Part shown: positions 1-64,000 of the stretch, in pieces
How positions within the stretch are numbered: the first letter of the stretch is position 1
Layout: each line of letters begins with the position of its first letter
Sequence record: MH816966
DNA from: Escherichia phage FEC19
Direction: 5' to 3' (one strand)
Length of the DNA stretch: 64,000 bases
Translations under genes and position numbers: made by a program
Notes under the pieces: model-generated
Told to the model about the DNA's origin: nothing
Seen by the model: the letters and a program-made list of their open reading frames with translations, nothing else
Database searches by the model: none

Positions 1-2
1 CT

Positions 3-311
3 ATCGTTACTCGCTTTACCCTCGAAAACGCAACCGCCGAAGTCCAGGGCGTTACGCTTACTTACGGCGAAATTCTCGCGAAATTCTCCGGCGTTCGCTT
101 AGGCGAAGAAATTAACGACGCGACGGTAATCGAGCAACTCGCTGCTTCTCGCTTAGAGCGCGACGAAAACGGATTCTTCGAAGTCGATGCGGAATTAAAT
201 TTATGCGGTAAAACGGCGTTTATTAACGAGTTCGAACTCGCCGTTTTAGTCAATTACGATAGCAAAGCTTATGCCTTCGCCCTCGAATTAATCGAAGACG
301 ACGAAGAGTAA
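3..311 (+). CDS. hypothetical protein, 5'-truncated at window edge, acidic C-terminus
   Basis: Open frame from window start to TAA at 309-311; CG-rich codon style unlike the bulk of the window. Confidence 0.45.
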   Translation: MVTRFTLENATAEVQGVTLTYGEILAKFSGVRLGEEINDATVIEQLAASRLERDENGFFEVDAELNLCGKTAFINEFELAVLVNYDSKAYAFALELIEDDEE

Positions 312-391
312 GAGAGGATTTTTAGAGCGTCGTGCGCGGCGCTTTAATAAAATTCTTTCGCGCCTAGCGCCCTAACAAATAGGAGTTTATT

Positions 392-1018
392 ATGGTTAGC
401 TTAAATCGCTTTTCTACTAGCGGCGACGTTATCGCAACTAAGACCGCCGACCTCGTTGCATTTTATAATGCAAATTCCGGCTCTAAGCCGATTAAGAAAT
501 TTGCGGACCGGCGGACCGCCGAGACTCGCGTAATCGCGCTAATCGAGTCCTTAAACGCGCTCGATGAGCCGTCCAACGAATCGCCCATCCCCGACGCGAA
601 GTCGCGTGAGGAAGTGTCCAGCGATGTAAAAACGCATAAGGCGCGTGCGGTCGTTAAAAAGGCCGAGCCGACTCAGGAAGAACTCGACGCGATGACCGAC
701 GAAGAGTATGAAGCATTCGTTAAAAGCGGCCTAAACGATAGTGCAAATTGCGTAGTGCAAAATGGAACTCCTTCCCATCGCCGTTCGAATAGCGAAGGTA
801 TTGCAAAAAGTTGGGATAATAAGGAAGTGGCGCAAAAGCGTCTCACCCGTAACGGCGTCATGGTCGAGGGAGTAGGCGAGTTCAAATCGGTCCGCGTAGC
901 GTTCGCCGCGCTGGGATTACCGGATAGCAAGCACATTCGCTTCCGCATGAAACTTAAGGAAGCTGGACGCTTGAACTTTGAGTTCGGCAACAAGTCCTAC
1001 ACCTTCCAGATCATCTAA
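392..1018 (+). CDS. hypothetical protein
   Basis: 208-aa ORF with AGGAG RBS at 379-383; contains two ATAGTGCAAAT-type motif copies in frame. Confidence 0.5.
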   Translation: MVSLNRFSTSGDVIATKTADLVAFYNANSGSKPIKKFADRRTAETRVIALIESLNALDEPSNESPIPDAKSREEVSSDVKTHKARAVVKKAEPTQEELDAMTDEEYEAFVKSGLNDSANCVVQNGTPSHRRSNSEGIAKSWDNKEVAQKRLTRNGVMVEGVGEFKSVRVAFAALGLPDSKHIRFRMKLKEAGRLNFEFGNKSYTFQII

Positions 1019-1023
1019 TCGAA

Positions 1024-1046
1024 TGGCGGCCCTTCGGGGTCGCTTT
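1024..1046 (+). terminator. stem-loop (TTCG loop) followed by T-run, putative intrinsic terminator after ORF 392..1018
   Basis: ggcccttcggggtc hairpin then gcttttc. Confidence 0.45.
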
Positions 1047-1068
1047 TCATAGTGCAAATTGGTGGCTT

Positions 1069-1332
1069 ATGAATACGCTTATTCTTATCGCTACGTTGTC
1101 CATCGGAAGCGGTCGCACCTTATCCCTTTACGACCATAGTGCAAATTGCGTTTACCCAACGCGCGTTGCGGCGATAGTTAATAGTGCAAATCGAATGCTA
1201 TTCGAGACTTGTTGGCGGGTTGATAACGAGAAAGGACGCATCGTCTTAGGTTATAGTGCAAATCTGCTGGTGGAGTCGTTCGACTGGACGGCTGAAGGTC
1301 GTAAATTGTTACGTAAAGTGACTAAAAGATGA
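1069..1332 (+). CDS. questionable ORF overlapping the motif array (three in-frame copies encode H/N/Y-S-A-N)
   Basis: 87-aa ORF; the DNA-level identity of the repeats suggests the region may be non-coding. Confidence 0.2.
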   Translation: MNTLILIATLSIGSGRTLSLYDHSANCVYPTRVAAIVNSANRMLFETCWRVDNEKGRIVLGYSANLLVESFDWTAEGRKLLRKVTKR

Positions 1333-1391
1333 CTTATAATAATACACTTTCTAACGCGTTTATGGTTGCAACCTTCCCAGTCGTATTACCG

Positions 1392-1431
1392 ATGGCCCTA
1401 GAAGTGGAGAAAACGTGTTCTAGGGCCATTT
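1392..1431. terminator. perfect 10-bp inverted repeat hairpin (ggccctagaa / ttctagggcc) between converging units, T-run on plus side
   Basis: Inverted repeat read directly; followed by attttat. Confidence 0.5.
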
Positions 1432-1446
1432 TATAGTGCAAATTGG

Positions 1447-1920
1447 CTAGTGGCGGGAGAATTGCTCACCCTCTTTGGCCGCCTCTCCAAAATCCTTGTA
1501 GAAATCATCCATGGAACGGCCCATTTTACTATTGCCGTTTTCATCAATCATTGTGATGCCGTAGATGATATTCAGTTCACGAATGGCATTAAGCTTGGCT
1601 GACGCCGCGACTTCTGGATCACGCACAAGCTTCACTAAATTGTGGATGGAACTCTTTACGCTCCACAATTCTTTCAATGGCATCTCTTCCATACGCTTTT
1701 TGTAGCGCATCTTGTAGTACGGATTGCGCTGAGTGCAGAGGATTCGCTGGCCAGTGTAGTTATCGGTCGCAACCTCCATGCCAAATACTAGTGCAAAAGC
1801 TGCGCGCATGTCATGTCCCTGAATAACAAGGTCAATGAACTCATCGAATAACGCCTGATTATGCTCTGCAAATCGTGGGTCTTCAAAGTCTTCAGGCATT
1901 GCTACATAATCTTGACTCAT
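1447..1920 (-). CDS. hypothetical protein (start moved to internal Met MSQDYV)
   Basis: ORF 1447..2115 trimmed; sigma70-like promoter (TTGAAT / TGTATAAT) at ~1965-1995 lies inside the longer ORF. Confidence 0.5.
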   Translation of the reverse strand: MSQDYVAMPEDFEDPRFAEHNQALFDEFIDLVIQGHDMRAAFALVFGMEVATDNYTGQRILCTQRNPYYKMRYKKRMEEMPLKELWSVKSSIHNLVKLVRDPEVAASAKLNAIRELNIIYGITMIDENGNSKMGRSMDDFYKDFGEAAKEGEQFSRH

Positions 1921-2139
1921 AGTGCAAATCCCATAGTGCAAATTAATAGTGTGAATTATACAATGATTGAACATTATATTCAAGTGCAGATTGATGTTCA
2001 AATTGGCTGTAAACGTACATAAATCATAGTGCTGAATGAATATCGGACCGTGGTGCGTGGTGTACTGTTTGATACGTATAAAAGAAATCCATCCCTTTCG
2101 CCGCTTGTTATGCAAATCAATGACTTAGCCGCAGCTGGC

Positions 2140-2450
2140 TGGTTGAAGCGTATCATGACGTATCATCCGTATCGCCGCAAGTCTTTGTTTTTATTTATAT
2201 CTTACGGATAATACGTATAAATATAAGTTTAGTATAAGTATGAGGATGTAGAAAAAAATTAATTTAAATTAATTCAAAATGGAGTTAATTGTTTTTTTCA
2301 AAGTTGTATAAAGTATAGCGGCGACGCGTATCATCCGTATCATCCGTAAGATGTACCACTGAACCCAGTCGCGGCGCACCATAGAAGTGTGTGGAGTGAA
2401 CTACGGATAGGTCCAAATCTTACGTCATTATACGCTTAAATTCTATGCGT
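2140..2450. repeat. composite intergenic element copy 1: multiple TACGGATGA/TCATCCGTA 9-mers in both orientations, AT-rich palindromic core, GCGTATAATGACGTA box
   Basis: A ~45-bp block (ataaagtat.gcgg..acgcgtatcatccgtatcatccgtaagat) is near-identical to 54420-54468. Confidence 0.8.
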
Positions 2451-2720
2451 AAGGTTAGCCAGCTAACTATATCTCCTTTTTAATTTCAAGCGGCAATCCC
2501 AGAGACGGCGCAGCCTACAGGCCCACACACCACGGTACACGCCCCAAAACCTAGTGATTCCCTCTCCAATACCACAACACCACAGTACAATATTCTTCCA
2601 AATTCGCACACATATTCAAGACACAAAAATCACGTCACAATACTCACACCCCCACCATCCTCTAATAGATTTACACAAATCAATCGCTTTATCCGATAAT
2701 AAAGACTCACAAGCAACAAG

Positions 2721-2744
2721 CAAACAAAAAGGGCCAATCGGCCC
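2721..2744 (-). terminator. intrinsic terminator after gene 2763..3215
   Basis: gggccaatcggccc hairpin; minus strand reads hairpin then tttttgttt. Confidence 0.6.
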
Positions 2745-2762
2745 TCTTAACATTAATCACTA

Positions 2763-3215
2763 TTAAAATATAAAATTCTTCACTCCAAGCCTTTTAAATT
2801 CCTTCCTTATCATCATATTAAACTTCTTCAATTTAGTTTTATTCATCCTTAAAGGATTGTAAGTGAGTACCTCTTCTATTACTTCCTTACGCATCTTTGA
2901 GCGCATATTAGTTAAGTAATAATTCTTGAACATATTAATAAGGTGATTGGCTTCCAGCTTAAGCTCAATTACTTCTTCCGATTCATCAAGCTCAAGTAAT
3001 CCTTTTTGCGTAAGAATATCTCTTAATATATTCTGGCACTTCTTGCAATCACCTTTACCTAAAAGCGAATCGATATAATCGCCGCTGACGCGCTCATCAC
3101 CGAAATATGTTGCGCGACCGCAAAGGCTTTGCACTTCTCCTTCGTCAAAGTAATGCGCACGATGGCCCCACTTCGGTATGGCCCAACCAGCGGCGATAAG
3201 CTTGTTACCCATCAC
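2763..3215 (-). CDS. hypothetical early protein
   Basis: 150-aa ORF in tightly packed minus-strand operon. Confidence 0.5.
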   Translation of the reverse strand: MMGNKLIAAGWAIPKWGHRAHYFDEGEVQSLCGRATYFGDERVSGDYIDSLLGKGDCKKCQNILRDILTQKGLLELDESEEVIELKLEANHLINMFKNYYLTNMRSKMRKEVIEEVLTYNPLRMNKTKLKKFNMMIRKEFKRLGVKNFIF

Positions 3216-3637
3216 CCCTCCTTAACGACGCGATAAGCAATGATGTCGCTGCCCTTTAACGCGCCTATATGGCCCCAGTGAAGATGGTCAGAGAGTCTTG
3301 ACAGTACTTTATCTCCTCCATTGCGCAGCTTGTATTCAACCATCTTCCCAGGCACCGGATTATTGCCACCAAACCACACGGTCCACGCTTCCTCCTTCGG
3401 CGCATCAACGTCCACGCCTATAGTAGCAACAACGTCATGCAACTGCTTAACGAGCGCCGATGCATCACGGACCTGCGAGCGTAATGCAACCAACTCGCGT
3501 TGCGCTTCACTGTATTTCGCTTCCAGCGCGGCGTAGTCCTCATATGCAACAAAACGTCCTTCGTGACTTTCTGGAACAGGAGTGATGTCGAAATCTTCTG
3601 TCGCCACATCGTATGTCAGGTCATAACGTTGTATCAT
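3212..3637 (-). CDS. hypothetical early protein; C-terminal domain paralogous to 4841..5341
   Basis: Shared C-terminal W.GG.NPVPGK...IIAYRVV motif. Confidence 0.55.
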   Translation of the reverse strand: MIQRYDLTYDVATEDFDITPVPESHEGRFVAYEDYAALEAKYSEAQRELVALRSQVRDASALVKQLHDVVATIGVDVDAPKEEAWTVWFGGNNPVPGKMVEYKLRNGGDKVLSRLSDHLHWGHIGALKGSDIIAYRVVKEG

Positions 3638-3854
3638 TTAACTTCTCCAAAATTTCAATAGCGATTTGCGTTTGCTTCTCAAGAGCAAGACGCAACATGT
3701 CAATTTGCAAGTCACGATGGGCCAGTTCAGCAGCGATGTCCGCCTTGCTGTAAAGTCCTTCATGCGTCATGGCAAAGATGTGGCGCGTATAATAGCCGCC
3801 CTCGTCGAGTTGCTCGATGTCACGCTGCCCGACTGCGTATTGCTTATCGGTCAT
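3621..3854 (-). CDS. hypothetical early protein
   Basis: 77-aa ORF, operon packing. Confidence 0.4.
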   Translation of the reverse strand: MTDKQYAVGQRDIEQLDEGGYYTRHIFAMTHEGLYSKADIAAELAHRDLQIDMLRLALEKQTQIAIEILEKLNDTTL

Positions 3855-4183
3855 GATGCATCCTTAGTTGGATAGAATTTAGGGTTGTTCTTATAGAATG
3901 CCTTGAGCCATGCCTTTGCTTCGGCGATGCTGCTGAACTCTTCCTTGGAGAGTCCGGTGCGGTCCTCGCCTGCGACCTTGAAATGGATGCGCACCTTGAG
4001 CCGAAGGTTGGTTGCTCTCGCGTAGTGGCCTTCATAGCCGTCATGGTTGAGACTTACTATCGCGGCGAGCATCTCGCAATCTTCTTTATCGGGATTGCCG
4101 CTGTAACAAGTCGGCCAGCCGCGACGTTGGAATGACCTGTATTGGCCTGTTGGCTCAGGGTCCACGTACCATTTCAATTTCAT
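3851..4183 (-). CDS. hypothetical early protein
   Basis: 110-aa ORF, start overlaps upstream stop. Confidence 0.5.
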   Translation of the reverse strand: MKLKWYVDPEPTGQYRSFQRRGWPTCYSGNPDKEDCEMLAAIVSLNHDGYEGHYARATNLRLKVRIHFKVAGEDRTGLSKEEFSSIAEAKAWLKAFYKNNPKFYPTKDAS

Positions 4184-4503
4184 TCGAATTTCTCCGTTTC
4201 TTTAATGCACTGTAACACTTCTTCAAGGCCCACTTCAACTTGAACATCGCTGTGACGCATCTCATCAATGAAGTCATCTTCACAGCGTATCGGGTTGTGC
4301 ATCGTTAATATTTCAAATACCTTGACGTGACTTACCAAAGGCAGAAGGTGCTTCCTTACTAGTTTGATCAAAACATCGTGGGAGTCTTTGTCTTTTAATT
4401 CTGATTCAATATTGTTTTCTTCACAGAAAAGTGACACAATGTCGCCATCCATGAATCCGAACTTAGATGCAAGCGAACGCGCCTGCAAGTGAAGAGTTTT
4501 CAT
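4180..4503 (-). CDS. hypothetical early protein
   Basis: 107-aa ORF, overlapping start/stop with neighbours. Confidence 0.5.
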   Translation of the reverse strand: MKTLHLQARSLASKFGFMDGDIVSLFCEENNIESELKDKDSHDVLIKLVRKHLLPLVSHVKVFEILTMHNPIRCEDDFIDEMRHSDVQVEVGLEEVLQCIKETEKFE

Positions 4504-4841
4504 TTGACCTTCTCCAATTGGAATCTTGCTTCTGGAAAGCCTGCGACAAACATGTCACGGCCCTCGACATCACGCTTCACGAACCAACGCATTCCGCTGA
4601 CTACCGTGAAGACAATTTGCCTTCCATCAATAATAAGTCCTTTTGCCTCATAAAGCAAATAAGTCTGACCGACTTTGAAGCTTAACATATCCTTGCTTGT
4701 GCTGGTGCACTTGAGCCGCCACTGGGTGAGATTTGATTCGCTTGCTTCGATGTCAACAACCTTACCGCGCAGCGACGATGTGCGCTGAAGCTCTTGCATT
4801 TGCTCGTCGAACGTGAGTTCACGGCCTTCTTGCTCTTCCAT
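4500..4841 (-). CDS. hypothetical early protein
   Basis: 113-aa ORF. Confidence 0.5.
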   Translation of the reverse strand: MEEQEGRELTFDEQMQELQRTSSLRGKVVDIEASESNLTQWRLKCTSTSKDMLSFKVGQTYLLYEAKGLIIDGRQIVFTVVSGMRWFVKRDVEGRDMFVAGFPEARFQLEKVK

Positions 4842-5341
4842 TATTCCTCCACGACGCGATAAGCAATGATGTCATAAACGCTTCCGTTGTGCTGCCACAG
4901 CCATCCTTCTGAATTGGATGAATAAGAAGACTTCTCTTCATTCCTCCACATCAACATGACCTTCTTACCAGGCACCGGATTCTTGCCGCCAGCCCATTCA
5001 ATCCAACCTTCATGAGATTCTTCGGGCTTCTTCAAGTGCTCATGCTTCTCACCGATGTGGGCGACAGGTTGACGGCTTCCGTAATAGAATGCCAACGCAA
5101 CGTCGTAGGATGGATGGGTGTTGGATAAGCAAATGTCATCACACCAAAGCTCCATGGTGCGCGACTTAAGCGTCATCATATTAGTATACCACTCGATGGT
5201 GTAGTGGTCGTTAAGGTTGCCGACAATATAGAAGTTGCGGCAAAAGTGCGCAGCGTCATCCGACTTCTCGCGGCTATAGCTTCTGATTGCGCCTGCCTTT
5301 ACAGCCATTTCCAATACTGCTTCGAGTTGTTCGATTTTCAT
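4841..5341 (-). CDS. hypothetical early protein; C-terminal domain paralogous to 3212..3637
   Basis: C-terminus WAGGKNPVPGKKV...DIIAYRVVEE. Confidence 0.55.
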   Translation of the reverse strand: MKIEQLEAVLEMAVKAGAIRSYSREKSDDAAHFCRNFYIVGNLNDHYTIEWYTNMMTLKSRTMELWCDDICLSNTHPSYDVALAFYYGSRQPVAHIGEKHEHLKKPEESHEGWIEWAGGKNPVPGKKVMLMWRNEEKSSYSSNSEGWLWQHNGSVYDIIAYRVVEE

Positions 5342-5583
5342 TTCTTTACTCCTAGTTCAATTTGATAGCCGATTGACAATTCATTTTCGCCGATGTTGAA
5401 TGCATCAACGGGCTGCGACATCACCGCCTTTAAATATACCTTCTTGCGCCGCTTTGCCTTGTACAAACAACGGTCGCCGCTGCGGTTGTAGATGTTAAGC
5501 CAGGTGCGCTTACTGATCTTATAAGGCACATGCGGCTTGATGAATAATAAACGGGCCTTAAGATTGGATGTCATAGTATTCAC
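5338..5583 (-). CDS. hypothetical early protein (basic)
   Basis: 81-aa ORF. Confidence 0.4.
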   Translation of the reverse strand: MNTMTSNLKARLLFIKPHVPYKISKRTWLNIYNRSGDRCLYKAKRRKKVYLKAVMSQPVDAFNIGENELSIGYQIELGVKK

Positions 5584-5882
5584 TTCCCTCCAAACGTTGC
5601 AACACGGATGTCGCGACGCGAAAAAGTCAGAACAGTGTCAAGGCTGCCAGCACAGGTTATGAATATATCGTCTGCAACAAGGTCATACCCGCCGACGCAA
5701 AGAATAAATGTGTCATCGCTATTCTTTAATAGCATGATTGCTGCAACACCGTCCTTTTTATTCTTAAAGAAGAATACTGGCTCACCGCCTTCTTGCGTCT
5801 CCTTGAACTCTTTAATTGCACCACAGTTCACGGCTTCTTGCAAAGCATTCAAAACCTTTTTCTTCATTGCTTCGTTACTCAT
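5580..5882 (-). CDS. hypothetical early protein (start at internal Met MSNEAM)
   Basis: AAAGGAGA RBS 7 nt upstream of ATG at 5880-5882; the longer ORF would overlap the promoter. Confidence 0.5.
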   Translation of the reverse strand: MSNEAMKKKVLNALQEAVNCGAIKEFKETQEGGEPVFFFKNKKDGVAAIMLLKNSDDTFILCVGGYDLVADDIFITCAGSLDTVLTFSRRDIRVATFGGK

Positions 5883-5910
5883 AATCAATTCTCCTTTGCT
5901 TGATGAACTA

Positions 5911-5957
5911 AGTATAATACAGGCAAATAAAAAGGCAAGCATTTAGCTCACCTTTTT
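5911..5957 (-). promoter_or_regulatory. terminator-promoter cassette copy A: hairpin plus U-run after gene 5961..6221, overlapping sigma70-like promoter (TTGCCT-16-TATACT)
   Basis: 28-bp core aaaaggcaagcatttagctcaccttttt identical to 7470-7497. Confidence 0.6.
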
Positions 5958-5960
5958 GAA

Positions 5961-6221
5961 TTAAATATTCTTCGCCTCTTCGTGGAGGCCGACCGACCTT
6001 AGTTTTCGTCGCAAGTAAGCTTTCTTTTCACTCTCCCGCCCGGCTGGAGTCACGCGCCAGCGTAATGTGTTCTCCAGATTCTTGCGTCGGTTGTGCTTGT
6101 CGAGTAGCTCTACCAGTGCCTTTGCGTCGTCGAGTGTTAATGCCACGGGCCGCGACCCATTAACGGCTTGTCGAAGCTTCCGCGCGGCAACGGCTAACTT
6201 AGTCATCGGACCTTTGTTCAC
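5961..6221 (-). CDS. hypothetical early protein (basic)
   Basis: 86-aa ORF. Confidence 0.5.
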   Translation of the reverse strand: MNKGPMTKLAVAARKLRQAVNGSRPVALTLDDAKALVELLDKHNRRKNLENTLRWRVTPAGRESEKKAYLRRKLRSVGLHEEAKNI

Positions 6222-6613
6222 GGCAACTCCTTATTCATAGGCGTGATAGACAACACCTTTACGTCTGTGATGTCACGGTTGTATTCGCGCTTGATTTGTA
6301 GAATCTGGGATTGGATGCGCGCGATAAAGTGCCACGTGATGCCTTCCTTAACGTTAATCCAGGCCGCAAGCTGAATTGAATCGATTTCACTTCTCAATGT
6401 CATCGGTCTGTAAGCAGCACTTTGTGCACCATAAGCAGGCTGTGTATCGTAAGCTGAATACTTGAATGACACCAAGAACATTCTTTCTTCAAGCTGACTC
6501 TCGCTATTAGGATTCTTATCACAATTAGCCATGTGTCGCAAGAACTCTTCATGCGGAAGATGCATCACATCGTGACAATACGGACAACGTTTCATTCTCA
6601 TTTTACACCTCAT
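6218..6613 (-). CDS. hypothetical Cys/His zinc-finger-like protein, paralog of 6603..6887
   Basis: N-terminal CPYCHDVMHLPHEEFLRHMANC motif. Confidence 0.5.
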   Translation of the reverse strand: MRCKMRMKRCPYCHDVMHLPHEEFLRHMANCDKNPNSESQLEERMFLVSFKYSAYDTQPAYGAQSAAYRPMTLRSEIDSIQLAAWINVKEGITWHFIARIQSQILQIKREYNRDITDVKVLSITPMNKELP

Positions 6614-6887
6614 GCAAGAAAGACAAAGATTTGATGCAGACTATTTCTTTTCCAGATACTTCCTTTATTGTATCCAGCAGGCTTTCATACGCCTTTTTGG
6701 TGATCACCATTTCTTTCGTGGTAACGATTCCTGTTGCGCCTGAGCCGTCGTCTGCTTCCGCGTGATAATGATAATAGTAACGCGTCGAATTTTCAGGATT
6801 AGCTTCACAAACGTTAACGTGATGTAAATATTCTTCAACAGGAAGTCGCATAGTTAACAAGCAATGTGGGCAGCGTTGCACCTTCAT
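6603..6887 (-). CDS. hypothetical Cys/His zinc-finger-like protein, paralog of 6218..6613
   Basis: N-terminal RCPHCLLTMRLPVEEYLHHVNVCE motif. Confidence 0.5.
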   Translation of the reverse strand: MKVQRCPHCLLTMRLPVEEYLHHVNVCEANPENSTRYYYHYHAEADDGSGATGIVTTKEMVITKKAYESLLDTIKEVSGKEIVCIKSLSFLHEV

Positions 6888-7120
6888 TTTGCATACTCCA
6901 TAGCATATTGCTGCAGCTTAAACGCAGCCTTTTGTAATTGTTTGTGACGTTCAAATAACGTCTCACGCTTTTCAGCAGGGCAATCGGCGCGAAGCATTGT
7001 TATGGCAACGCTTGACATAGCATTCAATAAAAACTGAAAACGAGACACCATTCTCAGCTCATTACGCTTGTTGAAAGACAGCTTACCCAGCGCGGCATTC
7101 ATAATTGCACCTCGACACAC
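6884..7120 (-). CDS. hypothetical early protein
   Basis: 78-aa ORF. Confidence 0.4.
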   Translation of the reverse strand: MCRGAIMNAALGKLSFNKRNELRMVSRFQFLLNAMSSVAITMLRADCPAEKRETLFERHKQLQKAAFKLQQYAMEYAK

Positions 7121-7416
7121 GATTCACTAGCCTTGAATCCCCAGCCTTCCAGACCGACTTCGCCGCAGTAACGCGCCATTGCACGCTCATCCAAGAACCA
7201 ACCGTGATATTGCTCTATGTACTTTGGTTTTTCTGAATAACAGTGAATGACTCCGTCGTCATCAATGGCCACGTAACGCGTGCCAGGCGCGACTGGTACA
7301 ACTACGTTTGGGTGGACGATTGGCCAAGGCTTGATGTGTACGGCTGTGTCTAACTTAACGTTTGGCACCCTTGAAAGGTCTTTGTAAGCGCCCTCGTCCA
7401 TTCCTAAGTAAATCAT
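7099..7416 (-). CDS. hypothetical early protein
   Basis: 105-aa ORF immediately downstream of cassette copy B. Confidence 0.5.
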   Translation of the reverse strand: MIYLGMDEGAYKDLSRVPNVKLDTAVHIKPWPIVHPNVVVPVAPGTRYVAIDDDGVIHCYSEKPKYIEQYHGWFLDERAMARYCGEVGLEGWGFKASESCVEVQL

Positions 7417-7448
7417 AATTCACCTCGCTTGTTAGTCTTGATGAAAAG

Positions 7449-7497
7449 AGTATAAGTATTGATAAAAGAAAAGGCAAGCATTTAGCTCACCTTTTTG
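7449..7497 (-). promoter_or_regulatory. terminator-promoter cassette copy B (TTGCCT-17-TATACT)
   Basis: Same hairpin core as copy A, directly after stop of gene 7502..7834. Confidence 0.6.
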
Positions 7498-7501
7498 ATA
7501 T

Positions 7502-7834
7502 TCATTTTACATAGTGGAGTAGGTCAATCTCTATCTCGTGCCTTGTCCTTGTTATCTTTGTATCACCCGTCCTGTGGGAGACTTGATGGAAGAAAGAGTC
7601 TTTGTGAGCGCATCGTTCAAACATCACGCTGGCAAATCTGCAGCCGCATATTGCATCAAGCTTTGCTCCGTTAGACAAAAGGTTGAATGTCAATACAGTG
7701 TTATCCATCCTTGCATTTTGCTTGATGCAGGACTTTAAGAAGGCGTAAGAATCGGCAAATGATTTGTGCCTTTTACAAATATCTTTAACCTTTTCACGCT
7801 CATGCGCGGCGAGTATCTGATCACGTGTCATCAC
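7502..7834 (-). CDS. hypothetical early protein
   Basis: 110-aa ORF. Confidence 0.5.
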   Translation of the reverse strand: MMTRDQILAAHEREKVKDICKRHKSFADSYAFLKSCIKQNARMDNTVLTFNLLSNGAKLDAICGCRFASVMFERCAHKDSFFHQVSHRTGDTKITRTRHEIEIDLLHYVK

Positions 7835-8070
7835 TGCACCTCTGTTATTCCGGTAATGCGAACGATTACGGTGTCATCTAAATTGAACTGCTGCCGCGCG
7901 ACGCGCTTGATGTCGTCCTTAAGGTCCGCAATCAACTCCCTTGTTAACACTGTACGCTCTGAGACGTCATATTGAACGTCAAAGGTATACTCGCCATAAA
8001 ATACCGCGCCATTGGGAAGTTGTACGACATAGAATGCCATGTACATTGCATTGATATAATCTTCCATCAT
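7831..8070 (-). CDS. hypothetical early protein (start trimmed to MMEDY to remove overlap)
   Basis: ATGA-type overlap with upstream stop. Confidence 0.4.
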   Translation of the reverse strand: MMEDYINAMYMAFYVVQLPNGAVFYGEYTFDVQYDVSERTVLTRELIADLKDDIKRVARQQFNLDDTVIVRITGITEVQ

Positions 8071-8414
8071 ACATTCTCCACGGGTCGACGAATGAGTTTG
8101 CGTAATCCTTCGGGCCAGACCTTCTTGATGACGGCCTTTGCTGGGCTGGATGAAAGCTTCTTCAGCTTCAATAGGACACATCCTTCATCATCGTTCGGTT
8201 GCACCTGGATAACGACTCGCGCTTGTCGGTCGATGACCATGACATCCCCAATGCGAATGTCTTTTACCAACACGCCCATCTCCTTCGTGCCGGATACGCC
8301 ATTGATGTGATCAAAACCTTTTCGCAGCGGTTTCATTATTTCTTCTCCTGCCATTTCTCTGACACGCTTCTTAATCTCTGCGCCAAACAACACTTCGTCT
8401 TTAACATGAGCCAT
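8067..8414 (-). CDS. hypothetical early protein (start uncertain)
   Basis: ORF 8067..8492 trimmed to limit overlap with 8401..8880. Confidence 0.35.
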   Translation of the reverse strand: MAHVKDEVLFGAEIKKRVREMAGEEIMKPLRKGFDHINGVSGTKEMGVLVKDIRIGDVMVIDRQARVVIQVQPNDDEGCVLLKLKKLSSSPAKAVIKKVWPEGLRKLIRRPVENV

Positions 8415-8880
8415 GGTCGAGTACCTTATAGAATTTAGTGGTGAATCGCTCATCGCCATAGTAGCGATACTTGCCGCCGCCAGTGTTATCAAACCTTACC
8501 CATTGAATTAAAGTCTGGTCAGCGTCGTGCGACACGTAAATCACCCGGCCATTAACAGGAATTGCGCCCTCTTCCGCGTCCTTGCTTATGATTGAATCGC
8601 CGTTCTTGATGTCAAATATGTCAATCGGCTTAAGGCGCGGCTTTTTATCAACATAAGTTTGAATAGGAACTCTTACGCAACGTGATTGATGATGGACAAG
8701 TCTTTCAACATGCCTTTTGGTTGGCGGTAAAATCTCGAATGACTCAACGCCTGCAAACTCGCTGTCGATAAATTTATTTATTTTCATCCTTAATGGAATT
8801 GGGACGTTACATTGACTTGTTGCTGCTAAAATAATTGCTGCTTCTGTTTTACTTAACATTAAAGGGCGATGAATGATCAT
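8401..8880 (-). CDS. hypothetical early protein
   Basis: 159-aa ORF. Confidence 0.5.
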   Translation of the reverse strand: MIIHRPLMLSKTEAAIILAATSQCNVPIPLRMKINKFIDSEFAGVESFEILPPTKRHVERLVHHQSRCVRVPIQTYVDKKPRLKPIDIFDIKNGDSIISKDAEEGAIPVNGRVIYVSHDADQTLIQWVRFDNTGGGKYRYYGDERFTTKFYKVLDHGSC

Positions 8881-9038
8881 AATTAACCTCTGATTTGTGA
8901 CACAAAACGTTTATAATGTTCTTTGGCTAAGACGCGTGCGCGCTCTTTCGTATGGCCGCTGGCTTCAAGTACGCGACGAAGCTGCTTGATTGCGTCTGCT
9001 TTACTAACCTTGTTATCGTTAAACTGAAATTTATTCAT
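8881..9038 (-). CDS. small basic hypothetical protein (51 aa, not in ORF track)
   Basis: Fills the gap exactly, with start and stop overlapping the neighbouring genes. Confidence 0.35.
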
Positions 9039-9256
9039 GCTTCACAAGCCGCCTTAATTTGACGTGGAGTAACGATGACTACTTCACCAACCAGTGACTT
9101 GTCATCTTCTTTTACCGTATCGATTCGAACGCGATAGTGATTGCGACCGCGTGAATCAGTAAGGTATTGATCCAGCTCAAGGATGGTGCCTGCGCGCATA
9201 TTCTGTCCTGACATCCAACGGATACGGTCGCCAGCCTTAAGAGTTTTCTTTCTCAT
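9035..9256 (-). CDS. hypothetical early protein (start trimmed to MRKKTLK)
   Basis: Longer ORF would overlap 9264..9542. Confidence 0.4.
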   Translation of the reverse strand: MRKKTLKAGDRIRWMSGQNMRAGTILELDQYLTDSRGRNHYRVRIDTVKEDDKSLVGEVVIVTPRQIKAACEA

Positions 9257-9263
9257 CTTCAAC

Positions 9264-9542
9264 TCACTTATAGTATTTAAACATAGCCGCGCAAAAATCC
9301 TGCATGGCATTCTTAATTTGCTTCTTGAACAACGGGTCATGCATCGTTTCAACATTCGTCTTAATCCGAACGTGACCGATAACATCAAACGCAGTTGCTG
9401 GCATCGGCTCATAGATTTCATGATCGTTCAAGATTATATCTAGTCTTGACTCAGAAATCACGGGATAATTCTTTCCAGCAGTAAACTGGTCATCAATCGA
9501 TAACGTGCACTTGACAAAGAATACTTTGTATGTAGTAATCAT
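9264..9542 (-). CDS. hypothetical early protein
   Basis: 92-aa ORF. Confidence 0.45.
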   Translation of the reverse strand: MITTYKVFFVKCTLSIDDQFTAGKNYPVISESRLDIILNDHEIYEPMPATAFDVIGHVRIKTNVETMHDPLFKKQIKNAMQDFCAAMFKYYK

Positions 9543-9748
9543 AGTGAGTCCTTCGGGCCGCAGTAGCGCCCGTCCAGGTAGCGGTCGTATTGGATTAAAG
9601 CGAATGTTTTCAACGAAAGGTTACGGCGCTTAAACAGGTGACCAGTTGATGGATTCTGCTCGTGCGCCGTTGGATAAAGGCGTGTCAGGTAGTGGATGAG
9701 GACTTGTAAAGCTCTACGTTGCTTTGTTATTCTCCCTTGTGTATTCAT
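9539..9748 (-). CDS. hypothetical early protein (alternative: overlapping ORF 9714..9938)
   Basis: 69-aa ORF; ambiguous. Confidence 0.3.
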   Translation of the reverse strand: MNTQGRITKQRRALQVLIHYLTRLYPTAHEQNPSTGHLFKRRNLSLKTFALIQYDRYLDGRYCGPKDSL

Positions 9749-9977
9749 GGTTGAATCTACCCTCTGTCAATATCCGGTCGTGGATTACTATACCAGTACA
9801 GCGCAGGCGGTTGGCATTGCTTCGCGCCTTTGCTGCTTGATGAGGATTGAACAAGCCAAACAAACTAGCCTTAAAGGCAAACTGGTAATATTTGATTAAA
9901 GTACTAAGTGCTAACTCAATCCTGTCTAAATTAATCATAATATCACCTCGTCAGAAAAGCAAATATTTTGATGATAA

Positions 9978-10625
9978 TTATCCTGTGGCCTGCATATTGC
10001 GTACATACTTCTGCTCTAATGAATAGATGAAGTCGGCGACCGTCAATCCTTTTGTGTGCCACTCATACATTGTGTAGCCTGTATTCAGGAAATAGCCGCG
10101 CACCTTGTCCATTGCTTCAGCTTCCTCCATGGAAGCCATCAGCGCGGCGACGTTATCATAAGAAGGCACAAATCCCTTCTTGCGTAGCGCATTGCGCAAA
10201 TCTTTAGTTCTGAATCCAATCTTGCACAGGTCATCACGGCCCGTTGAAGATGCAACCTTCGGCAGTGCAAGGAACTCTTTGAGGAACATCGAGATGTTCA
10301 GGTCGCCTGCATCATCAAGCTTCTGGAGTCGGTTGCGACCGCGACCCTTGAATTCACTTGCACGAGGGTGAGCGCCAAAACAATGCGCCCCTTCCAATTT
10401 AGGGTCGATGATCATCAAATCTTTGCCTACGCGCAATTCAACGTAGTAAAGGTATGTCTCATCGACAAGCTTCGTGCGTTTACAGGTGATGGAGTCCTTA
10501 TCGTACCCAAAACCACGCAACACGGTTGAAATCATCCGGTTCATTTCTTCTCCATGAACGTCACTCTCTTTGTTCAGTTCACCGAGATGTTGAAAGAATT
10601 TAGCGATGTTGATTGCTTTATTCAT
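9978..10625 (-). CDS. hypothetical protein
   Basis: 215-aa ORF; stop overlaps start of upstream NTPase gene. Confidence 0.5.
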   Translation of the reverse strand: MNKAINIAKFFQHLGELNKESDVHGEEMNRMISTVLRGFGYDKDSITCKRTKLVDETYLYYVELRVGKDLMIIDPKLEGAHCFGAHPRASEFKGRGRNRLQKLDDAGDLNISMFLKEFLALPKVASSTGRDDLCKIGFRTKDLRNALRKKGFVPSYDNVAALMASMEEAEAMDKVRGYFLNTGYTMYEWHTKGLTVADFIYSLEQKYVRNMQATG

Positions 10626-12295
10626 CAGAATTCATCCTTATCTCTTCCTAAAGAACGTTTGCGTTCAATAACCTTCTTCAAGAATTCAATATCTTCAGGG
10701 TCAGACTCGTCGCGGATAAGATACGCTAAGATAGTCATCAAATCAGAAATGTATTCCCCTGCTTCATTCTTAATCAGCGGCGTAAAGTAACCACGCTGGT
10801 TGCGATAGGTTGCAGGCTCAAATCCAAGCTTCGACATGTGCGGCGCAAGGGTACGTGAGAAAGGCGACTTGCCGCACTTAGCTCTGAATCCCATAGCGAT
10901 TGCACCACTGGTGATGTGCCAGCGTCCGCTGTGATGTCGGTCATAAGGCGCGGTGATGACGACTTCAACAAGGTCGTTGTCGACCATCTCGTCACGGATA
11001 ACGCCGCGAGCGCGTTCCATTTCGTTCTTGCTGAACTCAGTAAGCATACGAGATGTCTCACCGACAAAGGCGTTATAACCTGCTTCGCCGTGCTTCTCCA
11101 TCCACGCAGCGCACTCAGCCATCAGCTGCCAAACGTCTTCTTTCAAAGTTGAAAGGTCAGCTTGGAAGTCTTTAGACCAGTTCGGTTGCCCGTCCTTGTC
11201 GGCGAGTTGGCCAACAAAGATAGGATACACACGACGGTTGCCTGTATCGTCACGTTGCATGCCTGCGTATTCGTTGCCGTCCATGATAGCAATCCACTGG
11301 CGTGGTTTAACCTGCGTGTCTTCAAATTTGAAGTCCAGGTCATCTTCCGTCTTAGTCAGGAATGCTTTCATGTTTTCGATGTCGGCCTTTTTAAAGCCTG
11401 TCATCTCACCAACGTTCGCGATAATTGAGCGACCCGTAATAGCTCGCAAGAACGGGTTGAAGTTCTGCGCGGCCAAGTTCAACGGAATCGGTGTTGCGTG
11501 GCGGTCGTTCATAATAGCTTCGCAAAGTAGCTTACTAAAATAACTCTTCCCTGCGTTCTGGCCGCCGATGAGCGCAATGGAGATTGGCGCTTGACAGCCA
11601 GGGTTGGTCAGGCGGTTATAGAGCGATAGCCAAAAATACACACCGATTTGTCGGTTTAACTCTGTATCGAACGGTCGGAATAGCTCGATAAGGTATTTCT
11701 CGATGCGCGCAGTGCCGTCCCATTCAGGAAGCTTCTTGTAGAAGAAGTCCATCAGGTCGTCGCGCTGATAACGCATGGCCCATTCCTTATAGGATTGAGC
11801 GACCTGACGTGAGTTTGGGTTGGACAGACCTGCTGCGTCGACAGCGGCAACTATCTCTGTGACTTCCAATGTACGGTCGGTGAATGTTTCGCCGCGATGG
11901 TCGACTAAGCGTCCACGAAAAGTATCTTTGTGAGGGAATGGGACAATGCCGCTTCCCTTATCAAACAACGCGTCGAAAACCGCATAACGGTTCATGTCAC
12001 TCGTCCGGTCCGCCTGAAGAACAAAATCATCTTTCGTCGGTTTGTAGTGAGGGAACTTGATTACCTGAAGTGAGGCGAGCAAACGTGCTCTTTCAACCAA
12101 GTCTTCTTCGCCGTAGCACTCCATGCGCTCTGCATCTTTCTCAACAGCCTTATGCTGGAGGCTGATTTTAGCTCTGGTGCCTTGCTGCTCTGCCGCTTGC
12201 ATCTCTTCTGACACACCAGCGTCTTGAATTTCGTCAAAGATTGCACCAAATTCATCACCTGTATCCTCTGGAAGATTGTCATGTTCAATTGACAT
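10625..12295 (-). CDS. VirE/D5-like P-loop NTPase, putative replication helicase
   Basis: Walker A IALIGGQNAGKSYFSKLL; size and layout like phage/plasmid primase-associated helicases. Confidence 0.6.
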   Translation of the reverse strand: MSIEHDNLPEDTGDEFGAIFDEIQDAGVSEEMQAAEQQGTRAKISLQHKAVEKDAERMECYGEEDLVERARLLASLQVIKFPHYKPTKDDFVLQADRTSDMNRYAVFDALFDKGSGIVPFPHKDTFRGRLVDHRGETFTDRTLEVTEIVAAVDAAGLSNPNSRQVAQSYKEWAMRYQRDDLMDFFYKKLPEWDGTARIEKYLIELFRPFDTELNRQIGVYFWLSLYNRLTNPGCQAPISIALIGGQNAGKSYFSKLLCEAIMNDRHATPIPLNLAAQNFNPFLRAITGRSIIANVGEMTGFKKADIENMKAFLTKTEDDLDFKFEDTQVKPRQWIAIMDGNEYAGMQRDDTGNRRVYPIFVGQLADKDGQPNWSKDFQADLSTLKEDVWQLMAECAAWMEKHGEAGYNAFVGETSRMLTEFSKNEMERARGVIRDEMVDNDLVEVVITAPYDRHHSGRWHITSGAIAMGFRAKCGKSPFSRTLAPHMSKLGFEPATYRNQRGYFTPLIKNEAGEYISDLMTILAYLIRDESDPEDIEFLKKVIERKRSLGRDKDEF

Positions 12296-12349
12296 TTAAT
12301 CCTCCTGATACGGCTTTGTTATATTGTTGCATGGATATATCCTTTCAGG

Positions 12350-12381
12350 GTGCGGTAAATAAACGCCAGAAATCTGGCGTT
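12350..12381 (-). terminator. hairpin (aacgccag / ctggcgtt) with modest U-run
   Basis: Perfect 8-bp inverted repeat with aaat loop. Confidence 0.4.
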
Positions 12382-12431
12382 GTATATTAATATAGTAAAA
12401 CTCAGTTTAAAGCAATATAACTGGTGAACTA

Positions 12432-12722
12432 TCAGCAAGGAAATTGGTCAGCGTATGCCTTTCTCAATTTGTTTACTGACTGAACAGAATGAAGGTATTG
12501 GCAATCGGTGAAGATGCGGCGCAAACAATCCATAGAAGACAGGTCATCGTTAGTAACCACCAGAATCTCTTCCGAAGGGCAACCAGCTTCTTTGGCAATC
12601 TCATTAAGATTTGAGCCATTAATTTCTTCAACACGTTTCACCTCATCGATACCGTAAACATCAACGGCAACTTCGATGTCGTCATCGCTGATATTCTCAC
12701 CATAAAGAATTACAATATTCAT
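12432..12722 (-). CDS. hypothetical early protein (acidic)
   Basis: 96-aa ORF. Confidence 0.5.
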   Translation of the reverse strand: MNIVILYGENISDDDIEVAVDVYGIDEVKRVEEINGSNLNEIAKEAGCPSEEILVVTNDDLSSMDCLRRIFTDCQYLHSVQSVNKLRKAYADQFPC

Positions 12723-12823
12723 TTACTCACCCCTGCCAAATAATGTGCCATATCCAATACATATAATAGCCCCAGGATGATAACAAGGGAAATGATTAAT
12801 GTGTATTTCTTTACGGCTTTCAT
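12719..12823 (-). CDS. small hydrophobic peptide (34 aa, one predicted TM), not in ORF track
   Basis: MKAVKKYTLIISLVIILGLLYVL...; stop overlaps next start. Confidence 0.3.
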   Translation of the reverse strand: MKAVKKYTLIISLVIILGLLYVLDMAHYLAGVSK

Positions 12824-12841
12824 ATGTATCTATACCTAAAT

Positions 12842-13105
12842 TTACTGTTGAGGATCACCGATGGAGTCTGTCGCATCCCATTCAACGCGTGCTGTACGTT
12901 CTGCTGGTGGACAACCTTCTCCGGCGTAAAGCTCCACCACACCTTCGTGAGAGCAGCACTGGCACTCTACAAGGTCGCCGTCCTCCCAGGCACCTTCTTC
13001 TGCATTGCGATGCTGCCGCACCTTGATCACATCGCTTGCACAGTTAGGACAAGTCGAAAGACTGCTTGTGACGTTCCAAACGAACTCGTTGCGGAAAGCA
13101 CCCAT
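12842..13105 (-). CDS. hypothetical zinc-ribbon protein (CPNC...CQCC)
   Basis: Start trimmed to MGAFRNEF to abut upstream stop. Confidence 0.45.
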   Translation of the reverse strand: MGAFRNEFVWNVTSSLSTCPNCASDVIKVRQHRNAEEGAWEDGDLVECQCCSHEGVVELYAGEGCPPAERTARVEWDATDSIGDPQQ

Positions 13106-13106
13106 G

Positions 13107-13397
13107 CTACACCTCTTGATCTCGCTGTTGTTGAATCGCGGCTGCAGCTTCTTCAAAATTGACGGGCTCAACGGTAAATGTCGCGCTGACAGTGAAGTTG
13201 TTAATCGTCAGCAAAGTATTGAAACGCTCTGCATTCAGATTCATCGCCACGTGCGTCGACACATTAAGGATTGCACCAACGACTTCTTCCACCGCATAGC
13301 CTTTAAACAGAGGAAGAATTTCATTGACAAGCTTCAGCTCGTTCTCCACGCGAAGTTTTTGTGCTTCTTCAGTGGTCATCATTTTTGGTTCGTTCAT
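13107..13397 (-). CDS. hypothetical early protein
   Basis: 96-aa ORF. Confidence 0.5.
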   Translation of the reverse strand: MNEPKMMTTEEAQKLRVENELKLVNEILPLFKGYAVEEVVGAILNVSTHVAMNLNAERFNTLLTINNFTVSATFTVEPVNFEEAAAAIQQQRDQEV

Positions 13398-13399
13398 TT

Positions 13400-13546
13400 T
13401 TATTCCTTAACAAATTCAGAGTAGTGTTTGGCCGCAGCCGATTGGTGGTGAGCCATGACACCTTCAAGGGTGGGAAGCTCTACGTGCTTAGGTTCTAACG
13501 AATTTAACAGACCTTCAAGCTCGATGTTCAATTCTTCGCTTTGCAT
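13400..13546 (-). CDS. small hypothetical protein (48 aa, not in ORF track)
   Basis: GAGGTGA RBS upstream of ATG at 13544-13546. Confidence 0.35.
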   Translation of the reverse strand: MQSEELNIELEGLLNSLEPKHVELPTLEGVMAHHQSAAAKHYSEFVKE

Positions 13547-13604
13547 AAATCACCTCTGCTTCAGTTCATAAAATGATTATAGTTGCTAGAAAAATAAAAG
13601 CAAA

Positions 13605-14687
13605 CTATTTTATGCCACCTGCGCGACGATTTATCATATCAAGTTGATTCTCAATATAAGGCATGACTACTGCTTCAACAAAAGCGGTCCAGCCTTTCTT
13701 GCCTTCACCTTTCCGGTGACAGTCGTGAGCGCAACCGAAAACGAATTCATGTTCAGCGCCAGGGATTGGGCCTCGAAAATAAGCGCCGTATGGGTCGCCG
13801 TTGGTGTGCTCTTCACCCCAAGGACAGATGATGCGGCATTTACCTGACATGTTTTCAACCACATCGCCATCGGACCCTTCGCCCATCTTATTGCGCGCAA
13901 GGATTTGCTGGGCTATTTTATACCAAACAGCATCATATTTGTATTCGTCAACGTCGATTTGAATTTCACGCTTTTGCGGCATAACGACGTGGAAACCGAA
14001 GGCTTGGCAAATCTCTTCGATTGTGTAGCGCAAGGAATAGTCTGCATGGACAAGTCGGCAGCGGAACGGGTCGCCGTTCTCATCGACATATTTATAGGGG
14101 CCGTCGTGAGTCACACGCTTGTTGTTGATGCACCCAGGAACACGGCCCACGCGCGTCACGTCTTTAATCGTGTTGTCGCCGCCCTTCTTGAGTACCATGT
14201 TTACGAAAGACCCAAGGAATGCTTTGAACTGAATAAGATGGTCAATCGGTTCTTTAAAGAAGTACCACAGCTGATGGTTGTTCGGCGAAGTCTCGACGAT
14301 GACGGTTGGTTTTAGGCGCTCGAAAAAGAATTCCAAATCTAAATCGCCCTTTGACCCTTTACCGTGCCCAATGTCGTCGACCATCATCGCCATGCCATGA
14401 CCAAAGGCCGATTCCGTGCGCCAGTATCGCATCTCGCCTGTCTTTGGGTTGGGAGACTTACGCATTGAACTTATGCAGGCGTAACCGTTCTGATGTTGCA
14501 TCAGCGGCTTGCCAAGCTTCCAAGGCTTAGGCCAGAAGCTGCTGTTAATCTTTTTGCCGCGCTCGTCAGTCTGCACTGTTGCTTCAGGCGCAAACACGGT
14601 CATGACGCGTTCATCTTCTGGAATGCCTCTTTGGAGTTCCGTCAAAAACTCTTCGATTATTTTTGCTTCTTCTCTTAAACTAGCCAT
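13605..14687 (-). CDS. archaeo-eukaryotic-type primase (prim-pol-like) with C-terminal Cys/His zinc motif
   Basis: Ordered AEP-like motifs: MVDDIG (DxD), TSPNNHQLWYFF (sGxGxH-like), KDVTRV; C-terminal CPWGEEH...CAHDCH. Confidence 0.55.
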   Translation of the reverse strand: MASLREEAKIIEEFLTELQRGIPEDERVMTVFAPEATVQTDERGKKINSSFWPKPWKLGKPLMQHQNGYACISSMRKSPNPKTGEMRYWRTESAFGHGMAMMVDDIGHGKGSKGDLDLEFFFERLKPTVIVETSPNNHQLWYFFKEPIDHLIQFKAFLGSFVNMVLKKGGDNTIKDVTRVGRVPGCINNKRVTHDGPYKYVDENGDPFRCRLVHADYSLRYTIEEICQAFGFHVVMPQKREIQIDVDEYKYDAVWYKIAQQILARNKMGEGSDGDVVENMSGKCRIICPWGEEHTNGDPYGAYFRGPIPGAEHEFVFGCAHDCHRKGEGKKGWTAFVEAVVMPYIENQLDMINRRAGGIK

Positions 14688-14716
14688 CTTTCTTTCCTTC
14701 GGTGATCAATACCTGC

Positions 14717-14744
14717 AGTATAATATTGAGTGATACAAAGTCAA
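14717..14744 (-). promoter_or_regulatory. sigma70-like promoter (TTGACT-16-TATACT) for the primase operon
   Basis: Read from reverse complement upstream of ATG 14687. Confidence 0.5.
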
Positions 14745-14780
14745 CAATATTTACCATTTAGTTCACAATTTCGATTTACT

Positions 14781-14809
14781 TTGCTTTATACTATATCTGC
14801 AATTATACT
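14781..14809 (+). promoter_or_regulatory. sigma70-like promoter (TTGCTT-17-TATACT) for the plus-strand replication block
   Basis: Divergent from the minus-strand promoter in the same gap. Confidence 0.5.
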
Positions 14810-14847
14810 ATCAGAAAATATTTCCGCACTAACAAAGGTCGCCTGAA

Positions 14848-15174
14848 ATGAACGAAAAAGATACGAAGCAACGCGAACGTGCAACACACGTCGGCATCGT
14901 TGAGTCCTTCCTTAATACAAGACTGAATTCAAGTCTTACAATTATGCGATTCCTGGGTCAACCAGACAGAATCAAATTCATCTTTGCCGCAAATCCGGTA
15001 TCGCTTTACATCCCTGTTGAATCCATGGCGTACCTGGTGCGCGACGAGCAAGGGTGGAAGATACCAAACACGACTGTTTTCTTCAGCCACGTTGACGGTG
15101 AGATGTTTGAACGAAAAGAAGATTGCCATTTTATTCCAGTATATCTGGACCTTGAAAGCGTAGTGGAGTTATAA
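14848..15174 (+). CDS. hypothetical protein, first gene of plus-strand block
   Basis: 108-aa ORF; stop overlaps helicase start. Confidence 0.45.
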   Translation: MNEKDTKQRERATHVGIVESFLNTRLNSSLTIMRFLGQPDRIKFIFAANPVSLYIPVESMAYLVRDEQGWKIPNTTVFFSHVDGEMFERKEDCHFIPVYLDLESVVEL

Positions 15175-16358
15175 TGAACATTCCAGAATTTAATAATGAG
15201 CCAGTGATTCAGTTCAACGCGCAACAGATTGATGCCATCGAAAAGGCCGTTGCATGGTACAAGCGATTGCAGGACGGTAAAACGACGAAGCGCGTGTTTT
15301 TCATCGCTGGCTATGCAGGAACAGGTAAAACCTCTATTGCGCGTGAGATTGTGCGCCGTTGTGTCGGTGAGTACGGTGCCATTTATATTGCGCCGACCGG
15401 AAAGGCCGCCAGCCGATTGAAGCAGAAAGGGTGTCGTGGCGCGAAGACCCTTCACCAGTTCATCTATAACGTGCGCGGCGTAAATGACGACAATGAGCCA
15501 ATATTTTCGAGAAAGTCAAAGCTGGACGAAAAGCCGCATCTTGTAGTCCTTGATGAAGCTTCAATGGTTGGCGAGTGGGATACAGAGCGCCTTCTTGATC
15601 ACCGCATCCCTGTGCTGGCATTAGGCGACATTGGACAAGTCCCTCCAGTAAAAGCCGCCGCCTACTTTACTGAAGATGCCGTTGACGTCCTGTTAACCGA
15701 AATCATGCGGCAGGGGAAAGAGTCCAACATAATCCGCGCTTCCTTCTTCGTGCGACAGGGCAACCGACTTCCTCCGCGTGAATACGATGACGTAAAGGTG
15801 TTGGCTGAATCGCCGCGCGTTACCGCGCTGAAGAAATTCATGGGCGAAGATGATCAAATTATTTGTTCATATAATAGCACTAAAGATAAATGGAATTCAT
15901 TATTGCGACAAGTGAGCGGACGTATAACGCCAATGCCAGGAATCGGCGAGAAAGTTATTTGCACATTCAACCAACACGGGCCAGGATTCTGTAATGGCGA
16001 GCAAGGGATTGTTATTAGTTATGAGCCAGTGCCGGACTTTGAAAGGGATGAAGACGAGTCTAATGAAATCATGTATGTCAATTTGCGCTCGCTTACCGAT
16101 GGCAAGGATATAAAGGTTAAGATCAATCCTCTTTCCTTCTCTACTGATCAGGAAGTGCGCAAAGAGGCTCAACGCGCTGTTGGAGGTATGGACTATGGCT
16201 ATGTCATAACGGTGCACAAATCGCAAGGCAGCGAGTGGGACAATGTGTGCGTGCTGGAAGAAATCTTGCGCGGCGTTCCGTATGCCAAGATGATGTACAC
16301 AGCCATCACCCGCGCTAAGAAGAATCTGACCGTGTACCGTGATTTGAAAGCGCGTTAA
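15174..16358 (+). CDS. SF1 DNA helicase (RecD/Dda-like)
   Basis: GYAGTGKT Walker A, VVLDEASMV motif II, C-terminal ITVHKSQGSEWDNV. Confidence 0.8.
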   Translation: MNIPEFNNEPVIQFNAQQIDAIEKAVAWYKRLQDGKTTKRVFFIAGYAGTGKTSIAREIVRRCVGEYGAIYIAPTGKAASRLKQKGCRGAKTLHQFIYNVRGVNDDNEPIFSRKSKLDEKPHLVVLDEASMVGEWDTERLLDHRIPVLALGDIGQVPPVKAAAYFTEDAVDVLLTEIMRQGKESNIIRASFFVRQGNRLPPREYDDVKVLAESPRVTALKKFMGEDDQIICSYNSTKDKWNSLLRQVSGRITPMPGIGEKVICTFNQHGPGFCNGEQGIVISYEPVPDFERDEDESNEIMYVNLRSLTDGKDIKVKINPLSFSTDQEVRKEAQRAVGGMDYGYVITVHKSQGSEWDNVCVLEEILRGVPYAKMMYTAITRAKKNLTVYRDLKAR

Positions 16359-16517
16359 TGTTGACGTAAATTTACGAAAAATAAAACTGAAAATCAGTTT
16401 AATTAAAGTGGCATCGCCGCCAGAGTTTTTAGTTGCTACTGGCGGCGACTGAAGGCATAATTAAGTTATCCCAAACGGGGAATATAAAATAAACTAATTT
16501 ATTTAAGGACTGTGAAT

Positions 16518-17357
16518 ATGGCCGAAGCAATCAAAGTATTATCTAAAGAAGAAAAACAAGCAGCTGCAGCAGAACGTCGTCGCGTGGCTGAAGAAAAACG
16601 CCTGGCTAAAAAGAAAGAAGCCGAAGAAAAACGCCAGAAGCGTGAGCAGGAAAAACAAGCCAAGCGTGAAGAAGCTGCGCTGAAACGCAAGCAGGCTGCT
16701 GATGAGAAGGCTCAGAAGCGTGCTGAAGAAGCAGCGAAGAAAGCCAAAGAGCGTGCAGAAAAGGCTGCTGCTAAGAAAGCAGAGCGTGAAGCCGCTAAAG
16801 CAGCAAAAGAAATCGAAAAGGCAAAGGCTAAAGAAGAAGCCAAGCGCCTGAAAGCTGAACAAGCTGCTGCTAAGAAAGCAGAGCGTGATCAAGCCCGTGC
16901 TGCAGCGAAGGCCGAAAAAGAGAAGGCCAAAGAAGAAGCTAAAGCGAAACGCAAGGCAGAGCGTGAAGCTGCTAAGATTGCGGCTAAAGAAGCTGCAGAA
17001 AAGCAGAAAGAACAGCGTAAGAAAGAAGCTGAAGAACGTCGCAAAGCCATCGCAGAACGTAAGGCTGCTAAAAAGGCAAACGGTCAGCGTCGTGCAAAAG
17101 CAACCCACTTCATCTACACTGGCAATGGCCTGAGCCAGCCGCAAGAGCATTCCACCCGTGGACGCGTTCTGGCGGCGATCAAAGAAGGCGAAGTTGGCGT
17201 GGCGCAGTCTATCGATGAGCTGGGCGAAAAAGTTAAAGATCAACTGTTTGGCGCTTCCGTTCGCTCCTACCTGAGCAAGCTGGAAGAGATGGGCCACATC
17301 GAGTTTGTCGATGTTGAATCCAACGAAGATGCCGAAGACGGTGATCAAGCGGAATAA
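16518..17357 (+). CDS. K/A/E-rich low-complexity charged-repeat protein with small globular C-terminal domain
   Basis: ~200 aa of AEEKR/AKKAER-type repeats; ATG at 16518 preferred over GTG at 16512 (AAGGA RBS). Confidence 0.55.
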   Translation: MAEAIKVLSKEEKQAAAAERRRVAEEKRLAKKKEAEEKRQKREQEKQAKREEAALKRKQAADEKAQKRAEEAAKKAKERAEKAAAKKAEREAAKAAKEIEKAKAKEEAKRLKAEQAAAKKAERDQARAAAKAEKEKAKEEAKAKRKAEREAAKIAAKEAAEKQKEQRKKEAEERRKAIAERKAAKKANGQRRAKATHFIYTGNGLSQPQEHSTRGRVLAAIKEGEVGVAQSIDELGEKVKDQLFGASVRSYLSKLEEMGHIEFVDVESNEDAEDGDQAE

Positions 17358-17384
17358 CCTTAGGACGGTTATGCAGCGGTAATT

Positions 17385-17411
17385 GACCCACACTTGTTGT
17401 GGGTCTTTTTT
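17385..17411 (+). terminator. intrinsic terminator
   Basis: gacccaca / tgtgggtc stem followed by tttttt. Confidence 0.7.
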
Positions 17412-17489
17412 CATCTGTACTAAATAAAATGACTTGTTGCTGTAAAATAATTTAGCTATTATACTTCTCATATCACCCACAAAGGACAA

Positions 17490-18485
17490 ATGAACATGAA
17501 ACAACCTGTAATGATTATCGGCGGCGGACTGGCAGGACTTATCACCGCGTGTCACTTCCCGAACTCTGTTGTGTACGAAGCAGGGGAACGAGCGCAACAG
17601 CACAAGGCGCTGCTACGCTTTCGCAGCGAAGAAGTAAGCCGTATTACCGGAATCCCTTTTAAGGCCGTGACAGTTGACAAGGCTGTGTATTTTCGCGGCA
17701 ACTACTATCACGACCATTGCCCAATCAACCTTGCCAATATGTATTCCATGAAGGTCACCAATCAATTTGGCAGCCGTTCAATCATGAAGCTTAAGACTGC
17801 AACGCGTTATATTGCGCCTGATGACTTTTATGATCAGCTTGTCGACAAACTGGGTGACCGCATATTCTTTGATACTCCGGTTGATACTCTTTGCGGCTAT
17901 AGCGAGACGCCAATCATCAACACGTCGCCGCTGCCAGTAATGATGAAGCTTGCTGGGATTGATCAAAAGCTTGATTTCTCATTTGATAAAGCAAACATTC
18001 GCGTTTACCGCTTTAAGATTAAACGTAAGTGTGATTTGTATCAGACAATTTACTTCCCTGACTACTCCGTCAGAACTTACCGCGCATCAATTACTGGTGA
18101 CACGCTTATCATTGAAACAATTCCTTTGGTCAGCGTGAGTGAAGCTGCAGTTGAAGCCGCTGGCGGCATCACTCGTTACCGTGACATGAAGCTGCGCGCA
18201 GAAGTCGACGAAGTGTTGACAGCCTTTGGCCTCTCATGGAGTGACATTGCTCTTGAAGAAGTTGAAAAGGTCGACCAGAAATATGGCAAGATTGTCGACA
18301 TTCCGAAAGACTTGCGACACGCCCTACTCCTGCAGCTGACTATGGATTTGAACGTGTTCAGTGTCGGTCGATTTGCTACCTGGCGCAACATTTTGCTTGA
18401 TGACGTTGCCCATGACCTTGTTGAAGTTGAAAAACTCATCAAAGCAAATAACTATCAAAAATTTGCTTATATTGCTAATAAATAA
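17490..18485 (+). CDS. FAD/NAD(P)-binding Rossmann-fold oxidoreductase
   Basis: N-terminal VMIIGGGLAGLITA (GxGxxG) followed by acidic residue. Confidence 0.55.
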   Translation: MNMKQPVMIIGGGLAGLITACHFPNSVVYEAGERAQQHKALLRFRSEEVSRITGIPFKAVTVDKAVYFRGNYYHDHCPINLANMYSMKVTNQFGSRSIMKLKTATRYIAPDDFYDQLVDKLGDRIFFDTPVDTLCGYSETPIINTSPLPVMMKLAGIDQKLDFSFDKANIRVYRFKIKRKCDLYQTIYFPDYSVRTYRASITGDTLIIETIPLVSVSEAAVEAAGGITRYRDMKLRAEVDEVLTAFGLSWSDIALEEVEKVDQKYGKIVDIPKDLRHALLLQLTMDLNVFSVGRFATWRNILLDDVAHDLVEVEKLIKANNYQKFAYIANK

Positions 18486-18550
18486 TTTGCTTTCTGCTTC
18501 AATGGGCGTATACTTTAATCATTGAAGCAGAACTCATAGAGGAAACGAAA

Positions 18551-18997
18551 ATGAAACGAATCACTGGAATCGCGCTTGCCGCTACTGCTATTCTCGGCAC
18601 CATGTATATGGAAGCGACTGAAGCTGCCATCCGTACTTCCGATTCAATCGCTGTTTACGATTGCGAAGCGATGGACGGCAAGACCTCAGCAACGACTGGT
18701 GCAAAGATTACCACTTACATCGGTGTGAACGAGCAAGAAGGTCTGAATATTCAGATTCAAGGATTCACAGGGAAAGGTACCAACCGTACTCCGTGGATGC
18801 AACGTTTCACTTTCGTCCAACCTCGTTCAACTGGCGACTTTATCAATCTGATTGGTGAAAACCGTTCTGGTGCAGAAATCTTTACATCAATGAGTTCTAA
18901 TAATGAACCAAAGAAAAGTTTTCAGTTGCTTTATAACGCACAATTCGTTTATCATTGCACCTTCTCTGGTGATCAGCAACTAGTGAATTACCGTTAA
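18551..18997 (+). CDS. hypothetical protein with N-terminal signal-peptide-like segment
   Basis: MKRITGIALAATAILGTMYMEA; preceded by 11-bp perfect inverted repeat flanking TATACT. Confidence 0.45.
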   Translation: MKRITGIALAATAILGTMYMEATEAAIRTSDSIAVYDCEAMDGKTSATTGAKITTYIGVNEQEGLNIQIQGFTGKGTNRTPWMQRFTFVQPRSTGDFINLIGENRSGAEIFTSMSSNNEPKKSFQLLYNAQFVYHCTFSGDQQLVNYR

Positions 18998-19010
18998 TAG
19001 GATAATTAAA

Positions 19011-19841
19011 ATGAAAGTTGAATTAATTCGATACACCCAAGATGCACTTGACCTTTTGCTGGAAACAAAGAACACGCGCATGACTGGTAAGCCTGTCTCT
19101 GAGATGACGGAATCAGAGAAGCAAGAGCATTGGCGCTACATGCTTGATACAATCAAGTCGCCTTTTGACTTTGTGGACTATATCTTTGACATCACCGATG
19201 TTTCAAAGAATATGACCCATCAGATGGTGCGCACACGCACAGGCGCATATCAAGAACGCACCAGCCGCGCTCAGGAGTCGTCTGCATTTGATGCGATTCG
19301 TCCGAAGGCATTCTCACACCAAAATCCAGAGTTGATTGATCAATGTGAAGCATTTGGGACTGATGAAGAGCACCAGTCTTTACTTCAAAAGCAATACTTA
19401 GCAGAGAAGTGGGATGATGCGATGGCGACTATCGATGTTTTGTATCAAGAGCTTCGCGCGGCTGGCGCAGAGATTCAAGATGCACGTGCCGTGTTGCCTT
19501 CTAATATGCAAACGCATATCATGGCAAAGTTCAACTTGCGCACGCTGCAACAGATGGCGTCAAACCGCTTGTGCACGCGCACTCAAGGCGAGTATCAAGA
19601 AGTATTCCGCGCGATGGTTGCTGAAGTCCTCAAGGTGCACCCGTGGGCAAATCCATTATTACAGCCGCAATGCATCGGTATGGGTAAATGCGCGTTTCCT
19701 CGTCATGGCAAAGCCCATTGCCCTTGGTATCGTGATTGGATGGATACCACGGCACAGCAAGAAGAGTTGCGCATCCAGTTTTGGAGTGCGATGCCAATCA
19801 CCAACAATCCAGTTGCTAAAGATGGAGTATCAAAAGGATGA
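19011..19841 (+). CDS. ThyX-like protein (flavin-dependent thymidylate synthase family), divergent
   Basis: Segment DITDVSKNMTHQMVRTRTGAYQERTSR resembles the ThyX RHR-x7/8-S region but with RTR; Cys/His-containing C-terminal extension. Confidence 0.5.
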   Translation: MKVELIRYTQDALDLLLETKNTRMTGKPVSEMTESEKQEHWRYMLDTIKSPFDFVDYIFDITDVSKNMTHQMVRTRTGAYQERTSRAQESSAFDAIRPKAFSHQNPELIDQCEAFGTDEEHQSLLQKQYLAEKWDDAMATIDVLYQELRAAGAEIQDARAVLPSNMQTHIMAKFNLRTLQQMASNRLCTRTQGEYQEVFRAMVAEVLKVHPWANPLLQPQCIGMGKCAFPRHGKAHCPWYRDWMDTTAQQEELRIQFWSAMPITNNPVAKDGVSKG

Positions 19842-20710
19842 GCATTAAAAACAGCGAAATCTTAAACGTATTCGACCTTGACGGAACGCTGTTTGATGAC
19901 CGTTGGCGCTTAGACCGCATCAAGGTGGCAGGTCCGTTGTCAGACTATGATGACTATCACAGCGGTATTGGTTATGATCAGTTCTATCCTCACATTGCAT
20001 CAGCAGTAGAGTCGGCATCTCTTCGCGGTGAGGCGGTTGAATATTGGACTGCAAGGCCAGAAAAATACAGACAAGTGACTTTTGAACGTCTGGATAATGT
20101 TTTTCCTTTTGATGAATTTACAATCAAGATGAGAGACTATGGCGACAAACGTCCATCAACTATTATGAAATCTGCATGGCTATCGCACGCATTGCGGCAC
20201 GGCGATTATCGAATCATCAATGTATTCGACGACCGACAAGACGTACTCGCGCGGATGCAAGATGAAGCATTGTATTATAATTCCGTTGCTCAAAATAAAA
20301 TCGCTTTTACATTTAATCTTTGCAAGGCAGGTGAAGTGGTGCAACAATTAGCAATTGATCCAAGCGCAACAGGGCAAGAAGAGACTAAGGCTGTGGAAGT
20401 TGAACAATCTCCGGCAACTGCCGCCGATATTCTTGATGCAATGGCAGCAACCTTCCGTGAGCGCAACGCTGTCTATGGTGATAACGCTGTGATGGTAGGT
20501 CAGGTTATGCAAGTGCTTTTCCCTAATGGCGTGACGTTGAAAACGCCGGAAGACTACCACATGTGGCATCTGTTCGAGCTTAAGATTGTCAAGCTTACAC
20601 GCTTCGCAATCAGCGGCCTGAAGCACGAAGACTCTATACACGATGATGGTGTTTACAGCGCCATGTGTGAACGTCTTGTTAACGCCCATAATATTAATTT
20701 CAATAAATAG
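19838..20710 (+). CDS. HAD-superfamily phosphatase with additional C-terminal domain
   Basis: VFDLDGTLFDD (DxDGT) and NVFDDRQD motifs; ~130-aa C-terminal region of unknown function. Confidence 0.55.
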   Translation: MSIKNSEILNVFDLDGTLFDDRWRLDRIKVAGPLSDYDDYHSGIGYDQFYPHIASAVESASLRGEAVEYWTARPEKYRQVTFERLDNVFPFDEFTIKMRDYGDKRPSTIMKSAWLSHALRHGDYRIINVFDDRQDVLARMQDEALYYNSVAQNKIAFTFNLCKAGEVVQQLAIDPSATGQEETKAVEVEQSPATAADILDAMAATFRERNAVYGDNAVMVGQVMQVLFPNGVTLKTPEDYHMWHLFELKIVKLTRFAISGLKHEDSIHDDGVYSAMCERLVNAHNINFNK

Positions 20711-20775
20711 TTTACTTGTGCGTTTCGATGAGTTATATTTATCTCATCGAAACGAAGTCCAAAAAGGATAAATAA

Positions 20776-21459
20776 ATGAAAAAAGTAATTGTTGTAACTG
20801 GCTGCAATTCCGGTCTTGGTAAATCCATTTTTGACACCCTTGGCGCTTACGGTCATGAAGTTGTCGGTATTGATTTGGAGAACGGCTATGACATCCGTAA
20901 CGCGAAACAGATGAAAGAGCTTCTCTCTCAATACGACGTAGAAGGCTTGATCAACTGCGCTGGCGTCAACTCCAACAACTGGTTCGAAGATGTTAACTAC
21001 GAAGAGTTCAATCGCGTTATGCACACCAACGCCTTCTCTTTCGTCAACACGACTCAGGCCGCGCTGAAAAGTCTTATCGACAACAAAGGTTTTGTGATCA
21101 ATATCGTTTCTAACGCTGCGCATATTCCTATGACGTCCAGCTTGTGTTATAATGCTTCCAAGGCTGCTGCGCTCATGATTAGCAAGCAGATGGCTCACGA
21201 GCTTACGCCTAAATACGGGATCACGGTATTCTCTATTAGTCCTAACAAGCTACGTGGTACTGGCATGTCCAAACAAATTGAAGATGCTGTTTGCGCGACT
21301 CGCGGCTGGACTCCTGAGTATGCTGCTGAATACCAGAAAAAGGCGTTGATGAATGGATTGGAGACTGAGCCGCAAGTAATTGCTGACTTCATTCGCCATA
21401 TCTTAATTACGGGCGCATGGCGCTTTATGTCTGGTACTGATATTCCATTTGGGAAATAA
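20776..21459 (+). CDS. short-chain dehydrogenase/reductase (SDR)
   Basis: VTGCNSGLGKS cofactor motif and YNASK catalytic motif. Confidence 0.8.
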   Translation: MKKVIVVTGCNSGLGKSIFDTLGAYGHEVVGIDLENGYDIRNAKQMKELLSQYDVEGLINCAGVNSNNWFEDVNYEEFNRVMHTNAFSFVNTTQAALKSLIDNKGFVINIVSNAAHIPMTSSLCYNASKAAALMISKQMAHELTPKYGITVFSISPNKLRGTGMSKQIEDAVCATRGWTPEYAAEYQKKALMNGLETEPQVIADFIRHILITGAWRFMSGTDIPFGK

Positions 21460-21462
21460 ATC

Positions 21463-21633
21463 ATGACTATCAAAGTTGTTGTAGAAGTGATTGGCGACGT
21501 GGCAGAAGTGAAGATTGATCAAGAAGGCGTTGGATTTGAAGTAATAAGAATCGAAAACGCAAAGATTAACCACGAGCGCGTCGGTTCAATTGAGACTTAT
21601 TCCATAGAAGGCAACACAGTAATTAATCAATAA
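21463..21633 (+). CDS. small hypothetical protein (56 aa, not in ORF track)
   Basis: Fills gap between SDR and VOC genes; weak RBS. Confidence 0.3.
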   Translation: MTIKVVVEVIGDVAEVKIDQEGVGFEVIRIENAKINHERVGSIETYSIEGNTVINQ

Positions 21634-21653
21634 TATTTAATTAAGGAAACAAA

Positions 21654-22205
21654 ATGCCACATTTTAAAATTGAACAAATCGCCCTGTCAATTCCAGATGC
21701 TCAGCGCGCACAGGATTTTCTGGCTAAAATCGGCCTGACAGAATGGTTCCATGATCATGTTGTTGCTACTGGTCGCGTATTTGAAGCTGATGACTTTAAA
21801 GGTCAGCGCGGCGATTGCACCAACGAAGCTGACTTGCGCTTCAACTATCAAGCTGGCAACGGCACCGATGGCGGCGCTGGTAAGCCTCTTGAACTTGAAA
21901 TTCTTGACTACACGAAAGGCCGCAACTGGATTAACGAAAACATCGAATACATCGATGCACATGACAATCAGGTTAGCCATCTTGGTATGCACGTGACTGC
22001 CGCTGAACTTGCTGAATGGCGCAAGTTCTTTAAAGAAGAAGGCATTCAGGTTGCGCAGGAAGTTGTGACCGACTCTCACACCAACCCAAACATTGCTGGT
22101 CAGCGTCGTTACAACTATGTGATCTTTGATACGCGTGAAATCATTGGTGTCGACCTTAAGTTCATCGTGCGGTTGAATCAAGACGGTACTCCGTACACTG
22201 TATAA
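21654..22205 (+). CDS. VOC-fold (glyoxalase/dioxygenase-like) protein, putative
   Basis: Two beta-alpha-beta-like modules with His residues (HFKIEQIALSIPD, SHLGMHV); weak. Confidence 0.4.
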   Translation: MPHFKIEQIALSIPDAQRAQDFLAKIGLTEWFHDHVVATGRVFEADDFKGQRGDCTNEADLRFNYQAGNGTDGGAGKPLELEILDYTKGRNWINENIEYIDAHDNQVSHLGMHVTAAELAEWRKFFKEEGIQVAQEVVTDSHTNPNIAGQRRYNYVIFDTREIIGVDLKFIVRLNQDGTPYTV

Positions 22206-22221
22206 CGAATCGTGAATCTGT

Positions 22222-22247
22222 GGCCGTCCTAATGGGCGGCCTTTTTG
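22222..22247 (+). terminator. intrinsic terminator
   Basis: ggccgtcc taat gggcggcc then ttttt. Confidence 0.6.
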
Positions 22248-22259
22248 TAGGAGGCCAAT

Positions 22260-22802
22260 GTGTTATTTCTCCCTTATGACTTCGAAACAACCGGATTAAC
22301 CGTGCACCCGAAAGCGCCGCTTGGAATGCAGCCGCGCCCTATTGAATTTGCAGGCCTGTTGACGGATGGAAAAGAGATTCTTGAAACTTTCGAGTTCATA
22401 ATTAATCCTGAAATTGTGATTGAAGAAATCATCACAAAGATTACCGGATTAACCAATGAAGACCTTGAGTGCAATCCACCCTTTATTCATTTCGTTCCGC
22501 AACTAAAAGACATCTTCAAGAAGACTGATGCCACTATCGCGCACAACCATGCGTTCGATAAGAACATCCTTGATTATGCATTGCAGCGCGAAGGTCTTAC
22601 ACTTGGTGATGTTAATTTTCCAGAAATAAACATTTGTACAGTCGAGCAAACCTTGCCTATTTTTGGCCGAAGAGTTAAGCTTCAAGAGCTGTATGAATTA
22701 TATTTCGGAAAATATGAACAGAAGCACCGTGCATTAGACGACGTAATATTACTGCACAAAGTCTGCCAACAAATTGGCGTATATGACATCTGGAGTAAAT
22801 AA
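22260..22802 (+). CDS. dnaQ: DnaQ-like 3'-5' proofreading exonuclease
   Basis: Exo I YDFETTG, Exo II AHNHAFD, Exo III HRALDD; GTG start with strong GGAGG RBS. Confidence 0.8.
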   Translation: MLFLPYDFETTGLTVHPKAPLGMQPRPIEFAGLLTDGKEILETFEFIINPEIVIEEIITKITGLTNEDLECNPPFIHFVPQLKDIFKKTDATIAHNHAFDKNILDYALQREGLTLGDVNFPEINICTVEQTLPIFGRRVKLQELYELYFGKYEQKHRALDDVILLHKVCQQIGVYDIWSK

Positions 22803-25699
22803 TGTTTCCACAATTGAGAGTTCGCAGCGGTTACACGTTCAAAGAAGTATATGGACGGCATCCTGAAATTATAGCACGGCTCAAAGAGTTGGGCTGCGAA
22901 GTCGCGGCATTAGTTGATAACAATACATGGGGTCACGTTCGCTGGGAAAAGGAATGCCAGAAAAATGATATTAAGCCTATGTTCGGCATGGAGATTCCAA
23001 TCATCGACCCTGATGCGGACCCGAAAAAGGGATTCAAACCGAAGGCTTGGATATTGGCGCTTGACCTGAAATCCTTTTACAATGCGACCACGCTTGCAAC
23101 ACAGCGCGGCGGATTGACCCGTGCAGAGTTCGGGGCGCTGGATGGCGTCGTTAAATTCTGTGGCGGTGCCGTGGAGCTGCTGCGGCCAGAGGACTACGAT
23201 TATATAGACGTCAACCCATCATCGTTCCTTTTGGCCAAGCGCCAGGTATTGGCTCACCGCAGCAACGGAAGGCCGCTGGTTTTAACCGGATACAACCACA
23301 TGCCTTCACCTGAGCACGTTGACTTTGCTTATGCTTGGGAAGTGCGCGACACGGTTAAGCCGCACTGCATCGTTGACGCGGAAGACTTGCGCAAACAGCT
23401 TAAAGGAATCCTGACCGAAGATGAGTTGAATCAAGCAACGGCCAATGCGGTTGATATTGCAAACGGAATCGTTGGGCTTGACCTGAAGCTGCGCAAGGCA
23501 CCGATTATCCACCTTGCTGGTGACATGGTAAAGCTTGCTCGTGAGGGGATGGAGTACCGCCTCAAAGCAGGTCACATCAAAGAATGGACGCAGGAATATG
23601 AGGACCGATTCAACGAAGAGATTCACCAGATTCAGCTGAAAGATTTCGACTCATACTTTCTGGTGGTAGCGGACCTTGTACGATTTGCAAAAACAAAAAT
23701 GCTCGTCGGACCCGCTCGCGGCTCATCGGCTGGTTCACTGGTTTGTTATTGCCTCGGCATCACGGAAGTTGACCCAATCCCGTATAAGCTGCTATTTGCC
23801 CGATTCATCGACGTAAGCCGCGCCGACCTCCCTGATATTGATATTGACTTTGAGGACACCAAACGCTATATGGTGTTTGATTACCTCAAAGAAAAATACG
23901 GCGAAATGAACGTTGCAAAGCTTGGAAACATCAACACGCTTAAGGCCAACTCAGTAATGGCTCAGGTTGGTAAGAAGTTCAACATTGGATATCACGAAAC
24001 GGCCAACATTAAAAACGCATTGCTTGAATACTCATCCGGTGACGCCCGTTATGGTCACGGTCTGGAGGATACCTTTGCAACAACGACCACGGGCCAAGAG
24101 TTCGTGGCGAAATATCCTGACGCCGCGCGATGCATGGGTGACCTTGAGATTCACCCTTCTCACACTGGCGTTCATGCAGCGGGAATCATTGTGTGTAATG
24201 ACCCAATCTCTGATTACTGTACTGTAACGGCGGAAGGGATTGCGCAAATTGATAAGCCTGACAGCGAATACCTTAACCTTTTGAAGCTTGATGCGTTGGG
24301 CCTTCGTACCCTCGGCATCATTTCTGATACTGGCGTGATAGATGCTGAAACGCTGTACGGAATCAAGCTTGATGATCAAAGCGTCCTTGACATCCTTAAC
24401 GAAAACAAAATGTCAGGCATCTTCCAGTTTGAAGGTGACGCTGTACGCTCAGTAACCAACTTTGTGCACGTTGATAACTTTAACAAAATCGATAACCTGA
24501 CAGCACTTGGTCGACCTGGCCCGTTGTCATCCGGTATGGCCCAAAAATACATCGAACGCGCGGCAGGACGTGCGCCGATTGAGTACGACGTGCCGCAGCT
24601 TGAGCCGTACTTAAAAGAGACTTACGGCGTGTTCCTTTACCAAGAGCAAATCATGGCCGTGGTTAAAGAGATTGGTTCATTTGACTGGGCGAAAACATCA
24701 GCCGTGCGTAAGGCGATGTCAGGTCGTAAGGGTGAGGAATACTTTAACAAGCTTGGCGAAGACTTCGTTGCAGGCGCAATAAATAACGGCGTACCGGAAG
24801 CGGATGCAAGAAAGCTTTGGCAGGCGATGGCGACGTTCGGGTCATGGGGCTTTAACAAGTCACACTCCGTGTCATACGCGGTCGTAACCTACTGGACCTT
24901 GTGGCTTAAACGACACTACCCGTTGGAATTTGCCGCTGCTTGCTTACGCGCTGCTAAGGACGAAGACCAGACGATTGCGATATTACGTGAACTTGCGAAG
25001 GAAGGCGTGGATTATGTGCCAATCGACCCTGATCACTCTTCAATGAACTGGACCATCGCTAACGGAAAGCTAATCGGCGGCATCATGAACGCTAAAGGGT
25101 ACGGAATGGTGAAGGCGATGAAGTACATCGAAGCACGTGAAGCCGGAACCTTAACGCAAAAGCAGAAGGATGCATTGGCCAATGCTGAAGTCAAATACGG
25201 CGACCTTACAGAGATGCACACCAAGTTCGGCTGGGCATATAATGACCCATATCTTATTGGCGTCACTTCCGGCGCTTCAATACGCCAGATGAAGGAAGTA
25301 GGCGATGATGAGCGTGCAATAGTAATCGGCAAACTGACCAAGAAAGTGCTGGCAGACGAGAACGAAGCAACACGCATCCGTAAACGTCTTGAGCGCGGCA
25401 TTTACACAAAGCACGGCAAACTTAAAAAGGGTCTTCAAGCTGATGGTCGCTACGCAGAGTTTGACCAGTATGGAAACAAGCTTGAAACTCAATTCATCGA
25501 CCTTATGTGCAAGGACGATTCGACCGACTCGCCAATGCGCTTCAGGATTCGCCCAGAGAAGTTCCAGAAATACGGGAAGTACATTGCAGAGAACGTCGGG
25601 AACGGTGCATTCTTCCTGATGAAAGGCCGCAAGCTTGAAGGTATTGATATGTTCATCGTCGACGTTATCAAACAGGTGTATCCAGATGGCAACAAATAA
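22802..25699 (+). CDS. dnaE: DNA polymerase III alpha-like (DnaE family, PHP N-terminus)
   Basis: N-terminal LRVRSGYTF PHP-like start, PDIDIDFED catalytic aspartates, LLKLDALGLRTL motif; 965 aa. Confidence 0.85.
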   Translation: MFPQLRVRSGYTFKEVYGRHPEIIARLKELGCEVAALVDNNTWGHVRWEKECQKNDIKPMFGMEIPIIDPDADPKKGFKPKAWILALDLKSFYNATTLATQRGGLTRAEFGALDGVVKFCGGAVELLRPEDYDYIDVNPSSFLLAKRQVLAHRSNGRPLVLTGYNHMPSPEHVDFAYAWEVRDTVKPHCIVDAEDLRKQLKGILTEDELNQATANAVDIANGIVGLDLKLRKAPIIHLAGDMVKLAREGMEYRLKAGHIKEWTQEYEDRFNEEIHQIQLKDFDSYFLVVADLVRFAKTKMLVGPARGSSAGSLVCYCLGITEVDPIPYKLLFARFIDVSRADLPDIDIDFEDTKRYMVFDYLKEKYGEMNVAKLGNINTLKANSVMAQVGKKFNIGYHETANIKNALLEYSSGDARYGHGLEDTFATTTTGQEFVAKYPDAARCMGDLEIHPSHTGVHAAGIIVCNDPISDYCTVTAEGIAQIDKPDSEYLNLLKLDALGLRTLGIISDTGVIDAETLYGIKLDDQSVLDILNENKMSGIFQFEGDAVRSVTNFVHVDNFNKIDNLTALGRPGPLSSGMAQKYIERAAGRAPIEYDVPQLEPYLKETYGVFLYQEQIMAVVKEIGSFDWAKTSAVRKAMSGRKGEEYFNKLGEDFVAGAINNGVPEADARKLWQAMATFGSWGFNKSHSVSYAVVTYWTLWLKRHYPLEFAAACLRAAKDEDQTIAILRELAKEGVDYVPIDPDHSSMNWTIANGKLIGGIMNAKGYGMVKAMKYIEAREAGTLTQKQKDALANAEVKYGDLTEMHTKFGWAYNDPYLIGVTSGASIRQMKEVGDDERAIVIGKLTKKVLADENEATRIRKRLERGIYTKHGKLKKGLQADGRYAEFDQYGNKLETQFIDLMCKDDSTDSPMRFRIRPEKFQKYGKYIAENVGNGAFFLMKGRKLEGIDMFIVDVIKQVYPDGNK

Positions 25700-26108
25700 C
25701 CGCGAGCAAAAATACATATTCGTTCCTTTGAAGAAGCATTCAGAATCAATATTGAAGCTTCAACGAATCGAATCGATGACTGGTGATGGCGTGCCGGACG
25801 TAATCGGCACCAACCGGAAAGGTCGCGGCTTTTGGCTTGAAATGAAGTTCTTTGAATCGTGGCCTGCAAGGGCCACCACTGCACCTTTCAGAAATGCATT
25901 TGAGAAAGGTCAGTGCAGCTTTCTTTCTTCGTGGAATGATTGGAAATACCCATCATTTGTTTTGCTTAAAGTCGATTCTGAGAAGATGTTTTATTTAGTC
26001 CACCCTTCGATTGAATTAAAGCGTTATAATATTGCAGACGTTCAACGTGAGATAATCGTGAAGGGAACTATTCACCACATCATTAAGTATTTAGAGGAAT
26101 TGTCATGA
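25686..26108 (+). CDS. VRR-NUC / PD-(D/E)xK-type nuclease, putative
   Basis: PDVIG...GRGFWLEMK arrangement; start at ATG overlapping dnaE stop. Confidence 0.5.
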   Translation: MATNNREQKYIFVPLKKHSESILKLQRIESMTGDGVPDVIGTNRKGRGFWLEMKFFESWPARATTAPFRNAFEKGQCSFLSSWNDWKYPSFVLLKVDSEKMFYLVHPSIELKRYNIADVQREIIVKGTIHHIIKYLEELS

Positions 26109-27628
26109 AAACACAAGGGATGCGCCACCAGCTTCTGGCGCTTGATAAAGCAGGCCGCAGAAAATACTTTGCCTATTTCATGGAACAGGGTCTTGGTAAA
26201 ACTTGGACCGCTTTGGCAGAGTTTGAAAAGCACTTCACCGCTGGCGCGTTCGATGCCATGGTAGTCATCGCTCCAAACGGTGTCCACTCAAACTGGATTC
26301 GTCGTGAAGCGCCAGAGCACCTTTCCATCAAGTGGATTGGGCACTACTGGCGCGGCAACGATAAGATGAAAACTAAAAAGGGCAAGGCGCTTTGGGAGAA
26401 GATGTTTGCTGATCACTACCCCGAAGGCGAAGTGCCTGCGCGCATCTTCTCATTCAACATCGATACTGTCAACACACCAGTCGGTTATCAACACATCGAG
26501 TCGGTCTTGAAGAAGTACCGCTGCCTGATGATCATCGACGAATCAACGCGCATCAAGAATAACACAGCCAAACGCTCCATCAAGGTTGTGGAATTGGGAC
26601 GGCTGGCAAAGGCCCGTCGAATCCTTTCTGGCACGCCGTTGCCGCGCTCGCCTGCGGATATTTACATGCAATACCACTTCCTTGAAGCAGGATTGCTCGG
26701 CACCAAATCATTCCGTGCCTTTAACTCTGAATTTACAGTGCTGCTTGAAGCGCACGACCCAGAGATGCAAGCCATCCTCAAGAAAATCGGCGGCAATGGC
26801 TATGGGATTCCGCAAGTGCCGCGCAAAGACCAGTTTGGCCGACCGATGTACAAGAACCTTGACAAGCTTATCCGGCTGATGGAACCGCACTATTTTCGTG
26901 CAACAAAAGCAGAATACTTGCCTGACCTTCCAGAGAAGGTGTACAAGTTTATTGACTTCGAGTTGTCGCCTAAACAACGCGATGTTTACGATGAACTCAA
27001 GAATGAGTACAACTATTTGATGGAATACAAGGGCGAAGAAGAAAACGTCAAGTTTGAGATGATCGCGTCGCGCACTAAGATGAAGCAGGTGACATCCGGC
27101 TTTGTTAAGGTGTATGATGAGATGGTCTACATGGAAGACAACCCACGATTCACGGCCTTTAAGGATTATGTGGAAGGTGTGCTGGAAGATGACCCAGAGC
27201 GCAAATTCATCGTTTGGGCCATCTTTAAGGAAGAGATGAACCAGATTAAGGACTGGCTTGAGTCTGAAGGCGTGGTCACTGGTGTATACAATGGTGAAAC
27301 GTCCAAAGAGCAGCGAGAGTTCTTAATTGATGACTTCCAGAAGAATACAGTCGAGAACGGCGGAACGCAAGTCTTGGTTTGCCACGCTGCAGCGGCAGGC
27401 ATCGGCATCACTCTTACCGCCGCTGACTTGGCAATTTATTATTCTTGCAACTACGACAACGAGCTGCGCAAACAATCCGAAGACCGAAATCACCGCATCG
27501 GCACCAAATCAAGCGTGTTGTATGTTGATTTTATTGGTGTTGATACCATCGACGAAGAAATTCAGCGTTCACTCAGTATGAAGTCAATGCTTGCTGATCA
27601 CATCCTCGACGGCAAAAAGATGAATTAA
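26105..27628 (+). CDS. SNF2-family helicase/ATPase
   Basis: GLGKTWTAL motif I, MIIDESTRIKN motif II, C-terminal helicase region. Confidence 0.8.
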   Translation: MKTQGMRHQLLALDKAGRRKYFAYFMEQGLGKTWTALAEFEKHFTAGAFDAMVVIAPNGVHSNWIRREAPEHLSIKWIGHYWRGNDKMKTKKGKALWEKMFADHYPEGEVPARIFSFNIDTVNTPVGYQHIESVLKKYRCLMIIDESTRIKNNTAKRSIKVVELGRLAKARRILSGTPLPRSPADIYMQYHFLEAGLLGTKSFRAFNSEFTVLLEAHDPEMQAILKKIGGNGYGIPQVPRKDQFGRPMYKNLDKLIRLMEPHYFRATKAEYLPDLPEKVYKFIDFELSPKQRDVYDELKNEYNYLMEYKGEEENVKFEMIASRTKMKQVTSGFVKVYDEMVYMEDNPRFTAFKDYVEGVLEDDPERKFIVWAIFKEEMNQIKDWLESEGVVTGVYNGETSKEQREFLIDDFQKNTVENGGTQVLVCHAAAAGIGITLTAADLAIYYSCNYDNELRKQSEDRNHRIGTKSSVLYVDFIGVDTIDEEIQRSLSMKSMLADHILDGKKMN

Positions 27629-27702
27629 TATCAAAAATAATTTGACTTGTCACGGAAGATGAGTCATAATTACTTCATCGAAACGAAATAGAGGAATACA
27701 AA

Positions 27703-27966
27703 ATGGTACGCATCCTTGAACGTTACAAAAATGAAGCTACTGGCGCAATCGCGTTCAAACGTCTTTTGGTCAAAGAAATTGACGGTATGTTCCGCGTTGT
27801 AAAAGAGTTTGATTATGGCAACGGTGCTGGGGTGAATACCGTAATTATGCCTGGCATCAAGGCATATAAGACTTTAAAAGGCGCTGAGAAGGCTTTGGCG
27901 GCTTGGAAACCTGAACGTTATCAAATGACCCGTGTTGAAGGGCTAATGCAAGAAGGTAAAATATGA
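27703..27966 (+). CDS. hypothetical protein
   Basis: 87-aa ORF with promoter-like TTGACT-18-ATAATT upstream. Confidence 0.45.
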   Translation: MVRILERYKNEATGAIAFKRLLVKEIDGMFRVVKEFDYGNGAGVNTVIMPGIKAYKTLKGAEKALAAWKPERYQMTRVEGLMQEGKI

Positions 27967-28520
27967 GCAATATTAATTGGGAAGATGATTTGCCGCAGGT
28001 TGCTCCTGAGAGCATTCAGGAGCGTCTTGCGCGCTTAGTATCTGAATTGGCAGAGCGCCAAGAAGCTTTGACAGAGCTTGAAGATGAAGCTGATATGCAA
28101 AAGCAGCGCATCAGTGAAATCAAAACTGTTCTGCTTCCTGGCGTTATGGATGAGCTTGGCGTGTCCGAAATCAAGCTTGAAGACAAGACCAAAATCAAGG
28201 TCGAGTCAAAAGTAAACGCTTCAATCAAGAAAGAAAATGAATTGAAGGTATTCGATTGGCTTGTCAACAATGGTTACGGCGGCTTGATCAAGTCCAGCGT
28301 CACGGCTGAGTTCGGTCGCGAAGAAATCGAGCAAGCGCAAGAGATTGTTGCCGCGCTGCGTGAAGATGGTGTTGAAGCCACGTTGAAACAAGGCGTTCAT
28401 TCTGCTACACTGAAGTCGTTTGTAAAAGAACAGCTGGAAGCGGGCAATCCAGTTAGTGAAGATATTAGCGTTTTTGAATACAAAGAAGCTAAAATAACCT
28501 TGCCTAAAAGCAAAAAGTAA
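27963..28520 (+). CDS. hypothetical acidic coiled-coil protein
   Basis: 185-aa ORF. Confidence 0.45.
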   Translation: MSNINWEDDLPQVAPESIQERLARLVSELAERQEALTELEDEADMQKQRISEIKTVLLPGVMDELGVSEIKLEDKTKIKVESKVNASIKKENELKVFDWLVNNGYGGLIKSSVTAEFGREEIEQAQEIVAALREDGVEATLKQGVHSATLKSFVKEQLEAGNPVSEDISVFEYKEAKITLPKSKK

Positions 28521-28579
28521 TTTAACCTTTATCTTGAAATCAGGTTGCCACGAAACTTGATACTATAGGAAAATATCAA

Positions 28580-29440
28580 ATGTCTAAGAAAGAAACCACC
28601 GAAGTTGCAGTGAAAAACACCCAGATGTCCGCTATGGCTGATTTTGTCGACATGACCGATTTTGGCGCTGGTTTTGAAGGTGCCGATGCCGATGCGTATG
28701 CCATTCCTTTTATCGTCGTACTGCAGAAGATGTCTCCTATGGTCGACGAAGATGATCCAAAACACGTTCCTGGCGCAAAGGCTGGCATGCTTTACAACAC
28801 CGTTACTGGTGAGTTGTATGACGGCAAGAAAGGCGTGCAGATCATCCCTTGCGCATTCAAACGCACCTTCATTCTTTGGGGCGGTCGCGAGTCCGACGAT
28901 AAAGGCTTTAAAGGTGAATTCACCAAAGAGCACGTTGATGCAGAAGTCGCGGCAGGCCGCGCTGTTGAGATCAACGGTAAGGTATTCGTGCCGGACGAAA
29001 ACGGCAAGGTGCACGAGAAGAAATCTCCTTACTACGCAGATACACGCAACCACTTCGTAATTCTGTTGAACGAAGAAACTGGTGAATTTGGTAGCGCAAT
29101 GCTGTCTCTGACTTCTTCCATGATCAAGCCGTCTCGCATGCTGATGACCGCTCTGCAGCAGAAGAAAGTTCAGACTCCGCAGGGTCTGAAAACGCCGCCG
29201 ACCTTTATGAACATCGTTCGCATGGGTACTGCATCCCAGTCCAAAGACGGCAACACCTGGTCTGTTCTGAAGTTTGAGCTGGAAGGTCTGGTGCAGGACA
29301 AAGGCCTGTACGAAGTCGCCAAGGCATTCCACAACGACGTAGTGGGCGGTAACGTTAACATCGACCGCAGCAAGCAGGAAGAAGCAAGCGGTGCCGCTGG
29401 TCCTGTCAATGAAACTCCTACCGACGCAGAAGAGTTTTAA
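28580..29440 (+). CDS. putative single-stranded DNA-binding protein
   Basis: Acidic C-terminal tail ending ...TDAEEF, reminiscent of SSB tails; position in replication block. Confidence 0.35.
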   Translation: MSKKETTEVAVKNTQMSAMADFVDMTDFGAGFEGADADAYAIPFIVVLQKMSPMVDEDDPKHVPGAKAGMLYNTVTGELYDGKKGVQIIPCAFKRTFILWGGRESDDKGFKGEFTKEHVDAEVAAGRAVEINGKVFVPDENGKVHEKKSPYYADTRNHFVILLNEETGEFGSAMLSLTSSMIKPSRMLMTALQQKKVQTPQGLKTPPTFMNIVRMGTASQSKDGNTWSVLKFELEGLVQDKGLYEVAKAFHNDVVGGNVNIDRSKQEEASGAAGPVNETPTDAEEF

Positions 29441-29459
29441 TCGACAATCAAATCAACAA

Positions 29460-29485
29460 GGCTGCCGATTGGCGGCCTTTTATTT
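29460..29485 (+). terminator. intrinsic terminator
   Basis: ggctgcc gatt ggcggcc then ttttatttat. Confidence 0.55.
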
Positions 29486-29497
29486 ATCTGGTGCATC

Positions 29498-30016
29498 ATG
29501 ATAGAAAGAATTGTACCGCTCTTGAAGATTCTGGCCCTTGTTGGCGCGTTTGCCGCTGGATCATACGTTGAAGACCTGCAGCAAACCAACGCATCACTGG
29601 CCAAGGATAATCAATATCTGACATCGCTTAATGAGCGTAAGGACAAGATAAATGCACTCGAAGAGCAAATTGCATCTTTACAGGTTGAATCGGCATCGGC
29701 ATATGAGAAAGGTCGCCAGGAAGCGCAACTGGTTGCTGATGACACTATTGCTCGTTACAAGTCTGGGAATATCAAGTTGCGCGCGCAACTCAGCTGCTCC
29801 CGTGAGTTACTCAGGAGTATGCCCGACTCTGCGACCACTGGACGCCTCTCTATCCCAGAAGGAAACTGTGGACTATCAGAAGAAGATGTCAGTTTTCTTG
29901 TTCAGTTCGCCGCAGAAACAAATCGATTAAAAGAGAAAGTTAATAGCTTGATTGATACTTATAATCAGGCTAAAATAAAAATCGATCAATTCAATGCATC
30001 AAAGGAAAATAAATGA
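29498..30016 (+). CDS. Rz-like i-spanin, putative
   Basis: N-terminal TM segment, coiled-coil periplasmic region, NIKLRAQLSC resembling the Rz RRRLHIKAVC region. Confidence 0.45.
   Translation: MIERIVPLLKILALVGAFAAGSYVEDLQQTNASLAKDNQYLTSLNERKDKINALEEQIASLQVESASAYEKGRQEAQLVADDTIARYKSGNIKLRAQLSCSRELLRSMPDSATTGRLSIPEGNCGLSEEDVSFLVQFAAETNRLKEKVNSLIDTYNQAKIKIDQFNASKENK
29739..29930 (+). CDS. Rz1-like o-spanin embedded in +1 frame of the Rz-like gene, putative
   Basis: MTLLLVTSLGISSC lipobox-like signal then short Pro-containing mature part with second Cys. Confidence 0.4.
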   Translation: MTLLLVTSLGISSCARNSAAPVSYSGVCPTLRPLDASLSQKETVDYQKKMSVFLFSSPQKQID

Positions 30017-30636
30017 AACAGATTTATGCAAACATTCGCCAGTGGGCTTCTGACCGTAACATCATCCAAGGTTGCGACCTTAAGGACCAATACCCGAAGC
30101 TTATCAGCGAGTTCGGGGAGTTAACCGACCACGTTGATCAACTCCATGACCTTGTGTTCTTCGACCCTGAAATTGGATATACAGAGCAAGCCATCTGTGA
30201 CTTGCAGGCAGCAATTAAGGACGACATCGGCGATTGCCTTGTTGTGTTGACCATCCTGGCGGCGCAAAACGGTACTGAAATCGAAAACATTAATGGCGGC
30301 GGTTGTGCTGATAAAGGCGCTCACCCTCATTCATTCATCCTTCGCCTGGCAAAGACCCTTGGACGGCTTGGTGATGCTATTGCTAAGAATCAGACCATGG
30401 ATATTGACGTCACCATCATGGCCGCAGTCGATTACCTTTCCGGCGTAGCTCATGATTATGGCCTTCGCTTATCCGACTGTGCGCAAGCGGCCTACGAAGA
30501 CATCAAGGACCGCAAAGGTGTCATGTACAACGGAACGTTCATCAAATCTACTGATCCAGCTTATGAGCACTCCTGCAAAATGGTAAAGAAGCTGGAACTT
30601 GAAGACCGTGTGATCAGAGAAGTTACAGGACAATAA
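30013..30636 (+). CDS. mazG: MazG-like nucleotide pyrophosphohydrolase
   Basis: LISEFGELTDHV and DDIGDCLVVLTILA resemble MazG EExxE / metal-binding helices. Confidence 0.55.
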   Translation: MKQIYANIRQWASDRNIIQGCDLKDQYPKLISEFGELTDHVDQLHDLVFFDPEIGYTEQAICDLQAAIKDDIGDCLVVLTILAAQNGTEIENINGGGCADKGAHPHSFILRLAKTLGRLGDAIAKNQTMDIDVTIMAAVDYLSGVAHDYGLRLSDCAQAAYEDIKDRKGVMYNGTFIKSTDPAYEHSCKMVKKLELEDRVIREVTGQ

Positions 30637-30638
30637 TT

Positions 30639-31601
30639 ATGACAGCATTAAAACCAATGAAGGGTTGCCAACGTAAGCAGATTATCGAGCGCGGCGAGGA
30701 CGTGCCGCTGCCTTGCGGACTGTCATTCAAGGTCGATGGCATACGTGCAATGGCGTATGACAACTTGCCAATGGGCACTTCCGGCATGCCGTTGCGCAAC
30801 GTTCAAATCAAAAAAGAGTTCCTCTTTTTGGGTGAACTAATTCACGGACTTGATGGAGAGCTAATCGACGGCAATCCAAATGATAAGAACGTCATGCAAC
30901 AGGCCTATACTGCATGCATGAATACTGATGCAATCACTAACTTTACATGGTGGGTGTTTGATGACTTCAGCGACCCTGATCTGCCTTTTGAAAAGCGTTA
31001 TGCAAACTATCGAGCTAGAGTTGCTGAGGTCAATCAGCATCTCATCAACCATGGTCGACGCCCATTCCTTCGCGCTCTCGAATATCGAAACATCGAAAAT
31101 ATGGAACAGTACGCGGCGATGCAAATCGAAGCAGACCAGCTTGGATATGAAGGCTTGTATGGCAAGTCTTGGACGGGCAAATACAAGCATGGCCGCGCGA
31201 CGCCGAAGTCACGTGATGTGTGGAAGGACAAGCCGTGGACGGATGAAGAAGGATTGATCATAGACTTCGTTGAGATGATGGAGAACAACAACGAAGCATT
31301 CATTGACGAATTGGGTCGCACCAAGCGTTCAAAAGAGGCTGAAGGTTTAGTTGCAAAAGGATACCTTGGCTCATTCGTAGTCGTCAATCCGAAATATGTG
31401 GATGAGAAAGGTGAAATGATTCCTTTCCGCGTATCCGCTGGTTCAATGCCTATGGCAGAGAGAAAAATGCTTTGGGAGAATCGCGAGAACTATCGCGATA
31501 AATATCTAACGTATAAATTCTTTAACTTCGGCATTGTTGATGTGCCGCGCTCTGCTTTGTATAAATGCTTCCGTGATATTACCGATATGGAGTATTTTTA
31601 A
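30639..31601 (+). CDS. ATP-dependent DNA ligase
   Basis: Motif I FKVDGIRA (KxDG), DGELI, EGLYGK downstream. Confidence 0.7.
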   Translation: MTALKPMKGCQRKQIIERGEDVPLPCGLSFKVDGIRAMAYDNLPMGTSGMPLRNVQIKKEFLFLGELIHGLDGELIDGNPNDKNVMQQAYTACMNTDAITNFTWWVFDDFSDPDLPFEKRYANYRARVAEVNQHLINHGRRPFLRALEYRNIENMEQYAAMQIEADQLGYEGLYGKSWTGKYKHGRATPKSRDVWKDKPWTDEEGLIIDFVEMMENNNEAFIDELGRTKRSKEAEGLVAKGYLGSFVVVNPKYVDEKGEMIPFRVSAGSMPMAERKMLWENRENYRDKYLTYKFFNFGIVDVPRSALYKCFRDITDMEYF

Positions 31602-31676
31602 GACACTAGATAAATAATTGGTGCGGATAATCTATCGCGTTGTTTTATAGAATTTAATATACAGTGTATACATAAA

Positions 31677-31701
31677 GCCGGAAATCTCCGGCTTTTCTTT
31701 T
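31677..31701 (+). terminator. intrinsic terminator after ligase
   Basis: gccgga aatc tccggc then ttttctttt. Confidence 0.65.
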
Positions 31702-31777
31702 ATTTACCTTTCGCCTTATTTACTTTCAAAACCTTCGGCCTATACTATTAATATTCGTAATCAAAAGGTGAATTATA

Positions 31778-32320
31778 ATGAAATCGAAAACTTTAAAGAT
31801 TGTTTTGATCACCATCATGGCTATGCTGACAGTCTTGTTCTTCACCAAAAGTGCAGCGGCTGAAAGTATGTTTACGCCGCCAAATAGTAATGCCAAAGTG
31901 TTAACGAGATATTTTAACAACGGCCAATCGTTCGAATTTTGCTGGAACAAATATGATGTGATAAAGGAAAGGTTTGATAAGGAAAAGATGTGCGTAATGA
32001 ATGATCGCGGTCGCCAAGTCGTTTCGTTTGTGTTCGGAATGTCAATTGCAAAAGTTGATGCCGCTGAAATCGTTGTCAGGTATAATACATTGGACAGCGG
32101 CCTTGTCGACAAGACATACCCTGTTGCAGTAGACAGCAGGACAGGCGGCGCACTCATACTCACTCCAGAAGATAAATCAGATGTCGTTAACATGCTCATC
32201 AACAGCAAAGACGTAATCGTGTTTTATCATGTTGAAGGCGTATCAGACTACCAAATGGCCTACTATCCACTGCCCTTAAGAGATGCTTCAGGTAATGTTA
32301 AGACACAGGATGTGCGTTGA
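31778..32320 (+). CDS. secreted/periplasmic hypothetical protein (signal peptide)
   Basis: MKSKTLKIVLITIMAMLTVLFFTKSAAAE. Confidence 0.5.
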   Translation: MKSKTLKIVLITIMAMLTVLFFTKSAAAESMFTPPNSNAKVLTRYFNNGQSFEFCWNKYDVIKERFDKEKMCVMNDRGRQVVSFVFGMSIAKVDAAEIVVRYNTLDSGLVDKTYPVAVDSRTGGALILTPEDKSDVVNMLINSKDVIVFYHVEGVSDYQMAYYPLPLRDASGNVKTQDVR

Positions 32321-32547
32321 CATGGGTGGTAGTTATGCAGAAAGATTTGGAAGAAAACAAAAGGCTGAAAAAGGCTTTGACGTCTCAAATCTTGTCCCTG
32401 TTGGTAAAGCTTATTGGGGAGTCAATTAGCAACAAGGTGGCACGGGCCGCGATTGTTGGCGTGATTGGCATGGCGGGGTATTACTTCGACTTGCCAGACA
32501 TTGATACAAGTTCCGCGCCGCCAGTCCAGGTTGAAGCCGTGAAATAA
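32317..32547 (+). CDS. small membrane protein (one TM), possible holin or lysis/exclusion factor
   Basis: AAIVGVIGMAGYYF hydrophobic segment; adjacent to endolysin. Confidence 0.35.
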   Translation: MTWVVVMQKDLEENKRLKKALTSQILSLLVKLIGESISNKVARAAIVGVIGMAGYYFDLPDIDTSSAPPVQVEAVK

Positions 32548-32551
32548 ACAA

Positions 32552-32571
32552 AGGCCCATATGGGCCTTTTT
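32552..32571. terminator. bidirectional intrinsic terminator between converging blocks
   Basis: aggccca ta tgggcct flanked by A-run and T-run. Confidence 0.65.
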
Positions 32572-32572
32572 C

Positions 32573-33217
32573 TTACATAACTGCTAGTGCATCCTTGTAA
32601 CGCTTCCGTCGCAAATCCCCATGGTTAGCCGTATTCGGCGCGGCCCCGTTAATCCGCTTCACGGTCGAATCAAATGCACCCGCATCGGCAAGTGGAATGC
32701 AACCGCTGTTCTTGAAGAACCACGCTGCGCTGTCAGCGATGTATTTCGGCTCAGTCAAAATGTCAGGGTTATTCAAGGCGTCATACCCTGATTGCTTTGA
32801 ATACTCTGCATAGTTATCCTTTCCAGTCAGCTGAATGGCACCACGGCCACGGTACTTCCAACCGTCGCCAGATGCTACCGAACCATTTCCCATTCGGTTT
32901 GCATATGTATTATTGGCGATTTCCATTGGTTTACGGGCAATCGACAACGCCAAGGAGTTTGGTGCGCCACCGAAACGACCGCTGACGCTGTAACGGCTAG
33001 GCCACGTGTTGGCAAGACCCTGTGCAGAGTAGTTGAGATTTTCCACAAATGTTCTCAAGCTGCCTGTCTCTACTCCTACGTTTGCAAGGAATGCCGCGAT
33101 GGCATTCTTGCTTTTGATTCCGTAGTGCTCACAAGCCTGCTTGAAAGGGTCCACCCATTTCTCTGCGACATCCATGCTGCATCCGGTCCCTTTAGATATT
33201 ACGTTTGCATTAATCAT
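32573..33217 (-). CDS. endolysin, glycoside hydrolase family 19-like
   Basis: AIAAFLANVGVETGSL and GRGAIQLTG motifs typical of GH19 lysins. Confidence 0.75.
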   Translation of the reverse strand: MINANVISKGTGCSMDVAEKWVDPFKQACEHYGIKSKNAIAAFLANVGVETGSLRTFVENLNYSAQGLANTWPSRYSVSGRFGGAPNSLALSIARKPMEIANNTYANRMGNGSVASGDGWKYRGRGAIQLTGKDNYAEYSKQSGYDALNNPDILTEPKYIADSAAWFFKNSGCIPLADAGAFDSTVKRINGAAPNTANHGDLRRKRYKDALAVM

Positions 33218-33225
33218 AAATCACC

Positions 33226-35013
33226 TTATGCGCTTCTGTACCAGCCGTTCAAGACGACATATCGCGGCAGAGTTGAAACAGCCGTTGGGACGGACTGCCC
33301 TGCATCGCCAGTGTTACCGACCACATCGTGAGTGTGAGCGGGGAGGGTATATCCATGGCTGTGATTGCCAGCGTAATTTATATTCAACCCATGAGTGTGT
33401 GACCCAGAAGATTGAATATTGTGAACGTGGTTGCCGTTAGTTGAGGTGTTGTATTTATAGTTGTCCCAGTCGCCGCCCTTTCGACTTCCGAAGTTGTTGT
33501 GCGTCCCATCATACACGCCATACCGCGCATCATTCGTATTTGCTTCACCCCAGCTACTGTCATGGTGGTGGTTGCCTGCTGAATCCATTCCGTGCACGTG
33601 AGCACCGTTTTGACTGGTATCGCCTGTGTGGTTATGGTTGCCTGCGTCTCCAGTGGTATTGGACCATGGACCACTCTGTCGCGTAGTTATGTTCACGCTG
33701 TGATTGTGCAGAGGAAGCATGGCGGCGGTAAGAGTAACAGAGTCTGCACCTCCAGTGTCAAGACCGTTTCTTGCCGTGCCAGACGTCCTGATGACCATGT
33801 TATCAGGCAACCTGGTCCATACCTGACCGTAAGCGCCCAGTTTAGTATTTGGGTTAGTGCCATTAGTCAAGAATCGAGTCTCACCGACTTCGAATACATC
33901 ACCCATAGTTATCAACTTCGCGGCCAAAGCATCGAGTTGGCGCTTTGTGACAAACTGTTGCGGCTCACTAGCATCGACACCGATTTGCGCCGCGCCGAAT
34001 GCTTGAAGAAGACGCCAAACGGTGCCGTCATAAATAATAGTAAAAGGAAGAAGACCGACGATGGACCCTGCTGGCAGCTCGCCGCCGTCGAATCCAAGGA
34101 CTGCAACTTTGTTTGCACCAATGGTCACGGTAACAGGTCCGGTGGTCGTTACATCATTGACAATTGTCAGGCGACTACCTGCTGACGGAGGCCATGAATA
34201 ACCTGCTGGAACGGTAAGGATTATATCTTGTGCGCCTTTACCTGATGCAAGATTCGGCGTTCCAATTTGCACGTCTTGAACAGTTGCATTTTGAATCCAA
34301 GCACTCCAAGCGCCAGACGTATAAGAGCGGGTGAAAACATATCCGTTCATTGACGTGTATTGTTGCAGGGCGAAAGTCTGCGCATTAACCTGCCAAGCGC
34401 AAACCTGGAGACGACCTGCAACCTTCGTCGCACCAACCGCGTTCGGGATGTTAGAGCAGAGAGCGGCGACTGCGTCAGATTGAATAACAATAGTTGTGGA
34501 AGTCGTGATATTATCAAAGTCCACAAAGTTTGAAATCAGTCCGCGAACAAAATACGGGTTTTGCGCATCGCCGCCAGCAGGCATAGGAATATATTTTCGC
34601 GCTTCGCTAGGCAGCGTCAATTCCTGCCAAGATTCCGTTTCGCCGTTAGCTGGGACTGCGCTGGTGTTGCCGTCAACCACGCTCTGGAAAATGCGCCATT
34701 CAGGCGCTGAAGGGGTGCCAGAGTTGCTTACAACGATGGCATTTTTCGGGTATCCATCTGGCTTCAAGTCAGACGAGAAATACTGTTGAGCGCCGTGGTC
34801 CTGGATGAACATAAGGTTGTCGGTGATCAGATTCAGCAACCAGTTCATCGACTCACGTTCAACTGCTTTCGCGGCGACGTTTCCGGCTTCCAGCGCAAGT
34901 GCATAGTCAGGGGTGTAGCCGCGCTGGAAGTTCACATAACCGCTTGGACTTGCATCCGGCACCACGGATACATCACCGCTTTGCGCGAAAGGTCTGTTAA
35001 TAAGTGTTGGCAT
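33226..35013 (-). CDS. tail fiber protein with C-terminal His-rich HxH repeats
   Basis: N-terminal fiber-like region; C-terminus with many HxH/HNH triplets; GAGGA RBS before trimmed start. Confidence 0.7.
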   Translation of the reverse strand: MPTLINRPFAQSGDVSVVPDASPSGYVNFQRGYTPDYALALEAGNVAAKAVERESMNWLLNLITDNLMFIQDHGAQQYFSSDLKPDGYPKNAIVVSNSGTPSAPEWRIFQSVVDGNTSAVPANGETESWQELTLPSEARKYIPMPAGGDAQNPYFVRGLISNFVDFDNITTSTTIVIQSDAVAALCSNIPNAVGATKVAGRLQVCAWQVNAQTFALQQYTSMNGYVFTRSYTSGAWSAWIQNATVQDVQIGTPNLASGKGAQDIILTVPAGYSWPPSAGSRLTIVNDVTTTGPVTVTIGANKVAVLGFDGGELPAGSIVGLLPFTIIYDGTVWRLLQAFGAAQIGVDASEPQQFVTKRQLDALAAKLITMGDVFEVGETRFLTNGTNPNTKLGAYGQVWTRLPDNMVIRTSGTARNGLDTGGADSVTLTAAMLPLHNHSVNITTRQSGPWSNTTGDAGNHNHTGDTSQNGAHVHGMDSAGNHHHDSSWGEANTNDARYGVYDGTHNNFGSRKGGDWDNYKYNTSTNGNHVHNIQSSGSHTHGLNINYAGNHSHGYTLPAHTHDVVGNTGDAGQSVPTAVSTLPRYVVLNGWYRSA

Positions 35014-35023
35014 TGCCGTTCCT

Positions 35024-37762
35024 CTACACGATGTATTTAATTTTTGATAAAAGGGTTGATGCCCAATCACCAGTTAAGTCAGTTATGTTCATGCTTGAAA
35101 CATAACCACCAGCAGCACTTCTCGGAAAGTTTACTGTTGCTACAACATCACCATTAGAAGCAATCAATTGAATTCCAGTGGCAAGTGATCCTGGGTTTTT
35201 GATGTATATAGAAGTCGCAGTTTTCTTTGCGAAATCTTCGCTTGTTGAAATTGCAAGCGCATTCATCGTACTACCAGACACAAGCATCAAGCTTAAAATA
35301 TCAAGTTCAAGAGTCGTACCAACTTCGGTCGGCAAGTCTTTCCCTGATATCAAACCGATGCTGATGCCGCCTGTCGATCCATCCCAGGTAGAGCCTTCAA
35401 CAATCTCAGCGGCAAGGTCAATTTCGATACGTTGCAAATCACCTGCGCCTATGTTGTAGAATTTAGGGATATAGCCACCCATCCCATCCGGTACAGTTAC
35501 AAAAAGTTTTTGACCGTTAACCGTGTTGTTTTTGACTATTGCGATAAACGACAAAGGGCCAGTCAGGGTGCCAGTGTATTTAGTAGCAAGTACAGCGCGT
35601 GCATAACCGGACGCTGGCACAGTCCCTATTGTAGCGGAAAGCTTGAATGATGGGAACTGGTTGGGCACACCGCTGATTGGCGTCGCTGTGACAGTGTTTA
35701 CGCCATCCTCAATGATATTGCCAAAAGATGTACCGTCGTTTGGCTGTGTGTAGCGCCAATAGTTAGTGATTGCCGTGCGTGGTATTTCACGACCAAAGTC
35801 ATCTCTTGATGCTTTTGAGATTGAATAGTCGTTGACAAGCGCGCCGTCGACGACCTGGTTCACACCTTTCAAAGATTCAAGCTGGCGTATCACACCGTTG
35901 AAGTTGTTCAGCGGCCACTCGTTAATGCCGCCAACTCTGATGATACCGTCAGTGTTAATCCACGCAACACCTTCCGTTTCAAATCCTACGCGCGTGTCTG
36001 TTATGTCGCTGACAGTCAAATCGATATCAGATAAGTCTGCGACTTCTTGGTAAAGCTGCCATCGTATTCCGGCATTTGCTGGCAAGAATCCTTCATTCCT
36101 GTCGCCAACTAGCGTCTTAAAGTTGTCAGACAGGTTGTTGGCGAAATAAGGTCCGATGACGTATTCCATGTAATAGTCGGCGGTCGGAGGCGGCGGTACT
36201 CCATCCAGCCTGCTAACGTTCCATGAGCGTCTGATTCCATCAGTCTCTGCAATCAGCGTGGCGTTCCCTGGGTACGGGTAGCCGCCGATTGAGCCAGAGT
36301 ATGCAAGTGATGAGCCAGGTTGCATGAATGACTCGCCAACTACACCGTTTCTTGTCGTCAGCGGTCCGTTTGCACAGGAGATGTTATTGAGCGTTCCCGC
36401 CGTTACAGACAGGATTGCTGTTCCGTCAGAAGGAGGGTTTTGCGTTCCATAAAAATAAGGCTCAGGCCCATTTGGATTCTGAACAGGGTCGCAGACGCAA
36501 ATCGAGTATCCAAACAAAAGGGCATCAGACCCTTCAGGCAATTCACGAGTTTGAGTTGATCCAGCGGCAGTCGCCTTCAACTCTATTGAAAAGCTGGTAC
36601 TTACTCCAGAAGCAGCGGTTGCCGTCTGCTCTACAATCCAGATTCGATACCAATCGCCGCCAATTGCTTTTATGCCACCACGGTTTGATTCCCTTCTTAC
36701 TCCATCGAATTTGCCTTTGATGAAATAGCTCAATGACGGGTCCAAGTTGAACTGGCCAGTGACGGGGTCAAACAGCTTTCCATTACTCGATGCATCACTA
36801 TTCTCTGTAACAGAAACAGAAGCGACGTTTTCAGAAAGCACCTTTATGTAGAAGCTATAGCAAACGTTGACGCCAGCCTGCGAAGGAAGCGAAATTGATT
36901 TGGCACTTGGATTATTGGCCAAAGAATACACAGGCTCACCGCTTGAAGCCGTCTTGATGACCCTTACTGCGTTGGCAAAATTCTCTATGGCCTCGCCTGG
37001 GTAATCGCCACACAACTGCCCATAGTAATCAGGCCCACCATACTGTCTGGTATCGCCGCCGACAAGCCCTGCGCCGGAACCATTTCCCCATGAGTACCAA
37101 TCTGGGTGCGCCATCCGTGACACGGTGCCTGACACTCCGCTGATGGTCAGCCCGGCGTTGTTGCCATGGCTTAAAAGTATCTGCTTATAATCATGCTGAA
37201 TCTCAGTTGACCCCTGCCAGTCGTACAGAAGGAATGAGCCATTGGTTGATTCAGACGAAGACACCGCGCCTTGAGTATTGTCGGTCACATATGCGTAGCG
37301 TGATGAAGAGTAATCCCAAGACTCTCCACGGTTGAAAATCCACTTAAGCATGCGGTTGATACTTTCGATGCGGCCATCACTTGTAAGCGTCAGATAACGA
37401 AGCTTAAGAAGTATGCGCGCTTCTTCGATATTCTTTACAACCTTCCCGCCAGCACCAAAGAAGTTGCCGCCGATGTTGTCCGCACCTTCAAAGTTGTCGC
37501 GCGTCGGTCCAAACGCCCAGTTGTGCTCATAATTGCTTAAGTCCACAAAGTCTCTTGGTATGCAAAGAATGTCGCACCAAATATAAATTCCCATTGCATC
37601 ACAAGTGTCAATGTTAAAAATGTTATTGTACCAGTCAGTCCAAAACTGATCTTGGTATCTTTCATACCAGTCACTTTTCTTTTGCACCAAAGATGTAATG
37701 TTTGGTGCATTGTTCTGCATCCACTTAAGGTTTTGCAACAGGTTTGTGTCAAACTTTTGCAT
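35024..37762 (-). CDS. large tail/baseplate-associated structural protein
   Basis: 912-aa ORF within tail module. Confidence 0.5.
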   Translation of the reverse strand: MQKFDTNLLQNLKWMQNNAPNITSLVQKKSDWYERYQDQFWTDWYNNIFNIDTCDAMGIYIWCDILCIPRDFVDLSNYEHNWAFGPTRDNFEGADNIGGNFFGAGGKVVKNIEEARILLKLRYLTLTSDGRIESINRMLKWIFNRGESWDYSSSRYAYVTDNTQGAVSSSESTNGSFLLYDWQGSTEIQHDYKQILLSHGNNAGLTISGVSGTVSRMAHPDWYSWGNGSGAGLVGGDTRQYGGPDYYGQLCGDYPGEAIENFANAVRVIKTASSGEPVYSLANNPSAKSISLPSQAGVNVCYSFYIKVLSENVASVSVTENSDASSNGKLFDPVTGQFNLDPSLSYFIKGKFDGVRRESNRGGIKAIGGDWYRIWIVEQTATAASGVSTSFSIELKATAAGSTQTRELPEGSDALLFGYSICVCDPVQNPNGPEPYFYGTQNPPSDGTAILSVTAGTLNNISCANGPLTTRNGVVGESFMQPGSSLAYSGSIGGYPYPGNATLIAETDGIRRSWNVSRLDGVPPPPTADYYMEYVIGPYFANNLSDNFKTLVGDRNEGFLPANAGIRWQLYQEVADLSDIDLTVSDITDTRVGFETEGVAWINTDGIIRVGGINEWPLNNFNGVIRQLESLKGVNQVVDGALVNDYSISKASRDDFGREIPRTAITNYWRYTQPNDGTSFGNIIEDGVNTVTATPISGVPNQFPSFKLSATIGTVPASGYARAVLATKYTGTLTGPLSFIAIVKNNTVNGQKLFVTVPDGMGGYIPKFYNIGAGDLQRIEIDLAAEIVEGSTWDGSTGGISIGLISGKDLPTEVGTTLELDILSLMLVSGSTMNALAISTSEDFAKKTATSIYIKNPGSLATGIQLIASNGDVVATVNFPRSAAGGYVSSMNITDLTGDWASTLLSKIKYIV

Positions 37763-37768
37763 AGTTCC

Positions 37769-39040
37769 TCACACAAATTTAACGTTGATGAAGCCGCGCA
37801 TAGTATTCGCCTTATCCCAAGGGTTGGCAATCCACTCGCTGCCGTAATCGGATGGATAATTTGGCGCTGCCTGTCCGCTTTTTACTGCTGCAATTTTGCA
37901 ATCTTTAATGTACAGACCTGGATACTCGCAAGACACTGCTGAAGCAATCTCAAAAGAAGATTGAGATTGGCCCACTGCATATCCTTGCTCGCCGTTAAAA
38001 TTTCCATTACCGTAATTCAACACAGCGGCAATAATGGATTCGGCATCGGCGGTTGCGGTGCCTCTTACAACAGTAATATCGACATACAAGTCATATATGA
38101 CAGCAGTGTTGAACTTTACGAAATAAGACAGTTGCGATTCTTCGTCGACAACTTCTATTCCATCAGGCGAGTTGACTGGATCACCCTGGTTGGTAGCACC
38201 AAAGTCCCACGGCTGGCCGCCCATCTTTGCCTTGAAAATAGTCTCAGCAAAAACTTGCTTATCGAACGTTCCGCTTGCGCACACCCAGACACCGTTAGGC
38301 GTTGAAAAGGTGATGCCGCGCACCGTTCCAGGCAATCCCGTGTCGTTCTCCACGACCATCACCGATTCCACGCCGTCGACCGACATGGCGCGAGCGCGAA
38401 TAGCACCAAGCGATGCAATTCCCTGCTGGTAAAGGCGCTTAACGCGAGCGGCCTTTAACGCTCCGTCGCCCATGTATTGTGTTCCTGGCACGGTCGTCGT
38501 TTCCGACGTTGAATAAGTTCTTGACCATCCGATGACGTCATAACCTTGCACCACTGTGAACTCTTCATCAGGTGCAACAGTGAATGATCCATAGTCTTTT
38601 GACGCAAGAGTCATATTGCTTGTCTTGCCAGTCGAAGCGATTTGAACGTCTTCCAGCACATACCAGTATGTACCATTTGAATCAGTAAGAAGACTTCCAG
38701 CAGGAATTTCCAGCAGCGGCGTTCCCTCTGCAGTCACACCTTTCAGCATCGTGCTTACGTTTTTTGTGCGCTCGATACCAAGAAACGCCGCGATTGCATC
38801 AAGATATACTCCATATGAGTAGTTAGGGTTGATGAGACTTCCCAATTCGGCATTGTTCTTCATCACTGAAGTTCTTGCCAACGTCTCTGTTGCGATTAGC
38901 GTGCCTTGCGGCGTCGAAGCATCAACATCAAGCCCGACCCCTAAAGACTCAATCCATTCACCTTGAACATCAGCCAATAAATCTGCCGTGTCAATGGTGA
39001 TCACACCAGTACTTACTATGTAAGAATATTGTGCACTCAT
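37769..39040 (-). CDS. baseplate protein (gpJ-like?), putative
   Basis: 423-aa ORF in baseplate position. Confidence 0.4.
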   Translation of the reverse strand: MSAQYSYIVSTGVITIDTADLLADVQGEWIESLGVGLDVDASTPQGTLIATETLARTSVMKNNAELGSLINPNYSYGVYLDAIAAFLGIERTKNVSTMLKGVTAEGTPLLEIPAGSLLTDSNGTYWYVLEDVQIASTGKTSNMTLASKDYGSFTVAPDEEFTVVQGYDVIGWSRTYSTSETTTVPGTQYMGDGALKAARVKRLYQQGIASLGAIRARAMSVDGVESVMVVENDTGLPGTVRGITFSTPNGVWVCASGTFDKQVFAETIFKAKMGGQPWDFGATNQGDPVNSPDGIEVVDEESQLSYFVKFNTAVIYDLYVDITVVRGTATADAESIIAAVLNYGNGNFNGEQGYAVGQSQSSFEIASAVSCEYPGLYIKDCKIAAVKSGQAAPNYPSDYGSEWIANPWDKANTMRGFINVKFV

Positions 39041-39765
39041 TCTATCATATTCCCAGTTCTGTTTCCAGGCCCGTTACCGATATGCCCGTGAGTGGATACA
39101 TCAATGCCGCCGACCGTTGTGCCAGTCGGAAGCGTTGCCGTCGTTCCTTCTTTGCCTTCTATCCCACCATTGAATGTTGCTTTTCCATTTACTATCAATT
39201 GTTGATCGATAGTGGTTATCGGGGTCTTGACGTTTACTCCAGCAGACGCAGTTATGTTTATTGAGTCATCGCTTAGTGCAATTCTCACAGCGCCGCTGAG
39301 GGATTGAATTACCATTGACCCCGCATCCTCTCCGCTTATGGTGTATTTTCGGAATACATCCGGTATGAACAGTCCATCAGCGAAAGTTTTTACACGGCCA
39401 TTGGTAGGCGCGGTCGGCTTCAATTCTTCAAGGAATGTCGACAACTCGCGGTCGCCAGCGAATATCCAGCCCAAGTCGCCTTCCTTCAAAGGGAAGTTGA
39501 TCACGAATCCGCCGCCGCCGATTGCCAGTACCGGAATTGACACCAAAGGTTGACGCTCCACTGGCTTATCATCAAGACTTACGAAATGAATAACAGGTTT
39601 TATGACTGCTAAATTTTTCTTGCGGTCATAAGATATTACTTGCGCAGGAATCATGCCATCAGTGGTATACTTGCCACGGTCCAGCATTCCCTGAAGCGCG
39701 GCAAACATACTTGATTTGTCAGTTTGGTTGGGGCTTGTAAGTTGGGTTAACTTTTCTGCCATCAT
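39037..39765 (-). CDS. tail/baseplate structural protein
   Basis: AGGAG RBS before trimmed start MMAEKL. Confidence 0.45.
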   Translation of the reverse strand: MMAEKLTQLTSPNQTDKSSMFAALQGMLDRGKYTTDGMIPAQVISYDRKKNLAVIKPVIHFVSLDDKPVERQPLVSIPVLAIGGGGFVINFPLKEGDLGWIFAGDRELSTFLEELKPTAPTNGRVKTFADGLFIPDVFRKYTISGEDAGSMVIQSLSGAVRIALSDDSINITASAGVNVKTPITTIDQQLIVNGKATFNGGIEGKEGTTATLPTGTTVGGIDVSTHGHIGNGPGNRTGNMIE

Positions 39766-39822
39766 AGACTCCTTATATCTGATCAACAAATTATAATCTA
39801 TAAGGAGTCTATAAGCAATATT

Positions 39823-40344
39823 TTAGCGATTTGACTTTGATTCTTTAATGGCAGCTTCGTTTGAGTAGGCTTCATTAAGTGATTTTGCTATTAAACCATC
39901 AAACATGGCAAATGCATCACGCAGTGAATAGTATTCTTCCAACTCCTTTAAAGATGCAAGGCCGTTATTTATTAGACTTGCAACCATTGGCTCAAGATAA
40001 TTAGGCTCTACTGTCGGTGCATCAGCCAAGAATCTATTTGGAATTTTGGTGCTTTTCCAATCGCTAAGGAATCCAAAGTTGTGCTTTTTAACGGCTTCCA
40101 TCAATACTTTCAACACAAGATTAGGCGGCAAGTGATTAGGAATACTTTTCACTTCCTCACTAATTACTTTTTCAGAATTAAGCCTTACTTTGGACCCGTC
40201 ATATTTGATCACATAACATTCACTCAATAATTCAAGTGGAGTTAATATACTTATGTCATCCACCATTTCAAATGCATCTATTGCGCTAAATTGATGAATT
40301 TCATAAGTCACGCCAAACAAGTCGATTATTTTATTCTTTCTCAT
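39823..40344 (-). CDS. tail module hypothetical protein
   Basis: 173-aa ORF. Confidence 0.45.
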   Translation of the reverse strand: MRKNKIIDLFGVTYEIHQFSAIDAFEMVDDISILTPLELLSECYVIKYDGSKVRLNSEKVISEEVKSIPNHLPPNLVLKVLMEAVKKHNFGFLSDWKSTKIPNRFLADAPTVEPNYLEPMVASLINNGLASLKELEEYYSLRDAFAMFDGLIAKSLNEAYSNEAAIKESKSNR

Positions 40345-40346
40345 AT

Positions 40347-41219
40347 TTATGCCGATGGTGCAACGCCGCCCGTCACCGTAAATATATCATCACGACTCGC
40401 TAAATCATATTCAAGTTGCATGATGACAAATGTGGTGTCGTTCAAGCTTGGGTTTAAGACTGATTTGAATTTAACACCTTGTGCAAGCTTCAAATCTGCG
40501 TTATACATACAAGTGAAGTCTGCACCCCACTCGTTCCACATCGGTATTCCGACAAATTCCTCAATGACTGTAATCTGGTCTGGATTTAGAATTTTGTCTT
40601 TATCCTTAACAATTAACGTATCGTCATCAATGTATGCCGCGATGGAGTTGCGTTGATAGTTCTGGATCTCAAGCAGCAGCGCAGCAGCAACATATGTCGT
40701 TCTTCCTGGATTCACAAGGCGCTGATTATTAATCGACGTGTCGCAAATAACAGTATCGATGTCCATTTGTTTTGCAGACCATTCCACGAACTCTTTGAAA
40801 GTCGGGTTGGATGGCGCAGCTTGAGTTATGAACTTCGTTCTGTTTATTTGGTTGGTGTAACAAGTGATTCTGATGACTATATTCGGCGGCGGCGCTGTTA
40901 TCTCAACTGTCGTCACCTGTCCCTTGTATACCAAGTTGCTGCTGATTACGTTTCCCTCTCTGTATCCAGCTTCAATAGTCACGTTGACGTAGTTCGCCGC
41001 CAGCTGACCTTGATCACGCAGACGTTTGTTGAATGCCGTGAAGTTGGAAAGCAGGTACTCTCTCAAGTACCCTGTTAATCCTGCGACTTCAATCGTGGCC
41101 TTATTCTGAACGGAAAGTGCTGCCTTTTTGATTCGGCATCTAAGCATCAATCCTTCATCAAGCACTTGGCTTGTGCCATCCGGCATAAATAAGGTGACTT
41201 TAAGGATTCTCTTTTTCAA
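40347..41219 (-). CDS. tail structural protein immediately after tape measure
   Basis: 290-aa ORF. Confidence 0.45.
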   Translation of the reverse strand: MKKRILKVTLFMPDGTSQVLDEGLMLRCRIKKAALSVQNKATIEVAGLTGYLREYLLSNFTAFNKRLRDQGQLAANYVNVTIEAGYREGNVISSNLVYKGQVTTVEITAPPPNIVIRITCYTNQINRTKFITQAAPSNPTFKEFVEWSAKQMDIDTVICDTSINNQRLVNPGRTTYVAAALLLEIQNYQRNSIAAYIDDDTLIVKDKDKILNPDQITVIEEFVGIPMWNEWGADFTCMYNADLKLAQGVKFKSVLNPSLNDTTFVIMQLEYDLASRDDIFTVTGGVAPSA

Positions 41220-41223
41220 ATTA

Positions 41224-43404
41224 TCACCACTTCAAAGGTGTAGCAGTAAGGTTGTTTATGTCGTTGATATCATCTTGTTCAAGCACACGCTTAGTCTCAA
41301 TCGCCGTGCTTCTTGGGTCTTGAGCGCCGTTGACGTTGATGACAACGTTTTTCTGACCCATAGTGATATCACGCCCACCAGGTCGACTATTCGCGGAAAG
41401 GTCACTGCCGTATTTCTGGAATGCCTCAAGCTGAAATGCCGCAAGACGAGCATTCTTCATCGCTTCGGCCTGAATGTTCGGTCTTACACCTGGAGTTGAA
41501 GCCAGCTGCATGTTTTTAATATAATCCCTTTGCGTTCCAAGTTTAAGGTAAGTTTGAGCAAAGTCAATATCACCTTTGTTTACTTGTCCTTGCATCAGCT
41601 GCTCAACTGGCACGTTGAGGTATCCTGCAATAGCTTCTTGCAGCTGTCTGTATTGCACCGTTTGGCGGGATTGTCCCTGTACTGGAGCGTAGCTGCCTTT
41701 TGGCGCTTCTACTCCGCTACCGCTAAGCACTGGAGTAACTGGTGCACCTTGCGGCGCTCCCGTGGCGTATTCTCCATTCGCCTGTCGTTCGAGAGCGGCC
41801 ATTACCTTGCCAGGGTATGCACGGGTGTTCTTTCCCCATCCGCTGCGGTCATATCCGCCGTGATACATAGTCAGCGCAAGATTCCAATCGCCATTAGCAG
41901 CGGTGAAATATTCCTTGAGAAGTTGAGCGCCGCCCATAATGTTTTGTCTAGGGTCGTTGCCGTCTGTGATGCCAAGACCCTTGAAGTTGGAAGGCATTAT
42001 TTGCATCAGTCCGGTCGCGCCTGCTCCGCTTACGGCATTAGGGTTGAATCCAGATTCGACTTCTGTGACGGCCTTCATCATCGCAACAGGTATTCCATAA
42101 CGCTTGGAGGCTTCCTCATAGATTGAGTCGTAAGCGGTCGGATTGCCTGACCCCAAGTTATTGCCTACGGTCGCACCAGTACTTAGTGCTGGTGTTCCAG
42201 GTATGGCGGATTGGCCTGCGCTTCGTCCTATCTCACCAGCCCATGCAGCCCACGCTTGTCGCTCATCAATGACTCCAGCAAAGGTTGAAACGGCGCTTGA
42301 AAACAGGTTTATATCGCGAGTGAAAAGTGCTTGCGCAGAACGTTGTTCAGCCGCGTTTTGCTCCTGGTTCCTCTGGCGTTTCACATCGCCGTCGGCCATC
42401 TGCGTGATCCATCTATCAACGGCACGCTCGTGACGCTCGTTAACAGCCGCTTGTTTATCAAACGGGTGTTTCAAGTCAGCGATGAAATTGTCGACAAATT
42501 CAGACCATCCATCAGACATTCTTTGGAACATCATCTGGAATCCTTCGACTGTATCGGCAGTCTTGCTGACAAGCGTCGAGAATGCCGGCATCACGTTCTC
42601 GCCGATTACCAGTTCAATGCGTCGCCAGTCTTCTTGAATTTGGCCCATGCTGTTTCGTATCGTTTCAAGTGCGGCCTGCTGTCTTTGCAGCTTCGCGGTT
42701 TCTTCGTCGCTTATACGGGTGCTTTCTTTGACTGATTGATTTCGCTCACGAAGCGCACGGACTTCATCAGCGGTAAAACCTGCCAGAGCACCAATAGCAC
42801 GAGCGGTTTGCTCATTTACACTTCTCAGCTTTGTGCCAATTTCATCAAGCAGCTGGTTTGTGTCTTTTATGCCGCCGTTACTGTTGAAAGGACTGGTTCC
42901 CATCTTGTTAAGCAACAAGTTGTCCTTGTTCATAACATCTGGGTTGGTGTATGCGTTGAATGCGAGATTAGAAGCCTTGCTGATCAAATCCCTTGACCCT
43001 TGCGCACCAAGAACTCCGCCTGAACTCTCATTCAATTGTCGCTGTAATTGCTCCACGCCAATTGGTGAAAGTCCTGCTTCAAATCCCAGCTTCCTTTGCG
43101 CTTCGTATTCTTTTCGAACATCAACAATGGATTTGACGACGACAGCCAATCCTGCGACAACAGGAACGAGCGCGGCAAAGCGATAAGTAAGCCGCGCAAG
43201 GATTCCGTCAATAGACCCCAGTTCAGCTGTGAGAGGCTTCAGCTCACCAAACACATCTTTGAATGCTCCGGTGAAGTCTTTACCAGCGGCCTTTGCCTTT
43301 TTGTTTGTCTGATCAACCTTATCTTGCAATTGCTCAAGACGATTGATGGACTCTTTCAAGTCCACCGTATATTGAAGAACAAATTTTTCTAATGAGTCAG
43401 ACAC
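41224..43404 (-). CDS. tape measure protein with lytic transglycosylase (SLT-like) domain
   Basis: Coiled-coil N-terminal part, hydrophobic segment, TEVESGFNPNAVSGAGATGLMQIMP motif. Confidence 0.7.
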   Translation of the reverse strand: MSDSLEKFVLQYTVDLKESINRLEQLQDKVDQTNKKAKAAGKDFTGAFKDVFGELKPLTAELGSIDGILARLTYRFAALVPVVAGLAVVVKSIVDVRKEYEAQRKLGFEAGLSPIGVEQLQRQLNESSGGVLGAQGSRDLISKASNLAFNAYTNPDVMNKDNLLLNKMGTSPFNSNGGIKDTNQLLDEIGTKLRSVNEQTARAIGALAGFTADEVRALRERNQSVKESTRISDEETAKLQRQQAALETIRNSMGQIQEDWRRIELVIGENVMPAFSTLVSKTADTVEGFQMMFQRMSDGWSEFVDNFIADLKHPFDKQAAVNERHERAVDRWITQMADGDVKRQRNQEQNAAEQRSAQALFTRDINLFSSAVSTFAGVIDERQAWAAWAGEIGRSAGQSAIPGTPALSTGATVGNNLGSGNPTAYDSIYEEASKRYGIPVAMMKAVTEVESGFNPNAVSGAGATGLMQIMPSNFKGLGITDGNDPRQNIMGGAQLLKEYFTAANGDWNLALTMYHGGYDRSGWGKNTRAYPGKVMAALERQANGEYATGAPQGAPVTPVLSGSGVEAPKGSYAPVQGQSRQTVQYRQLQEAIAGYLNVPVEQLMQGQVNKGDIDFAQTYLKLGTQRDYIKNMQLASTPGVRPNIQAEAMKNARLAAFQLEAFQKYGSDLSANSRPGGRDITMGQKNVVINVNGAQDPRSTAIETKRVLEQDDINDINNLTATPLKW

Positions 43405-43407
43405 AGT

Positions 43408-43824
43408 TTACCCCTTGTTTGGAGTCTCGCCGCTGAGGAATGGCGCGATTAATCGCATCGATTCGCCAATAAATGCTGCAGCCATTTCGCCGCCAGCTTG
43501 TTCCCAGTATCCTTCACGTTCAGCGTGAGTCTCTGGGTTGATTCCGTTTTCCATCAACACTGCTTCGAAAACCAATTTCAAGTTTTCCCAGTCGCCAAGA
43601 TGGTTGTCAATAAGTGCGCCAGTGCTCAGCGGAATTTCTTGCCCGACATCAAGTTCAACCTTTGCAAAGCTTAACACTTCCATTGTGTATTCTGAACGGA
43701 ATGCAGGGTCTTTTGACATTGCAAATTCGATGAATCGGCGCTGTATGTTCCAACCTTCCATCGCAGTCATTTTGCTGATTTTAATTTCTACTTTACGACC
43801 AGTTTGTTTATTGGTGATCTTCAT
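43408..43824 (-). CDS. tail assembly protein, putative
   Basis: 138-aa ORF directly upstream of tape measure. Confidence 0.4.
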   Translation of the reverse strand: MKITNKQTGRKVEIKISKMTAMEGWNIQRRFIEFAMSKDPAFRSEYTMEVLSFAKVELDVGQEIPLSTGALIDNHLGDWENLKLVFEAVLMENGINPETHAEREGYWEQAGGEMAAAFIGESMRLIAPFLSGETPNKG

Positions 43825-43825
43825 T

Positions 43826-44386
43826 TTATATTCCTACTGTTGATTTTATTTTATTATATAACGAACTCACAGTTGTAGTCAAACTGACTGGCTCTTTAAT
43901 AGCCACGCCATTTGACGATTCATCTGCGGACTGTTTAGGGTCAAAGCTTCCTTGAATACTAAATGACGTCTGTTCAAATGTTATTACAATTGAGACTCCA
44001 TTCAGGTTTTCTTCTGACTGAGTTATTTCGACATCAGACATCGACATTTTGCTTGCAATTATGCTTCGAGAAGTTATTGAAAATGTGACTTCATCATTGT
44101 CGAATGTATTAATTATGTTTTCAATAGTCGATTGGTCGTTGCAAATTACGTTTAGCGCCATGTGCGCTGGCATTATTACTTTTGCCGCCTGTAGATTGCT
44201 TACTGAGGATGTACTTGATACTTCCACCACCTGCATCGCCGTTCCAGCAATTGGAAATTGAGTAGTTTCTGCTGGTGATGTTATTTCTGCAGACACTGGA
44301 GAAAGCCTTGTCCAGACAGGAAGCCCTGTCGACTCATTCGTTATGGTCAGAGATTGACCAGAAAGCAGAATCGAAACAAAGTCCAT
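43826..44386 (-). CDS. tail module hypothetical protein
   Basis: 186-aa ORF. Confidence 0.45.
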   Translation of the reverse strand: MDFVSILLSGQSLTITNESTGLPVWTRLSPVSAEITSPAETTQFPIAGTAMQVVEVSSTSSVSNLQAAKVIMPAHMALNVICNDQSTIENIINTFDNDEVTFSITSRSIIASKMSMSDVEITQSEENLNGVSIVITFEQTSFSIQGSFDPKQSADESSNGVAIKEPVSLTTTVSSLYNKIKSTVGI

Positions 44387-44919
44387 CAGAACATCCCCTT
44401 GATGCCATTCATCACCTTTGTTGCAACGCCAGTGACGCTGGCAGTAGTCTCTTTTATATAAGCGATGCCGCGCTCAATGACAGTGGAGTCGGCTGCTTGC
44501 GCTGTTTGAATAGACACATCCTGCTGTGTTAATATCTCGTGGAAGACCAGTTGTATGGGTTGTGAAGTTATATTGTCAGCATCTTGGCTGAGATTGTTAT
44601 TTTGCAGCACCATACGTTCAAATATTAGCCCACGAGAATTTATTGTGTATATAGTGGACCTATTTTGCAGCATCTTTGCGATTGCTTCGGACGCGCTTTT
44701 TGTCTGTGCTATTACAGTCACAGTCAATATTCTAGGCATTTTGACCCTGCCATCGACAATATAGCTTCCATCCTCCCTTTGGTTCTTGAATATCTTTGCT
44801 TGGAGTCTTATTTTAACGTTAACAATCGCCCAACCAAGCGTTGACACTTCCCCAAGGTTGAAGCTTCTTATTGTGAAGCTTCTGTTGGAAAGACTATATG
44901 ACAATAAATCGATAGCCAT
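44386..44919 (-). CDS. tail module hypothetical protein
   Basis: 177-aa ORF. Confidence 0.45.
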   Translation of the reverse strand: MAIDLLSYSLSNRSFTIRSFNLGEVSTLGWAIVNVKIRLQAKIFKNQREDGSYIVDGRVKMPRILTVTVIAQTKSASEAIAKMLQNRSTIYTINSRGLIFERMVLQNNNLSQDADNITSQPIQLVFHEILTQQDVSIQTAQAADSTVIERGIAYIKETTASVTGVATKVMNGIKGMF

Positions 44920-45416
44920 TAAATTGACCCCAATATACTCTGCACCACGCCTTTTGCAATTTGTGATGTGCTCTGTGCGCCGCCGTAGCTGGCAAACACG
45001 AATGTGTATCTGTTTGTCTTACGACGACCGGATTGCTCAATGGAGTCGCCAAGCGGACCGCTGATGATGGTCCCGTTCGAAAATGCTACTCTGCCGCCAT
45101 CAGGATATGTAATAAGCATTGATGTGACATCCTGTATAGGAAGCCACTTGAATCCGCCTTTACGAGCGGAAAGCAAAAGCTTTAGATTTATGTCGTCTTC
45201 AGTGTTTGGGATCACTGCAATGGATACGCGAACGACGGCGGCCTTGTCATAAATACAAATGCCGCCGTCATAAGTAAGTTGATAGCCTACTGATTCAACT
45301 TCCTCAATAATTAGCGAATCCTGGTCATCAGACAAAGAACTGATATTCAGCCCAACAGGAAAAGATTGGAGAGCGACAATTCTAATGCTTGTGCCAAATC
45401 CACTAATATTGACCAT
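44919..45416 (-). CDS. tail tube-like protein, paralog of 46367..46834
   Basis: N-terminus MVNISGFGTSIRIVA. Confidence 0.45.
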   Translation of the reverse strand: MVNISGFGTSIRIVALQSFPVGLNISSLSDDQDSLIIEEVESVGYQLTYDGGICIYDKAAVVRVSIAVIPNTEDDINLKLLLSARKGGFKWLPIQDVTSMLITYPDGGRVAFSNGTIISGPLGDSIEQSGRRKTNRYTFVFASYGGAQSTSQIAKGVVQSILGSI

Positions 45417-45418
45417 GT

Positions 45419-45685
45419 TTACTCCGCAGATGCAGATTTAACTGCTGCAAGAATTTCATCCTTATAAGAAAGACCTTTGATGTCAATCTCATGTTCCTTT
45501 GCATAAGCCTTCAATTCAGAGACGCTCATTGAATCAAAATCAACTTTCGATTCCACTGCCTTCTCTTCAACCTGTTCTTTCTTCTCCGCAACAGGGTTTG
45601 AAGTCTTTTTGAATAATTCCGATGCGTCTTCAAATTTTTCGCCAAATTTCATGACGCCATTAGCAAAATGAATTACTTGTGCCAT
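45419..45685 (-). CDS. tail module hypothetical protein
   Basis: 88-aa ORF. Confidence 0.45.
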   Translation of the reverse strand: MAQVIHFANGVMKFGEKFEDASELFKKTSNPVAEKKEQVEEKAVESKVDFDSMSVSELKAYAKEHEIDIKGLSYKDEILAAVKSASAE

Positions 45686-46041
45686 TATTGATTACTCACC
45701 TTTATACGTTCGCCATAAATAGTCACCACTTCAGCGGTGAATCCAAGAATACCGTTTTGGATGGTGACAGTCAATGAGTCGATTCCGGCAACGTCTGCTT
45801 TCTTCAGAATAGCATCTGCAATCGACTTTCTCGCACCGTCTTCATCAACGGGCGATTTGAAAACAGTGCCTAAATAATCGACTCCGTTTTCAACATCGTA
45901 CAAGTCTTCACCAAGTCGCATTTGATGCGCTGCCTTGATAACTTGTACCATGGCCTTTTCTCCTGACAGAATATTCAAATTTCTTCCATCAGGCAGAAAC
46001 AGGTCGTTGTTATCATTAACTTCAATCGTTAGAGTTGTCAA
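45685..46041 (-). CDS. tail module hypothetical protein
   Basis: 118-aa ORF. Confidence 0.45.
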   Translation of the reverse strand: MTTLTIEVNDNNDLFLPDGRNLNILSGEKAMVQVIKAAHQMRLGEDLYDVENGVDYLGTVFKSPVDEDGARKSIADAILKKADVAGIDSLTVTIQNGILGFTAEVVTIYGERIKVSNQ

Positions 46042-46367
46042 ATTGCAAACTCCGCTTCAGCAGTTTTCTGGAATTCAGCCAACTCAGATTCTGACATGTA
46101 ATATAAATTACAGCCGCCAGAGTTAAAATTCTCATAATCGGGTGTGCTGTCAAAAATAAAATTGCCGTACCCAATCATGAGATATTTATAAGGCACCATT
46201 GGTATACCACCAAAACAACGTACCCCCTGAATCAACAATTCGCCATTGCGGTAAACATCTGCGCACATGTGCTCAATTGCGGCGAATATGTGCAGCTGCC
46301 AATAAGCACCGTCAACGTTAAAGCTGATATTCTGGTTAGGTACGCTGTCAAGTGGTATTTGATACAT
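46038..46367 (-). CDS. tail module hypothetical protein
   Basis: 109-aa ORF. Confidence 0.45.
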   Translation of the reverse strand: MYQIPLDSVPNQNISFNVDGAYWQLHIFAAIEHMCADVYRNGELLIQGVRCFGGIPMVPYKYLMIGYGNFIFDSTPDYENFNSGGCNLYYMSESELAEFQKTAEAEFAI

Positions 46368-46834
46368 TATAAAATCTCTTGGTTGCTCACGCCAGTTTTG
46401 ACTACGTTCTCAAACTTAAAGCGATATTGACGTGTTTTTACACGACCCTGAGACTGGATGCCAGGAATTACTGAGCCAGTCGTCAAAGTGCCCTTGTTCA
46501 GTGTAATGACCATGCCAGAAGGGTAGGTCAGAATAAGGGTGATCACGTCTTTCGCAGAGTTCTTTCGCTTGCCTACACGGTTAGCCGCTGCCAGAACATC
46601 TAAGTTCACATCGCTTTCAGAAGTAGGGATGATGTTGACGCCTACTTCAAGAGGGTTGGCACGGTTCCATACTACCAGGTCACCGTTCAATCCCATTGCT
46701 GCTTCAGAGATTTGAAGATCAGGCGCGTCAATCGGATCAGCATCATCTGCGAAATCAGAAAGAGTTACACCATTTGGAAAAGTGTTTGATGCCACTAAAC
46801 GAATCGAAGCGCCAAAACCGGAAACGTTAATCAT
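46367..46834 (-). CDS. tail tube-like protein
   Basis: N-terminus MINVSGFGASIRLVA; follows large tail protein. Confidence 0.45.
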   Translation of the reverse strand: MINVSGFGASIRLVASNTFPNGVTLSDFADDADPIDAPDLQISEAAMGLNGDLVVWNRANPLEVGVNIIPTSESDVNLDVLAAANRVGKRKNSAKDVITLILTYPSGMVITLNKGTLTTGSVIPGIQSQGRVKTRQYRFKFENVVKTGVSNQEIL

Positions 46835-46881
46835 TACAGATTCCTCTCAGAGAGATGGCCGCCAGTTACGGCGGCAATTAT

Positions 46882-48420
46882 TTAGATAAGAACGTCACGA
46901 CCTTCAACGCGACGCACAGCATCATCTTTAGAGTAGATTAGCGTGTATGTTGCATAGTATTCGGTGCGCCCATCGGAAGTGGTTTCAGTATCAAAATCTA
47001 CAGTCAGCCAGTAACCGATAGTTTCAACCTGCCGCCAAGCAGTGTTGTCACCGGAAGTTTGCGTGATGTATTGTTTCTGAATCTCAGTCAGCGCCTTGCC
47101 AACAGAGATGGTGCCGTTCACTTTTGCGTTATCCACAGCAACCTGAATCATGGCTTGCACAGTCGCTTTCCCTTCTTCGTTAGCAGGGACGCGACCAAGA
47201 TTCAAGAACATGCTGAACAGCTGAGATGTAATAGCAGACTTGAGCCACATTTCGTTGGCATAAGTGTTCATATCAACTGCTGCTGTTGACCCGCCCATCA
47301 ATACGCCGCGCTGGAAGAATGCCAAGGTTTGTCCGGCCTGCTGAGTAGCACCGATGTAGTTCGCACGGTTTTGATCAGCAGTATCTGCGCGAGAGTCAGT
47401 TGAAACAGTCACGTTGCGAGTATCAAACTGATAATACATGTAGTTTTGAGTCGCATTCACAGTATTATAGTTTGTTGCCGCGAGGATTTCAGCAGGTGCT
47501 TGGTCGATGTAATCGTTGGCAAGGTTAGTTGCGCGAATCATCATGCCAACGCCTGAGTACCCTTTCAGAGCGGTGTAGTATGACCCGATATTAGCGAACG
47601 AAGTCGAGAATAAATACATGTACATATTATTCTGCGAATGAGTCCACGCTGCCACAGCGGTAATCTCTTCCAGAGTTCGGTCTGCTCCAGCGAAAAGGAA
47701 TGAGCCGAAGTTGTTGGAGATTTCCACAGATGCTGCGATTGCTTCTACCGGACTTGAAACGCCCTGGCCTGCAACGGTTACGGTGCCAGTGGTGGTCCAA
47801 CCCAACGCTTGAGACGGGTCGGTCGGTTGGCCTGTGACGTTGATAGACAGGTTGCCTGCACCAGCGGTAGACGGTGCTGCTTCCAGCGTGAACTGCTGAG
47901 TATTAGCATTCCAATACACTTCTGCATCAGCAAGTGCAGGCACCGATGTGCCACCTTCTGCTGCAAATTTAGTATTGATTGCCGTTTCCAGAAGTTCAGC
48001 AACATTTGCCAGACTTGTCGCTGCTGAAAGGTTAATTGCGTCAGTCAGGTAGTCTGTGCCATCGTAAGTGATGCTTAAGATAGCGCCAGTGAATGCCTGA
48101 AACGTAGCAAGCACTTTAGGCTCAGTATCACCGATTACCATTGCTGGAATCGCAGTCGACACAATACGCGAGAAGCTGATCGAATCAGGCGAGTTAATTT
48201 GCTTGCTGATGAATCCAAAATATAATGCTGCGCGCTTATATTCTTCGGAAGAATAACCGAAATATGATCCAACAGCATCAGCCGTTGAAAATTCTGCTAC
48301 AATGCCAGGCGGCAGAACTGTATTAGAAGTCATGACGCGAAGAGACAGTTTGCGAACTGCAACAGCCGCGCCTGCTCCGACCCCTGATACAATTTTAATA
48401 TAACGAGATTGACTGATCAC
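46882..48420 (-). CDS. major tail structural protein (sheath-like?)
   Basis: 512 aa, immediately upstream of tube-like gene; no motif confirmed. Confidence 0.4.
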   Translation of the reverse strand: MISQSRYIKIVSGVGAGAAVAVRKLSLRVMTSNTVLPPGIVAEFSTADAVGSYFGYSSEEYKRAALYFGFISKQINSPDSISFSRIVSTAIPAMVIGDTEPKVLATFQAFTGAILSITYDGTDYLTDAINLSAATSLANVAELLETAINTKFAAEGGTSVPALADAEVYWNANTQQFTLEAAPSTAGAGNLSINVTGQPTDPSQALGWTTTGTVTVAGQGVSSPVEAIAASVEISNNFGSFLFAGADRTLEEITAVAAWTHSQNNMYMYLFSTSFANIGSYYTALKGYSGVGMMIRATNLANDYIDQAPAEILAATNYNTVNATQNYMYYQFDTRNVTVSTDSRADTADQNRANYIGATQQAGQTLAFFQRGVLMGGSTAAVDMNTYANEMWLKSAITSQLFSMFLNLGRVPANEEGKATVQAMIQVAVDNAKVNGTISVGKALTEIQKQYITQTSGDNTAWRQVETIGYWLTVDFDTETTSDGRTEYYATYTLIYSKDDAVRRVEGRDVLI

Positions 48421-48432
48421 GTCGGTGTCCTC

Positions 48433-48918
48433 TTATTTAATGACTTGGCTGTTGACAGATTGCCACATAAGACTGCTGTGGATTAAAGGCTTGTCGAATC
48501 CCTTCACACGTACAGTATATCTGGCGTTTCTTTGCCACGGTCCGTTTTTAATTGATTCGACAATCTTTGCTTCCATCGCAAGCCCAATTTGACCCAATGC
48601 CTGTCTAGCGTCTATTTTACCGGAAAAAATCTTTTTAGCAATTTTATTCTCTATTTCACTGCGCTCACTAACGAATAATTCATAGGCATATCTCATGAAT
48701 GGTCTGGGTGGCACTTCTACCCTGACTGGGCCTTGTCCAAAGTTCAAAACGGCTATGTGACCAAATTCGTTAAGCCGCGCGACTTCTGAAACCAACATTC
48801 CTTCTCCACCAGTTTCTGAAGGGTATCTGGTAGAATCAAACCATCCCGCCTCGACAGTAAGACCCTTCATAGATTGAAGCGCCTTAATCTGTTTTTCTAT
48901 CATTTTTGATTTTGTCAT
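48433..48918 (-). CDS. head-tail joining / tail completion protein, putative
   Basis: Position; start trimmed to MTKSKM. Confidence 0.4.
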   Translation of the reverse strand: MTKSKMIEKQIKALQSMKGLTVEAGWFDSTRYPSETGGEGMLVSEVARLNEFGHIAVLNFGQGPVRVEVPPRPFMRYAYELFVSERSEIENKIAKKIFSGKIDARQALGQIGLAMEAKIVESIKNGPWQRNARYTVRVKGFDKPLIHSSLMWQSVNSQVIK

Positions 48919-48919
48919 A

Positions 48920-49501
48920 TTACACCGGAACGTCACCCAAATCATTATTAACAGCTCTTGCCACTGCAGGAGTATCAATTGAAATTGCGTTTCTGTGAAG
49001 TATTACCAAATCAAAAGAAGGGAATGATTCAAATTGCGACATATCATCATAAAACTTTTCATTATTATTCATGTCGATTCGATATACTGAGGCCTGATGC
49101 TTTTTGAACCAATCTCTCAGATTAGCTTTATGAGTTATGAATCTTGCCAAATAAGTCAATACGTCATTAGCAGTAGGCTTTTCTGGGTCACCAGGGACTT
49201 CTGGAAATAAGCCACTAATTTGAAAACGTGTTGCGTATATCTGATCTTCAATATCTTTAAATTTGCCGTTTACAAATTGAGACTCATCATTGACAAATTC
49301 ACTTTTCCTCATGGACCATCCAAACGGAACTGAGAATAAAAGGTTAAACCAAATTTGGTCACCAGTCGGAATGCCCTGTTGAGTCGGTTGATACTTTTTC
49401 TGGACCGGAACAGCAGAAAGGTCTGCACGACTATACGCCGCCAGACCTTCTTCAATTCGCGTTGCCAGCATGTCAATCAGGTCGACATCTGTCATATACA
49501 C
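48920..49501 (-). CDS. head-tail connector region hypothetical protein
   Basis: 193-aa ORF. Confidence 0.45.
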   Translation of the reverse strand: MYMTDVDLIDMLATRIEEGLAAYSRADLSAVPVQKKYQPTQQGIPTGDQIWFNLLFSVPFGWSMRKSEFVNDESQFVNGKFKDIEDQIYATRFQISGLFPEVPGDPEKPTANDVLTYLARFITHKANLRDWFKKHQASVYRIDMNNNEKFYDDMSQFESFPSFDLVILHRNAISIDTPAVARAVNNDLGDVPV

Positions 49502-49502
49502 C

Positions 49503-49889
49503 TCAAGTAGACACTGGAAAGCTTTGTTTTATTTCCACGGCAAGGCAAGTCGTCCAACCATCTTGGTCAAACCATGTCGTTTCATCTTCCATTTTATACG
49601 TTTTCCCACCAAACACAAAATAGTCGCCGGAAGCGTCGCGGTCAAGGTCAACAATGTCTTTGTCTACCCAGATTTTGACATAGTTCTTTTGAAGCTCCAA
49701 TCCAAGCTCGACGTATTGATTTCGAAGAACAGCCTGCACCGAAGCAAGTAGCGTGATTGGTTCTTCATAAGTGGTAACGTAGTTGCGCATTTTATCAAGA
49801 GTGCGCCCCTTGTACATGTAATATTGAATCGGTTGGCGACCGATGACCTTTGTCGCAACTCGATATAAGTTTACGCCAGGAATCCTCAC
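49503..49889 (-). CDS. head-tail connector region hypothetical protein
   Basis: 128-aa ORF. Confidence 0.45.
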   Translation of the reverse strand: MRIPGVNLYRVATKVIGRQPIQYYMYKGRTLDKMRNYVTTYEEPITLLASVQAVLRNQYVELGLELQKNYVKIWVDKDIVDLDRDASGDYFVFGGKTYKMEDETTWFDQDGWTTCLAVEIKQSFPVST

Positions 49890-50350
49890 CAGAATACCCC
49901 ACCAATTTTACGAAATCCTTCGCGCTCTGGAAGACCGCCAAACGACAAGCCGCCGACAGCCAGTGCTTGCAGAAGCGCCCAAAGCGCCATGCCATAAGGA
50001 GTACTTGAAAGCCAGTATTCCCAACCATCACTTGCAGGCGGCGCTACCTTATTCACGGTGATGTCACCGATTGTTGCACCAGTCACGAAGCCGCCTTGTT
50101 CAACTCCGTCACCAGAAGACACAGACACCTGTTGGTCTGTGGCTATGCATAAAAGATGAGCCGTCATATATTCCAATGCCAGCTCCAATTTACTGCCATT
50201 TAAAACACGACAAGGACTGTCTTGTGATTCAATAAATTCACATGCCATGTCATAGAAAACTTGAAGCGTTGTGTCAGGGAATTTTACCTGATCAGCAAAC
50301 TGTGGAAATTTTATTCTGAACTTTTCGTAATCTAATGACATGGCATTCAC
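49886..50350 (-). CDS. head-tail connector region hypothetical protein
   Basis: 154-aa ORF. Confidence 0.45.
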   Translation of the reverse strand: MNAMSLDYEKFRIKFPQFADQVKFPDTTLQVFYDMACEFIESQDSPCRVLNGSKLELALEYMTAHLLCIATDQQVSVSSGDGVEQGGFVTGATIGDITVNKVAPPASDGWEYWLSSTPYGMALWALLQALAVGGLSFGGLPEREGFRKIGGVFW

Positions 50351-50355
50351 CTTAT

Positions 50356-50820
50356 TTAAACGCGGAACAAATCATCTTCTTGTTCGCCGCTCAATTTAAC
50401 CTTGATGCGCTTGTCAGCCGTCTCACGCGTCATAGGTGCGAACGGGTCATCTGACATGCCGCGCACTTCTTTAGCGACAGCTTTATGATTGCCAACGATG
50501 TCGTGGTTAACCACTTTAACCAGACCTTTTTCAAGGTGCTGCTTGAATACGTGATGATCTTTTAAATGTTCAAAATCAGCATCGCTTACAACGGTGACGA
50601 TTCCTTCAGGAGTCCACAAAGGTGCACCATCAGCGCCTTTTGCCATTTCACCAAAGCCGGAAGTTGCCGAAGTAAGACCAGCACCGCCCTTGATCAGAAT
50701 CTGTTTGCGAATATTTGGAAGAGCGCCTGAACCAGCTTTTGCATTCGGGTTTTCTTTCACTTCCGTATAGAAAGTGTAGTTGACTGACATAGACATAGTT
50801 GAAACGATGTATTTTGGCAT
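50356..50820 (-). CDS. structural hypothetical protein
   Basis: 154-aa ORF. Confidence 0.45.
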   Translation of the reverse strand: MPKYIVSTMSMSVNYTFYTEVKENPNAKAGSGALPNIRKQILIKGGAGLTSATSGFGEMAKGADGAPLWTPEGIVTVVSDADFEHLKDHHVFKQHLEKGLVKVVNHDIVGNHKAVAKEVRGMSDDPFAPMTRETADKRIKVKLSGEQEDDLFRV

Positions 50821-50880
50821 TTTGTAGTCCTATTTATATAAGCCTCAGATAAGCCCCTACAGCCCTTGAGGTCTATTGAT

Positions 50881-50910
50881 ATGGGGCGAAGCCTTTCGAC
50901 CACGCCCCAT
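50881..50910. other. strong stem-loop (atggggcg / cgccccat) just downstream of capsid gene
   Basis: Perfect 8-bp inverted repeat; U-run only on plus side. Confidence 0.4.
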
Positions 50911-50935
50911 GTGTTTTACTGTGTAATCACAGCAA

Positions 50936-52075
50936 TTAGATACCAGTCATACGGACGACTGCGAAAGGACGCTTGAGCAGAACGCCTGCTGTTGCGTTTG
51001 CGTAGTCTTCAACGTAGCTCTTAGCACGTTTCTCAACGCCCAGAGTCATGAACTTAGTCTGAACCAGCTGGCTGAATACGGAACCATCGTCGCTTGAACC
51101 ATCAATTGAGGAATCGATGTGATCAGCGTACAGATATGCCACGTTCAGGAAAGTCGGGTCACTGCCAAGTGCGCCGTTGAGTTCCGGTGCAGATTTGATC
51201 TTCATCTTCGGATAAGTCTGGGTGATCCAGTCACGTACAGAAATACCGAAGTCGGTGGTGTTTGACAGCCAATCAATAGAGTTGGTCGGCAGCGCCAGAG
51301 TCATATCAACCTTCTCTGGATCAATCTGGTCCTGAGAGTTGACACGGATTTGACGAACCATCAAACGGATGTCTGCAGTCACCTGTTGGAAGGTCGCAGT
51401 AGCCCAGCCGGAAGTGGTGTTTGAAGTCATCGCCGCTGGCAGGTTTGGATCATTCAGGAAGCCGAACGTGCGGTTGTTCCCGTTGTACCAGCCATAGAAG
51501 CCGATTGCGTTACGCATGATTTCCAGAGATACAGCAGCCTGCTGGCGCTTGGTCTCTGCGGAGTTCAGACGCATCGCAGACGCGCGACCTTCTTCCAGCA
51601 TGCCGACTGCCATGCCCATTTCACCACGAACGATGGAGCGGCGTTCAAAGTTTACGTTCCAGCTTGCCAGAGGAATAGAGGTGAAATCACCATATTCAAC
51701 TGCGGTGCCAGCTGGTTCAACGATACCCTGAACGATTTCCGCATCTTCCCACTGACCAACGGTGTCAATACCAACCAGCTCATCGATTTTACGAGCGGCG
51801 GTCATGATTTTGACGAAGCCAGGCAGCCACTGTTGCAGGAATTGCAGCGGGGTCGGGATTGATGGCGTGGTCTGCGGCGCAGTAAACGCGGCGTCACCTA
51901 CGCGGAAAGCGCCTGCACGGTTTAAGTGCTCAATCTGATCACGCACAATCGCGGAATCAAACACAATACCGATACGAGCAAGCTGGGAAACAGCCGCGTC
52001 GGTTACGGATTGCATATCAAAAGGACGCACCTTGCTCGCTGGGAGGCGAGAGTGTGTTTGGCTAATGCGAGTCAT
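50936..52075 (-). CDS. major capsid protein, putative
   Basis: 379 aa, position after protease/scaffold, followed by stem-loop. Confidence 0.6.
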
Positions 52076-52089
52076 TATTCACCTGCCTA

Positions 52090-52707
52090 TTAACGAGTCA
52101 ATTGTACAATGGTATAAGTGGAAGACTGGACGCTTGGGCCGGAAAGGGCAATAGTCGTCGGGTCAATCACAATACCGCCTGGGATGGCAACCATGCCAGT
52201 TGGCAATGAGCCAGTATAGGCGATAATTGCACCAATAGGCAAGTTGTTCGGGTTGTTACCGCTGGAAATGCCTTTAGGTACATAAGCAAGCAGGTCGCCA
52301 TAGTTAAGCGTCTGCGGACTGGTGCTTGGGTTGAATACTTCAACTACGAGGCCCGTGCACATATCATAGAACTCGCCTTCGCTATATTGAGGCAGAACCA
52401 TGCTGGCACCCAAAGGGCCAGTAGAGTTGCCATACAGCGCGTAACGCTTGCTATTGCCGAGGATGCCGTAGTAGTTAGTGCCGCCCAGCTCAACTTCAAA
52501 GTCCTGCGCGCCCAAAGTTTTGGTTTGACCAGTACCCATTAAGGATACGTCAGTCTTAAAACCGAACACACGGCTGATGGCGTTTACGTTTGCGCCTTCG
52601 TTAGCGTTGGCAATTCGGCCTGGCTTCCCACGCTGTGGGCCGTCGCGAACGATGTCGCCAGGAAAGCCAGTTGTATATTGACGGCCTACACTAGTTTGGA
52701 AAGTCAT
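52090..52707 (-). CDS. capsid-associated structural protein
   Basis: Start trimmed to MTFQTS; lies between scaffold and capsid genes. Confidence 0.45.
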   Translation of the reverse strand: MTFQTSVGRQYTTGFPGDIVRDGPQRGKPGRIANANEGANVNAISRVFGFKTDVSLMGTGQTKTLGAQDFEVELGGTNYYGILGNSKRYALYGNSTGPLGASMVLPQYSEGEFYDMCTGLVVEVFNPSTSPQTLNYGDLLAYVPKGISSGNNPNNLPIGAIIAYTGSLPTGMVAIPGGIVIDPTTIALSGPSVQSSTYTIVQLTR

Positions 52708-52709
52708 GT

Positions 52710-54128
52710 TTATTCCCCTTTCAACCAAGCTTCAAACGCTTCGTCAGTTGCTGCAGAATCCGCAGCGGCCTTTTGTTTTGCGACTACACGCTGTTTTTGA
52801 CCGTGTTCAACGCCGCGCAGATAATTATCCACCACGTCAAACTCAGCACCATCAACGCACTTCAAGCCTAACTTTTTAGCGCCATATTTCGCTACGGACT
52901 TGGAGTCCATAGTTGCATGATCAAAGGCACCAACAACTTTAGACAGGCGCTGGTAGAGGCTATTCTTACGAGCAGAATCAGCGTAGAAAGCAGCAACTGC
53001 TGAATCAGATGCCATTGAGTGTTCCCCTTTTGCTGGACCTGGCGACGCTTTCGCCGCTTTTGTCGGTTTGTCATCTTTTTCGACCGAAGCCCCCTTTACG
53101 TTGCTGTTTTGCAGGCCGCTAACCACATCTTCAGCTTTGTCGCAAGGTGATACATCTTCAGCCTTGACTTCAACTTCTTCGTCTTTGACTTCGGCTTCAA
53201 CTTCTTCTTCATCACCTACCGCGCCACCTTTCAGTTTTGCAATAAGTGCTTCGATTTGGCTGATCAGTTGCGGAAGCTCGCCGCCAGCGTGAGATTCAGT
53301 TTCAACTTCAAACTTCTCTTCACCTTCTGGAGTCTCTTCAGCTTCTGCTTTGACTTCTGGATCAACCATCACTTCTTCACGTTCTTCGGTTGAATCCTTC
53401 TCTTCTGCTTTCACTTCAACTTCGTCCTGATGAGCAGCTTCGGTGCTCTCTTCATTCAGAAATTGTTCGAGCGCAGGGATCAGTGACTTCAGCTGTTCAA
53501 CAGCATTATCACGCGCTTTACCTTTTAACGGTTTTGGCATGTCTAAATCCTCGTTGGATGGTGTTACAGTCGTCAAACAAAGATGGTCAAAGCAACGACC
53601 ATCCAGCACCCGTGCACCTGGTACTCGACCAACGTCCACGAGAGCAATGTGGTTGCCGCGAAGAGTTGTCTGTACCACTTCATACGGCTGCCCGTCAAAC
53701 TCTCCAGACTGTATGATGAATTCACAGTCATAGCCCAAAGACAAGTCAACCTTTCCAGAATCGATGGCTTTCTTCAGACGACGGCTAAAAACTTTAAGGT
53801 CGCCGCGCATCCATGGCTTGTCATAATAAACATTGCCAGTTAGAACGCCATCAACGCCATACTCTTCGGGTGCTGTGTTATCCTCATCACCTTCGAATCC
53901 AGAAAGCATTTCGTGATTGTCGATGAAAGGGATATTTTTGAATGAATCTATCGCTTCGGGGTCTTTCACCGCTGACTCTGGGCGATAAACTTTTACGATG
54001 CGATTCGGATCACCATCAAGTCCAACCTGACCTGCAGAATAATCAAAAATGCCAAATGACGAAATGGGACAACCCACAATCGTCAAGAATCCATTTTTGT
54101 CAATTTCGCGTGCCGTTTGCATTCGCAT
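52710..54128 (-). CDS. prohead protease-like N-terminal domain fused to acidic scaffold-like region
   Basis: Long E/K/V-rich acidic repeats (EVEAEVKDEEVEVKAED) after a ~200-aa N-terminal domain. Confidence 0.5.
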   Translation of the reverse strand: MRMQTAREIDKNGFLTIVGCPISSFGIFDYSAGQVGLDGDPNRIVKVYRPESAVKDPEAIDSFKNIPFIDNHEMLSGFEGDEDNTAPEEYGVDGVLTGNVYYDKPWMRGDLKVFSRRLKKAIDSGKVDLSLGYDCEFIIQSGEFDGQPYEVVQTTLRGNHIALVDVGRVPGARVLDGRCFDHLCLTTVTPSNEDLDMPKPLKGKARDNAVEQLKSLIPALEQFLNEESTEAAHQDEVEVKAEEKDSTEEREEVMVDPEVKAEAEETPEGEEKFEVETESHAGGELPQLISQIEALIAKLKGGAVGDEEEVEAEVKDEEVEVKAEDVSPCDKAEDVVSGLQNSNVKGASVEKDDKPTKAAKASPGPAKGEHSMASDSAVAAFYADSARKNSLYQRLSKVVGAFDHATMDSKSVAKYGAKKLGLKCVDGAEFDVVDNYLRGVEHGQKQRVVAKQKAAADSAATDEAFEAWLKGE

Positions 54129-54151
54129 CCACCCTCAAATAAGTATTGTGT

Positions 54152-54180
54152 ATTATATCTAATGAAAAAAACTTAGGCAA
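54152..54180 (-). promoter_or_regulatory. sigma70-like promoter (TTGCCT-17-TATAAT) for capsid operon
   Basis: Read from reverse complement; GAGGGTGG RBS before ATG 54128. Confidence 0.55.
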
Positions 54181-54224
54181 ACAATAATTATGGTTTGAAT
54201 ATGTATAACAACCGATATAGCCGC

Positions 54225-54530
54225 GCCTTAATTAGTGTGATACGGATGATACGGATAAAATGAGGCGTATTTTTATCCGTATCGGTGTATAAGCCGCGCT
54301 ATCACTGGTGTGCTACGGATGATACGGATGATACGGATACTTTTCATATATAAGAGTTTATAAAAAAAATAAAATTAAATTAGATATATAATTTTAAATT
54401 AATTTATTTGAATTCCTATAAAGTATCGCGGCAACGCGTATCATCCGTATCATCCGTAAGATTCTTTTGAAAACAACTACTTACTTGATACGGATGATAC
54501 GTCATTATACGCGTAAAATCCTGCGGCAAT
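54225..54530. repeat. composite intergenic element copy 2 (TACGGATGA 9-mers, 13-bp perfect inverted repeat, AT-rich core, GCGTATAATGACGTA box)
   Basis: Homologous to 2140-2450; triple tandem tacggatga at ~54282-54308. Confidence 0.8.
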
Positions 54531-54545
54531 CCATTGCCAGGCGAT

Positions 54546-54683
54546 TCAGTGAATATTAAAAAGCACTCCAGCAACTAAAACGCCAATCAGCATCGAGTCG
54601 TAAACAGCCCATTTCCAAGAAAGCAAAGAGTTGCAATTAATATTTCGCACTTTAACGTAACGTGACTGAATAATCTTTTGCAT
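54546..54683 (-). CDS. small membrane protein (45 aa, C-terminal TM), not in ORF track
   Basis: AAGAGGA RBS; MQKIIQSRYVKV...MLIGVLVAGVLFNIH. Confidence 0.35.
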   Translation of the reverse strand: MQKIIQSRYVKVRNINCNSLLSWKWAVYDSMLIGVLVAGVLFNIH

Positions 54684-54693
54684 AACTTCCTCT

Positions 54694-55614
54694 TTAGTTC
54701 AACTTAATTGCGGTGATCTGTCCGTAAACGGTAGATGTCAATGCGTCTGTGCATTGATAGTTTAGATACACATTGCCAGGCGCGGCAAGAGTAATTATCT
54801 TTGTTGGAATATTGCCGCCGAAACGACCTGCAGCCCGAATGCCAGCAGACATCGTGAATGCATCATCCGTAATATCTGAATTACTTGTTGACAATTTTAC
54901 TGTAATTCCGGTATTCGCTTGAACTCCTTCTGTTGCGACAGTCAACTGACTTGCTGTCACAAGCCATTTCCCTGCAGGCAGGTTTAATGTTGCCAGATTC
55001 ACCAGAGTTGTCGGAGGATTGCTTACACTATTGCTTGTGTTTTGCACATTGCTTGCAGCAGCATTAAGAACTCCAGAACCATCAATTGATAGTGTCGTTC
55101 CTACTTTTACGCCACCCAAGGTTGATGCTGATGCAATCGGTAACGAGTATTGAGTAACACTAATTGTACCGTCACCTGCAACACTTATGCCACTTCCTAT
55201 CTTGACACCGCCGAGAACAGAAGCCGTTGCCGCTGGTAACGTGTATTGGTTGCCGCTGGATTTGACTACCTTAACGGCGACAGCATTCTTGGACCCTCCA
55301 GACTCCATGCCTATAATCACCGCTTCTCCAAAAGCGATGGTGATTGTAGATGCAGTTAAACCAGTCTGCACGTCTGTTATGTTCATTTTGGGAACTGAAA
55401 GTGTCAGATTCGGCTTGCTGGTAGAATCGCCATCATTACCGATCATAAAGAATTGACCAACTGAATTGTATCCAGACGCCAATGGCGGACTCAATGGAAC
55501 AATCAGGTTTTTATCGGATGTAAATTCTGAAACAATCGCCAAACCGTTAGCATATACAGCAGGCAATACTGGCGTTTGTCCAGATAGAGGAAACGTGCTG
55601 ATTGGTATCGTCAT
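54694..55614 (-). CDS. fiber-like structural protein with internal tandem repeat
   Basis: Repeat YTLPAATASVLGGVKIGSGISVAGDGTISV / YSLPIASASTLGGVKVGTTLSIDGSGVLNA. Confidence 0.5.
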   Translation of the reverse strand: MTIPISTFPLSGQTPVLPAVYANGLAIVSEFTSDKNLIVPLSPPLASGYNSVGQFFMIGNDGDSTSKPNLTLSVPKMNITDVQTGLTASTITIAFGEAVIIGMESGGSKNAVAVKVVKSSGNQYTLPAATASVLGGVKIGSGISVAGDGTISVTQYSLPIASASTLGGVKVGTTLSIDGSGVLNAAASNVQNTSNSVSNPPTTLVNLATLNLPAGKWLVTASQLTVATEGVQANTGITVKLSTSNSDITDDAFTMSAGIRAAGRFGGNIPTKIITLAAPGNVYLNYQCTDALTSTVYGQITAIKLN

Positions 55615-55621
55615 AATGACC

Positions 55622-56473
55622 TCAAATGATTGGTATTTTTCTGCACTTGCAGTGTATTGCCCATCCAGGAGGACCGATGTCACCCTTTTTGAACTTCAAT
55701 TCGCCGCCAACTTCCCATAGGCGCTTGTCATCAAGTTTAAATCTCATTCCGTCGACGTGTTCATGAGAGATTCGCGGCTCCTTTCCTGCTCCTGAGTGCG
55801 CCCATTCAAATTCTTCAACTCCATTCTGGCGCATTCTTTCATCGCTCAGAACGCAATACAATTTGCTTGTCTGGTCTTTGGCGATTAAGTCGACTCTCTT
55901 TGCAGAGAAGTGTTTTACGTTTCGCAGCGCCGCCTGAATGCCTGACGTGCCTTGCTGGGCTGGGTCGGGCGAAGTCAGTGAAAGCATAACTGCTTCGTAC
56001 ACTCTGTTGTGAATATCCTCGCCAACCTTGGTCACTAGAGTCGTGTTGAACGTCTCGCTTGTTCTAAGAGTGTTCTCAACGAATTTGTTATATGTGGCCT
56101 TTGGCGCTTCTATGCCTGCGGACTTAAGGCTGGCGAATGTAGCAGAAGTGGCACCCTTTTCGACCGACTTGATAAAATCAGCGGCAATCTTCGACCCAAC
56201 ACGCGCAAACGCCTTTGCCCATTTCAGCTGCAGACGTTTCATAAGAGTTTGGAATGTTGAATCAGCAGAGTCTTGCGCAAAGAACTTCTGCACCTGCTTC
56301 TTTTCAAGCCATTCTGAAATGCCTGCCTGATAGTCATCAATCATCGCATAGCAAAGACCTTTCATCTCACGACGGTAGGCCATCGCAATAGCGTTTGATG
56401 GGATTATCGGACTGCCGCGCCCGATTCTATCGGGTGAGCGGCGTTCACGTTTTTTCGAAGCTTTAAAAGCCAT
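55622..56473 (-). CDS. head morphogenesis protein, MuF/SPP1 gp7-like
   Basis: C-terminal EEFEWAHSGAGKEPRISHEHVDG motif; start trimmed to MAFKAS. Confidence 0.7.
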   Translation of the reverse strand: MAFKASKKRERRSPDRIGRGSPIIPSNAIAMAYRREMKGLCYAMIDDYQAGISEWLEKKQVQKFFAQDSADSTFQTLMKRLQLKWAKAFARVGSKIAADFIKSVEKGATSATFASLKSAGIEAPKATYNKFVENTLRTSETFNTTLVTKVGEDIHNRVYEAVMLSLTSPDPAQQGTSGIQAALRNVKHFSAKRVDLIAKDQTSKLYCVLSDERMRQNGVEEFEWAHSGAGKEPRISHEHVDGMRFKLDDKRLWEVGGELKFKKGDIGPPGWAIHCKCRKIPII

Positions 56474-56474
56474 A

Positions 56475-58850
56475 TCAACCTTGCTTCGGTGAATTAGTAG
56501 GATTATTGAGTGCTCCGTATGCTTGAGAGCAATCACCCTTCAACCACTCTTTGAATGAGTTCACATCTAATTCGTGGATTGAGTCGAATCCGTTCCAACC
56601 GTTACCAAATGATGCCTGATAAGCTTCTTTTGCTTCTTCTGCTGAATCGAATCCAAGCATGCACTTGTGTTCATCGAACTCGCCAGAGTAGTTATCGTTT
56701 TGGTTCACGATAAAGACCTTCGGCGACTTCAGATTTGTGCCAACAAAGCAGTCGACTTCATCGCCGTCCGCGCCCTTGGTGCCTTTGATGAATCCGTAGT
56801 GGTGCGGCATCTTGACTGCCCATTCACCGTCAAGGCTGTTTCCTCTACGGATGCTGTTGCGAGGATTCTCAATCCCAAGAATCAGCCCATGCAACTTCAT
56901 CTTAGGTAATGATGCTGCGTCCATCTTTCCAACGTTGTGTCGTAAGTTGACGACATTACCTTTGACGCTTGGAAGGGTAGACGGTTGCACCGACCGTGAA
57001 TCTTTTTGAGGGTCAAAATCCACATCCTGACCTTCTTTCAGGTAGTAATCCGCAATACCCTCCAGACCTTCTTTCAACTGCGTTAGGACATCAACCTGAT
57101 GGCTTGATTCATCGTCGGTATCGTCCATGTTGATTTCGACAGGCGCTCTGTCAGGGTTTTCCGCCAACTCACCGCGCGCGGCACCTTCTGGCATAATGCC
57201 TGTTTCACTGTAGAACTGGCCGCCCATCTTAACGACATCAGCTTTCGCCTGTTCAATATCGGCCTTACCTTGTAGGACTTCACCAGCAGACTTGCCAAGC
57301 AATGCCATATTCTCTGGAGACATCCCTGGTGTTTCTTCTGCCGCATCTTCCGGCAGACGGTTGTAGCCGCTGTTTTTGTCGTCTTTGATGCGGTCGCGCT
57401 CTTCATCAGGAGAAATGACGCCAGCATCAATAAGAGTTTTGCCAGTGTTGGCTCGCTTATCATTGATTTCTGCAAGTTGAGTAGCAGTAAGTGAGCCAAC
57501 TGGTTCCCATGCAACCTTAACATCGACATCCACCCCTTCTGATTTGAGAAGGATTTTGTAATGGCGGTCGAGAATTTTTGTCAGGTCATGCTGCTGGCAC
57601 GTTTCCAACTCTTCGTGATAGCTGACCATCTCGAATTCACCAGTGGCGTTAAAGCCTTTTGGCGAAGTCCCAAGCAGTTTGGTCGACGGAACTTTTGCGA
57701 TTGCGGCCACCAGCTGGTACTGGTTCATGATGATGCTGTCGAAGTCTGACAAGTTGATATCAAACTGGTCCATCTCTTCTTTTTGGCCAAGCACTTTGAC
57801 TGCATAGTTGTCGCGGTACTTGATCCACATCATCAGACGTTCTGCAAAAGACCGCTCATTGGCAATCGCCTTGTCAACGTCGGTCCGCAGCGTGGTTGTA
57901 CGCTTGGACATCGCCAGCAATGGCGCTTCGTTAGCGGTACGTTCAGCGGCATAGATGCGTTCATAAATCTGCTGAGTCAGAGGAATGCCGCCGTAAATAT
58001 AAGTTGGCTTGAGAATATCAGCTGGCTCATCATTGCGCAAGATGATGAGGTGACTTCGATGATAACGTTGTCCACTGATCACCCAGTATTCTGGATCATA
58101 GAAGTGCTGTGATGCAGGGTCGGCGGTGTTTTCAGACGTCAAAAATGGCATCATCCAATAAGGGTCGACCTGAATGATTCCCTTATAAGACCCCTTTGTC
58201 ACACCATCAATGTTAAAAGGCTTGCTGTAATATTCTGGGTCATCGCTACGCACATCAAATATGATGACGCGGATACCAAAAATATTTTTGAATCGTTCGG
58301 CTTCAACTAAGTGCTCTTTGATATTAAATTCTTTATCAATTTGCTTTAGGCGTTCGCTTGCCTGTACTGACAATTCTGACTCAGAACTGGATTTGACTTC
58401 CCATCCTTTACGGACCGCATCGCGGCCTACCATGGAACAAGCCTTGTTCACCAGCCAGTGCTGCGCGATGATGGCGCAAGCTTGATATCCGATAAATGAT
58501 TGCGATAAGTACCAGTTTTGCAACTGAATAGGTACTGTGTATGGGTTGACTTGCCCTTCTGAACTGATGTTCTTTAAGGCATTATCCATAACTTTTTTGG
58601 ATACTGTTGCGGAATCGACTGAGCGACCTTTTATGATTGCAACACCATCGCCATTAATATCAGGCTCATATAAAGGGAAGTCATCAACCGTTTTAAAGGT
58701 CGGTCGATTGCTTTCAGTCTTTTCCCAGCGTTGACCGCTGCCGCGCCTTTCAAGGCGTTCAAACGGTGCCAATGGGTCGCCTGGCGGCATCTCCGCTGGT
58801 TCGGCTTCTGGTTGCGTCTTCTCCCAGAGTTTTATGCCAAGAATTTTCAT
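56475..58850 (-). CDS. portal protein with C-terminal extension
   Basis: 792 aa between terminase and MuF; AGGTGG RBS before trimmed start MKILGIK. Confidence 0.65.
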   Translation of the reverse strand: MKILGIKLWEKTQPEAEPAEMPPGDPLAPFERLERRGSGQRWEKTESNRPTFKTVDDFPLYEPDINGDGVAIIKGRSVDSATVSKKVMDNALKNISSEGQVNPYTVPIQLQNWYLSQSFIGYQACAIIAQHWLVNKACSMVGRDAVRKGWEVKSSSESELSVQASERLKQIDKEFNIKEHLVEAERFKNIFGIRVIIFDVRSDDPEYYSKPFNIDGVTKGSYKGIIQVDPYWMMPFLTSENTADPASQHFYDPEYWVISGQRYHRSHLIILRNDEPADILKPTYIYGGIPLTQQIYERIYAAERTANEAPLLAMSKRTTTLRTDVDKAIANERSFAERLMMWIKYRDNYAVKVLGQKEEMDQFDINLSDFDSIIMNQYQLVAAIAKVPSTKLLGTSPKGFNATGEFEMVSYHEELETCQQHDLTKILDRHYKILLKSEGVDVDVKVAWEPVGSLTATQLAEINDKRANTGKTLIDAGVISPDEERDRIKDDKNSGYNRLPEDAAEETPGMSPENMALLGKSAGEVLQGKADIEQAKADVVKMGGQFYSETGIMPEGAARGELAENPDRAPVEINMDDTDDESSHQVDVLTQLKEGLEGIADYYLKEGQDVDFDPQKDSRSVQPSTLPSVKGNVVNLRHNVGKMDAASLPKMKLHGLILGIENPRNSIRRGNSLDGEWAVKMPHHYGFIKGTKGADGDEVDCFVGTNLKSPKVFIVNQNDNYSGEFDEHKCMLGFDSAEEAKEAYQASFGNGWNGFDSIHELDVNSFKEWLKGDCSQAYGALNNPTNSPKQG

Positions 58851-58956
58851 TGTTAACGCCACCTGACAGTGAAAGGGAATCAATCTATATTATAAATATT
58901 CATGTGTTTGTAAGCAAATGATATGTATGGTGATCATAAATAGTTCATAAAATATT

Positions 58957-58985
58957 TTGCTTTTGTATCATTTTGAGTTATATTT
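58957..58985 (+). promoter_or_regulatory. sigma70-like promoter (TTGCTT-17-TATATT) for opposite-strand cassette
   Basis: AT-rich gap; AAAGGAGA RBS before ATG 59013. Confidence 0.45.
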
Positions 58986-59012
58986 TAGTTAACCAAACGA
59001 AAGGAGATTGAA

Positions 59013-59429
59013 ATGAGCACAACAATTGTATTTGTCGTCCTACACAACGGCGAAGTCGTTAACGTATGCGAATATGAAGAACTGGCAAAGGCCACTGCTG
59101 CGCGATACGAAGGTGCTACTATTGACCCGTGGATTTTAGATGCGCGCAACGTCTTGCAGGCGACTTTGGATGAGTGGCTGTTGGGTCGCAAAGTCTATCC
59201 AGTAGACGACATCGACTCAATTCAAGGTGAAACAGTATATTTTGAAGATGAATGCGTTCGCGGCATCGGCAAATTTATGGGATTGTGCCCATCTTCATCC
59301 AAAAATAAATTTTATCGTATTCAAGTTGAAGAAAACGATATGTTTGACAAAGTTACGCGCTCGATTGTTCCTGACGGCGGCACTCCAATCTTTATGGCAG
59401 AATCAGACATCAAGGGGATCATCAAATGA
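59013..59429 (+). CDS. hypothetical protein in opposite-strand cassette
   Basis: 138-aa ORF with strong RBS. Confidence 0.5.
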   Translation: MSTTIVFVVLHNGEVVNVCEYEELAKATAARYEGATIDPWILDARNVLQATLDEWLLGRKVYPVDDIDSIQGETVYFEDECVRGIGKFMGLCPSSSKNKFYRIQVEENDMFDKVTRSIVPDGGTPIFMAESDIKGIIK

Positions 59430-59665
59430 GAACGTTAACCGAACTCGATGTTTTGAAAGACGTTGCAGCCGCGCTGGGCGTAGAATTATCCGAAAAGGCG
59501 ACACTAGGTGCTTTGCGTCGGGATTTACTCGAAGCTGTTGACCGCAACGATTTTGACCGTAAGTGTATGCAAAAGAAGATTCGGCAGGCGGTGAGAGCGG
59601 GTAAGCGATTCCGTGCCAGGTCGTTTGCCGCAAGAAAGCTTGACCTTCAGCACGGAATGCTTTGA
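59426..59665 (+). CDS. hypothetical basic protein in opposite-strand cassette
   Basis: 79-aa ORF; start overlaps upstream stop. Confidence 0.45.
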   Translation: MRTLTELDVLKDVAAALGVELSEKATLGALRRDLLEAVDRNDFDRKCMQKKIRQAVRAGKRFRARSFAARKLDLQHGML

Positions 59666-59668
59666 TTG

Positions 59669-61129
59669 TTAAAGGTTAGAGAAGAAGCCGGATGCTGCAA
59701 CGATTGGTTTCATCAATGCCATGATTGCTGCGTCCGCTTTGTTAGGTGATTTGACTCCACGCTTTGCCATATCCTTTTTGGATTCAACTTTGAACTTGCC
59801 AAGAACAGACGTATCTTTGCGCGGCGCTGACATCTCAAAAAGAAACGTCTCAATCTCTTCAGTAGTCCAAGCTGGAATCCCAAGTTCCGGTATACCATCG
59901 GTGTCGATTGAAATCAATTCATCAGTCGGATATACGGCTTGCCCAGTTGCATATTCGTATGTCTTTCTGAATCTCTCTGCAATTTCAGTCCACTTTTGCG
60001 CTTTTATGTTTGCGAAATGGTCTTTATTGAGTATTTCAACGTGTGGTAGCTCAAGAAAAACGTCATCAGGATCATCAACAGACCCTTGCGCGTTGAACGC
60101 ATTAAATTCGATTCTTGGAAATGATGGATTTTCATGTATTGCATACTCGTTTAGTTCATCAAACTTTGAACCAGCAAAAGCGCCGACACCGATGGCGTCA
60201 TAAGTTATGGAAGCGCCGAATGTAAGCGCATCTTTCCAAACTCCGCTTGCCGATTTCAACAATTCATCTTCCAGGCCTTCCCACGTCTTGATGCCGCGCA
60301 ATACGTTTCCTGTGACGAATGCAGTGGCGTTAAGGTCGTCGCCATCGTCCGCTACGTCAAAGCCTATACGGTTAGACCCTGACAAACTCCAGCCCAGCGT
60401 TGGGTGCTTGTGGAGATTAAGCGCGGCCTTAACGAATGCGCGGTTGATTACAGATTTGTCGCCGCCAGTCTTCGGCACGCCGCCATAAACGTGCTCTGCC
60501 TTTTTCGGGTCACGCTCGTACATGCCTGCAATAACGTCCAACATTGTTTGCGACAAGAATGGATTATCTTGCCAGTTTATCTTTTTAACAATTGCATTCT
60601 TCGGCGGTCGCATAACAAAGTTTTGATATACGAAATCGGCCTCTTCATCAGGGTTAAAGATGATCCATATTTCGGACCCTTCTTTACGTATTGTCGGCTC
60701 AATAATGTCCCACTGTTCTTCAGTAAGCGCGTGCGCTTCTTCCAGCCAAAGAACATCAACGCCTTCTGTTGATTTGATTTCATCAACGTTACGTGCGATA
60801 CCATAAAATAGAAATTCAGATTTAGTTCTTTTGTGTTCGATAGAGTTCTTTAATAAATTGAACTCATCTTTAAAATCAGAAATCTCTATTTTGTCTTTTA
60901 ATAGTGTATATACAGATTCAGAAATCTTGTTCTGGAATTGTCGAACGCAAAGGAATTTTAATTTGAAGTTTGCCGCCAAATAAATAGCAAAACCAGCGGC
61001 ATCGTGCGATTTGGAAGATGCACGACCGCCGTATATTACTTTGTATCGCGCTTTTGTCTTCCAGACTTCTTTTAAAGCAGGATTCAACTGGTACATGAAT
61101 TTCCAATTATGTGTTAATATTTTATTCAT
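59669..61129 (-). CDS. terL: terminase large subunit
   Basis: Walker A YKVIYGGRASSKS; acidic nuclease-like C-terminal half. Confidence 0.85.
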   Translation of the reverse strand: MNKILTHNWKFMYQLNPALKEVWKTKARYKVIYGGRASSKSHDAAGFAIYLAANFKLKFLCVRQFQNKISESVYTLLKDKIEISDFKDEFNLLKNSIEHKRTKSEFLFYGIARNVDEIKSTEGVDVLWLEEAHALTEEQWDIIEPTIRKEGSEIWIIFNPDEEADFVYQNFVMRPPKNAIVKKINWQDNPFLSQTMLDVIAGMYERDPKKAEHVYGGVPKTGGDKSVINRAFVKAALNLHKHPTLGWSLSGSNRIGFDVADDGDDLNATAFVTGNVLRGIKTWEGLEDELLKSASGVWKDALTFGASITYDAIGVGAFAGSKFDELNEYAIHENPSFPRIEFNAFNAQGSVDDPDDVFLELPHVEILNKDHFANIKAQKWTEIAERFRKTYEYATGQAVYPTDELISIDTDGIPELGIPAWTTEEIETFLFEMSAPRKDTSVLGKFKVESKKDMAKRGVKSPNKADAAIMALMKPIVAASGFFSNL

Positions 61130-61205
61130 ATTATAGTTTGCTTGTACAAGCTATATCAAGTAAAATTATGATTCCAGCTTAGTAGTGGATAAAGGGTGAT
61201 CTTTC

Positions 61206-61232
61206 GGCCAGATTTTTTCTGGCCATTTTTTT
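61206..61232 (+). terminator. stem-loop with T-run (ggccagattttttctggcc attttttt)
   Basis: Inverted repeat read directly; orientation uncertain. Confidence 0.35.
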
Positions 61233-61252
61233 GATTAAAATTCACAAAAAGT

Positions 61253-61280
61253 TTGCCTTTCTGAAACTCTGCGTTATAAT
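61253..61280 (+). promoter_or_regulatory. sigma70-like promoter (TTGCCT-16-TATAAT) for right-end plus-strand genes
   Basis: Consensus -10 and near-consensus -35. Confidence 0.55.
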
Positions 61281-61306
61281 CATATTAACTCAAAACCGGA
61301 GGTAAT

Positions 61307-61522
61307 ATGAAACTCATCGACCGTGCCATCAAAGCCATAGATAACCATTCCACAGCTATTGCATTTGTAATGGGATTCTGTTTTACTGCTGCGTTTGGCG
61401 ACGTTCACACATTCAAGTCTGTCATCTTGTGCTGGTCTATCTGGTCCCTCATTTCTCTGGTTTTGATTCTTCCGATGACGTGGCTTATCCTTACTTGTCT
61501 GGAATCTCAAGGTGAAGACTGA
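61307..61522 (+). CDS. small membrane protein (two hydrophobic segments), holin candidate
   Basis: 71 aa with two hydrophobic stretches. Confidence 0.4.
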   Translation: MKLIDRAIKAIDNHSTAIAFVMGFCFTAAFGDVHTFKSVILCWSIWSLISLVLILPMTWLILTCLESQGED

Positions 61523-61743
61523 TGAGACTATCAATCAAAGAGCGGGCAAAACGTCCCAAAAGGAGTGAGCCAAAAGCGAAATATACATGCGTAGGCGGTC
61601 CATTCGACGGTCAAGCGATGTGGCTTTCAAAATCTAATCCATCGACGGTTGAGTTTAGCCTTCATGGAATGCGCGGCAGATACCTGCTAAACAGAGAAAC
61701 AATCGGCAGCACATTTGTGGAGTGGAAAGAAAATGGCAAGTGA
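61522..61743 (+). CDS. hypothetical basic protein
   Basis: 73-aa ORF. Confidence 0.4.
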   Translation: MRLSIKERAKRPKRSEPKAKYTCVGGPFDGQAMWLSKSNPSTVEFSLHGMRGRYLLNRETIGSTFVEWKENGK

Positions 61744-61966
61744 ATTAACTTTAAAAGTACCAAAAGAAGTGCTAGATAAGGCATATGCAGATTCTGTAAA
61801 AGAATTGGCCGTGGTGCTTGGGATTGAAAATGAATTTAACGTTCAATTGCAATTCCTTAAGGACACGCTTCAAATTAAAGAGAATAGAGAGGCTGGAAGC
61901 GGTGCGCCTTTAGCTCTGGCAATCCTCTATACAGGTCTGATTTTGCAATCTGGAGACGAACTGTGA
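61733..61966 (+). CDS. hypothetical protein (start uncertain)
   Basis: ORF 61715..61966, internal ATG preferred. Confidence 0.3.
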   Translation: MASELTLKVPKEVLDKAYADSVKELAVVLGIENEFNVQLQFLKDTLQIKENREAGSGAPLALAILYTGLILQSGDEL

Positions 61967-62162
61967 ATCGTTGGTGCAGTTGGAAGTTGAAACGTCTTGC
62001 CTGGGCCAATGCCGCCAATTCTGCTGGCCCAATCACCGCTGGCGTTGGGTCGGTATGGGATGGCGAAGGCCGTTGGGACTCGCTGTGTGGTACGCGCCTA
62101 TTCTTTCGCGTAAAATAATTATCACCCTTCCCACTTCGGGAAGGGAATTTAAAGAGGTTATC

Positions 62163-62504
62163 ATGAACAACACTTTATCACAACTGCTAATCTGGACTAT
62201 CGCCGCTATCATCGGCACCGTCATTATGATGTCAAGCGCAAAGGCGCAAACTGATATTTGCGGCAGACTTATTTCTGAGAATGGCGAGATTTATTATGGC
62301 AACTCAAAAGGCGATTATATATCACCTGAAGTTTGCGCTCAGAAGAAGGCGGAAATGCAAAAGCAGTATCATGAAGATCAATCCATATCTCAGGCCGCGC
62401 TGATTGAATTAAGTATATCAGCCATCATCTTTCTGATCGTTTTTATGCTCATTATTAAACCAAATAATGACAGCAACCGTCATATTCCTCTCAAAAGAAA
62501 TTAA
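62163..62504 (+). CDS. membrane protein with N-terminal signal/TM and C-terminal TM
   Basis: AAAGAGG RBS 5 nt before ATG; hydrophobic segments at both ends. Confidence 0.4.
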   Translation: MNNTLSQLLIWTIAAIIGTVIMMSSAKAQTDICGRLISENGEIYYGNSKGDYISPEVCAQKKAEMQKQYHEDQSISQAALIELSISAIIFLIVFMLIIKPNNDSNRHIPLKRN

Positions 62505-62542
62505 GGCTATAATACGGTTGTCGACAAAACGAGGACCGTAAA

Positions 62543-64000
62543 ATGCCAAGGCTAATATTCAAAAACAACTTTGAGGTCGCGCTTGCTCAGCCAACGACGA
62601 CTTCAGACACCACAATTACAATCCGCTCAGGGTCGGGCTTTCCGACCTTGGCCGCAAACGAGCGTGTAGTGGCGACAATCGTCGACGCTGCAACAGGCCT
62701 CCAATTCGAAATCATCACAGTAACAGCCGTCGTTGGTGATGTCCTGACCGTTCAGCGTGCACAGGAAGGGACTGCAGCGCGTGCATGGGCGGCTGGCGAC
62801 ATGCTTTCCATTCGAACAACTGCTGCGACTTTGACGGGTACTGTCCGAAACTTTGGCGTAATTCCTAATGGAGTAAACCTTAACGCGCTGAACGGAAGCT
62901 GGTTCGGGCAGTATTACCAACTGGCTGATTCTGGGGCATCAATATCACTCAACTATCCTGTCGCACAAGCGGGAATACTTGAAGTTTTACAAACGGGAGT
63001 TTCAACGAACGGATGTGTTCAGCGATACACACCTTACAACACTAACACTGTATACCAGAGGCTGTATAATGCCATCACATCAACTTGGTCTGATTGGGTT
63101 CAAGTTTATAATACGCAAAGCGTTATACCAGTCGCAAATGGCGGTACAGGACAAACGACCATCCAAGGGATGAAGTCTGCTTTTGGATTCGGAACGGTCG
63201 CTGATCAAAACATTGTTCCCACTTCAATGGGCGGTACGGGATCAGCAGACAATGCGCAGGCATGGCTTAACATTCGTCCACAAGGGTCGACTCCGCTGGC
63301 TGGCGACCCTGTGAATGATTATGATGCCGCAACTAAGCGTTGGGTTGAGAACTTAGTAAATACTGGCACCGTTGGCCCAAGCATGAACGGTGTTATGAAC
63401 TATGGCGTCGGTGACTTCCACTTACGCGACAGTCGTGCTTATATTCAACCATATGAAGTCGTTGCTGATGGGCAGTTGTTAAACCGCGCTGACTGGCCTG
63501 AACTTTGGGCGTATGCGCAAATGCTTTCTCCTATTGCTGATGCCGACTGGCTTGCTGACCCAGCGAAACGCGGCAAGTATTCACTTGGTAATGGCACAAC
63601 GACATTCCGTGTACCAGACAGAAATGGTGTCCAGACCGGTTCCATACAAGCCTTATTTGGCAGGGGTGACGGCGGTAATTCATCGGCCAACGGAGTCGTT
63701 TCTGAGTCAGGTGCACCAAATATAACTTACTCCGCGCCGCACACAATGGTCACGTTGGCTTCTGCGCCAAGTCAGGTGGCGACTAATGGCGCTTTTCAGT
63801 CGATCACTTCTGGGGACTCTCCAGCAGCAGCAGGTTCTGGTTCAAGATTCATACAAACAAACTTTGACGCTTCTCGATCAAGCCCTGTATACGGAAGATC
63901 AGCAGCGGAAATCGTTCCGCGTAACTTTGTTGGCGTTTGGGTGATTCGTGCATCGGGTGGCTTTGTTGCCGCGAATACGACTTGGAGCGTTATTAATGGT
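62543..64000 (+). CDS. tail fiber protein with tail-collar-like domain, 3'-truncated at window edge
   Basis: Own translation: VANGGTGQTT, PTSMGGTGSADNAQAWLNIRP, DYDAATKRWVEN, LLNRADWPELWAYA...GNGTTFRVPDRNG. Confidence 0.65.
   Translation, partial: MPRLIFKNNFEVALAQPTTTSDTTITIRSGSGFPTLAANERVVATIVDAATGLQFEIITVTAVVGDVLTVQRAQEGTAARAWAAGDMLSIRTTAATLTGTVRNFGVIPNGVNLNALNGSWFGQYYQLADSGASISLNYPVAQAGILEVLQTGVSTNGCVQRYTPYNTNTVYQRLYNAITSTWSDWVQVYNTQSVIPVANGGTGQTTIQGMKSAFGFGTVADQNIVPTSMGGTGSADNAQAWLNIRPQGSTPLAGDPVNDYDAATKRWVENLVNTGTVGPSMNGVMNYGVGDFHLRDSRAYIQPYEVVADGQLLNRADWPELWAYAQMLSPIADADWLADPAKRGKYSLGNGTTTFRVPDRNGVQTGSIQALFGRGDGGNSSANGVVSESGAPNITYSAPHTMVTLASAPSQVATNGAFQSITSGDSPAAAGSGSRFIQTNFDASRSSPVYGRSAAEIVPRNFVGVWVIRASGGFVAANTTWSVING

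Follow-up and report, generated by a model that had tools for sequence, protein, structure and literature searches.

The closest experimentally studied relative of the small gene described here is PA1-LRP, the 'lysis-related protein' (ORF13) of Pantoea phage PA1 (Front Microbiol 2024, PMC11538084). Production of this protein in E. coli lowered growth by 13-20%, caused leakage of beta-galactosidase and resulted in 24.7% dead cells, while its fusion to the homologous GH19 endolysin (Lys-LRP) decreased the OD by 69% and strengthened killing (PMC11538084). These tests comprised over-expression, endolysin fusion and 24-h cultures, and the toxicity observed was slow and mild, as distinct from holin-type triggering; on the basis of TMHMM, residues 40-60 of PA1-LRP were described as a 'hydrophobic region', TMDs being named for PA1-LVP only (PMC11538084). 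A second relative, gp48 (ORF47) of Pseudomonas phage 14-1, was mapped by ONT-cappable-seq to a monocistronic unit, TU021, with its own TSS and TTS, and was called 'moron-like', its G+C being lower than that of its flanks.

Parallels of another kind are offered by T4, in which RI possesses an exported periplasmic domain and RIII is an 82-aa cytoplasmic helical protein. Both RI/RIII and Spackle/Imm combine, in a virulent myovirus, one protein exported to the periplasm with a small partner located in the membrane or the cytoplasm, an arrangement that the gene pair considered here would share. The resemblance does not extend to sequence or fold, for which no similarity to RI, RIII, Spackle or Imm was found in either protein, the first of the pair being predicted as all-beta and IalB-like.

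The window analysed, a stretch of 64,000 nucleotides from Escherichia phage FEC19 (MH816966), belongs to a Wifcevirus, a myovirus of E. coli, and is 99.7% identical to phage AV128. Two plus-strand genes are found at its convergence point with the endolysin gene: ORF A (31778..32320; vBEco4M7_66, Bas99_0034, CPT_Mansfield_054), encoding the 180-aa precursor of a predicted secreted periplasmic protein, and ORF B (32335..32547; vBEco4M7_65, Bas99_0033, CPT_Mansfield_053), encoding a 70-aa miniprotein of phrog_5165. Both are kept in 27 Wifcevirus genomes, and comparison with Mansfield revealed 28.5 synonymous and 16.5 non-synonymous changes in ORF A (dN/dS 0.13) and eight synonymous and no non-synonymous changes in ORF B (dN/dS 0), confirming the two genes, which a previous sequence-only reading had placed at the same coordinates, as real and under purifying selection. 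Their ribosome-binding sites are AGGTGA (31766-31771) and GGGTGG (32324-32329), respectively. The length of 70-76 aa formerly given for the ORF B product can be narrowed to 70 aa: the 76-aa form would start at an in-frame TTG at 32317, whereas the ATG is used in all GenBank records and is the position to which homologues align, and was for this reason taken as the start. Detection in virions, named in the same reading as a ground for refutation, did not occur: mass spectrometry of vB_Eco4M-7 and ECML-117 virions revealed neither protein. Neither gene is listed with the tagged proteins in the part consulted of the vB_Eco4M-7 synthetic-phage paper.

The pair is arranged tail-to-tail with the endolysin gene, 25 nt separating the stop of ORF B from that of the endolysin, so that the genes flank a common terminator and are convergent and not co-transcribed. 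The hairpin at 32550..32569, 2 nt past the ORF B stop and 3 nt past the endolysin stop, folds with -13.2 kcal/mol on the plus strand and -14.3 kcal/mol on the minus strand (z -4.1 and -3.8), and terminators are annotated on both strands at this site in the Mansfield record, a paired annotation that has similar counterparts in 14-1 and MyoSmar; the bidirectional terminator put forward earlier is thus borne out. The upstream edge of the unit is formed by a second plus-strand hairpin, located after the DNA ligase gene (31674..31695), with a nine-pair stem followed by TCTTTTATTT (-13.6 kcal/mol, z -5.6), and the Mansfield record carries a terminator at the equivalent site. Both structures display the features by which intrinsic terminators were recognized, namely a GC-rich hairpin, a U-tract and a stability above that of shuffled sequence. 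Between the upstream terminator and ORF A we infer a sigma-70-like promoter (31719..31746, plus strand; TTTACT, 16-nt spacer, TATACT), which agrees with the consensus at 9 of 12 positions, a score not above chance alone, and of which the two hexamers, but not the spacer, are conserved in Mansfield. Taken with the TSS and TTS of 14-1 gp48, the terminators on both sides and the conserved hexamers are best read as delimiting an autonomous A-B unit. The two genes lie 14 nt apart; the corresponding distance between ORF B and the gene in the position of ORF A is 21 nt in Kyle, 15 nt in PA1 and 10 nt in Carpasina, and in the metagenomic locus L025 the two overlap by 4 nt.

Profile and sequence comparisons assign ORF B to the phrog_5165/PA1-LRP family, along the full length of which it can be aligned. 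In hmmscan searches against phrog_5165, E values of 1.9e-8, 2.4e-8 and 4.8e-56 were obtained for ORF B, PA1-LRP and 14-1 gp48, respectively, and ORF B is 42% identical to Kyle gp058, 40% to PA1-LRP (the identity of which was established by the match of the published primers to positions 5535-5756 of locus L003) and 38% to Pbunavirus 14-1 gp48. Leu15, Leu23, Gly28, Glu29 and Arg37 are invariant in the family alignment. PA1-LRP has the same size as the ORF B product and is likewise encoded by the last gene facing a homologous GH19 endolysin; of the two, PA1-LRP is the one studied by over-expression and as an endolysin fusion. The 14-1 gene is also the last before a convergent endolysin gene, with annotated terminators on both strands, but it stands alone, without ORF A, and its 83-aa product has a longer C-terminal tail.

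Members of the family were found in Wifcevirus, Kylevirus, Pbunavirus (about 290 genomes), Myosmarvirus and Carpasinavirus, as well as in three metagenomic lineages; that the family occurs in Wifcevirus, Pbunavirus, Myosmarvirus and Carpasinavirus went unnoticed in the PA1 study (PMC11538084). In every B-carrying locus examined (one each from Wifcevirus, Pbunavirus, Myosmarvirus and Carpasinavirus, two phages of Kylevirus and the metagenomic loci L022-L025), the gene is the last of the ligase strand and faces a GH19 endolysin gene. Unlike this constant position, the neighbouring spanin slot is occupied by different genes in different lineages. Judged from this distribution of homologous sequences, B belongs to the core gene set of every PB1-like genus; Luteibacter phage Pluto carries no B. 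A scan of IMG/VR with the B profile returned mainly genomes matching isolates already seen, together with a few metagenomic contigs, and no match to ORF B was obtained in Pfam, NCBIfam or PADLOC. The Center for Phage Technology annotators gave the gene no name in Mansfield and MyoSmar.

Two helices are predicted in the ORF B product. The first, amphipathic helix (residues 13-28; 32371..32418, plus strand) ends in the invariant Gly28-Glu29 and has a hydrophobic moment of 0.33-0.52 across eight lineages. The second (residues 38-52; 32446..32490, plus strand) is short, Gly/Ala-rich and hydrophobic, and constitutes a putative N-in/C-out span: 14 uncharged residues (AAIVGVIGMAGYYF) lie between the invariant Arg37 and Asp52, the latter conserved in four of the six aligned lineages. 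In all eight lineages examined this helix has a mean hydrophobicity of 0.51-0.73 and a low moment of about 0.2, and the flanking charges fit an N-in/C-out orientation, with a net positive N-terminus and a net negative, Pro-rich C-tail. On the other hand, neither its KD value over 19 residues (1.34) nor its summed value on the Hessa scale (7.0) reaches the classical TM thresholds; on the latter scale, lambda S and T7 gp17.5 give 4.3-5.3. The single TM helix proposed in the sequence-only reading is thus borderline: the mean hydrophobicity, low moment and charge asymmetry of helix 2 fit a short span, but its length of about 15 residues and its KD and Hessa values are sub-threshold.

The convergent endolysin gene (32573..33217, minus strand), the last of the late tail operon, encodes a GH19-type enzyme with neither a signal nor a SAR sequence, which matches PF00182 (E 2.3e-7) and phrog_181 (E 1.9e-70) and is 55% identical to Pbunavirus endolysins. 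Because it lacks an export signal, a holin is needed in principle. An Rz-like i-spanin gene (29498..30016, plus strand; phrog_1327, E 1.4e-26) with an embedded o-spanin gene (29652-29930) is located 1.8 kb upstream on the same strand as A-B, and the Mansfield and Bas99 records label both as spanins. Neither Bas99 nor the 13-kb stretch of Mansfield examined carries a holin annotation, and no holin has been convincingly assigned in any PB1-like genus. The 201-aa three-TMD and 145-aa membrane proteins of Pbunavirus type, both 'holin' candidates, have no homologue in Wifcevirus. ORF B adjoins the endolysin gene, as in a lysis cassette, although in convergent orientation, and resembles canonical holins (lambda S105, T7 gp17.5, T4 T) in its small size, its proximity to the endolysin gene, its charged hydrophilic C-terminus and its Gly/Ala-rich, weakly hydrophobic helix. 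It differs from them in its single stretch of about 15 residues, in its convergence with the endolysin gene and in the lack of any sequence or profile match: it falls in no holin family, the best holin PHROG being phrog_6384 (E 0.15), with no match in Pfam or NCBIfam. A relationship to the SPN1S holin, the partner of a related endolysin, was also considered and discarded (hhalign probability 0.04%). By analogy with PA1-LRP, ORF B can be regarded as a candidate for the missing holin of PB1-like phages. The link to lysis suggested in the sequence-only reading is supported weakly, and for B alone, by the PA1-LRP family and the endolysin-facing core position; A is attached to B by operon linkage.

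The ORF A product begins with a tripartite signal peptide (residues 1-28; 31778..31861, plus strand), composed of the n-region MKSKTLK, the h-region IVLITIMAMLTVLFF of 15 residues (KD 2.87) and the c-region TKSAAA, followed by Glu, with a predicted signal peptidase I site at A26-x-A28/E29. Ala26 (-3) and Ala28 (-1) are invariant in six homologues while the h-region diverges, in keeping with the cleavable AAA-E signal peptide recognized previously, and secretion to the periplasm by Sec and signal peptidase I is predicted. As no Cys, and hence no lipobox Cys, lies close to the cleavage site, the protein was not assigned as a lipoprotein. The mature domain (152 aa; 31862..32317, plus strand) contains the invariant Cys55 and Cys72 and the conserved motifs RYNTxDxGxxDxxY, YYPxPxR and EDxxD; the polar and aromatic motifs RYNTxDxGxxDxxY and EDxxD seem typical of ligand-binding surfaces, and the domain carries no enzymatic signature. 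Full-length ORF A with a five-sequence alignment was modelled with a pLDDT of only 49, but removal of the signal peptide and addition of three more divergent sequences to the alignment yielded a confident model (pLDDT 90), all-beta with one helix.

The modelled fold appears to resemble IalB and flagellar-ring periplasmic proteins. The likeness to IalB (Bartonella invasion-associated locus B, PDB entry 3dtd) comes with 7% identity and no match to the IalB Pfam model PF06776; a Foldseek search of the PDB with the model turned up nothing beyond noise (TEAD and Kir, for example), and the ORF A profile found nothing among PDB sequences. IalB-domain proteins, such as S. meliloti RgsG, are periplasmic and envelope-associated, and the likeness speaks to the location of ORF A and not to its mechanism. 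Conversely, a phage handle on an IalB-like fold could help to explain IalB-domain proteins.

ORF A represents a tiny orphan periplasmic family: an exhaustive HMMER search with its profile gave six matches among 1.84 billion representatives, and it has no match in Pfam, NCBIfam, PADLOC or PHROGs; in Pfam, even with E values up to 1 admitted, neither ORF A nor the homologue from PA1 was assigned to a family. Homologues are restricted to PB1-like phages of Enterobacterales, occurring in Kylevirus (37-38% identity), in Myosmarvirus (hhalign E 4e-7; Foldseek E 2.6e-7) and in Pantoea phage PA1, directly before PA1-LRP. A 1250-aa repeat protein (P0011, E 1e-5 with the A profile) was rejected as what looks like spurious beta-strand repeat similarity. 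The membrane-anchored proteins encoded at the position of ORF A in Carpasina, L025 and Pluto were likewise not accepted as homologues (hhalign probability 0.3%, and E 0.015 against the MyoSmar type; Foldseek marginal, E 1e-3) and are treated as positional analogues only.

The explanation favoured here, although held with rather less than even confidence, is that A and B form a self-contained envelope/lysis cassette, with B as a holin-like membrane-lesion factor and A as a periplasmic accessory. The unit, in the order terminator, sigma-70-like promoter, A, B and bidirectional terminator, would have the host envelope as its target during lysis. In B, oriented N-in/C-out, a basic N-terminus in the cytoplasm would be followed by an amphipathic helix lying in the plane of the membrane and by a short, Gly/Ala-rich membrane helix; the protein would build up in the inner membrane, giving rise to holin-like lesions through which the signal-less cytoplasmic GH19 endolysin could reach the peptidoglycan; the Rz/Rz1 spanins would then disrupt the outer membrane. 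A would be exported by Sec, cleaved after Ala28 and probably disulfide-bonded, and as a soluble periplasmic beta-domain may serve as a lineage-specific lysis accessory in Enterobacterales hosts, binding an envelope component or the periplasmic tail of B and thereby tuning timing or efficiency. Against this explanation stand, besides the sub-threshold helix 2 and the lack of a match to any holin family, the convergent transcription of B relative to the late endolysin operon and the mild toxicity that over-expressed small membrane proteins of any kind can display. The adjacency to the endolysin gene is not independent evidence, because PB1-like phages share synteny throughout this region, and the tie between A and B is one of operon linkage, Pbunavirus keeping B without A.

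In its most far-reaching form, considered distinctly unlikely, B would represent a new holin class of about 70 aa, combining an in-plane amphipathic helix with a sub-threshold membrane helix and present in the whole PB1-like group, and A an IalB-fold periplasmic regulator. If so, B would be the long-missing holin of these phages, therapeutic Pbunavirus phages included, and A would provide the members infecting Enterobacterales with an RI-like control of lysis timing or lysis inhibition outside the T-even phages; should both prove to be accessory genes of an ordinary kind, only the annotation would be improved. PA1-LRP, the sole protein with an experimental link to lysis, can now be placed in a core family of all PB1-like genera with a defined conserved architecture and transcription context, and the question of what lets the endolysin out becomes a direct experiment.

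Among the alternatives, all of them unlikely, the strongest, also offered in the sequence-only reading, is that the pair forms a superinfection-exclusion or envelope-protection cassette similar to T4 Imm and Spackle, with B in the inner membrane and A in the periplasm, expressed early from a host-type promoter and either keeping secondary phages from injecting DNA or using their tail lysin, or protecting against lysis from without. The stand-alone promoter and terminators, the 'moron-like' 14-1 homologue with its lower G+C, and the absence of both proteins from virions would suit such a cassette, as would a secreted, binding-type beta-domain devoid of enzymatic signature whose distribution is patchy and host-order-specific, as is often the case for accessory exclusion genes; the mild toxicity of PA1-LRP would be expected of any over-expressed membrane protein. 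However, strict conservation of B as a core gene across at least six lineages, with no amino-acid change within Wifcevirus, is unusual for exclusion genes. Furthermore, neither protein resembles Imm, Sp, Cor or Llp or any exclusion or defence model in PADLOC, PHROGs, Pfam or NCBIfam, no exclusion phenotype has been reported, and the G+C of A-B (0.43-0.46) shows no clear deviation from that of the genome.

Less probable still is that A and B have separate functions unrelated to lysis. B would then be a small, mostly cytoplasmic or peripheral helical hairpin with a core middle-phase role, for example in host takeover, replication or as a packaging accessory, and A an independent periplasmic effector that binds Enterobacterales-specific peptidoglycan, an LPS/ECA glycan or an envelope protein, possibly stopping progeny from sticking to debris. 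The hydrophobic stretch of B, which is shorter than a canonical TMD requires and is flanked by the invariant Arg and by the Asp present in four of six lineages, would be compatible with such a hairpin, as would the position of its gene, which closes the replication-gene strand and not the late operon; the motifs of A and the periplasmic, envelope-associated nature of IalB-domain proteins would fit an independent binding function. Nevertheless, this alternative leaves unexplained the membrane permeabilization by PA1-LRP, the N-positive/C-negative charge asymmetry of B in all lineages and the close linkage, within one operon, between B and the genes in the A position.

The least probable of the alternatives is an antiholin pair similar to T4 RI and RIII, in which A, periplasmic, and B, mainly cytoplasmic, would restrain a separate holin and set or delay lysis. 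The topologies of A and B would parallel those of RI and RIII, and the restrained holin could be a further strong membrane protein of Wifcevirus, for example the 113-aa two-TMD protein encoded at 62163-62504. In Carpasina and L025 the A-position gene and B are immediately preceded by the gene for a protein of 109-112 aa with hydrophobic, TM-like stretches, as assessed by eye. The combination that marks an RI-type antiholin, similarity to RI in fold or sequence together with a cognate holin bearing a periplasmic domain, was not found for A. A virion-protein role was rejected on the basis of the mass spectrometry data and the export of A, and a foreign origin of A-B, judged by local G+C, was dropped. 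Other possible holins encoded in the window are the two-TMD protein at 62163-62504 and a 45-aa protein at 54546-54683.

ORF A (31778-32320, + strand, 180 aa) and ORF B (32335-32547, + strand, 70 aa) are each preceded by a good ribosome-binding site, and their substitution pattern relative to phage Mansfield identifies both as real protein-coding genes: in ORF A, 28.5 differences are synonymous and 16.5 are not (dN/dS 0.13, compared with 0.07 for the endolysin), and in ORF B all eight are synonymous. An alternative in-frame TTG start of ORF B at 32317 would yield 76 aa; the start is ATG in all records, and homologues from other genera align to this ATG. Across 31600-32600, identity reaches 99.7% with Escherichia phage AV128, 99.4% with WFC and with ManiWeber_Bas99 and about 93% with the WFH/Mansfield/ECML-117 subgroup, all of which belong to the genus Wifcevirus, comprising ~68-kb E. 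coli/Shigella myoviruses distantly related to the Pseudomonas PB1-like phages. In the annotated records among 27 Wifcevirus genomes (five of the 27 lack annotation) neither ORF is given a function, the usual label being 'hypothetical protein', and both were left unannotated in the record of Shigella phage CWP003.

An intrinsic terminator (31674-31695, + strand; -13.6 kcal/mol, z -5.6) lies directly 3' of the DNA ligase gene, and a hairpin at 32550-32569, between the ORF B stop and that of the minus-strand endolysin gene, is stable when read from either strand (-13.2 and -14.3 kcal/mol, z ~-4). The Mansfield record has terminators annotated on each strand at the latter site, in agreement with the bidirectional terminator common to ORF B and the endolysin that had been proposed in the sequence-only reading. 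A candidate sigma-70-like promoter (TTTACT-16-TATACT, 31719-31746, + strand) is a match that, alone, is not above chance; both hexamers are unchanged in Mansfield, while the spacer varies. The resulting terminator-promoter-terminator structure around ORF A and ORF B agrees with the layout of TU021 of Pseudomonas phage 14-1, which was found by ONT-cappable-seq to hold gp48 alone, with its own start and stop, and was termed moron-like by its authors.

ORF B is a further member of a family already reported but barely characterised, matching phrog_5165 (E 1.9e-8), which carries no function label. Homologues were detected by tblastn in Pantoea phage Kyle, at 42% identity, and in ~290 Pbunavirus genomes at 38% (for example 14-1 gp48/ORF47), to which profile searches add MyoSmar gp052, an unannotated ORF of Xanthomonas phage Carpasina and several metagenomic lineages. 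The gene order at every homologue locus examined is ligase, optional gene(s), B and a convergent GH19 endolysin gene, with terminators annotated at the B/endolysin junction in 14-1 and MyoSmar. Eight lineages have a common layout, consisting of an N-terminus of net positive charge, an amphipathic helix that closes with an invariant Gly-Glu, a short basic loop with an invariant Arg at its end, a ~15-residue helix that is hydrophobic, of low moment and rich in Gly/Ala/Ser, and a Pro-rich, net-negative tail, which fits a putative N-in/C-out bitopic miniprotein. The single TM helix proposed earlier is made plausible by this layout, but is not established, since the span is short and its KD over 19 residues (1.34) is under classical thresholds.

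In Carpasina (MH059633), the homologue at L010 3932-4177 (+ strand; hmmsearch E 8e-26) shares 17 nt with the 3' end of the lytic-enzyme gene. No ORF B was detectable in the 8-kb locus of the PB1-like Luteibacter phage Pluto (L009), where the sole gene between the ligase and lysozyme genes (4042-4998, - strand) encodes a 318-aa membrane-anchored protein and overlaps the lysozyme gene 3' end by 34 nt.

The N-terminus of ORF A (MKSKTLK, a 15-residue hydrophobic core and TKSAAA-E) has the features of a textbook tripartite Sec signal, and in six homologues A26 and A28 (positions -3 and -1) are invariant while the h-region drifts; at sequence level, the earlier assignment of a signal peptide with a cleavage-like AAA-E site is thereby upheld. 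Together with the cysteines C55 and C72, invariant in the same homologues, these features support a predicted cleaved, exported protein with a periplasmic disulfide. ORF A represents an uncharacterised orphan family. A word-indexed search of 5.8 billion proteins returned five relatives, six were obtained when 1.84 billion representatives were searched exhaustively with a HMMER profile, and tblastn against 50,697 phage records added only Pantoea phages Kyle and PA1 (Kylevirus, 37-38% identity), with no homologue in Pbunavirus. The full-length model has a pLDDT of 49; that of the mature domain, from an eight-sequence alignment (pLDDT 90.4, pTM 0.83), predicts an all-beta domain with one helix and a possible resemblance to Bartonella IalB. 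Proteins with an IalB domain are exported to the envelope and lack an assigned biochemical role, so that the fold corroborates location, not mechanism. Serratia phage MTx supplies the top BFVD match, a 169-aa uncharacterised protein (E 2.6e-7, TM 0.66), and hhalign against a near-identical 169-aa protein from a metagenomic locus (L023) supports homology (E 4.3e-7). The MyoSmar gene at the equivalent position also encodes a signal peptide and two cysteines. In a 32.7-kb metagenome contig (P0005), a 148-aa ORF A variant is family-like up to roughly residue 122, beyond which its sequence departs in the manner of a frameshift; the assembly may be at fault, or the gene may be naturally disrupted, which would hint at ORF A being dispensable.

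The gap between the A-position gene and B is 14 nt in the window and 10-21 nt in Kyle, PA1 and Carpasina, and the two genes overlap by 4 nt in metagenomic locus L025. The A-position protein of Carpasina, L025 and Pluto comprises an N-terminal membrane anchor, a Pro/Ala-rich linker and a C-terminal domain whose homology to ORF A is not demonstrated. Given this coupling, and since Pbunavirus and metagenomic locus L022 possess B without A, ORF A is best viewed as an accessory, specific to certain lineages, in a unit centred on B.

The GH19 endolysin carries neither a signal nor a SAR sequence, so that a membrane-lesion factor is required. The annotation of Bas99, like that of the Mansfield stretch examined, includes no holin. 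In some Pbunavirus papers 'holin' is applied to a 201-aa three-TMD protein or to a 145-aa protein, and no Wifcevirus homologue of either was found. The 201-aa glycine-zipper protein occupies the slot upstream of MazG in Pbunavirus, Kylevirus and Myosmarvirus (L003 2606-3211 in PA1). From this survey, ORF B is among very few small membrane-like proteins kept wherever the endolysin is kept. The content of the MazG-upstream slot is exchanged between PB1-like lineages, with embedded Rz/Rz1 in Wifcevirus (29498-30016), a separate i-spanin-like protein and o-spanin in Carpasina (L010 303-1230) and a DUF2514 protein in L022 (1405-1956).

The published primers for the 'lysis-related protein' of PA1 (PA1-LRP) match L003 5535-5756, the ORF B homologue, exactly. 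On its own, PA1-LRP lowered the OD of E. coli by 13-20% and caused beta-galactosidase release, with 24.7% of cells dead at 24 h, and a Lys-LRP fusion lowered the OD by 69%, with no Lys-LRP interaction in a two-hybrid test (PMC11538084). These data indicate membrane damage, but are far from a holin assay. The PA1 record (PP537389), flagged UNVERIFIED_ORG and without annotation, is placed in Kylevirus by GenBank and in Chaseviridae by its authors (PMC11538084); its ligase-to-tail-fibre locus is syntenic with that of Kyle.

On the reading that is tentatively favoured, ORF A and ORF B would form an autonomous envelope/lysis cassette, in which ORF B would make holin-like membrane lesions for the cytoplasmic endolysin and ORF A would act as a periplasmic accessory. 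This reading draws its best support from the core status and architecture of B, from the need for a holin and from the PA1 data. Counting most against it are the sub-threshold TM segment, the absence of a holin-family match for B, transcription that is convergent and not shared, synteny of the whole region and the poor quality of the sole experiment. In virions of vB_Eco4M-7 and ECML-117, the endolysin was identified by mass spectrometry, whereas vBEco4M7_65 (B) and vBEco4M7_66 (A) went undetected. An Imm/Spackle-like exclusion pair is unlikely, and unrelated functions of the two genes are somewhat less likely still. Least probable is an antiholin pair of the RI/RIII type that would act on a separate holin. 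Nothing among these observations is categorically new; the pair would allow a concrete, inexpensive test of a lysis step that has yet to be assigned in PB1-like phages.

Two rivals to ORF B as holin were noted. A 113-aa protein (62163-62504, + strand), encoded directly upstream of the T-shaped tail-fibre gene, restricted to Wifcevirus (96-99% conserved) and unnamed in any record, combines a signal-like N-terminus (AKA-Q), a two-Cys segment of ~55 aa, a C-terminal TMD that is very strong, and a basic tail, and is an alternative holin or exclusion candidate. A 45-aa tail-anchored miniprotein of the head-morphogenesis module (54546-54683, - strand) is another universally placed small membrane protein, its positional counterpart of similar architecture being the 46-aa gp22 of Pbunavirus Epa13 (L026 16281-16421, - strand). 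In Carpasina, a 112-aa protein encoded two genes upstream of the B homologue (L010 2825-3163), with hydrophobic TM-like stretches as judged by eye, could be the holin of that phage.

Elsewhere in the window, two near-identical promoter-like intergenic elements (20711-20739 and 27642-27670, both + strand) have the consensus TTKACTTGT-N8-GATGAGT-YATAWT-TAYYTCATCGAA, with an inverted repeat GATGAG...CTCATC straddling the -10 hexamer, and may serve the replication operons downstream as a phage middle promoter or as an operator.

What the first reader, a model, noticed from the sequence alone, without database searches (positions are those of the whole stretch)
33226..35013. Tail fiber with dense His-x-His repeats at the C-terminal tip
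The last ~130 residues contain many HxH/HNH triplets (HNHSVN, GNHNHTG, AHVHGM, GNHHHDS, GNHVHN, SHTHGL, NHSHGY, AHTHDV). Such repeats are known in distal tail-fiber tips where they coordinate metal ions in a beta-helical needle; this marks the receptor-binding tip.
Basis: partly seen in the sequence, partly recalled or inferred. Interest (0 to 1): 0.35.

Follow-up and report, generated by a model that had tools for sequence, protein, structure and literature searches.

The report
Wifcevirus tail fibre with T4-like His-x-His needle
This is the conserved side tail fibre of a Wifcevirus E. coli phage; its far end looks like the metal-stapled, histidine-rich needle known from phage T4's long tail fibre, and this has already been published for this phage genus, so the finding is correct but ordinary.

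Summary
The gene lies on the minus strand (33226-35013, 595 aa). It has eight His-x-His motifs between residues 436 and 562. 18 of its 19 histidines lie in the last 160 residues. No other ORF in the window has more than one such motif.

The window is a Wifcevirus myophage, 98.6% identical in DNA to phage Bas98.

- **Anchor:** residues 2-372 match the baseplate-anchoring part of the Pseudomonas phage Pa193 fibre gp47 (PDB 9B45).
- **Tip:** residues ~372-595 match the collar-needle-head tip of T4 gp37 (PDB 2XGF; hmmsearch E 4e-12, hhalign 98.5%).
- **Layout:** four motifs run outward, then a 43-residue His-poor head (485-528), then four motifs run back. The distal tip is therefore the head, not the C-terminus.
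- **Conservation:** all 16 motif histidines are invariant in eight orthologues, while the middle residue varies.

Metal binding and receptor binding are inferred, not shown. The only structure prediction available here was a monomer, and it was uninformative.

Humolli et al. 2025 (PMC11990801) already describe this Wifcevirus fibre as having a T4 gp37-like tip with conserved HxH motifs. Verdict: already known, low interest.

The parts
33226..35013 (-). Complete tail-fibre CDS (595 aa plus stop); orthologue of Bas98_0031 and Bas99_0031, both annotated 'tail protein'
   Evidence: ORF list and translation. 98.6% nt identity to Bas98 and 27 Wifcevirus records with full-length matches. PHROG 5717 'tail protein', E 3e-175.
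35020..35023 (-). Shine-Dalgarno AGGA, 6 nt upstream of the ATG; overlaps the end of the upstream gene
   Evidence: Read directly from the sequence.
33901..35013 (-). aa 1-371: N-terminal baseplate anchor and proximal 'bead' domains, Pbunavirus gp47 type
   Evidence: phmmer hit to PDB 9B45 gp47 tail fibre, E 5.9e-32, query 2-372 to chain 4-368. The docking residues Ile41/Leu43 of Pa193 gp47 align with Leu39/Leu41. dN/dS 0.023.
33709..33900 (-). aa 372-435: collar domain, N-terminal part, ending in the conserved TGGADSVTLT..LP motif just before the first HxH
   Evidence: Family-wide conserved columns. Homologues carry Pfam Gp10_C (PF21939) or Collar over this stretch. It is the only part of the AF2 monomer model with pLDDT 75-84. 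Boundaries are approximate.
33562..33708 (-). aa 436-484: outward (ascending) needle strand with four HxH motifs (436, 460, 472, 482)
   Evidence: Motif positions. Three of the four (436, 460, 472) align to T4 gp37 HxH 883/915/929; 482-484 falls in an insert state with no T4 partner. The His are invariant in 8 orthologues.
33430..33561 (-). aa 485-528: His-poor head domain, the inferred distal receptor-contacting end
   Evidence: It lies between HxH 4 and 5, as the head of T4 gp37 lies between HxH 929 and 966. It falls in the most variable stretch among orthologues: 17 of the 47 variable alignment columns lie in the two 25-residue windows 476-525. dN is 0.10 and dS 1.5, against about 0.01-0.04 and 0.3-0.5 elsewhere. 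It is 58-69% identical to the heads of Xenorhabdus and Photorhabdus fibres.
33289..33429 (-). aa 529-575: returning (descending) needle strand with four HxH motifs (529, 539, 551, 560)
   Evidence: Motif positions. In hhalign, 529, 539 and 560 align to T4 gp37 HxH 966/980/989; 551-553 is an insert with no T4 partner, and T4 998 has no partner here. In the separate MAFFT alignment of 120 distant homologues, His 551/553 and 560/562 are present in 120 of 120.
33229..33288 (-). aa 576-595: C-terminal strand that returns to the collar (…LPRYVVLNGWYRSA)
   Evidence: Aligns with the C-terminal …NIAFNYIVRLA of T4 gp37. GWYRSA is nearly invariant among the Enterobacterales homologues.
35024..37762 (-). 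Upstream gene (912 aa): baseplate triplex wedge protein, the inferred docking partner of the fibre
   Evidence: aa 4-185 match Pa193 gp46 (PDB 9B45, E 2e-41) and E217 gp45. The match includes the aromatic residues of the fibre-attachment loop described in PMC11456595. Pfam DUF2612.

Best explanation
The gene encodes the conserved side tail fibre of a Wifcevirus myophage, and it is presumably a homotrimer.

The first ~370 residues are the Pbunavirus-type anchor. It docks three chains onto a loop of the baseplate triplex wedge protein, which is encoded immediately upstream.

The last ~225 residues are a T4 gp37-type collar-needle-head module. After the collar (372-435) each chain runs outward (436-484), forms a small head (485-528) at the distal end, and runs back (529-575). 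The C-terminus (576-595) then packs into the collar again. The needle would therefore be a thin six-stranded trimeric tube.

Each His-x-His motif is expected to point both histidines at the three-fold axis. Three chains would give six ligands, an octahedral site for a divalent ion (Fe2+ in T4 gp37). Eight motifs predict up to eight ions stacked along the axis, which would staple and stiffen a needle too thin to have a hydrophobic core. The head is the part that would touch the cell surface.

This fibre is nearly invariant across the genus, while a second, T-shaped fibre is hypervariable. It therefore most likely binds a conserved surface structure or acts in a later, mechanical or triggering step, rather than setting strain specificity.

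Shown here: the motifs, their non-random density, homology of both halves to solved structures, the 4 + head + 4 layout, and His invariance. Inferred: trimer, metal occupancy, identity of the metal, and receptor contact.
For: - **Motif density:** far above chance and unique in the window.
- **Phage identity:** a Wifcevirus, with orthologues in 27 records.
- **N-terminus:** residues 2-372 match PDB 9B45 gp47 at E 5.9e-32. The docking hydrophobics are conserved. The upstream gene matches gp46, including its attachment loop.
- **C-terminus:** the profile hits PDB 2XGF at E 3.9e-12. hhalign gives 98.5%, E 2.7e-15. Six of T4's seven HxH motifs align with six of the eight here, and the alignment runs to the C-terminal residue.
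- **Needle length:** 49 aa out and 68 aa back, almost the same as T4 gp37 (50 and 66).
- **Matched extension:** relative to its closest-head relatives (Xenorhabdus, 2 + 2 HxH, 27 aa out and 44 back), this needle is longer by two motifs and about 22-24 aa on both the outward and the returning segment. That is what an out-and-back hairpin requires.
- **Conservation:** all 16 motif His are invariant in 8 orthologues while x varies (N/S, V/S, H/Y). The one non-motif His (505) varies. In 120 distant homologues, His 472/474, 551/553 and 560/562 are present in 100% and 436/438 in 96%. dN/dS is 0.02-0.10 throughout.
- **Literature:** the same reading is published for the Bas99 orthologue. The collar-needle-head architecture with HxH is described for Felixounavirus fibres, which are ~30% identical to this domain.
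Against: - Pfam and NCBIfam do not recognise the C-terminal domain.
- The profile hits have strong compositional bias (G/S/T/N/H-rich repeats), so their E-values are probably optimistic. The plain pairwise BLAST to the gp37 tip reaches only E 7e-4.
- T4 gp37 needs the chaperones gp38 and gp57A. No chaperone gene is adjacent here, since the next gene is the endolysin, and none was recognised in the annotated tail region of Bas98 that was inspected (genes 1-44).
- No experiment links this fibre to a receptor or to metal.
Confidence: 0.85

Rival explanations
1. The C-terminal domain is a T4 gp12-type short-tail-fibre receptor-binding domain. It would have a single zinc site formed by one HxH per chain, and the other HxH motifs would be incidental.
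For: The only Pfam signal for the domain is a faint match to S_tail_recep_bd (PF14928) over residues 481-529, at E 0.48-0.79 and 10.5-11.2 bits. The fibre is short (595 aa), conserved, and possibly acts after primary O-antigen binding, as T4 gp12 does.
Against: The Pfam score is far below the 23.8-bit cut-off. No gp12 chain appears among the PDB profile hits even at E <= 10, whereas gp37 (2XGF) is the top hit at E 4e-12. All eight HxH motifs, not one, are invariant in orthologues, and four to five are conserved across 120 distant homologues.
Confidence: 0.05
2. The HxH-rich needle is structural only and the protein is not a receptor-binding protein. It would be a baseplate strut or trigger element (compare T4 gp10, whose C-terminal domain family PF21939 labels the homologues). 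All host recognition would then be done by the T-shaped fibre.
For: Homologues carry Pfam Gp10_C and some are named 'phage baseplate protein'. The protein is 95-99.7% identical across the genus, with dN/dS about 0.05. Humolli et al. suggest a 'more mechanical role'.
Against: The N-terminus matches a fibre seen as a ~500 Å fibre on Pa193 virions. Gp10_C corresponds only to the collar. T4 gp10 has no HxH needle, and it scores only E 0.06-0.6 against the profile. Among orthologues the head is the most variable part and shows signs of recombinational exchange (dS 1.5 against 0.4), which is typical of a surface-contacting element. Homologous gp37-type heads contact receptors in T4.
Confidence: 0.1

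Closest known systems
Conserved 'second' tail fibre of Wifcevirus phages (called Gp32 of ManiWeber/Bas99 in Humolli et al. 2025, PLoS Biol, PMC11990801)
   Same: It is the orthologue: 91% nt and 96% aa identity to Bas99_0031, in the same position between the wedge gene and the endolysin. [quoted passage not shown]
   Different: Essentially nothing. The paper's gene number (Gp32) is offset by one from the GenBank locus tag (Bas99_0031; 0032 is the endolysin). The identification therefore rests on the description plus the fact that only one ORF in the genome window is HxH-rich.
T4 gp37 long-tail-fibre receptor-binding tip (PDB 2XGF; collar, needle and head domains with seven Fe ions on HxH motifs)
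   Same: There is profile-level homology from the collar to the C-terminus. Both have an out-and-back layout with HxH motifs on both segments and a His-poor head between them. The needle lengths are nearly identical: 49/68 aa here against 50/66 aa in T4.
   Different: This protein has eight motifs (4 + 4) rather than seven (3 + 4), and a 43-aa head rather than about 28 aa, with no detectable head similarity. Here the module sits directly on a ~370-aa baseplate anchor, not at the end of a four-protein, ~1,450 Å fibre. No gp38- or gp57A-like chaperone gene is adjacent. Pairwise identity is only about 27%.
Pseudomonas phage Pa193 / Pbunavirus tail fibre gp47 (PDB 9B45)
   Same: Residues 2-372 are homologous at E 5.9e-32. 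The docking hydrophobics are conserved. The upstream gene is homologous to the partner wedge protein gp46. The gene order is the same.
   Different: Pa193 gp47 is 962 aa, and its distal ~600 residues do not align. The Wifcevirus protein replaces them with the 225-aa HxH collar-needle-head module.
Felixounavirus (Bas63, Felix O1-like) long and short tail fibres, and Enterobacterales prophage fibres with Gp10_C collar plus HxH needle
   Same: The C-terminal module is the same, at 27-39% identity over about 98% of the domain. The published Bas63 structure describes collar, six-stranded needle with HxH, and head. The head itself is 58-69% identical to those of Xenorhabdus and Photorhabdus fibres.
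   Different: The N-terminal anchors differ. Most of the 120 homologues have 4-6 HxH (range 3-13), against 8 here. The motifs at 482/484 and 539/541 are insertions almost unique to the Wifcevirus lineage.

Membership tests
T4 gp37-type collar-needle-head fibre tip (PDB 2XGF) | Detectable sequence or profile homology to the solved tip | tested here: met
   hmmsearch of the profile against PDB puts 2XGF first at E 3.9e-12. hhalign gives 98.5%, E 2.7e-15 over 151 columns. Compositional bias is high, and pairwise BLAST reaches only E 7e-4.
T4 gp37-type collar-needle-head fibre tip (PDB 2XGF) | Several HxH motifs on both an outward and a returning segment, flanking a His-poor head, with the C-terminus back at the collar | tested here: met
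   The layout is 4 HxH (436-484), a 43-aa head with no HxH, then 4 HxH (529-562). T4 has 3 + 4. The C-terminal strand aligns with that of T4. The outward and returning segments are elongated by matching amounts relative to 2 + 2 relatives.
T4 gp37-type collar-needle-head fibre tip (PDB 2XGF) | Motif histidines conserved as metal ligands while the intervening residue is free to vary | tested here: met
   16 of 16 His are invariant in 8 orthologues. The x residue varies at 3 motifs, and the non-motif His505 varies. Four motifs are 96-100% conserved in 120 distant homologues.
T4 gp37-type collar-needle-head fibre tip (PDB 2XGF) | Intertwined trimeric needle with the His side chains facing the three-fold axis | tested here: inconclusive
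T4 gp37-type collar-needle-head fibre tip (PDB 2XGF) | Bound Fe2+ (or another divalent metal) at each HxH layer | not testable with these tools
   This needs metal analysis or an experimental structure.
Pbunavirus gp47-type baseplate-attached tail fibre (PDB 9B45) | N-terminal anchor and bead domains homologous to gp47 residues 1-340 | tested here: met
   phmmer E 5.9e-32, query 2-372 to chain 4-368.
Pbunavirus gp47-type baseplate-attached tail fibre (PDB 9B45) | A partner triplex wedge protein with a fibre-attachment loop, encoded alongside | tested here: met
   Residues 4-185 of the upstream 912-aa protein match gp46 at E 2e-41. The aligned stretch includes the W/F residues of the loop.
Pbunavirus gp47-type baseplate-attached tail fibre (PDB 9B45) | A homologous distal shaft and receptor-binding end | tested here: not met
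   Nothing beyond residue 372 aligns significantly with gp47. The distal half is a different module.
T4 gp12 short-tail-fibre receptor-binding domain (Pfam PF14928) | Match to the family model above its cut-off | tested here: not met
   10.5-11.2 bits against a cut-off of 23.8. No gp12 chain appears among the PDB profile hits at E <= 10.
Pfam Gp10_C (PF21939) / Collar (PF07484) domain | Match to the family model | tested here: inconclusive
   The window protein itself gives no hit. Homologues at 28-39% identity do carry PF21939 or PF07484 over the aligned collar. T4 gp10 chains score only E 0.06-0.6 against the profile.

The most novel reading that the evidence does not exclude
The genus-wide conserved HxH-needle fibre might be the functional equivalent of a short tail fibre. 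It would bind a conserved inner structure such as the LPS core after the variable T-shaped fibre has engaged O-antigen. Its head type is shared with Xenorhabdus and Photorhabdus fibres and exchanged by recombination. The needle length may be tuned by adding HxH layers in matched pairs on the outward and returning strands. The needle may also fold without a dedicated chaperone. None of this is excluded by the evidence here, but each point would be only an incremental addition to known fibre biology.
Probability: 0.3. Interest if true: 0.3.

Novelty: already known. Interest (0 to 1): 0.12.

Why it matters
It matters little beyond correct annotation. Most GenBank records call this gene 'hypothetical protein' or 'tail protein', and Pfam and NCBIfam do not recognise its C-terminal domain. 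A precise domain map (anchor, collar, 4 + 4 HxH needle, head at residues 485-528) is therefore useful to anyone engineering Wifcevirus host range or purifying the fibre. Biologically it is one more example of the modular gp37-type tip grafted onto a different baseplate anchor. The open practical question is what the conserved head binds.

Tried and rejected
- **Family libraries:** Pfam on the whole protein and on the C-terminal domain alone, plus NCBIfam, gave nothing above threshold.
- **First homologue search:** the search with the C-terminal domain did not return the Wifcevirus orthologues themselves, only relatives at <= 39% identity. The orthologues were taken from the phage collection instead.
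- **Genomic context of the closest head homologue:** the Xenorhabdus bovienii gene is an orphan fibre gene with no prophage or chaperone nearby, so it gave no information on chaperone need.
- **HNH-nuclease reading of the 'HNH' triplets:** considered and rejected. The triplets are HxH with a variable middle residue, they sit in a G/S/T/N-rich fibre repeat, and there is no nuclease family hit.
- **L004 (ECP_WGS_SA1):** left out of the conservation analysis because the record contains runs of N.

Full report
**1. Observation**

The interval 33226-35013 holds a single ORF on the minus strand. Its ATG is at 35013, preceded by AGGA 6 nt upstream. The stop is at 33226-33228 and the product is 595 aa.

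The HxH motifs start at residues 436, 460, 472, 482 (HHH), 529, 539, 551 and 560. 18 of the 19 histidines fall between 436 and 562.

The density is far above chance:
- Shuffling the whole protein gives a mean of 0.58 motifs, and 0 of 20,000 shuffles reached 8.
- Shuffling only the His-rich last 165 residues gives a mean of 1.8, and 2 of 20,000 reached 8.
- Of 112 ORFs of at least 100 aa in all six frames of the window, no other has more than one HxH.

Two details need adding: the gene is on the minus strand, and the motifs are arranged 4 + 4 around a 43-residue His-poor segment.

**2. What the window is**

The gene is 98.6% identical in DNA to Bas98_0031 of Escherichia phage HermannAdler. Full-length matches at 87-98% occur in 27 records, all Wifcevirus myophages of E. 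coli or Shigella.

The gene order is the same as in Bas98 and Bas99: baseplate wedge (J-like), a 912-aa 'hypothetical' protein, this gene, then a GH19 endolysin.

**3. N-terminal half**

Residues 2-372 match residues 4-368 of the tail fibre gp47 of Pseudomonas phage Pa193 (PDB 9B45) at E 5.9e-32. In Pa193 this part forms three 'beads'. Loops at residues 38-52 dock onto the fibre-attachment loop of the triplex wedge protein gp46 through Ile41 and Leu43 (PMC11456595). The ungapped alignment puts Leu39 and Leu41 at those positions.

Residues 4-185 of the upstream 912-aa protein match Pa193 gp46 at E 2e-41. The match includes the aromatic residues of the attachment loop.

This protein is therefore the baseplate-attached side fibre of a Pbunavirus-like baseplate. 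Nothing beyond residue 372 aligns with gp47.

**4. C-terminal half**

Pfam, NCBIfam and a single-sequence PDB search do not recognise residues 372-595. PHROGs place them in tail-fibre families.

A database search with this domain found relatives at 28-39% identity, and a profile search found at least 1,702. Most are prophage tail fibres of Enterobacterales that carry Pfam Gp10_C (a collar domain) and tail-fibre repeats. In phage genomes the domain recurs at about 30% identity in Felixounavirus fibres.

A profile of the domain with nine homologues hits the crystal structure of the T4 gp37 long-tail-fibre tip (2XGF) at E 3.9e-12. The next hit is the Anabaena phage A-1(L) long tail fibre (8KEC, E 5e-5), followed only weakly by T4 gp10.

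hhalign against the gp37 tip gives 98.5% probability and E 2.7e-15. It aligns from the end of the collar to the last residue. These sequences are compositionally biased, and a plain pairwise BLAST reaches only E 7e-4. I therefore treat the homology as well supported, but not at face-value significance.

**5. Anatomy**

T4 gp37 has seven HxH motifs: three before its head (883, 915, 929) and four after it (966, 980, 989, 998). In T4 the chain runs out along the needle, forms the head and doubles back, and the HxH motifs coordinate iron along the axis. That description is from PMC12609058. The domain limits of 2XGF are from my own recollection of the 2010 structure paper.

The layout of the window protein:

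| Segment | Residues | HxH motifs |
|---|---|---|
| Collar | 372-435 | none |
| Outward strand | 436-484 | 4 |
| Head | 485-528 | none |
| Return strand | 529-575 | 4 |
| C-terminal strand (…GWYRSA) | 576-595 | none |

The C-terminal strand aligns with T4's …YIVRLA.

Segment lengths compared:

| Protein | Outward | Return | HxH |
|---|---|---|---|
| This protein | 49 aa | 68 aa | 4 + 4 |
| T4 gp37 | 50 aa | 66 aa | 3 + 4 |
| Closest-head relatives (Xenorhabdus) | 27 aa | 44 aa | 2 + 2 |

Relative to those Xenorhabdus relatives, the Wifcevirus needle is longer by two motifs and 22-24 residues on both segments. An out-and-back hairpin requires exactly this kind of matched extension. It is the best indirect evidence for the topology that I could obtain.

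**6. Conservation**

In eight Wifcevirus orthologues (95.3-99.7% aa identity):
- All 16 motif histidines are invariant.
- The middle residue varies (N/S at 461, V/S at 473, H/Y at 483).
- The single non-motif histidine, His505, varies.

In 120 distant homologues:

| Motif His | Present in |
|---|---|
| 472/474, 551/553, 560/562 | 100% |
| 436/438 | 96% |
| 529/531 | 75% |
| 482/484 | 3 of 120; a gap (lineage-specific insertion) in the other 117 |
| 539/541 | 0 of 120; a gap (lineage-specific insertion) in all 120 |

The count of HxH per homologue ranges from 3 to 13, with a mode of 5.

dN/dS is 0.02-0.10 in every segment. The head is the most variable part. Its dS is also about 3-5 times higher than elsewhere (1.5 against 0.27-0.54; 0.45 for the whole gene). 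This points to exchange of head alleles by recombination rather than relaxed selection. The head is 58-69% identical to the heads of Xenorhabdus and Photorhabdus fibre proteins.

**7. Structure prediction**

**8. Literature**

Humolli et al. 2025 (PMC11990801) state that Wifcevirus phages carry two tail fibres.
- This fibre is highly conserved across the genus, and they suggest 'a more mechanical role'.
- The other, T-shaped fibre, with a gp12-like and a T5-like receptor-binding domain, is variable and is proposed to target O-antigen.

The GenBank locus tag of the orthologue is Bas99_0031. The paper's numbering is offset: its T-shaped 'Gp114' is Bas99_0109. The description fits only this gene.

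The N-terminal 485 residues of the T-shaped fibre are encoded at 62543-64000 (+) and are cut by the end of the window.

Korf et al. 2019 (PMC6563267) note 7-9 HxH repeats in the gp37 of T-even phages. Eight motifs is therefore within the known range.

**9. Verdict**

The protein is a trimeric baseplate fibre whose distal module is a gp37-type, probably metal-stapled needle.

Refinements:
- The distal tip is the head at residues 485-528, not the C-terminus.
- Metal and receptor binding are inferred.
- This is the conserved fibre, probably not the host-range determinant.

The feature has already been described for this genus, so novelty is 'already known' and interest is low.

Noticed in passing
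window 35024-37762 (-): This 912-aa 'hypothetical' protein has residues 4-185 homologous to the Pa193 gp46 / E217 gp45 triplex wedge protein (E 2e-41; Pfam DUF2612). It is about 400 aa longer than those proteins, and most of residues 186-912 match nothing solved apart from a weak, non-significant stretch at 509-572. The extra mass might be where the second (T-shaped) fibre attaches, or it might be an additional binding domain.
   Followed up: partly
window 62543-64000 (+): This is the N-terminal 485 residues of the second, T-shaped Wifcevirus tail fibre, 88% identical to Bas99_0109. The gene runs off the end of the window, so its variable receptor-binding domains are missing.
   Followed up: partly
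window 33430-33561 (-), fibre residues 485-528: Among eight Wifcevirus orthologues, the head codons show dS about 1.5 against 0.3-0.5 in the rest of the gene. There are two or three distinct head alleles. This suggests recombinational exchange of just the head cassette.
   Followed up: partly
window 32573-33217 (-): A GH19 (chitinase-like) endolysin starts 8 nt after the fibre's stop codon. No tail-fibre chaperone gene lies next to the gp37-like needle, unlike T4, which has gp38. Other Wifcevirus records annotate a shorter endolysin (603 nt) that starts about 50 nt downstream.
   Followed up: no
L012 6001-6933 (Xenorhabdus bovienii contig JBPFGP010000006.1): The closest non-Wifcevirus relative of the head is a 310-aa fibre with 2 + 2 HxH. 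It is an orphan gene beside an AlpA-like gene and SrfB/VWA genes, with no prophage or tailocin cluster around it.
   Followed up: no
window 56475-58883 (-): This 802-aa portal-like or minor head protein carries a C-terminal domain of about 130 aa (residues 661-790). The same domain occurs in DarB-like and giant virion proteins in PHROGs.
   Followed up: no

What the first reader, a model, noticed from the sequence alone, without database searches (positions are those of the whole stretch)
44919..46834. Two paralogous tube-like proteins in the tail module
ORFs 46367..46834 and 44919..45416 share the N-terminus M.N(I/V)SGFG.SIR.VA and similar length, but are separated by three small genes. Two tube-like paralogues are unusual; one may form a specialised tube initiator or terminator, or the architecture may differ from the canonical sheath-tube layout. 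Whether the 512-aa upstream protein is a contractile sheath is not established from sequence alone.
Basis: inference. Interest (0 to 1): 0.4.

Follow-up and report, generated by a model that had tools for sequence, protein, structure and literature searches.

The report
Tail tube and its baseplate paralogue
The two similar small proteins are the tail tube and the single tube-like ring that joins the tube to the baseplate in a contractile-tailed E. coli phage, an arrangement already seen directly in cryo-EM structures of related Pseudomonas phages, so it is ordinary.

Summary
ORFs 46367..46834 (155 aa) and 44919..45416 (165 aa), both on the minus strand, are paralogues: 33% identity over 143 aa, E 2e-32. 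Three small genes separate them.

The window is a Wifcevirus-type E. coli myophage, 97.7% nucleotide identity to EC150 and Ro157lw (97.6% to ECML-117). Its tail module has the same gene order as the Pseudomonas phages E217 and Pa193 (Pbunavirus), whose whole virions have been solved by cryo-EM.

- **Upstream copy:** it matches the solved tail tube (Pa193 gp33, E 2e-48; E217 gp32).
- **Downstream copy:** it matches the solved "baseplate tube" or "tail tube-B" (Pa193 gp37, E 1e-52; E217 gp36). That protein forms one hexameric ring between the tube and the gp37/gp38 ring of the baseplate cap.
- **512-aa protein:** it is the contractile sheath (E217 gp31, E 8e-167, full length).

Four further phage genera fetched keep both copies in the same gene order, and almost all of the 378 matching phage records hold two matching places. 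The duplication is therefore old.

A tube-fold protein in the baseplate is normal for contractile tails, not unusual. This is already known, and interest is low.

The parts
46882..48420 (-). Contractile tail sheath (orthologue of E217 gp31 / Pa193 gp32)
   Evidence: phmmer against PDB: 8fvg_A sheath gp31, E 7.7e-167, residues 1-512 aligned to 1-504. Pfam DUF3383 402.7 bits; PHROG 205 'tail sheath'.
46367..46834 (-). Tail tube protein proper ('tube-A'; orthologue of E217 gp32 / Pa193 gp33)
   Evidence: PDB 9b42_M 'gp33 Tail tube', E 1.9e-48; 8fuv_T E217 gp32, E 5.8e-42. Much weaker to the baseplate-tube chains (3e-25). Lies directly downstream of the sheath gene, as in SN, SMP, FoX7 and BcepF1.
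46038..46367 (-). Baseplate adaptor (orthologue of E217 gp33 / Pa193 gp34 'helical bundle'; Pam3 gp18 'plug' family)
   Evidence: PDB 9b45_A, E 3.9e-26; 8env_G, E 7.5e-26. Pfam PF22479 Pam3_gp18, 64 bits.
45685..46041 (-). Sheath initiator (orthologue of E217 gp34 / Pa193 gp35)
   Evidence: PDB 9b45_G 'gp35 Sheath initiator', E 4.6e-23; 8env_H, E 1.3e-21. PHROG 120 'baseplate wedge subunit'.
45419..45685 (-). Small variable ORF (88 aa) in the slot of E217 gp35; function unknown and not among the proteins listed in either virion atlas
   Evidence: The same slot is occupied in SN (143 aa), SMP (81 aa), FoX7 (145 aa) and BcepF1 (71 aa). Only the first ~14 residues are conserved ('I(Q/H)FANGV'); the rest is a variable, low-complexity tail. 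The window copy has sub-threshold SAP/Rho_N-like hits at residues 47-87. Pa193 lists gp34, gp35 and gp37 among its baseplate proteins but not gp36 (PMC11456595).
44919..45416 (-). Baseplate tube / 'tail tube-B' (orthologue of E217 gp36 / Pa193 gp37): one hexameric ring between the tube and the baseplate cap
   Evidence: PDB 9b45_M 'gp37 Baseplate tube', E 1.1e-52 (residues 1-162); 8env_I E217 gp36, E 2.2e-49. Much weaker to the tube chains (1e-21, 3e-16). Groups with the tube-B proteins of four other genera, 84% bootstrap. Carries a conserved C-terminal extension that tube-A lacks.
44386..44919 (-). Baseplate cap component, orthologue of E217 gp37 / Pa193 gp38 'ripcord-1'
   Evidence: PDB 9b45_S, E 6.3e-20; 8eon_A, E 1.8e-19. 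Pfam PF22760, 44 bits.
43826..44386 (-). Baseplate cap component, orthologue of E217 gp38 / Pa193 gp39 'ripcord-2'; distant paralogue of the preceding gene
   Evidence: PDB 9b45_V, E 1e-26; 8eon_D, E 1.3e-26. Pfam PF22760, 242 bits. 24% identity to the 177-aa neighbour, E 2e-6.
43408..43824 (-). Conserved 138-aa protein directly upstream of the tape measure gene; putative tail assembly chaperone (inferred from position only)
   Evidence: 35-48% identical to the proteins at the same position in SN, SMP, FoX7 and BcepF1. PHROG 4627, unknown function; no Pfam hit. The equivalent Pa193 gp40 is not in the list of proteins built into the virion.
41224..43404 (-). Tape measure protein with an internal lytic transglycosylase (SLT) domain
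   Evidence: Pfam SLT 84.9 bits at residues 430-529; PHROG 2013 'lytic tail protein', E 6e-139, plus weaker tape-measure PHROGs. Same position as SN gp40 and Pa193 TMP gp41.
40347..41219 (-). Baseplate hub (orthologue of E217 gp41 / Pa193 gp42)
   Evidence: PDB 8eon_E, E 2.7e-85. Pfam PF22759 E217_GP41, 393.6 bits.

Best explanation
The window carries the tail module of a Wifcevirus-type E. coli myophage, built on the same plan as the Pseudomonas Pbunavirus phages E217 and Pa193. ORF 46367..46834 is the tail tube protein. It polymerises as stacked hexamers inside the sheath encoded by 46882..48420. ORF 44919..45416 is an old, diverged duplicate of the tube gene, called 'tail tube-B' or 'baseplate tube'. 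It forms a single hexameric ring coaxial with the tube at its distal end. On one face this ring continues the tube lumen and offers a tube-like surface for the first true tube ring. On the other face it is the platform for three heterodimers of the next two gene products (44386..44919 and 43826..44386). Those heterodimers step the symmetry down from six-fold to three-fold for the trimeric hub (40347..41219) and the spike. Shown here: paralogy, orthology to the solved proteins, conserved gene order, and the age of the duplication. Inferred by homology: ring stoichiometry, position in the virion, and the role in starting tube assembly.
For: - Paralogy: 33% identity over 143 aa, E 2e-32. Both belong to PF22764.
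- Reciprocal orthology to solved chains. Tube-A scores 167 bits to the Pa193 tail tube and 91.6 bits to the Pa193 baseplate tube. Tube-B scores 181 bits to the baseplate tube and 80 bits to the tail tube.
- Of the eleven genes from sheath to hub, eight match E217/Pa193 chains of known position: sheath, tube, adaptor, sheath initiator, baseplate tube, the two cap proteins and the hub. A ninth, the tape measure, rests on family hits and gene position.
- Cryo-EM papers. E217 gp36 is 'tail tube-B', similar to tube gp32 (RMSD 3.6 A), a hexameric ring concentric to gp32 that provides the attachment surface for three gp37/gp38 heterodimers (PMC10329688). Pa193 gp37 is described the same way (PMC11456595).
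- Identical gene order in Pbunavirus SN, Myosmarvirus SMP, Carpasinavirus FoX7 and Bcepfunavirus BcepF1.
- 378 phage records match tube-B, with 733 places in all, so nearly every record holds two matching places.
- Tree: the tube-B proteins form one clade at 84% bootstrap. Identities are 42-55% among tube-A proteins, 50-60% among tube-B proteins and 26-39% between the two sets.
- The window is 97.7% identical in DNA to known Wifcevirus phages. A published study states that Wifcevirus structural genes were annotated from the Pbunavirus cryo-EM structure (bioRxiv 10.1101/2024.09.12.612763).
Against: There is no direct structural or proteomic evidence for this phage. Position and stoichiometry are transferred from orthologues that are 51-53% identical. 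My own structure predictions were unusable (mean pLDDT 29-31), so fold identity was not confirmed independently. Naming in the literature is inconsistent: the PDB entries call E217 gp36 both 'Ripcord' and 'Baseplate component'. It is also unsettled whether the true 'tube initiator' is this ring or the gp37/gp38 ring beneath it.
Confidence: 0.93

Rival explanations
1. The second paralogue is a tube terminator or neck-proximal cap that stops tube growth at the head end.
For: Only the general fact that some tail terminators share the tube fold (established knowledge). Nothing found here supports it.
Against: The orthologues sit in the baseplate in two independent cryo-EM structures. The gene lies among baseplate genes, downstream of the sheath initiator and upstream of the cap and hub genes. 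The neck proteins are encoded separately upstream of the sheath: E217_gp29 'gateway' at 48920..49501 and E217_gp28 'collar' at 49503..49889, plus a gene that RefSeq labels 'tail completion or Neck1'.
Confidence: 0.02
2. The pair is a recent, lineage-specific duplication giving two interchangeable or alternative tube subunits, for example a mixed tube or a spare copy.
For: Same Pfam family and similar length.
Against: The two copies are only 31-33% identical, whereas each is 51-60% identical to its counterpart in other genera. The tube-B clade is monophyletic across five genera, and the gene order is fixed. Tube-B carries a conserved C-terminal extension that every tube-A lacks. In E217 and Pa193 the repeating tube is built from one protein only.
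Confidence: 0.02
3. The similarity is not meaningful: chance, or a miscalled ORF.
For: None.
Against: E 2e-32 between the two proteins. Both have strong matches to solved proteins. 26 phage records match tube-B at 99% identity or more, and the three of them listed are 100% identical.
Confidence: 0

Closest known systems
Pseudomonas phage E217 gp32 (tail tube) and gp36 ('tail tube-B'); PDB 8fuv, 8env, 8eon; Pa193 gp33 and gp37 ('baseplate tube'); PDB 9b42, 9b45
   Same: Same Pfam family. Best hits are orthologous in both directions (E 2e-48 and 1e-52). Neighbours and gene order are the same from sheath to hub, and protein lengths are similar.
   Different: Different host (E. coli/Shigella rather than Pseudomonas) and genus (Wifcevirus rather than Pbunavirus), with about 51-53% amino-acid identity. 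The small ORF between the sheath initiator and tube-B differs in length and sequence (88 aa here, 143 aa in SN). The tape measure is shorter (726 aa here, about 858 aa in SN and Pa193).
Tube initiators of simple myophage baseplates: Pam3 gp17 and Mu gp43
   Same: A tube-fold hexameric ring at the baseplate end, from which the tube grows (PMC9942802, PMC11915804). The window's 109-aa protein belongs to the Pam3 gp18 'plug' family.
   Different: Pam3 gp17 and Mu gp43 have a substantial C-terminal helical or LysM domain that contacts the wedge or plug. Tube-B here has only a ~12-17 residue extension. In E217 it is gp37/gp38, not gp36, whose C-terminal ~40 residues extend outward and are bound by the adaptor gp33. 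No sequence match to Pam3 or Mu chains appeared in the PDB search at E <= 1. This lineage therefore has an extra tube-like layer: hub, then the gp37/gp38 ring, then tube-B, then tube.
T4 gp19 tube with gp48 and gp54 baseplate-tube junction rings; Afp1/Afp5 and Pvc1/Pvc5 of extracellular contractile injection systems (from established knowledge, not tested here)
   Same: The general principle: one or two single-copy rings of tube-fold paralogues lie between the hub and the repeating tube.
   Different: No detectable sequence similarity in the searches run here, and the gene order and baseplate complexity differ.
Bordetella phage vB_BaM-IFTN1 tube (single-copy relative)
   Same: A PF22764-like tube protein, 42-46% identical to the tube-A proteins, encoded directly after a ~500-aa protein at the sheath position.
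   Different: Only one detectable copy, and the layout is tube, small ORF, tape measure, with no inserted baseplate genes. This shows that the tube-A type is the ancestral form and tube-B the diverged copy.

Membership tests
Pfam PF22764 (E217_Gp32; Pfam's title 'Tail fiber protein gp32' is a misnomer for the tail tube) | Score above the curated gathering cut-off (27 bits) over the full length of the model | tested here: met
   Tube-A 202.5 bits, model positions 1-143 of 144. Tube-B 180.4 bits, positions 2-143 of 144.
Tail tube proper (E217 gp32 / Pa193 gp33 orthologue group) | Closer to solved tube chains than to baseplate-tube chains | tested here: met
   46367..46834: 167 bits to 9b42_M (tube) against 91.6 bits to 9b45_M (baseplate tube).
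Tail tube proper (E217 gp32 / Pa193 gp33 orthologue group) | Gene lies immediately downstream of the sheath gene | tested here: met
   The sheath gene ends at 46882 and the tube gene starts at 46834. Same order in SN, SMP, FoX7 and BcepF1.
Tail tube proper (E217 gp32 / Pa193 gp33 orthologue group) | Polymerises into a helical stack of hexamers the length of the tail | not testable with these tools
   Needs cryo-EM or virion stoichiometry. Inferred from 53% identity to the tube of Pbunavirus SN, a genus-mate of the solved phages.
Baseplate tube / tail tube-B (E217 gp36 / Pa193 gp37 orthologue group) | Closer to solved baseplate-tube chains than to tube chains | tested here: met
   44919..45416: 181 bits to 9b45_M and 170.5 bits to 8env_I, against 80 and 63 bits to the tube chains.
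Baseplate tube / tail tube-B (E217 gp36 / Pa193 gp37 orthologue group) | Conserved gene position: after the sheath initiator and the small ORF, directly before the gp37/gp38 pair | tested here: met
   for the window; for four other genera.
Baseplate tube / tail tube-B (E217 gp36 / Pa193 gp37 orthologue group) | Forms one clade with tube-B proteins of other genera and carries a conserved C-terminal extension | tested here: met
   Neighbour-joining tree, 84% of 300 bootstraps. The extension is present in all five tube-B proteins and absent from all tube-A proteins.
Baseplate tube / tail tube-B (E217 gp36 / Pa193 gp37 orthologue group) | A single hexameric ring in the baseplate cap, retained on the tube tip after contraction | not testable with these tools
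   Known for E217 from cryo-EM (PMC10329688). Transferred here by homology.
Contractile tail sheath, DUF3383 type (E217 gp31) | Full-length homology to a sheath whose extended and contracted states are solved | tested here: met
   E 7.7e-167 over residues 1-512 against 1-504 of 8fvg_A. DUF3383 402.7 bits against a cut-off of 34.9.
Tube initiator in the Pam3 gp17 / Mu gp43 sense | Tube-like barrel plus a sizeable C-terminal helical or LysM domain that contacts the plug or wedge | tested here: not met
   Tube-B is 165 aa with only a ~12-17 residue C-terminal extension. The PDB search at E <= 1 returned only the four E217/Pa193 chains. Tube-B works like a tube-initiating ring but is not a member of that family. 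The gp37/gp38 ring is the closer positional equivalent.

The most novel reading that the evidence does not exclude
The stack of tube-fold rings in this lineage (hub, gp37/gp38 heterohexamer, tube-B, tube) may need its own assembly factor. The candidate is the small ORF wedged between the sheath initiator and tube-B (45419..45685). It has a conserved 14-residue N-terminus, a genus-specific low-complexity tail, and is missing from both virion atlases. It could be an unrecognised chaperone or a regulator of tube-B ring formation. The paralogue pair itself offers no novel reading that the evidence leaves open.
Probability: 0.08. Interest if true: 0.3.

Novelty: already known. Interest (0 to 1): 0.07.

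Why it matters
It matters little for discovery. The two-tube arrangement was resolved at near-atomic resolution in E217 (2023) and Pa193 (2024), and the homology has already been used to annotate Wifcevirus phages. The practical value is for annotation. RefSeq, PHROGs and the Pfam title label the tube, tube-B and both cap proteins of these phages as 'tail fiber protein', which is wrong. The mapping given here (sheath, tube, adaptor, sheath initiator, baseplate tube, cap pair, tape measure, hub) gives correct names for the module.

Tried and rejected
- **AlphaFold2.** I predicted both paralogues using the only alignments allowed without a large database search (the two window proteins aligned to each other). 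Mean pLDDT was 30.8 and 29.4, with every residue below 50. The models are unusable, so I ran no fold search.
- **Large searches not run.** I did not run the 5.8-billion-protein search, the representative search or the metagenome and genome scans. Direct hits to solved structures already answered the question.
- **Python access to loci.** Scripts could not read loci L002-L006 because they were not present in /data. I made the alignment with align_proteins instead and built the tree from it.
- **Link between tube-B and the gp37-like neighbour.** I tested for sequence similarity and found none (E = 14). The fold relationship reported for E217 is not visible at sequence level here.
- **Terminator role.** Considered and rejected; see the rival explanations.
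- **Frameshift at the chaperone/tape-measure junction.** I read the sequence. The 138-aa ORF and the tape measure gene are in the same frame, separated by a stop codon and one more codon. I did not look for a slippery site.
Full report
**Observation**

On the minus strand, ORF 46367..46834 encodes 155 aa and ORF 44919..45416 encodes 165 aa. Compared directly, they share 47 of 143 residues (33% identity, 61% positives, no gaps) with E = 2e-32. Three ORFs of 109, 118 and 88 aa lie between them. All of these genes are annotated in the near-identical RefSeq record of phage ECML-117.

**Where the window comes from**

Bases 41000-49000 are 97.7% identical over their full length to Escherichia phages EC150 and vB_EcoM-Ro157lw, and 97.0-97.6% identical to ECML-117, WFH and others of the genus Wifcevirus. 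These are E. coli/Shigella myoviruses of about 66-72 kb, described in the literature as distant relatives of the Pseudomonas genus Pbunavirus. One study states that the Pbunavirus cryo-EM structure was used to annotate Wifcevirus structural genes (bioRxiv 10.1101/2024.09.12.612763).

**What the two proteins are**

Both belong to one Pfam family, PF22764 E217_Gp32, at 202.5 and 180.4 bits against a cut-off of 27. The sequence search against solved structures separates them cleanly.

| Window ORF | Tail tube chains | Baseplate tube chains |
|---|---|---|
| 46367..46834 (155 aa) | Pa193 gp33: E 1.9e-48, 167 bits; E217 gp32: E 5.8e-42 | Pa193 gp37: 3.4e-25; E217 gp36: 4.8e-25 |
| 44919..45416 (165 aa) | Pa193 gp33: 1.4e-21; E217 gp32: 3.2e-16 | Pa193 gp37: E 1.1e-52, 181 bits; E217 gp36: E 2.2e-49 |

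The upstream gene is therefore the orthologue of the tail tube, and the downstream gene is the orthologue of the baseplate tube.

It matches E217 gp31 over its full length, E 7.7e-167, and scores 402.7 bits to DUF3383.

**The rest of the module maps one to one onto E217/Pa193**

| Window ORF (minus strand) | Counterpart | Evidence |
|---|---|---|
| 46038..46367 | E217 gp33 / Pa193 gp34 adaptor; Pam3 gp18 'plug' family | |
| 45685..46041 | Sheath initiator, E217 gp34 / Pa193 gp35 | |
| 44386..44919 | E217 gp37 / Pa193 gp38 'ripcord-1' | |
| 43826..44386 | E217 gp38 / Pa193 gp39 'ripcord-2' | |
| 41224..43404 | Tape measure with an SLT domain | |
| 40347..41219 | Hub, E217 gp41, E 2.7e-85 | |

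Upstream of the sheath lie the E217-type collar and gateway neck proteins.

**How it works, by homology with the solved virions**

- In E217, the 'baseplate cap' is formed by gp36, gp37/gp38, gp41 and gp43.
- That ring gives an attachment surface to three gp37/gp38 heterodimers. These create the three-fold symmetry needed by the trimeric hub gp41 and the tip gp43.
- After contraction, gp36, gp37/gp38 and gp41 stay on the tube tip.
- All four cap proteins have the tube fold (PMC10329688).
- Pa193 gives the same picture: gp37 is the 'baseplate tube', RMSD 4.2 A to tube gp33 (PMC11456595).

The second paralogue is thus a single-ring adaptor that continues the tube lumen into the baseplate and offers a tube-like face on which the tube proper can grow. 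This mechanism is inferred for the window phage. What is shown here is the orthology and the conserved gene order.

**Age and spread of the duplication**

A tblastn search with tube-B against 50,697 phage records found 378 records and 733 places, so almost every record holds both copies. They include Pseudomonas (295), Escherichia (25), Burkholderia, Serratia, Xanthomonas, Vibrio, Pantoea and Erwinia phages.

The gene order is identical in Pbunavirus SN, Myosmarvirus SMP, Carpasinavirus FoX7 and Bcepfunavirus BcepF1. It runs: sheath, tube, adaptor, sheath initiator, small ORF, tube-B, cap pair, conserved ~140-aa ORF, SLT tape measure, hub.

In an alignment of the five pairs plus a single-copy relative:
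- tube-A proteins are 42-55% identical to one another;
- tube-B proteins are 50-60% identical to one another;
- tube-A and tube-B proteins are only 26-39% identical;
- the tube-B proteins form one clade in 84% of 300 bootstraps.

The single tube of Bordetella phage IFTN1 sits in the plain order of tube, small ORF, tape measure, directly after a ~500-aa protein at the sheath position. It is closer to tube-A (42-46%) than to tube-B (25-32%). Tube-B is therefore the diverged copy. All tube-B proteins carry a conserved C-terminal extension of about 12-17 residues that tube-A lacks. The Pa193 paper states that the sheath initiator binds outward-extending C-termini of the baseplate tube and ripcord-1. 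That would give the extension a role, but the E217 paper words this contact differently, so I treat it as a lead only.

**Comparison with what is known**

A tube-fold ring at the baseplate end is a general feature of contractile tails. Pam3 gp17 and Mu gp43 are called tube initiators (PMC9942802, PMC11915804). From established knowledge, T4 has gp48 and gp54, and extracellular injection systems have Afp5/Pvc5. The premise that two tube-like paralogues are unusual does not hold.

Tube-B is not a member of the Pam3 gp17 / Mu gp43 family. It lacks their large C-terminal domain and shows no sequence match to them. In this lineage the gp37/gp38 ring is the nearer positional equivalent, and tube-B is an extra layer above it.

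**What failed**

AlphaFold2 with two-row alignments gave mean pLDDT of 29-31. The solved orthologues at 51-53% identity make it unnecessary.

**Verdict**

The biology is already established by two cryo-EM atlases and has already been transferred to this genus. Novelty: already known. Interest: about 0.07.

Noticed in passing
window 45419..45685 (-); L002:5560-5991, L003:4756-5001, L004:4542-4979, L005:4784-4999: The small ORF between the sheath initiator and tube-B is present in all five genera. Only its first ~14 residues are conserved ('M..(I)(Q/H)FANGV'). The rest is a variable Pro/Glu/Ala-rich tail of 55-130 residues, and the window copy ends in a sub-threshold SAP/Rho_N-like helix-hairpin. 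It is not among the proteins listed in the E217 or Pa193 virion atlases. Its function is unknown.
   Followed up: partly
window 43826..44386 and 44386..44919 (-): A second, adjacent paralogue pair: 24% identity over 112 aa, E 2e-6, and both hit PF22760. It corresponds to the E217 gp37/gp38 heterodimer that steps the symmetry from six-fold to three-fold.
   Followed up: yes
window 43826..46834 (-) and the RefSeq records NC_025441, NC_048194, NC_011756, NC_009015: The tube, tube-B and both cap proteins are labelled 'tail fiber protein' in RefSeq and in PHROGs 2420 and 2580. The Pfam title of PF22764 is 'Tail fiber protein gp32'. The solved structures show that none of them is a fiber, so this is a propagated misannotation.
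   Followed up: partly
window 43402..43824 (-): The conserved 138-aa ORF upstream of the tape measure is a putative tail assembly chaperone, by position only. It ends in TAA at 43408-43410. The GTG start of the tape measure follows at 43404 in the same reading frame, one codon later. I did not search for a frameshift signal.
   Followed up: no
window 48433..48978 and 48920..49501 (-): The longest-ORF call for the gene upstream of the sheath (181 aa from TTG) overlaps the preceding gateway gene by 59 bases. RefSeq annotates a shorter 161-aa product in ECML-117, so the real start is probably internal.
   Followed up: no
L006 (Bordetella phage vB_BaM-IFTN1) 4433-8633: This 39.8-kb phage has a single PF22764-like tube gene in the plain order of tube, small ORF, tape measure, directly after a ~500-aa gene at the sheath position, with no detectable tube-B. 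It is a useful outgroup for dating the duplication.
   Followed up: partly
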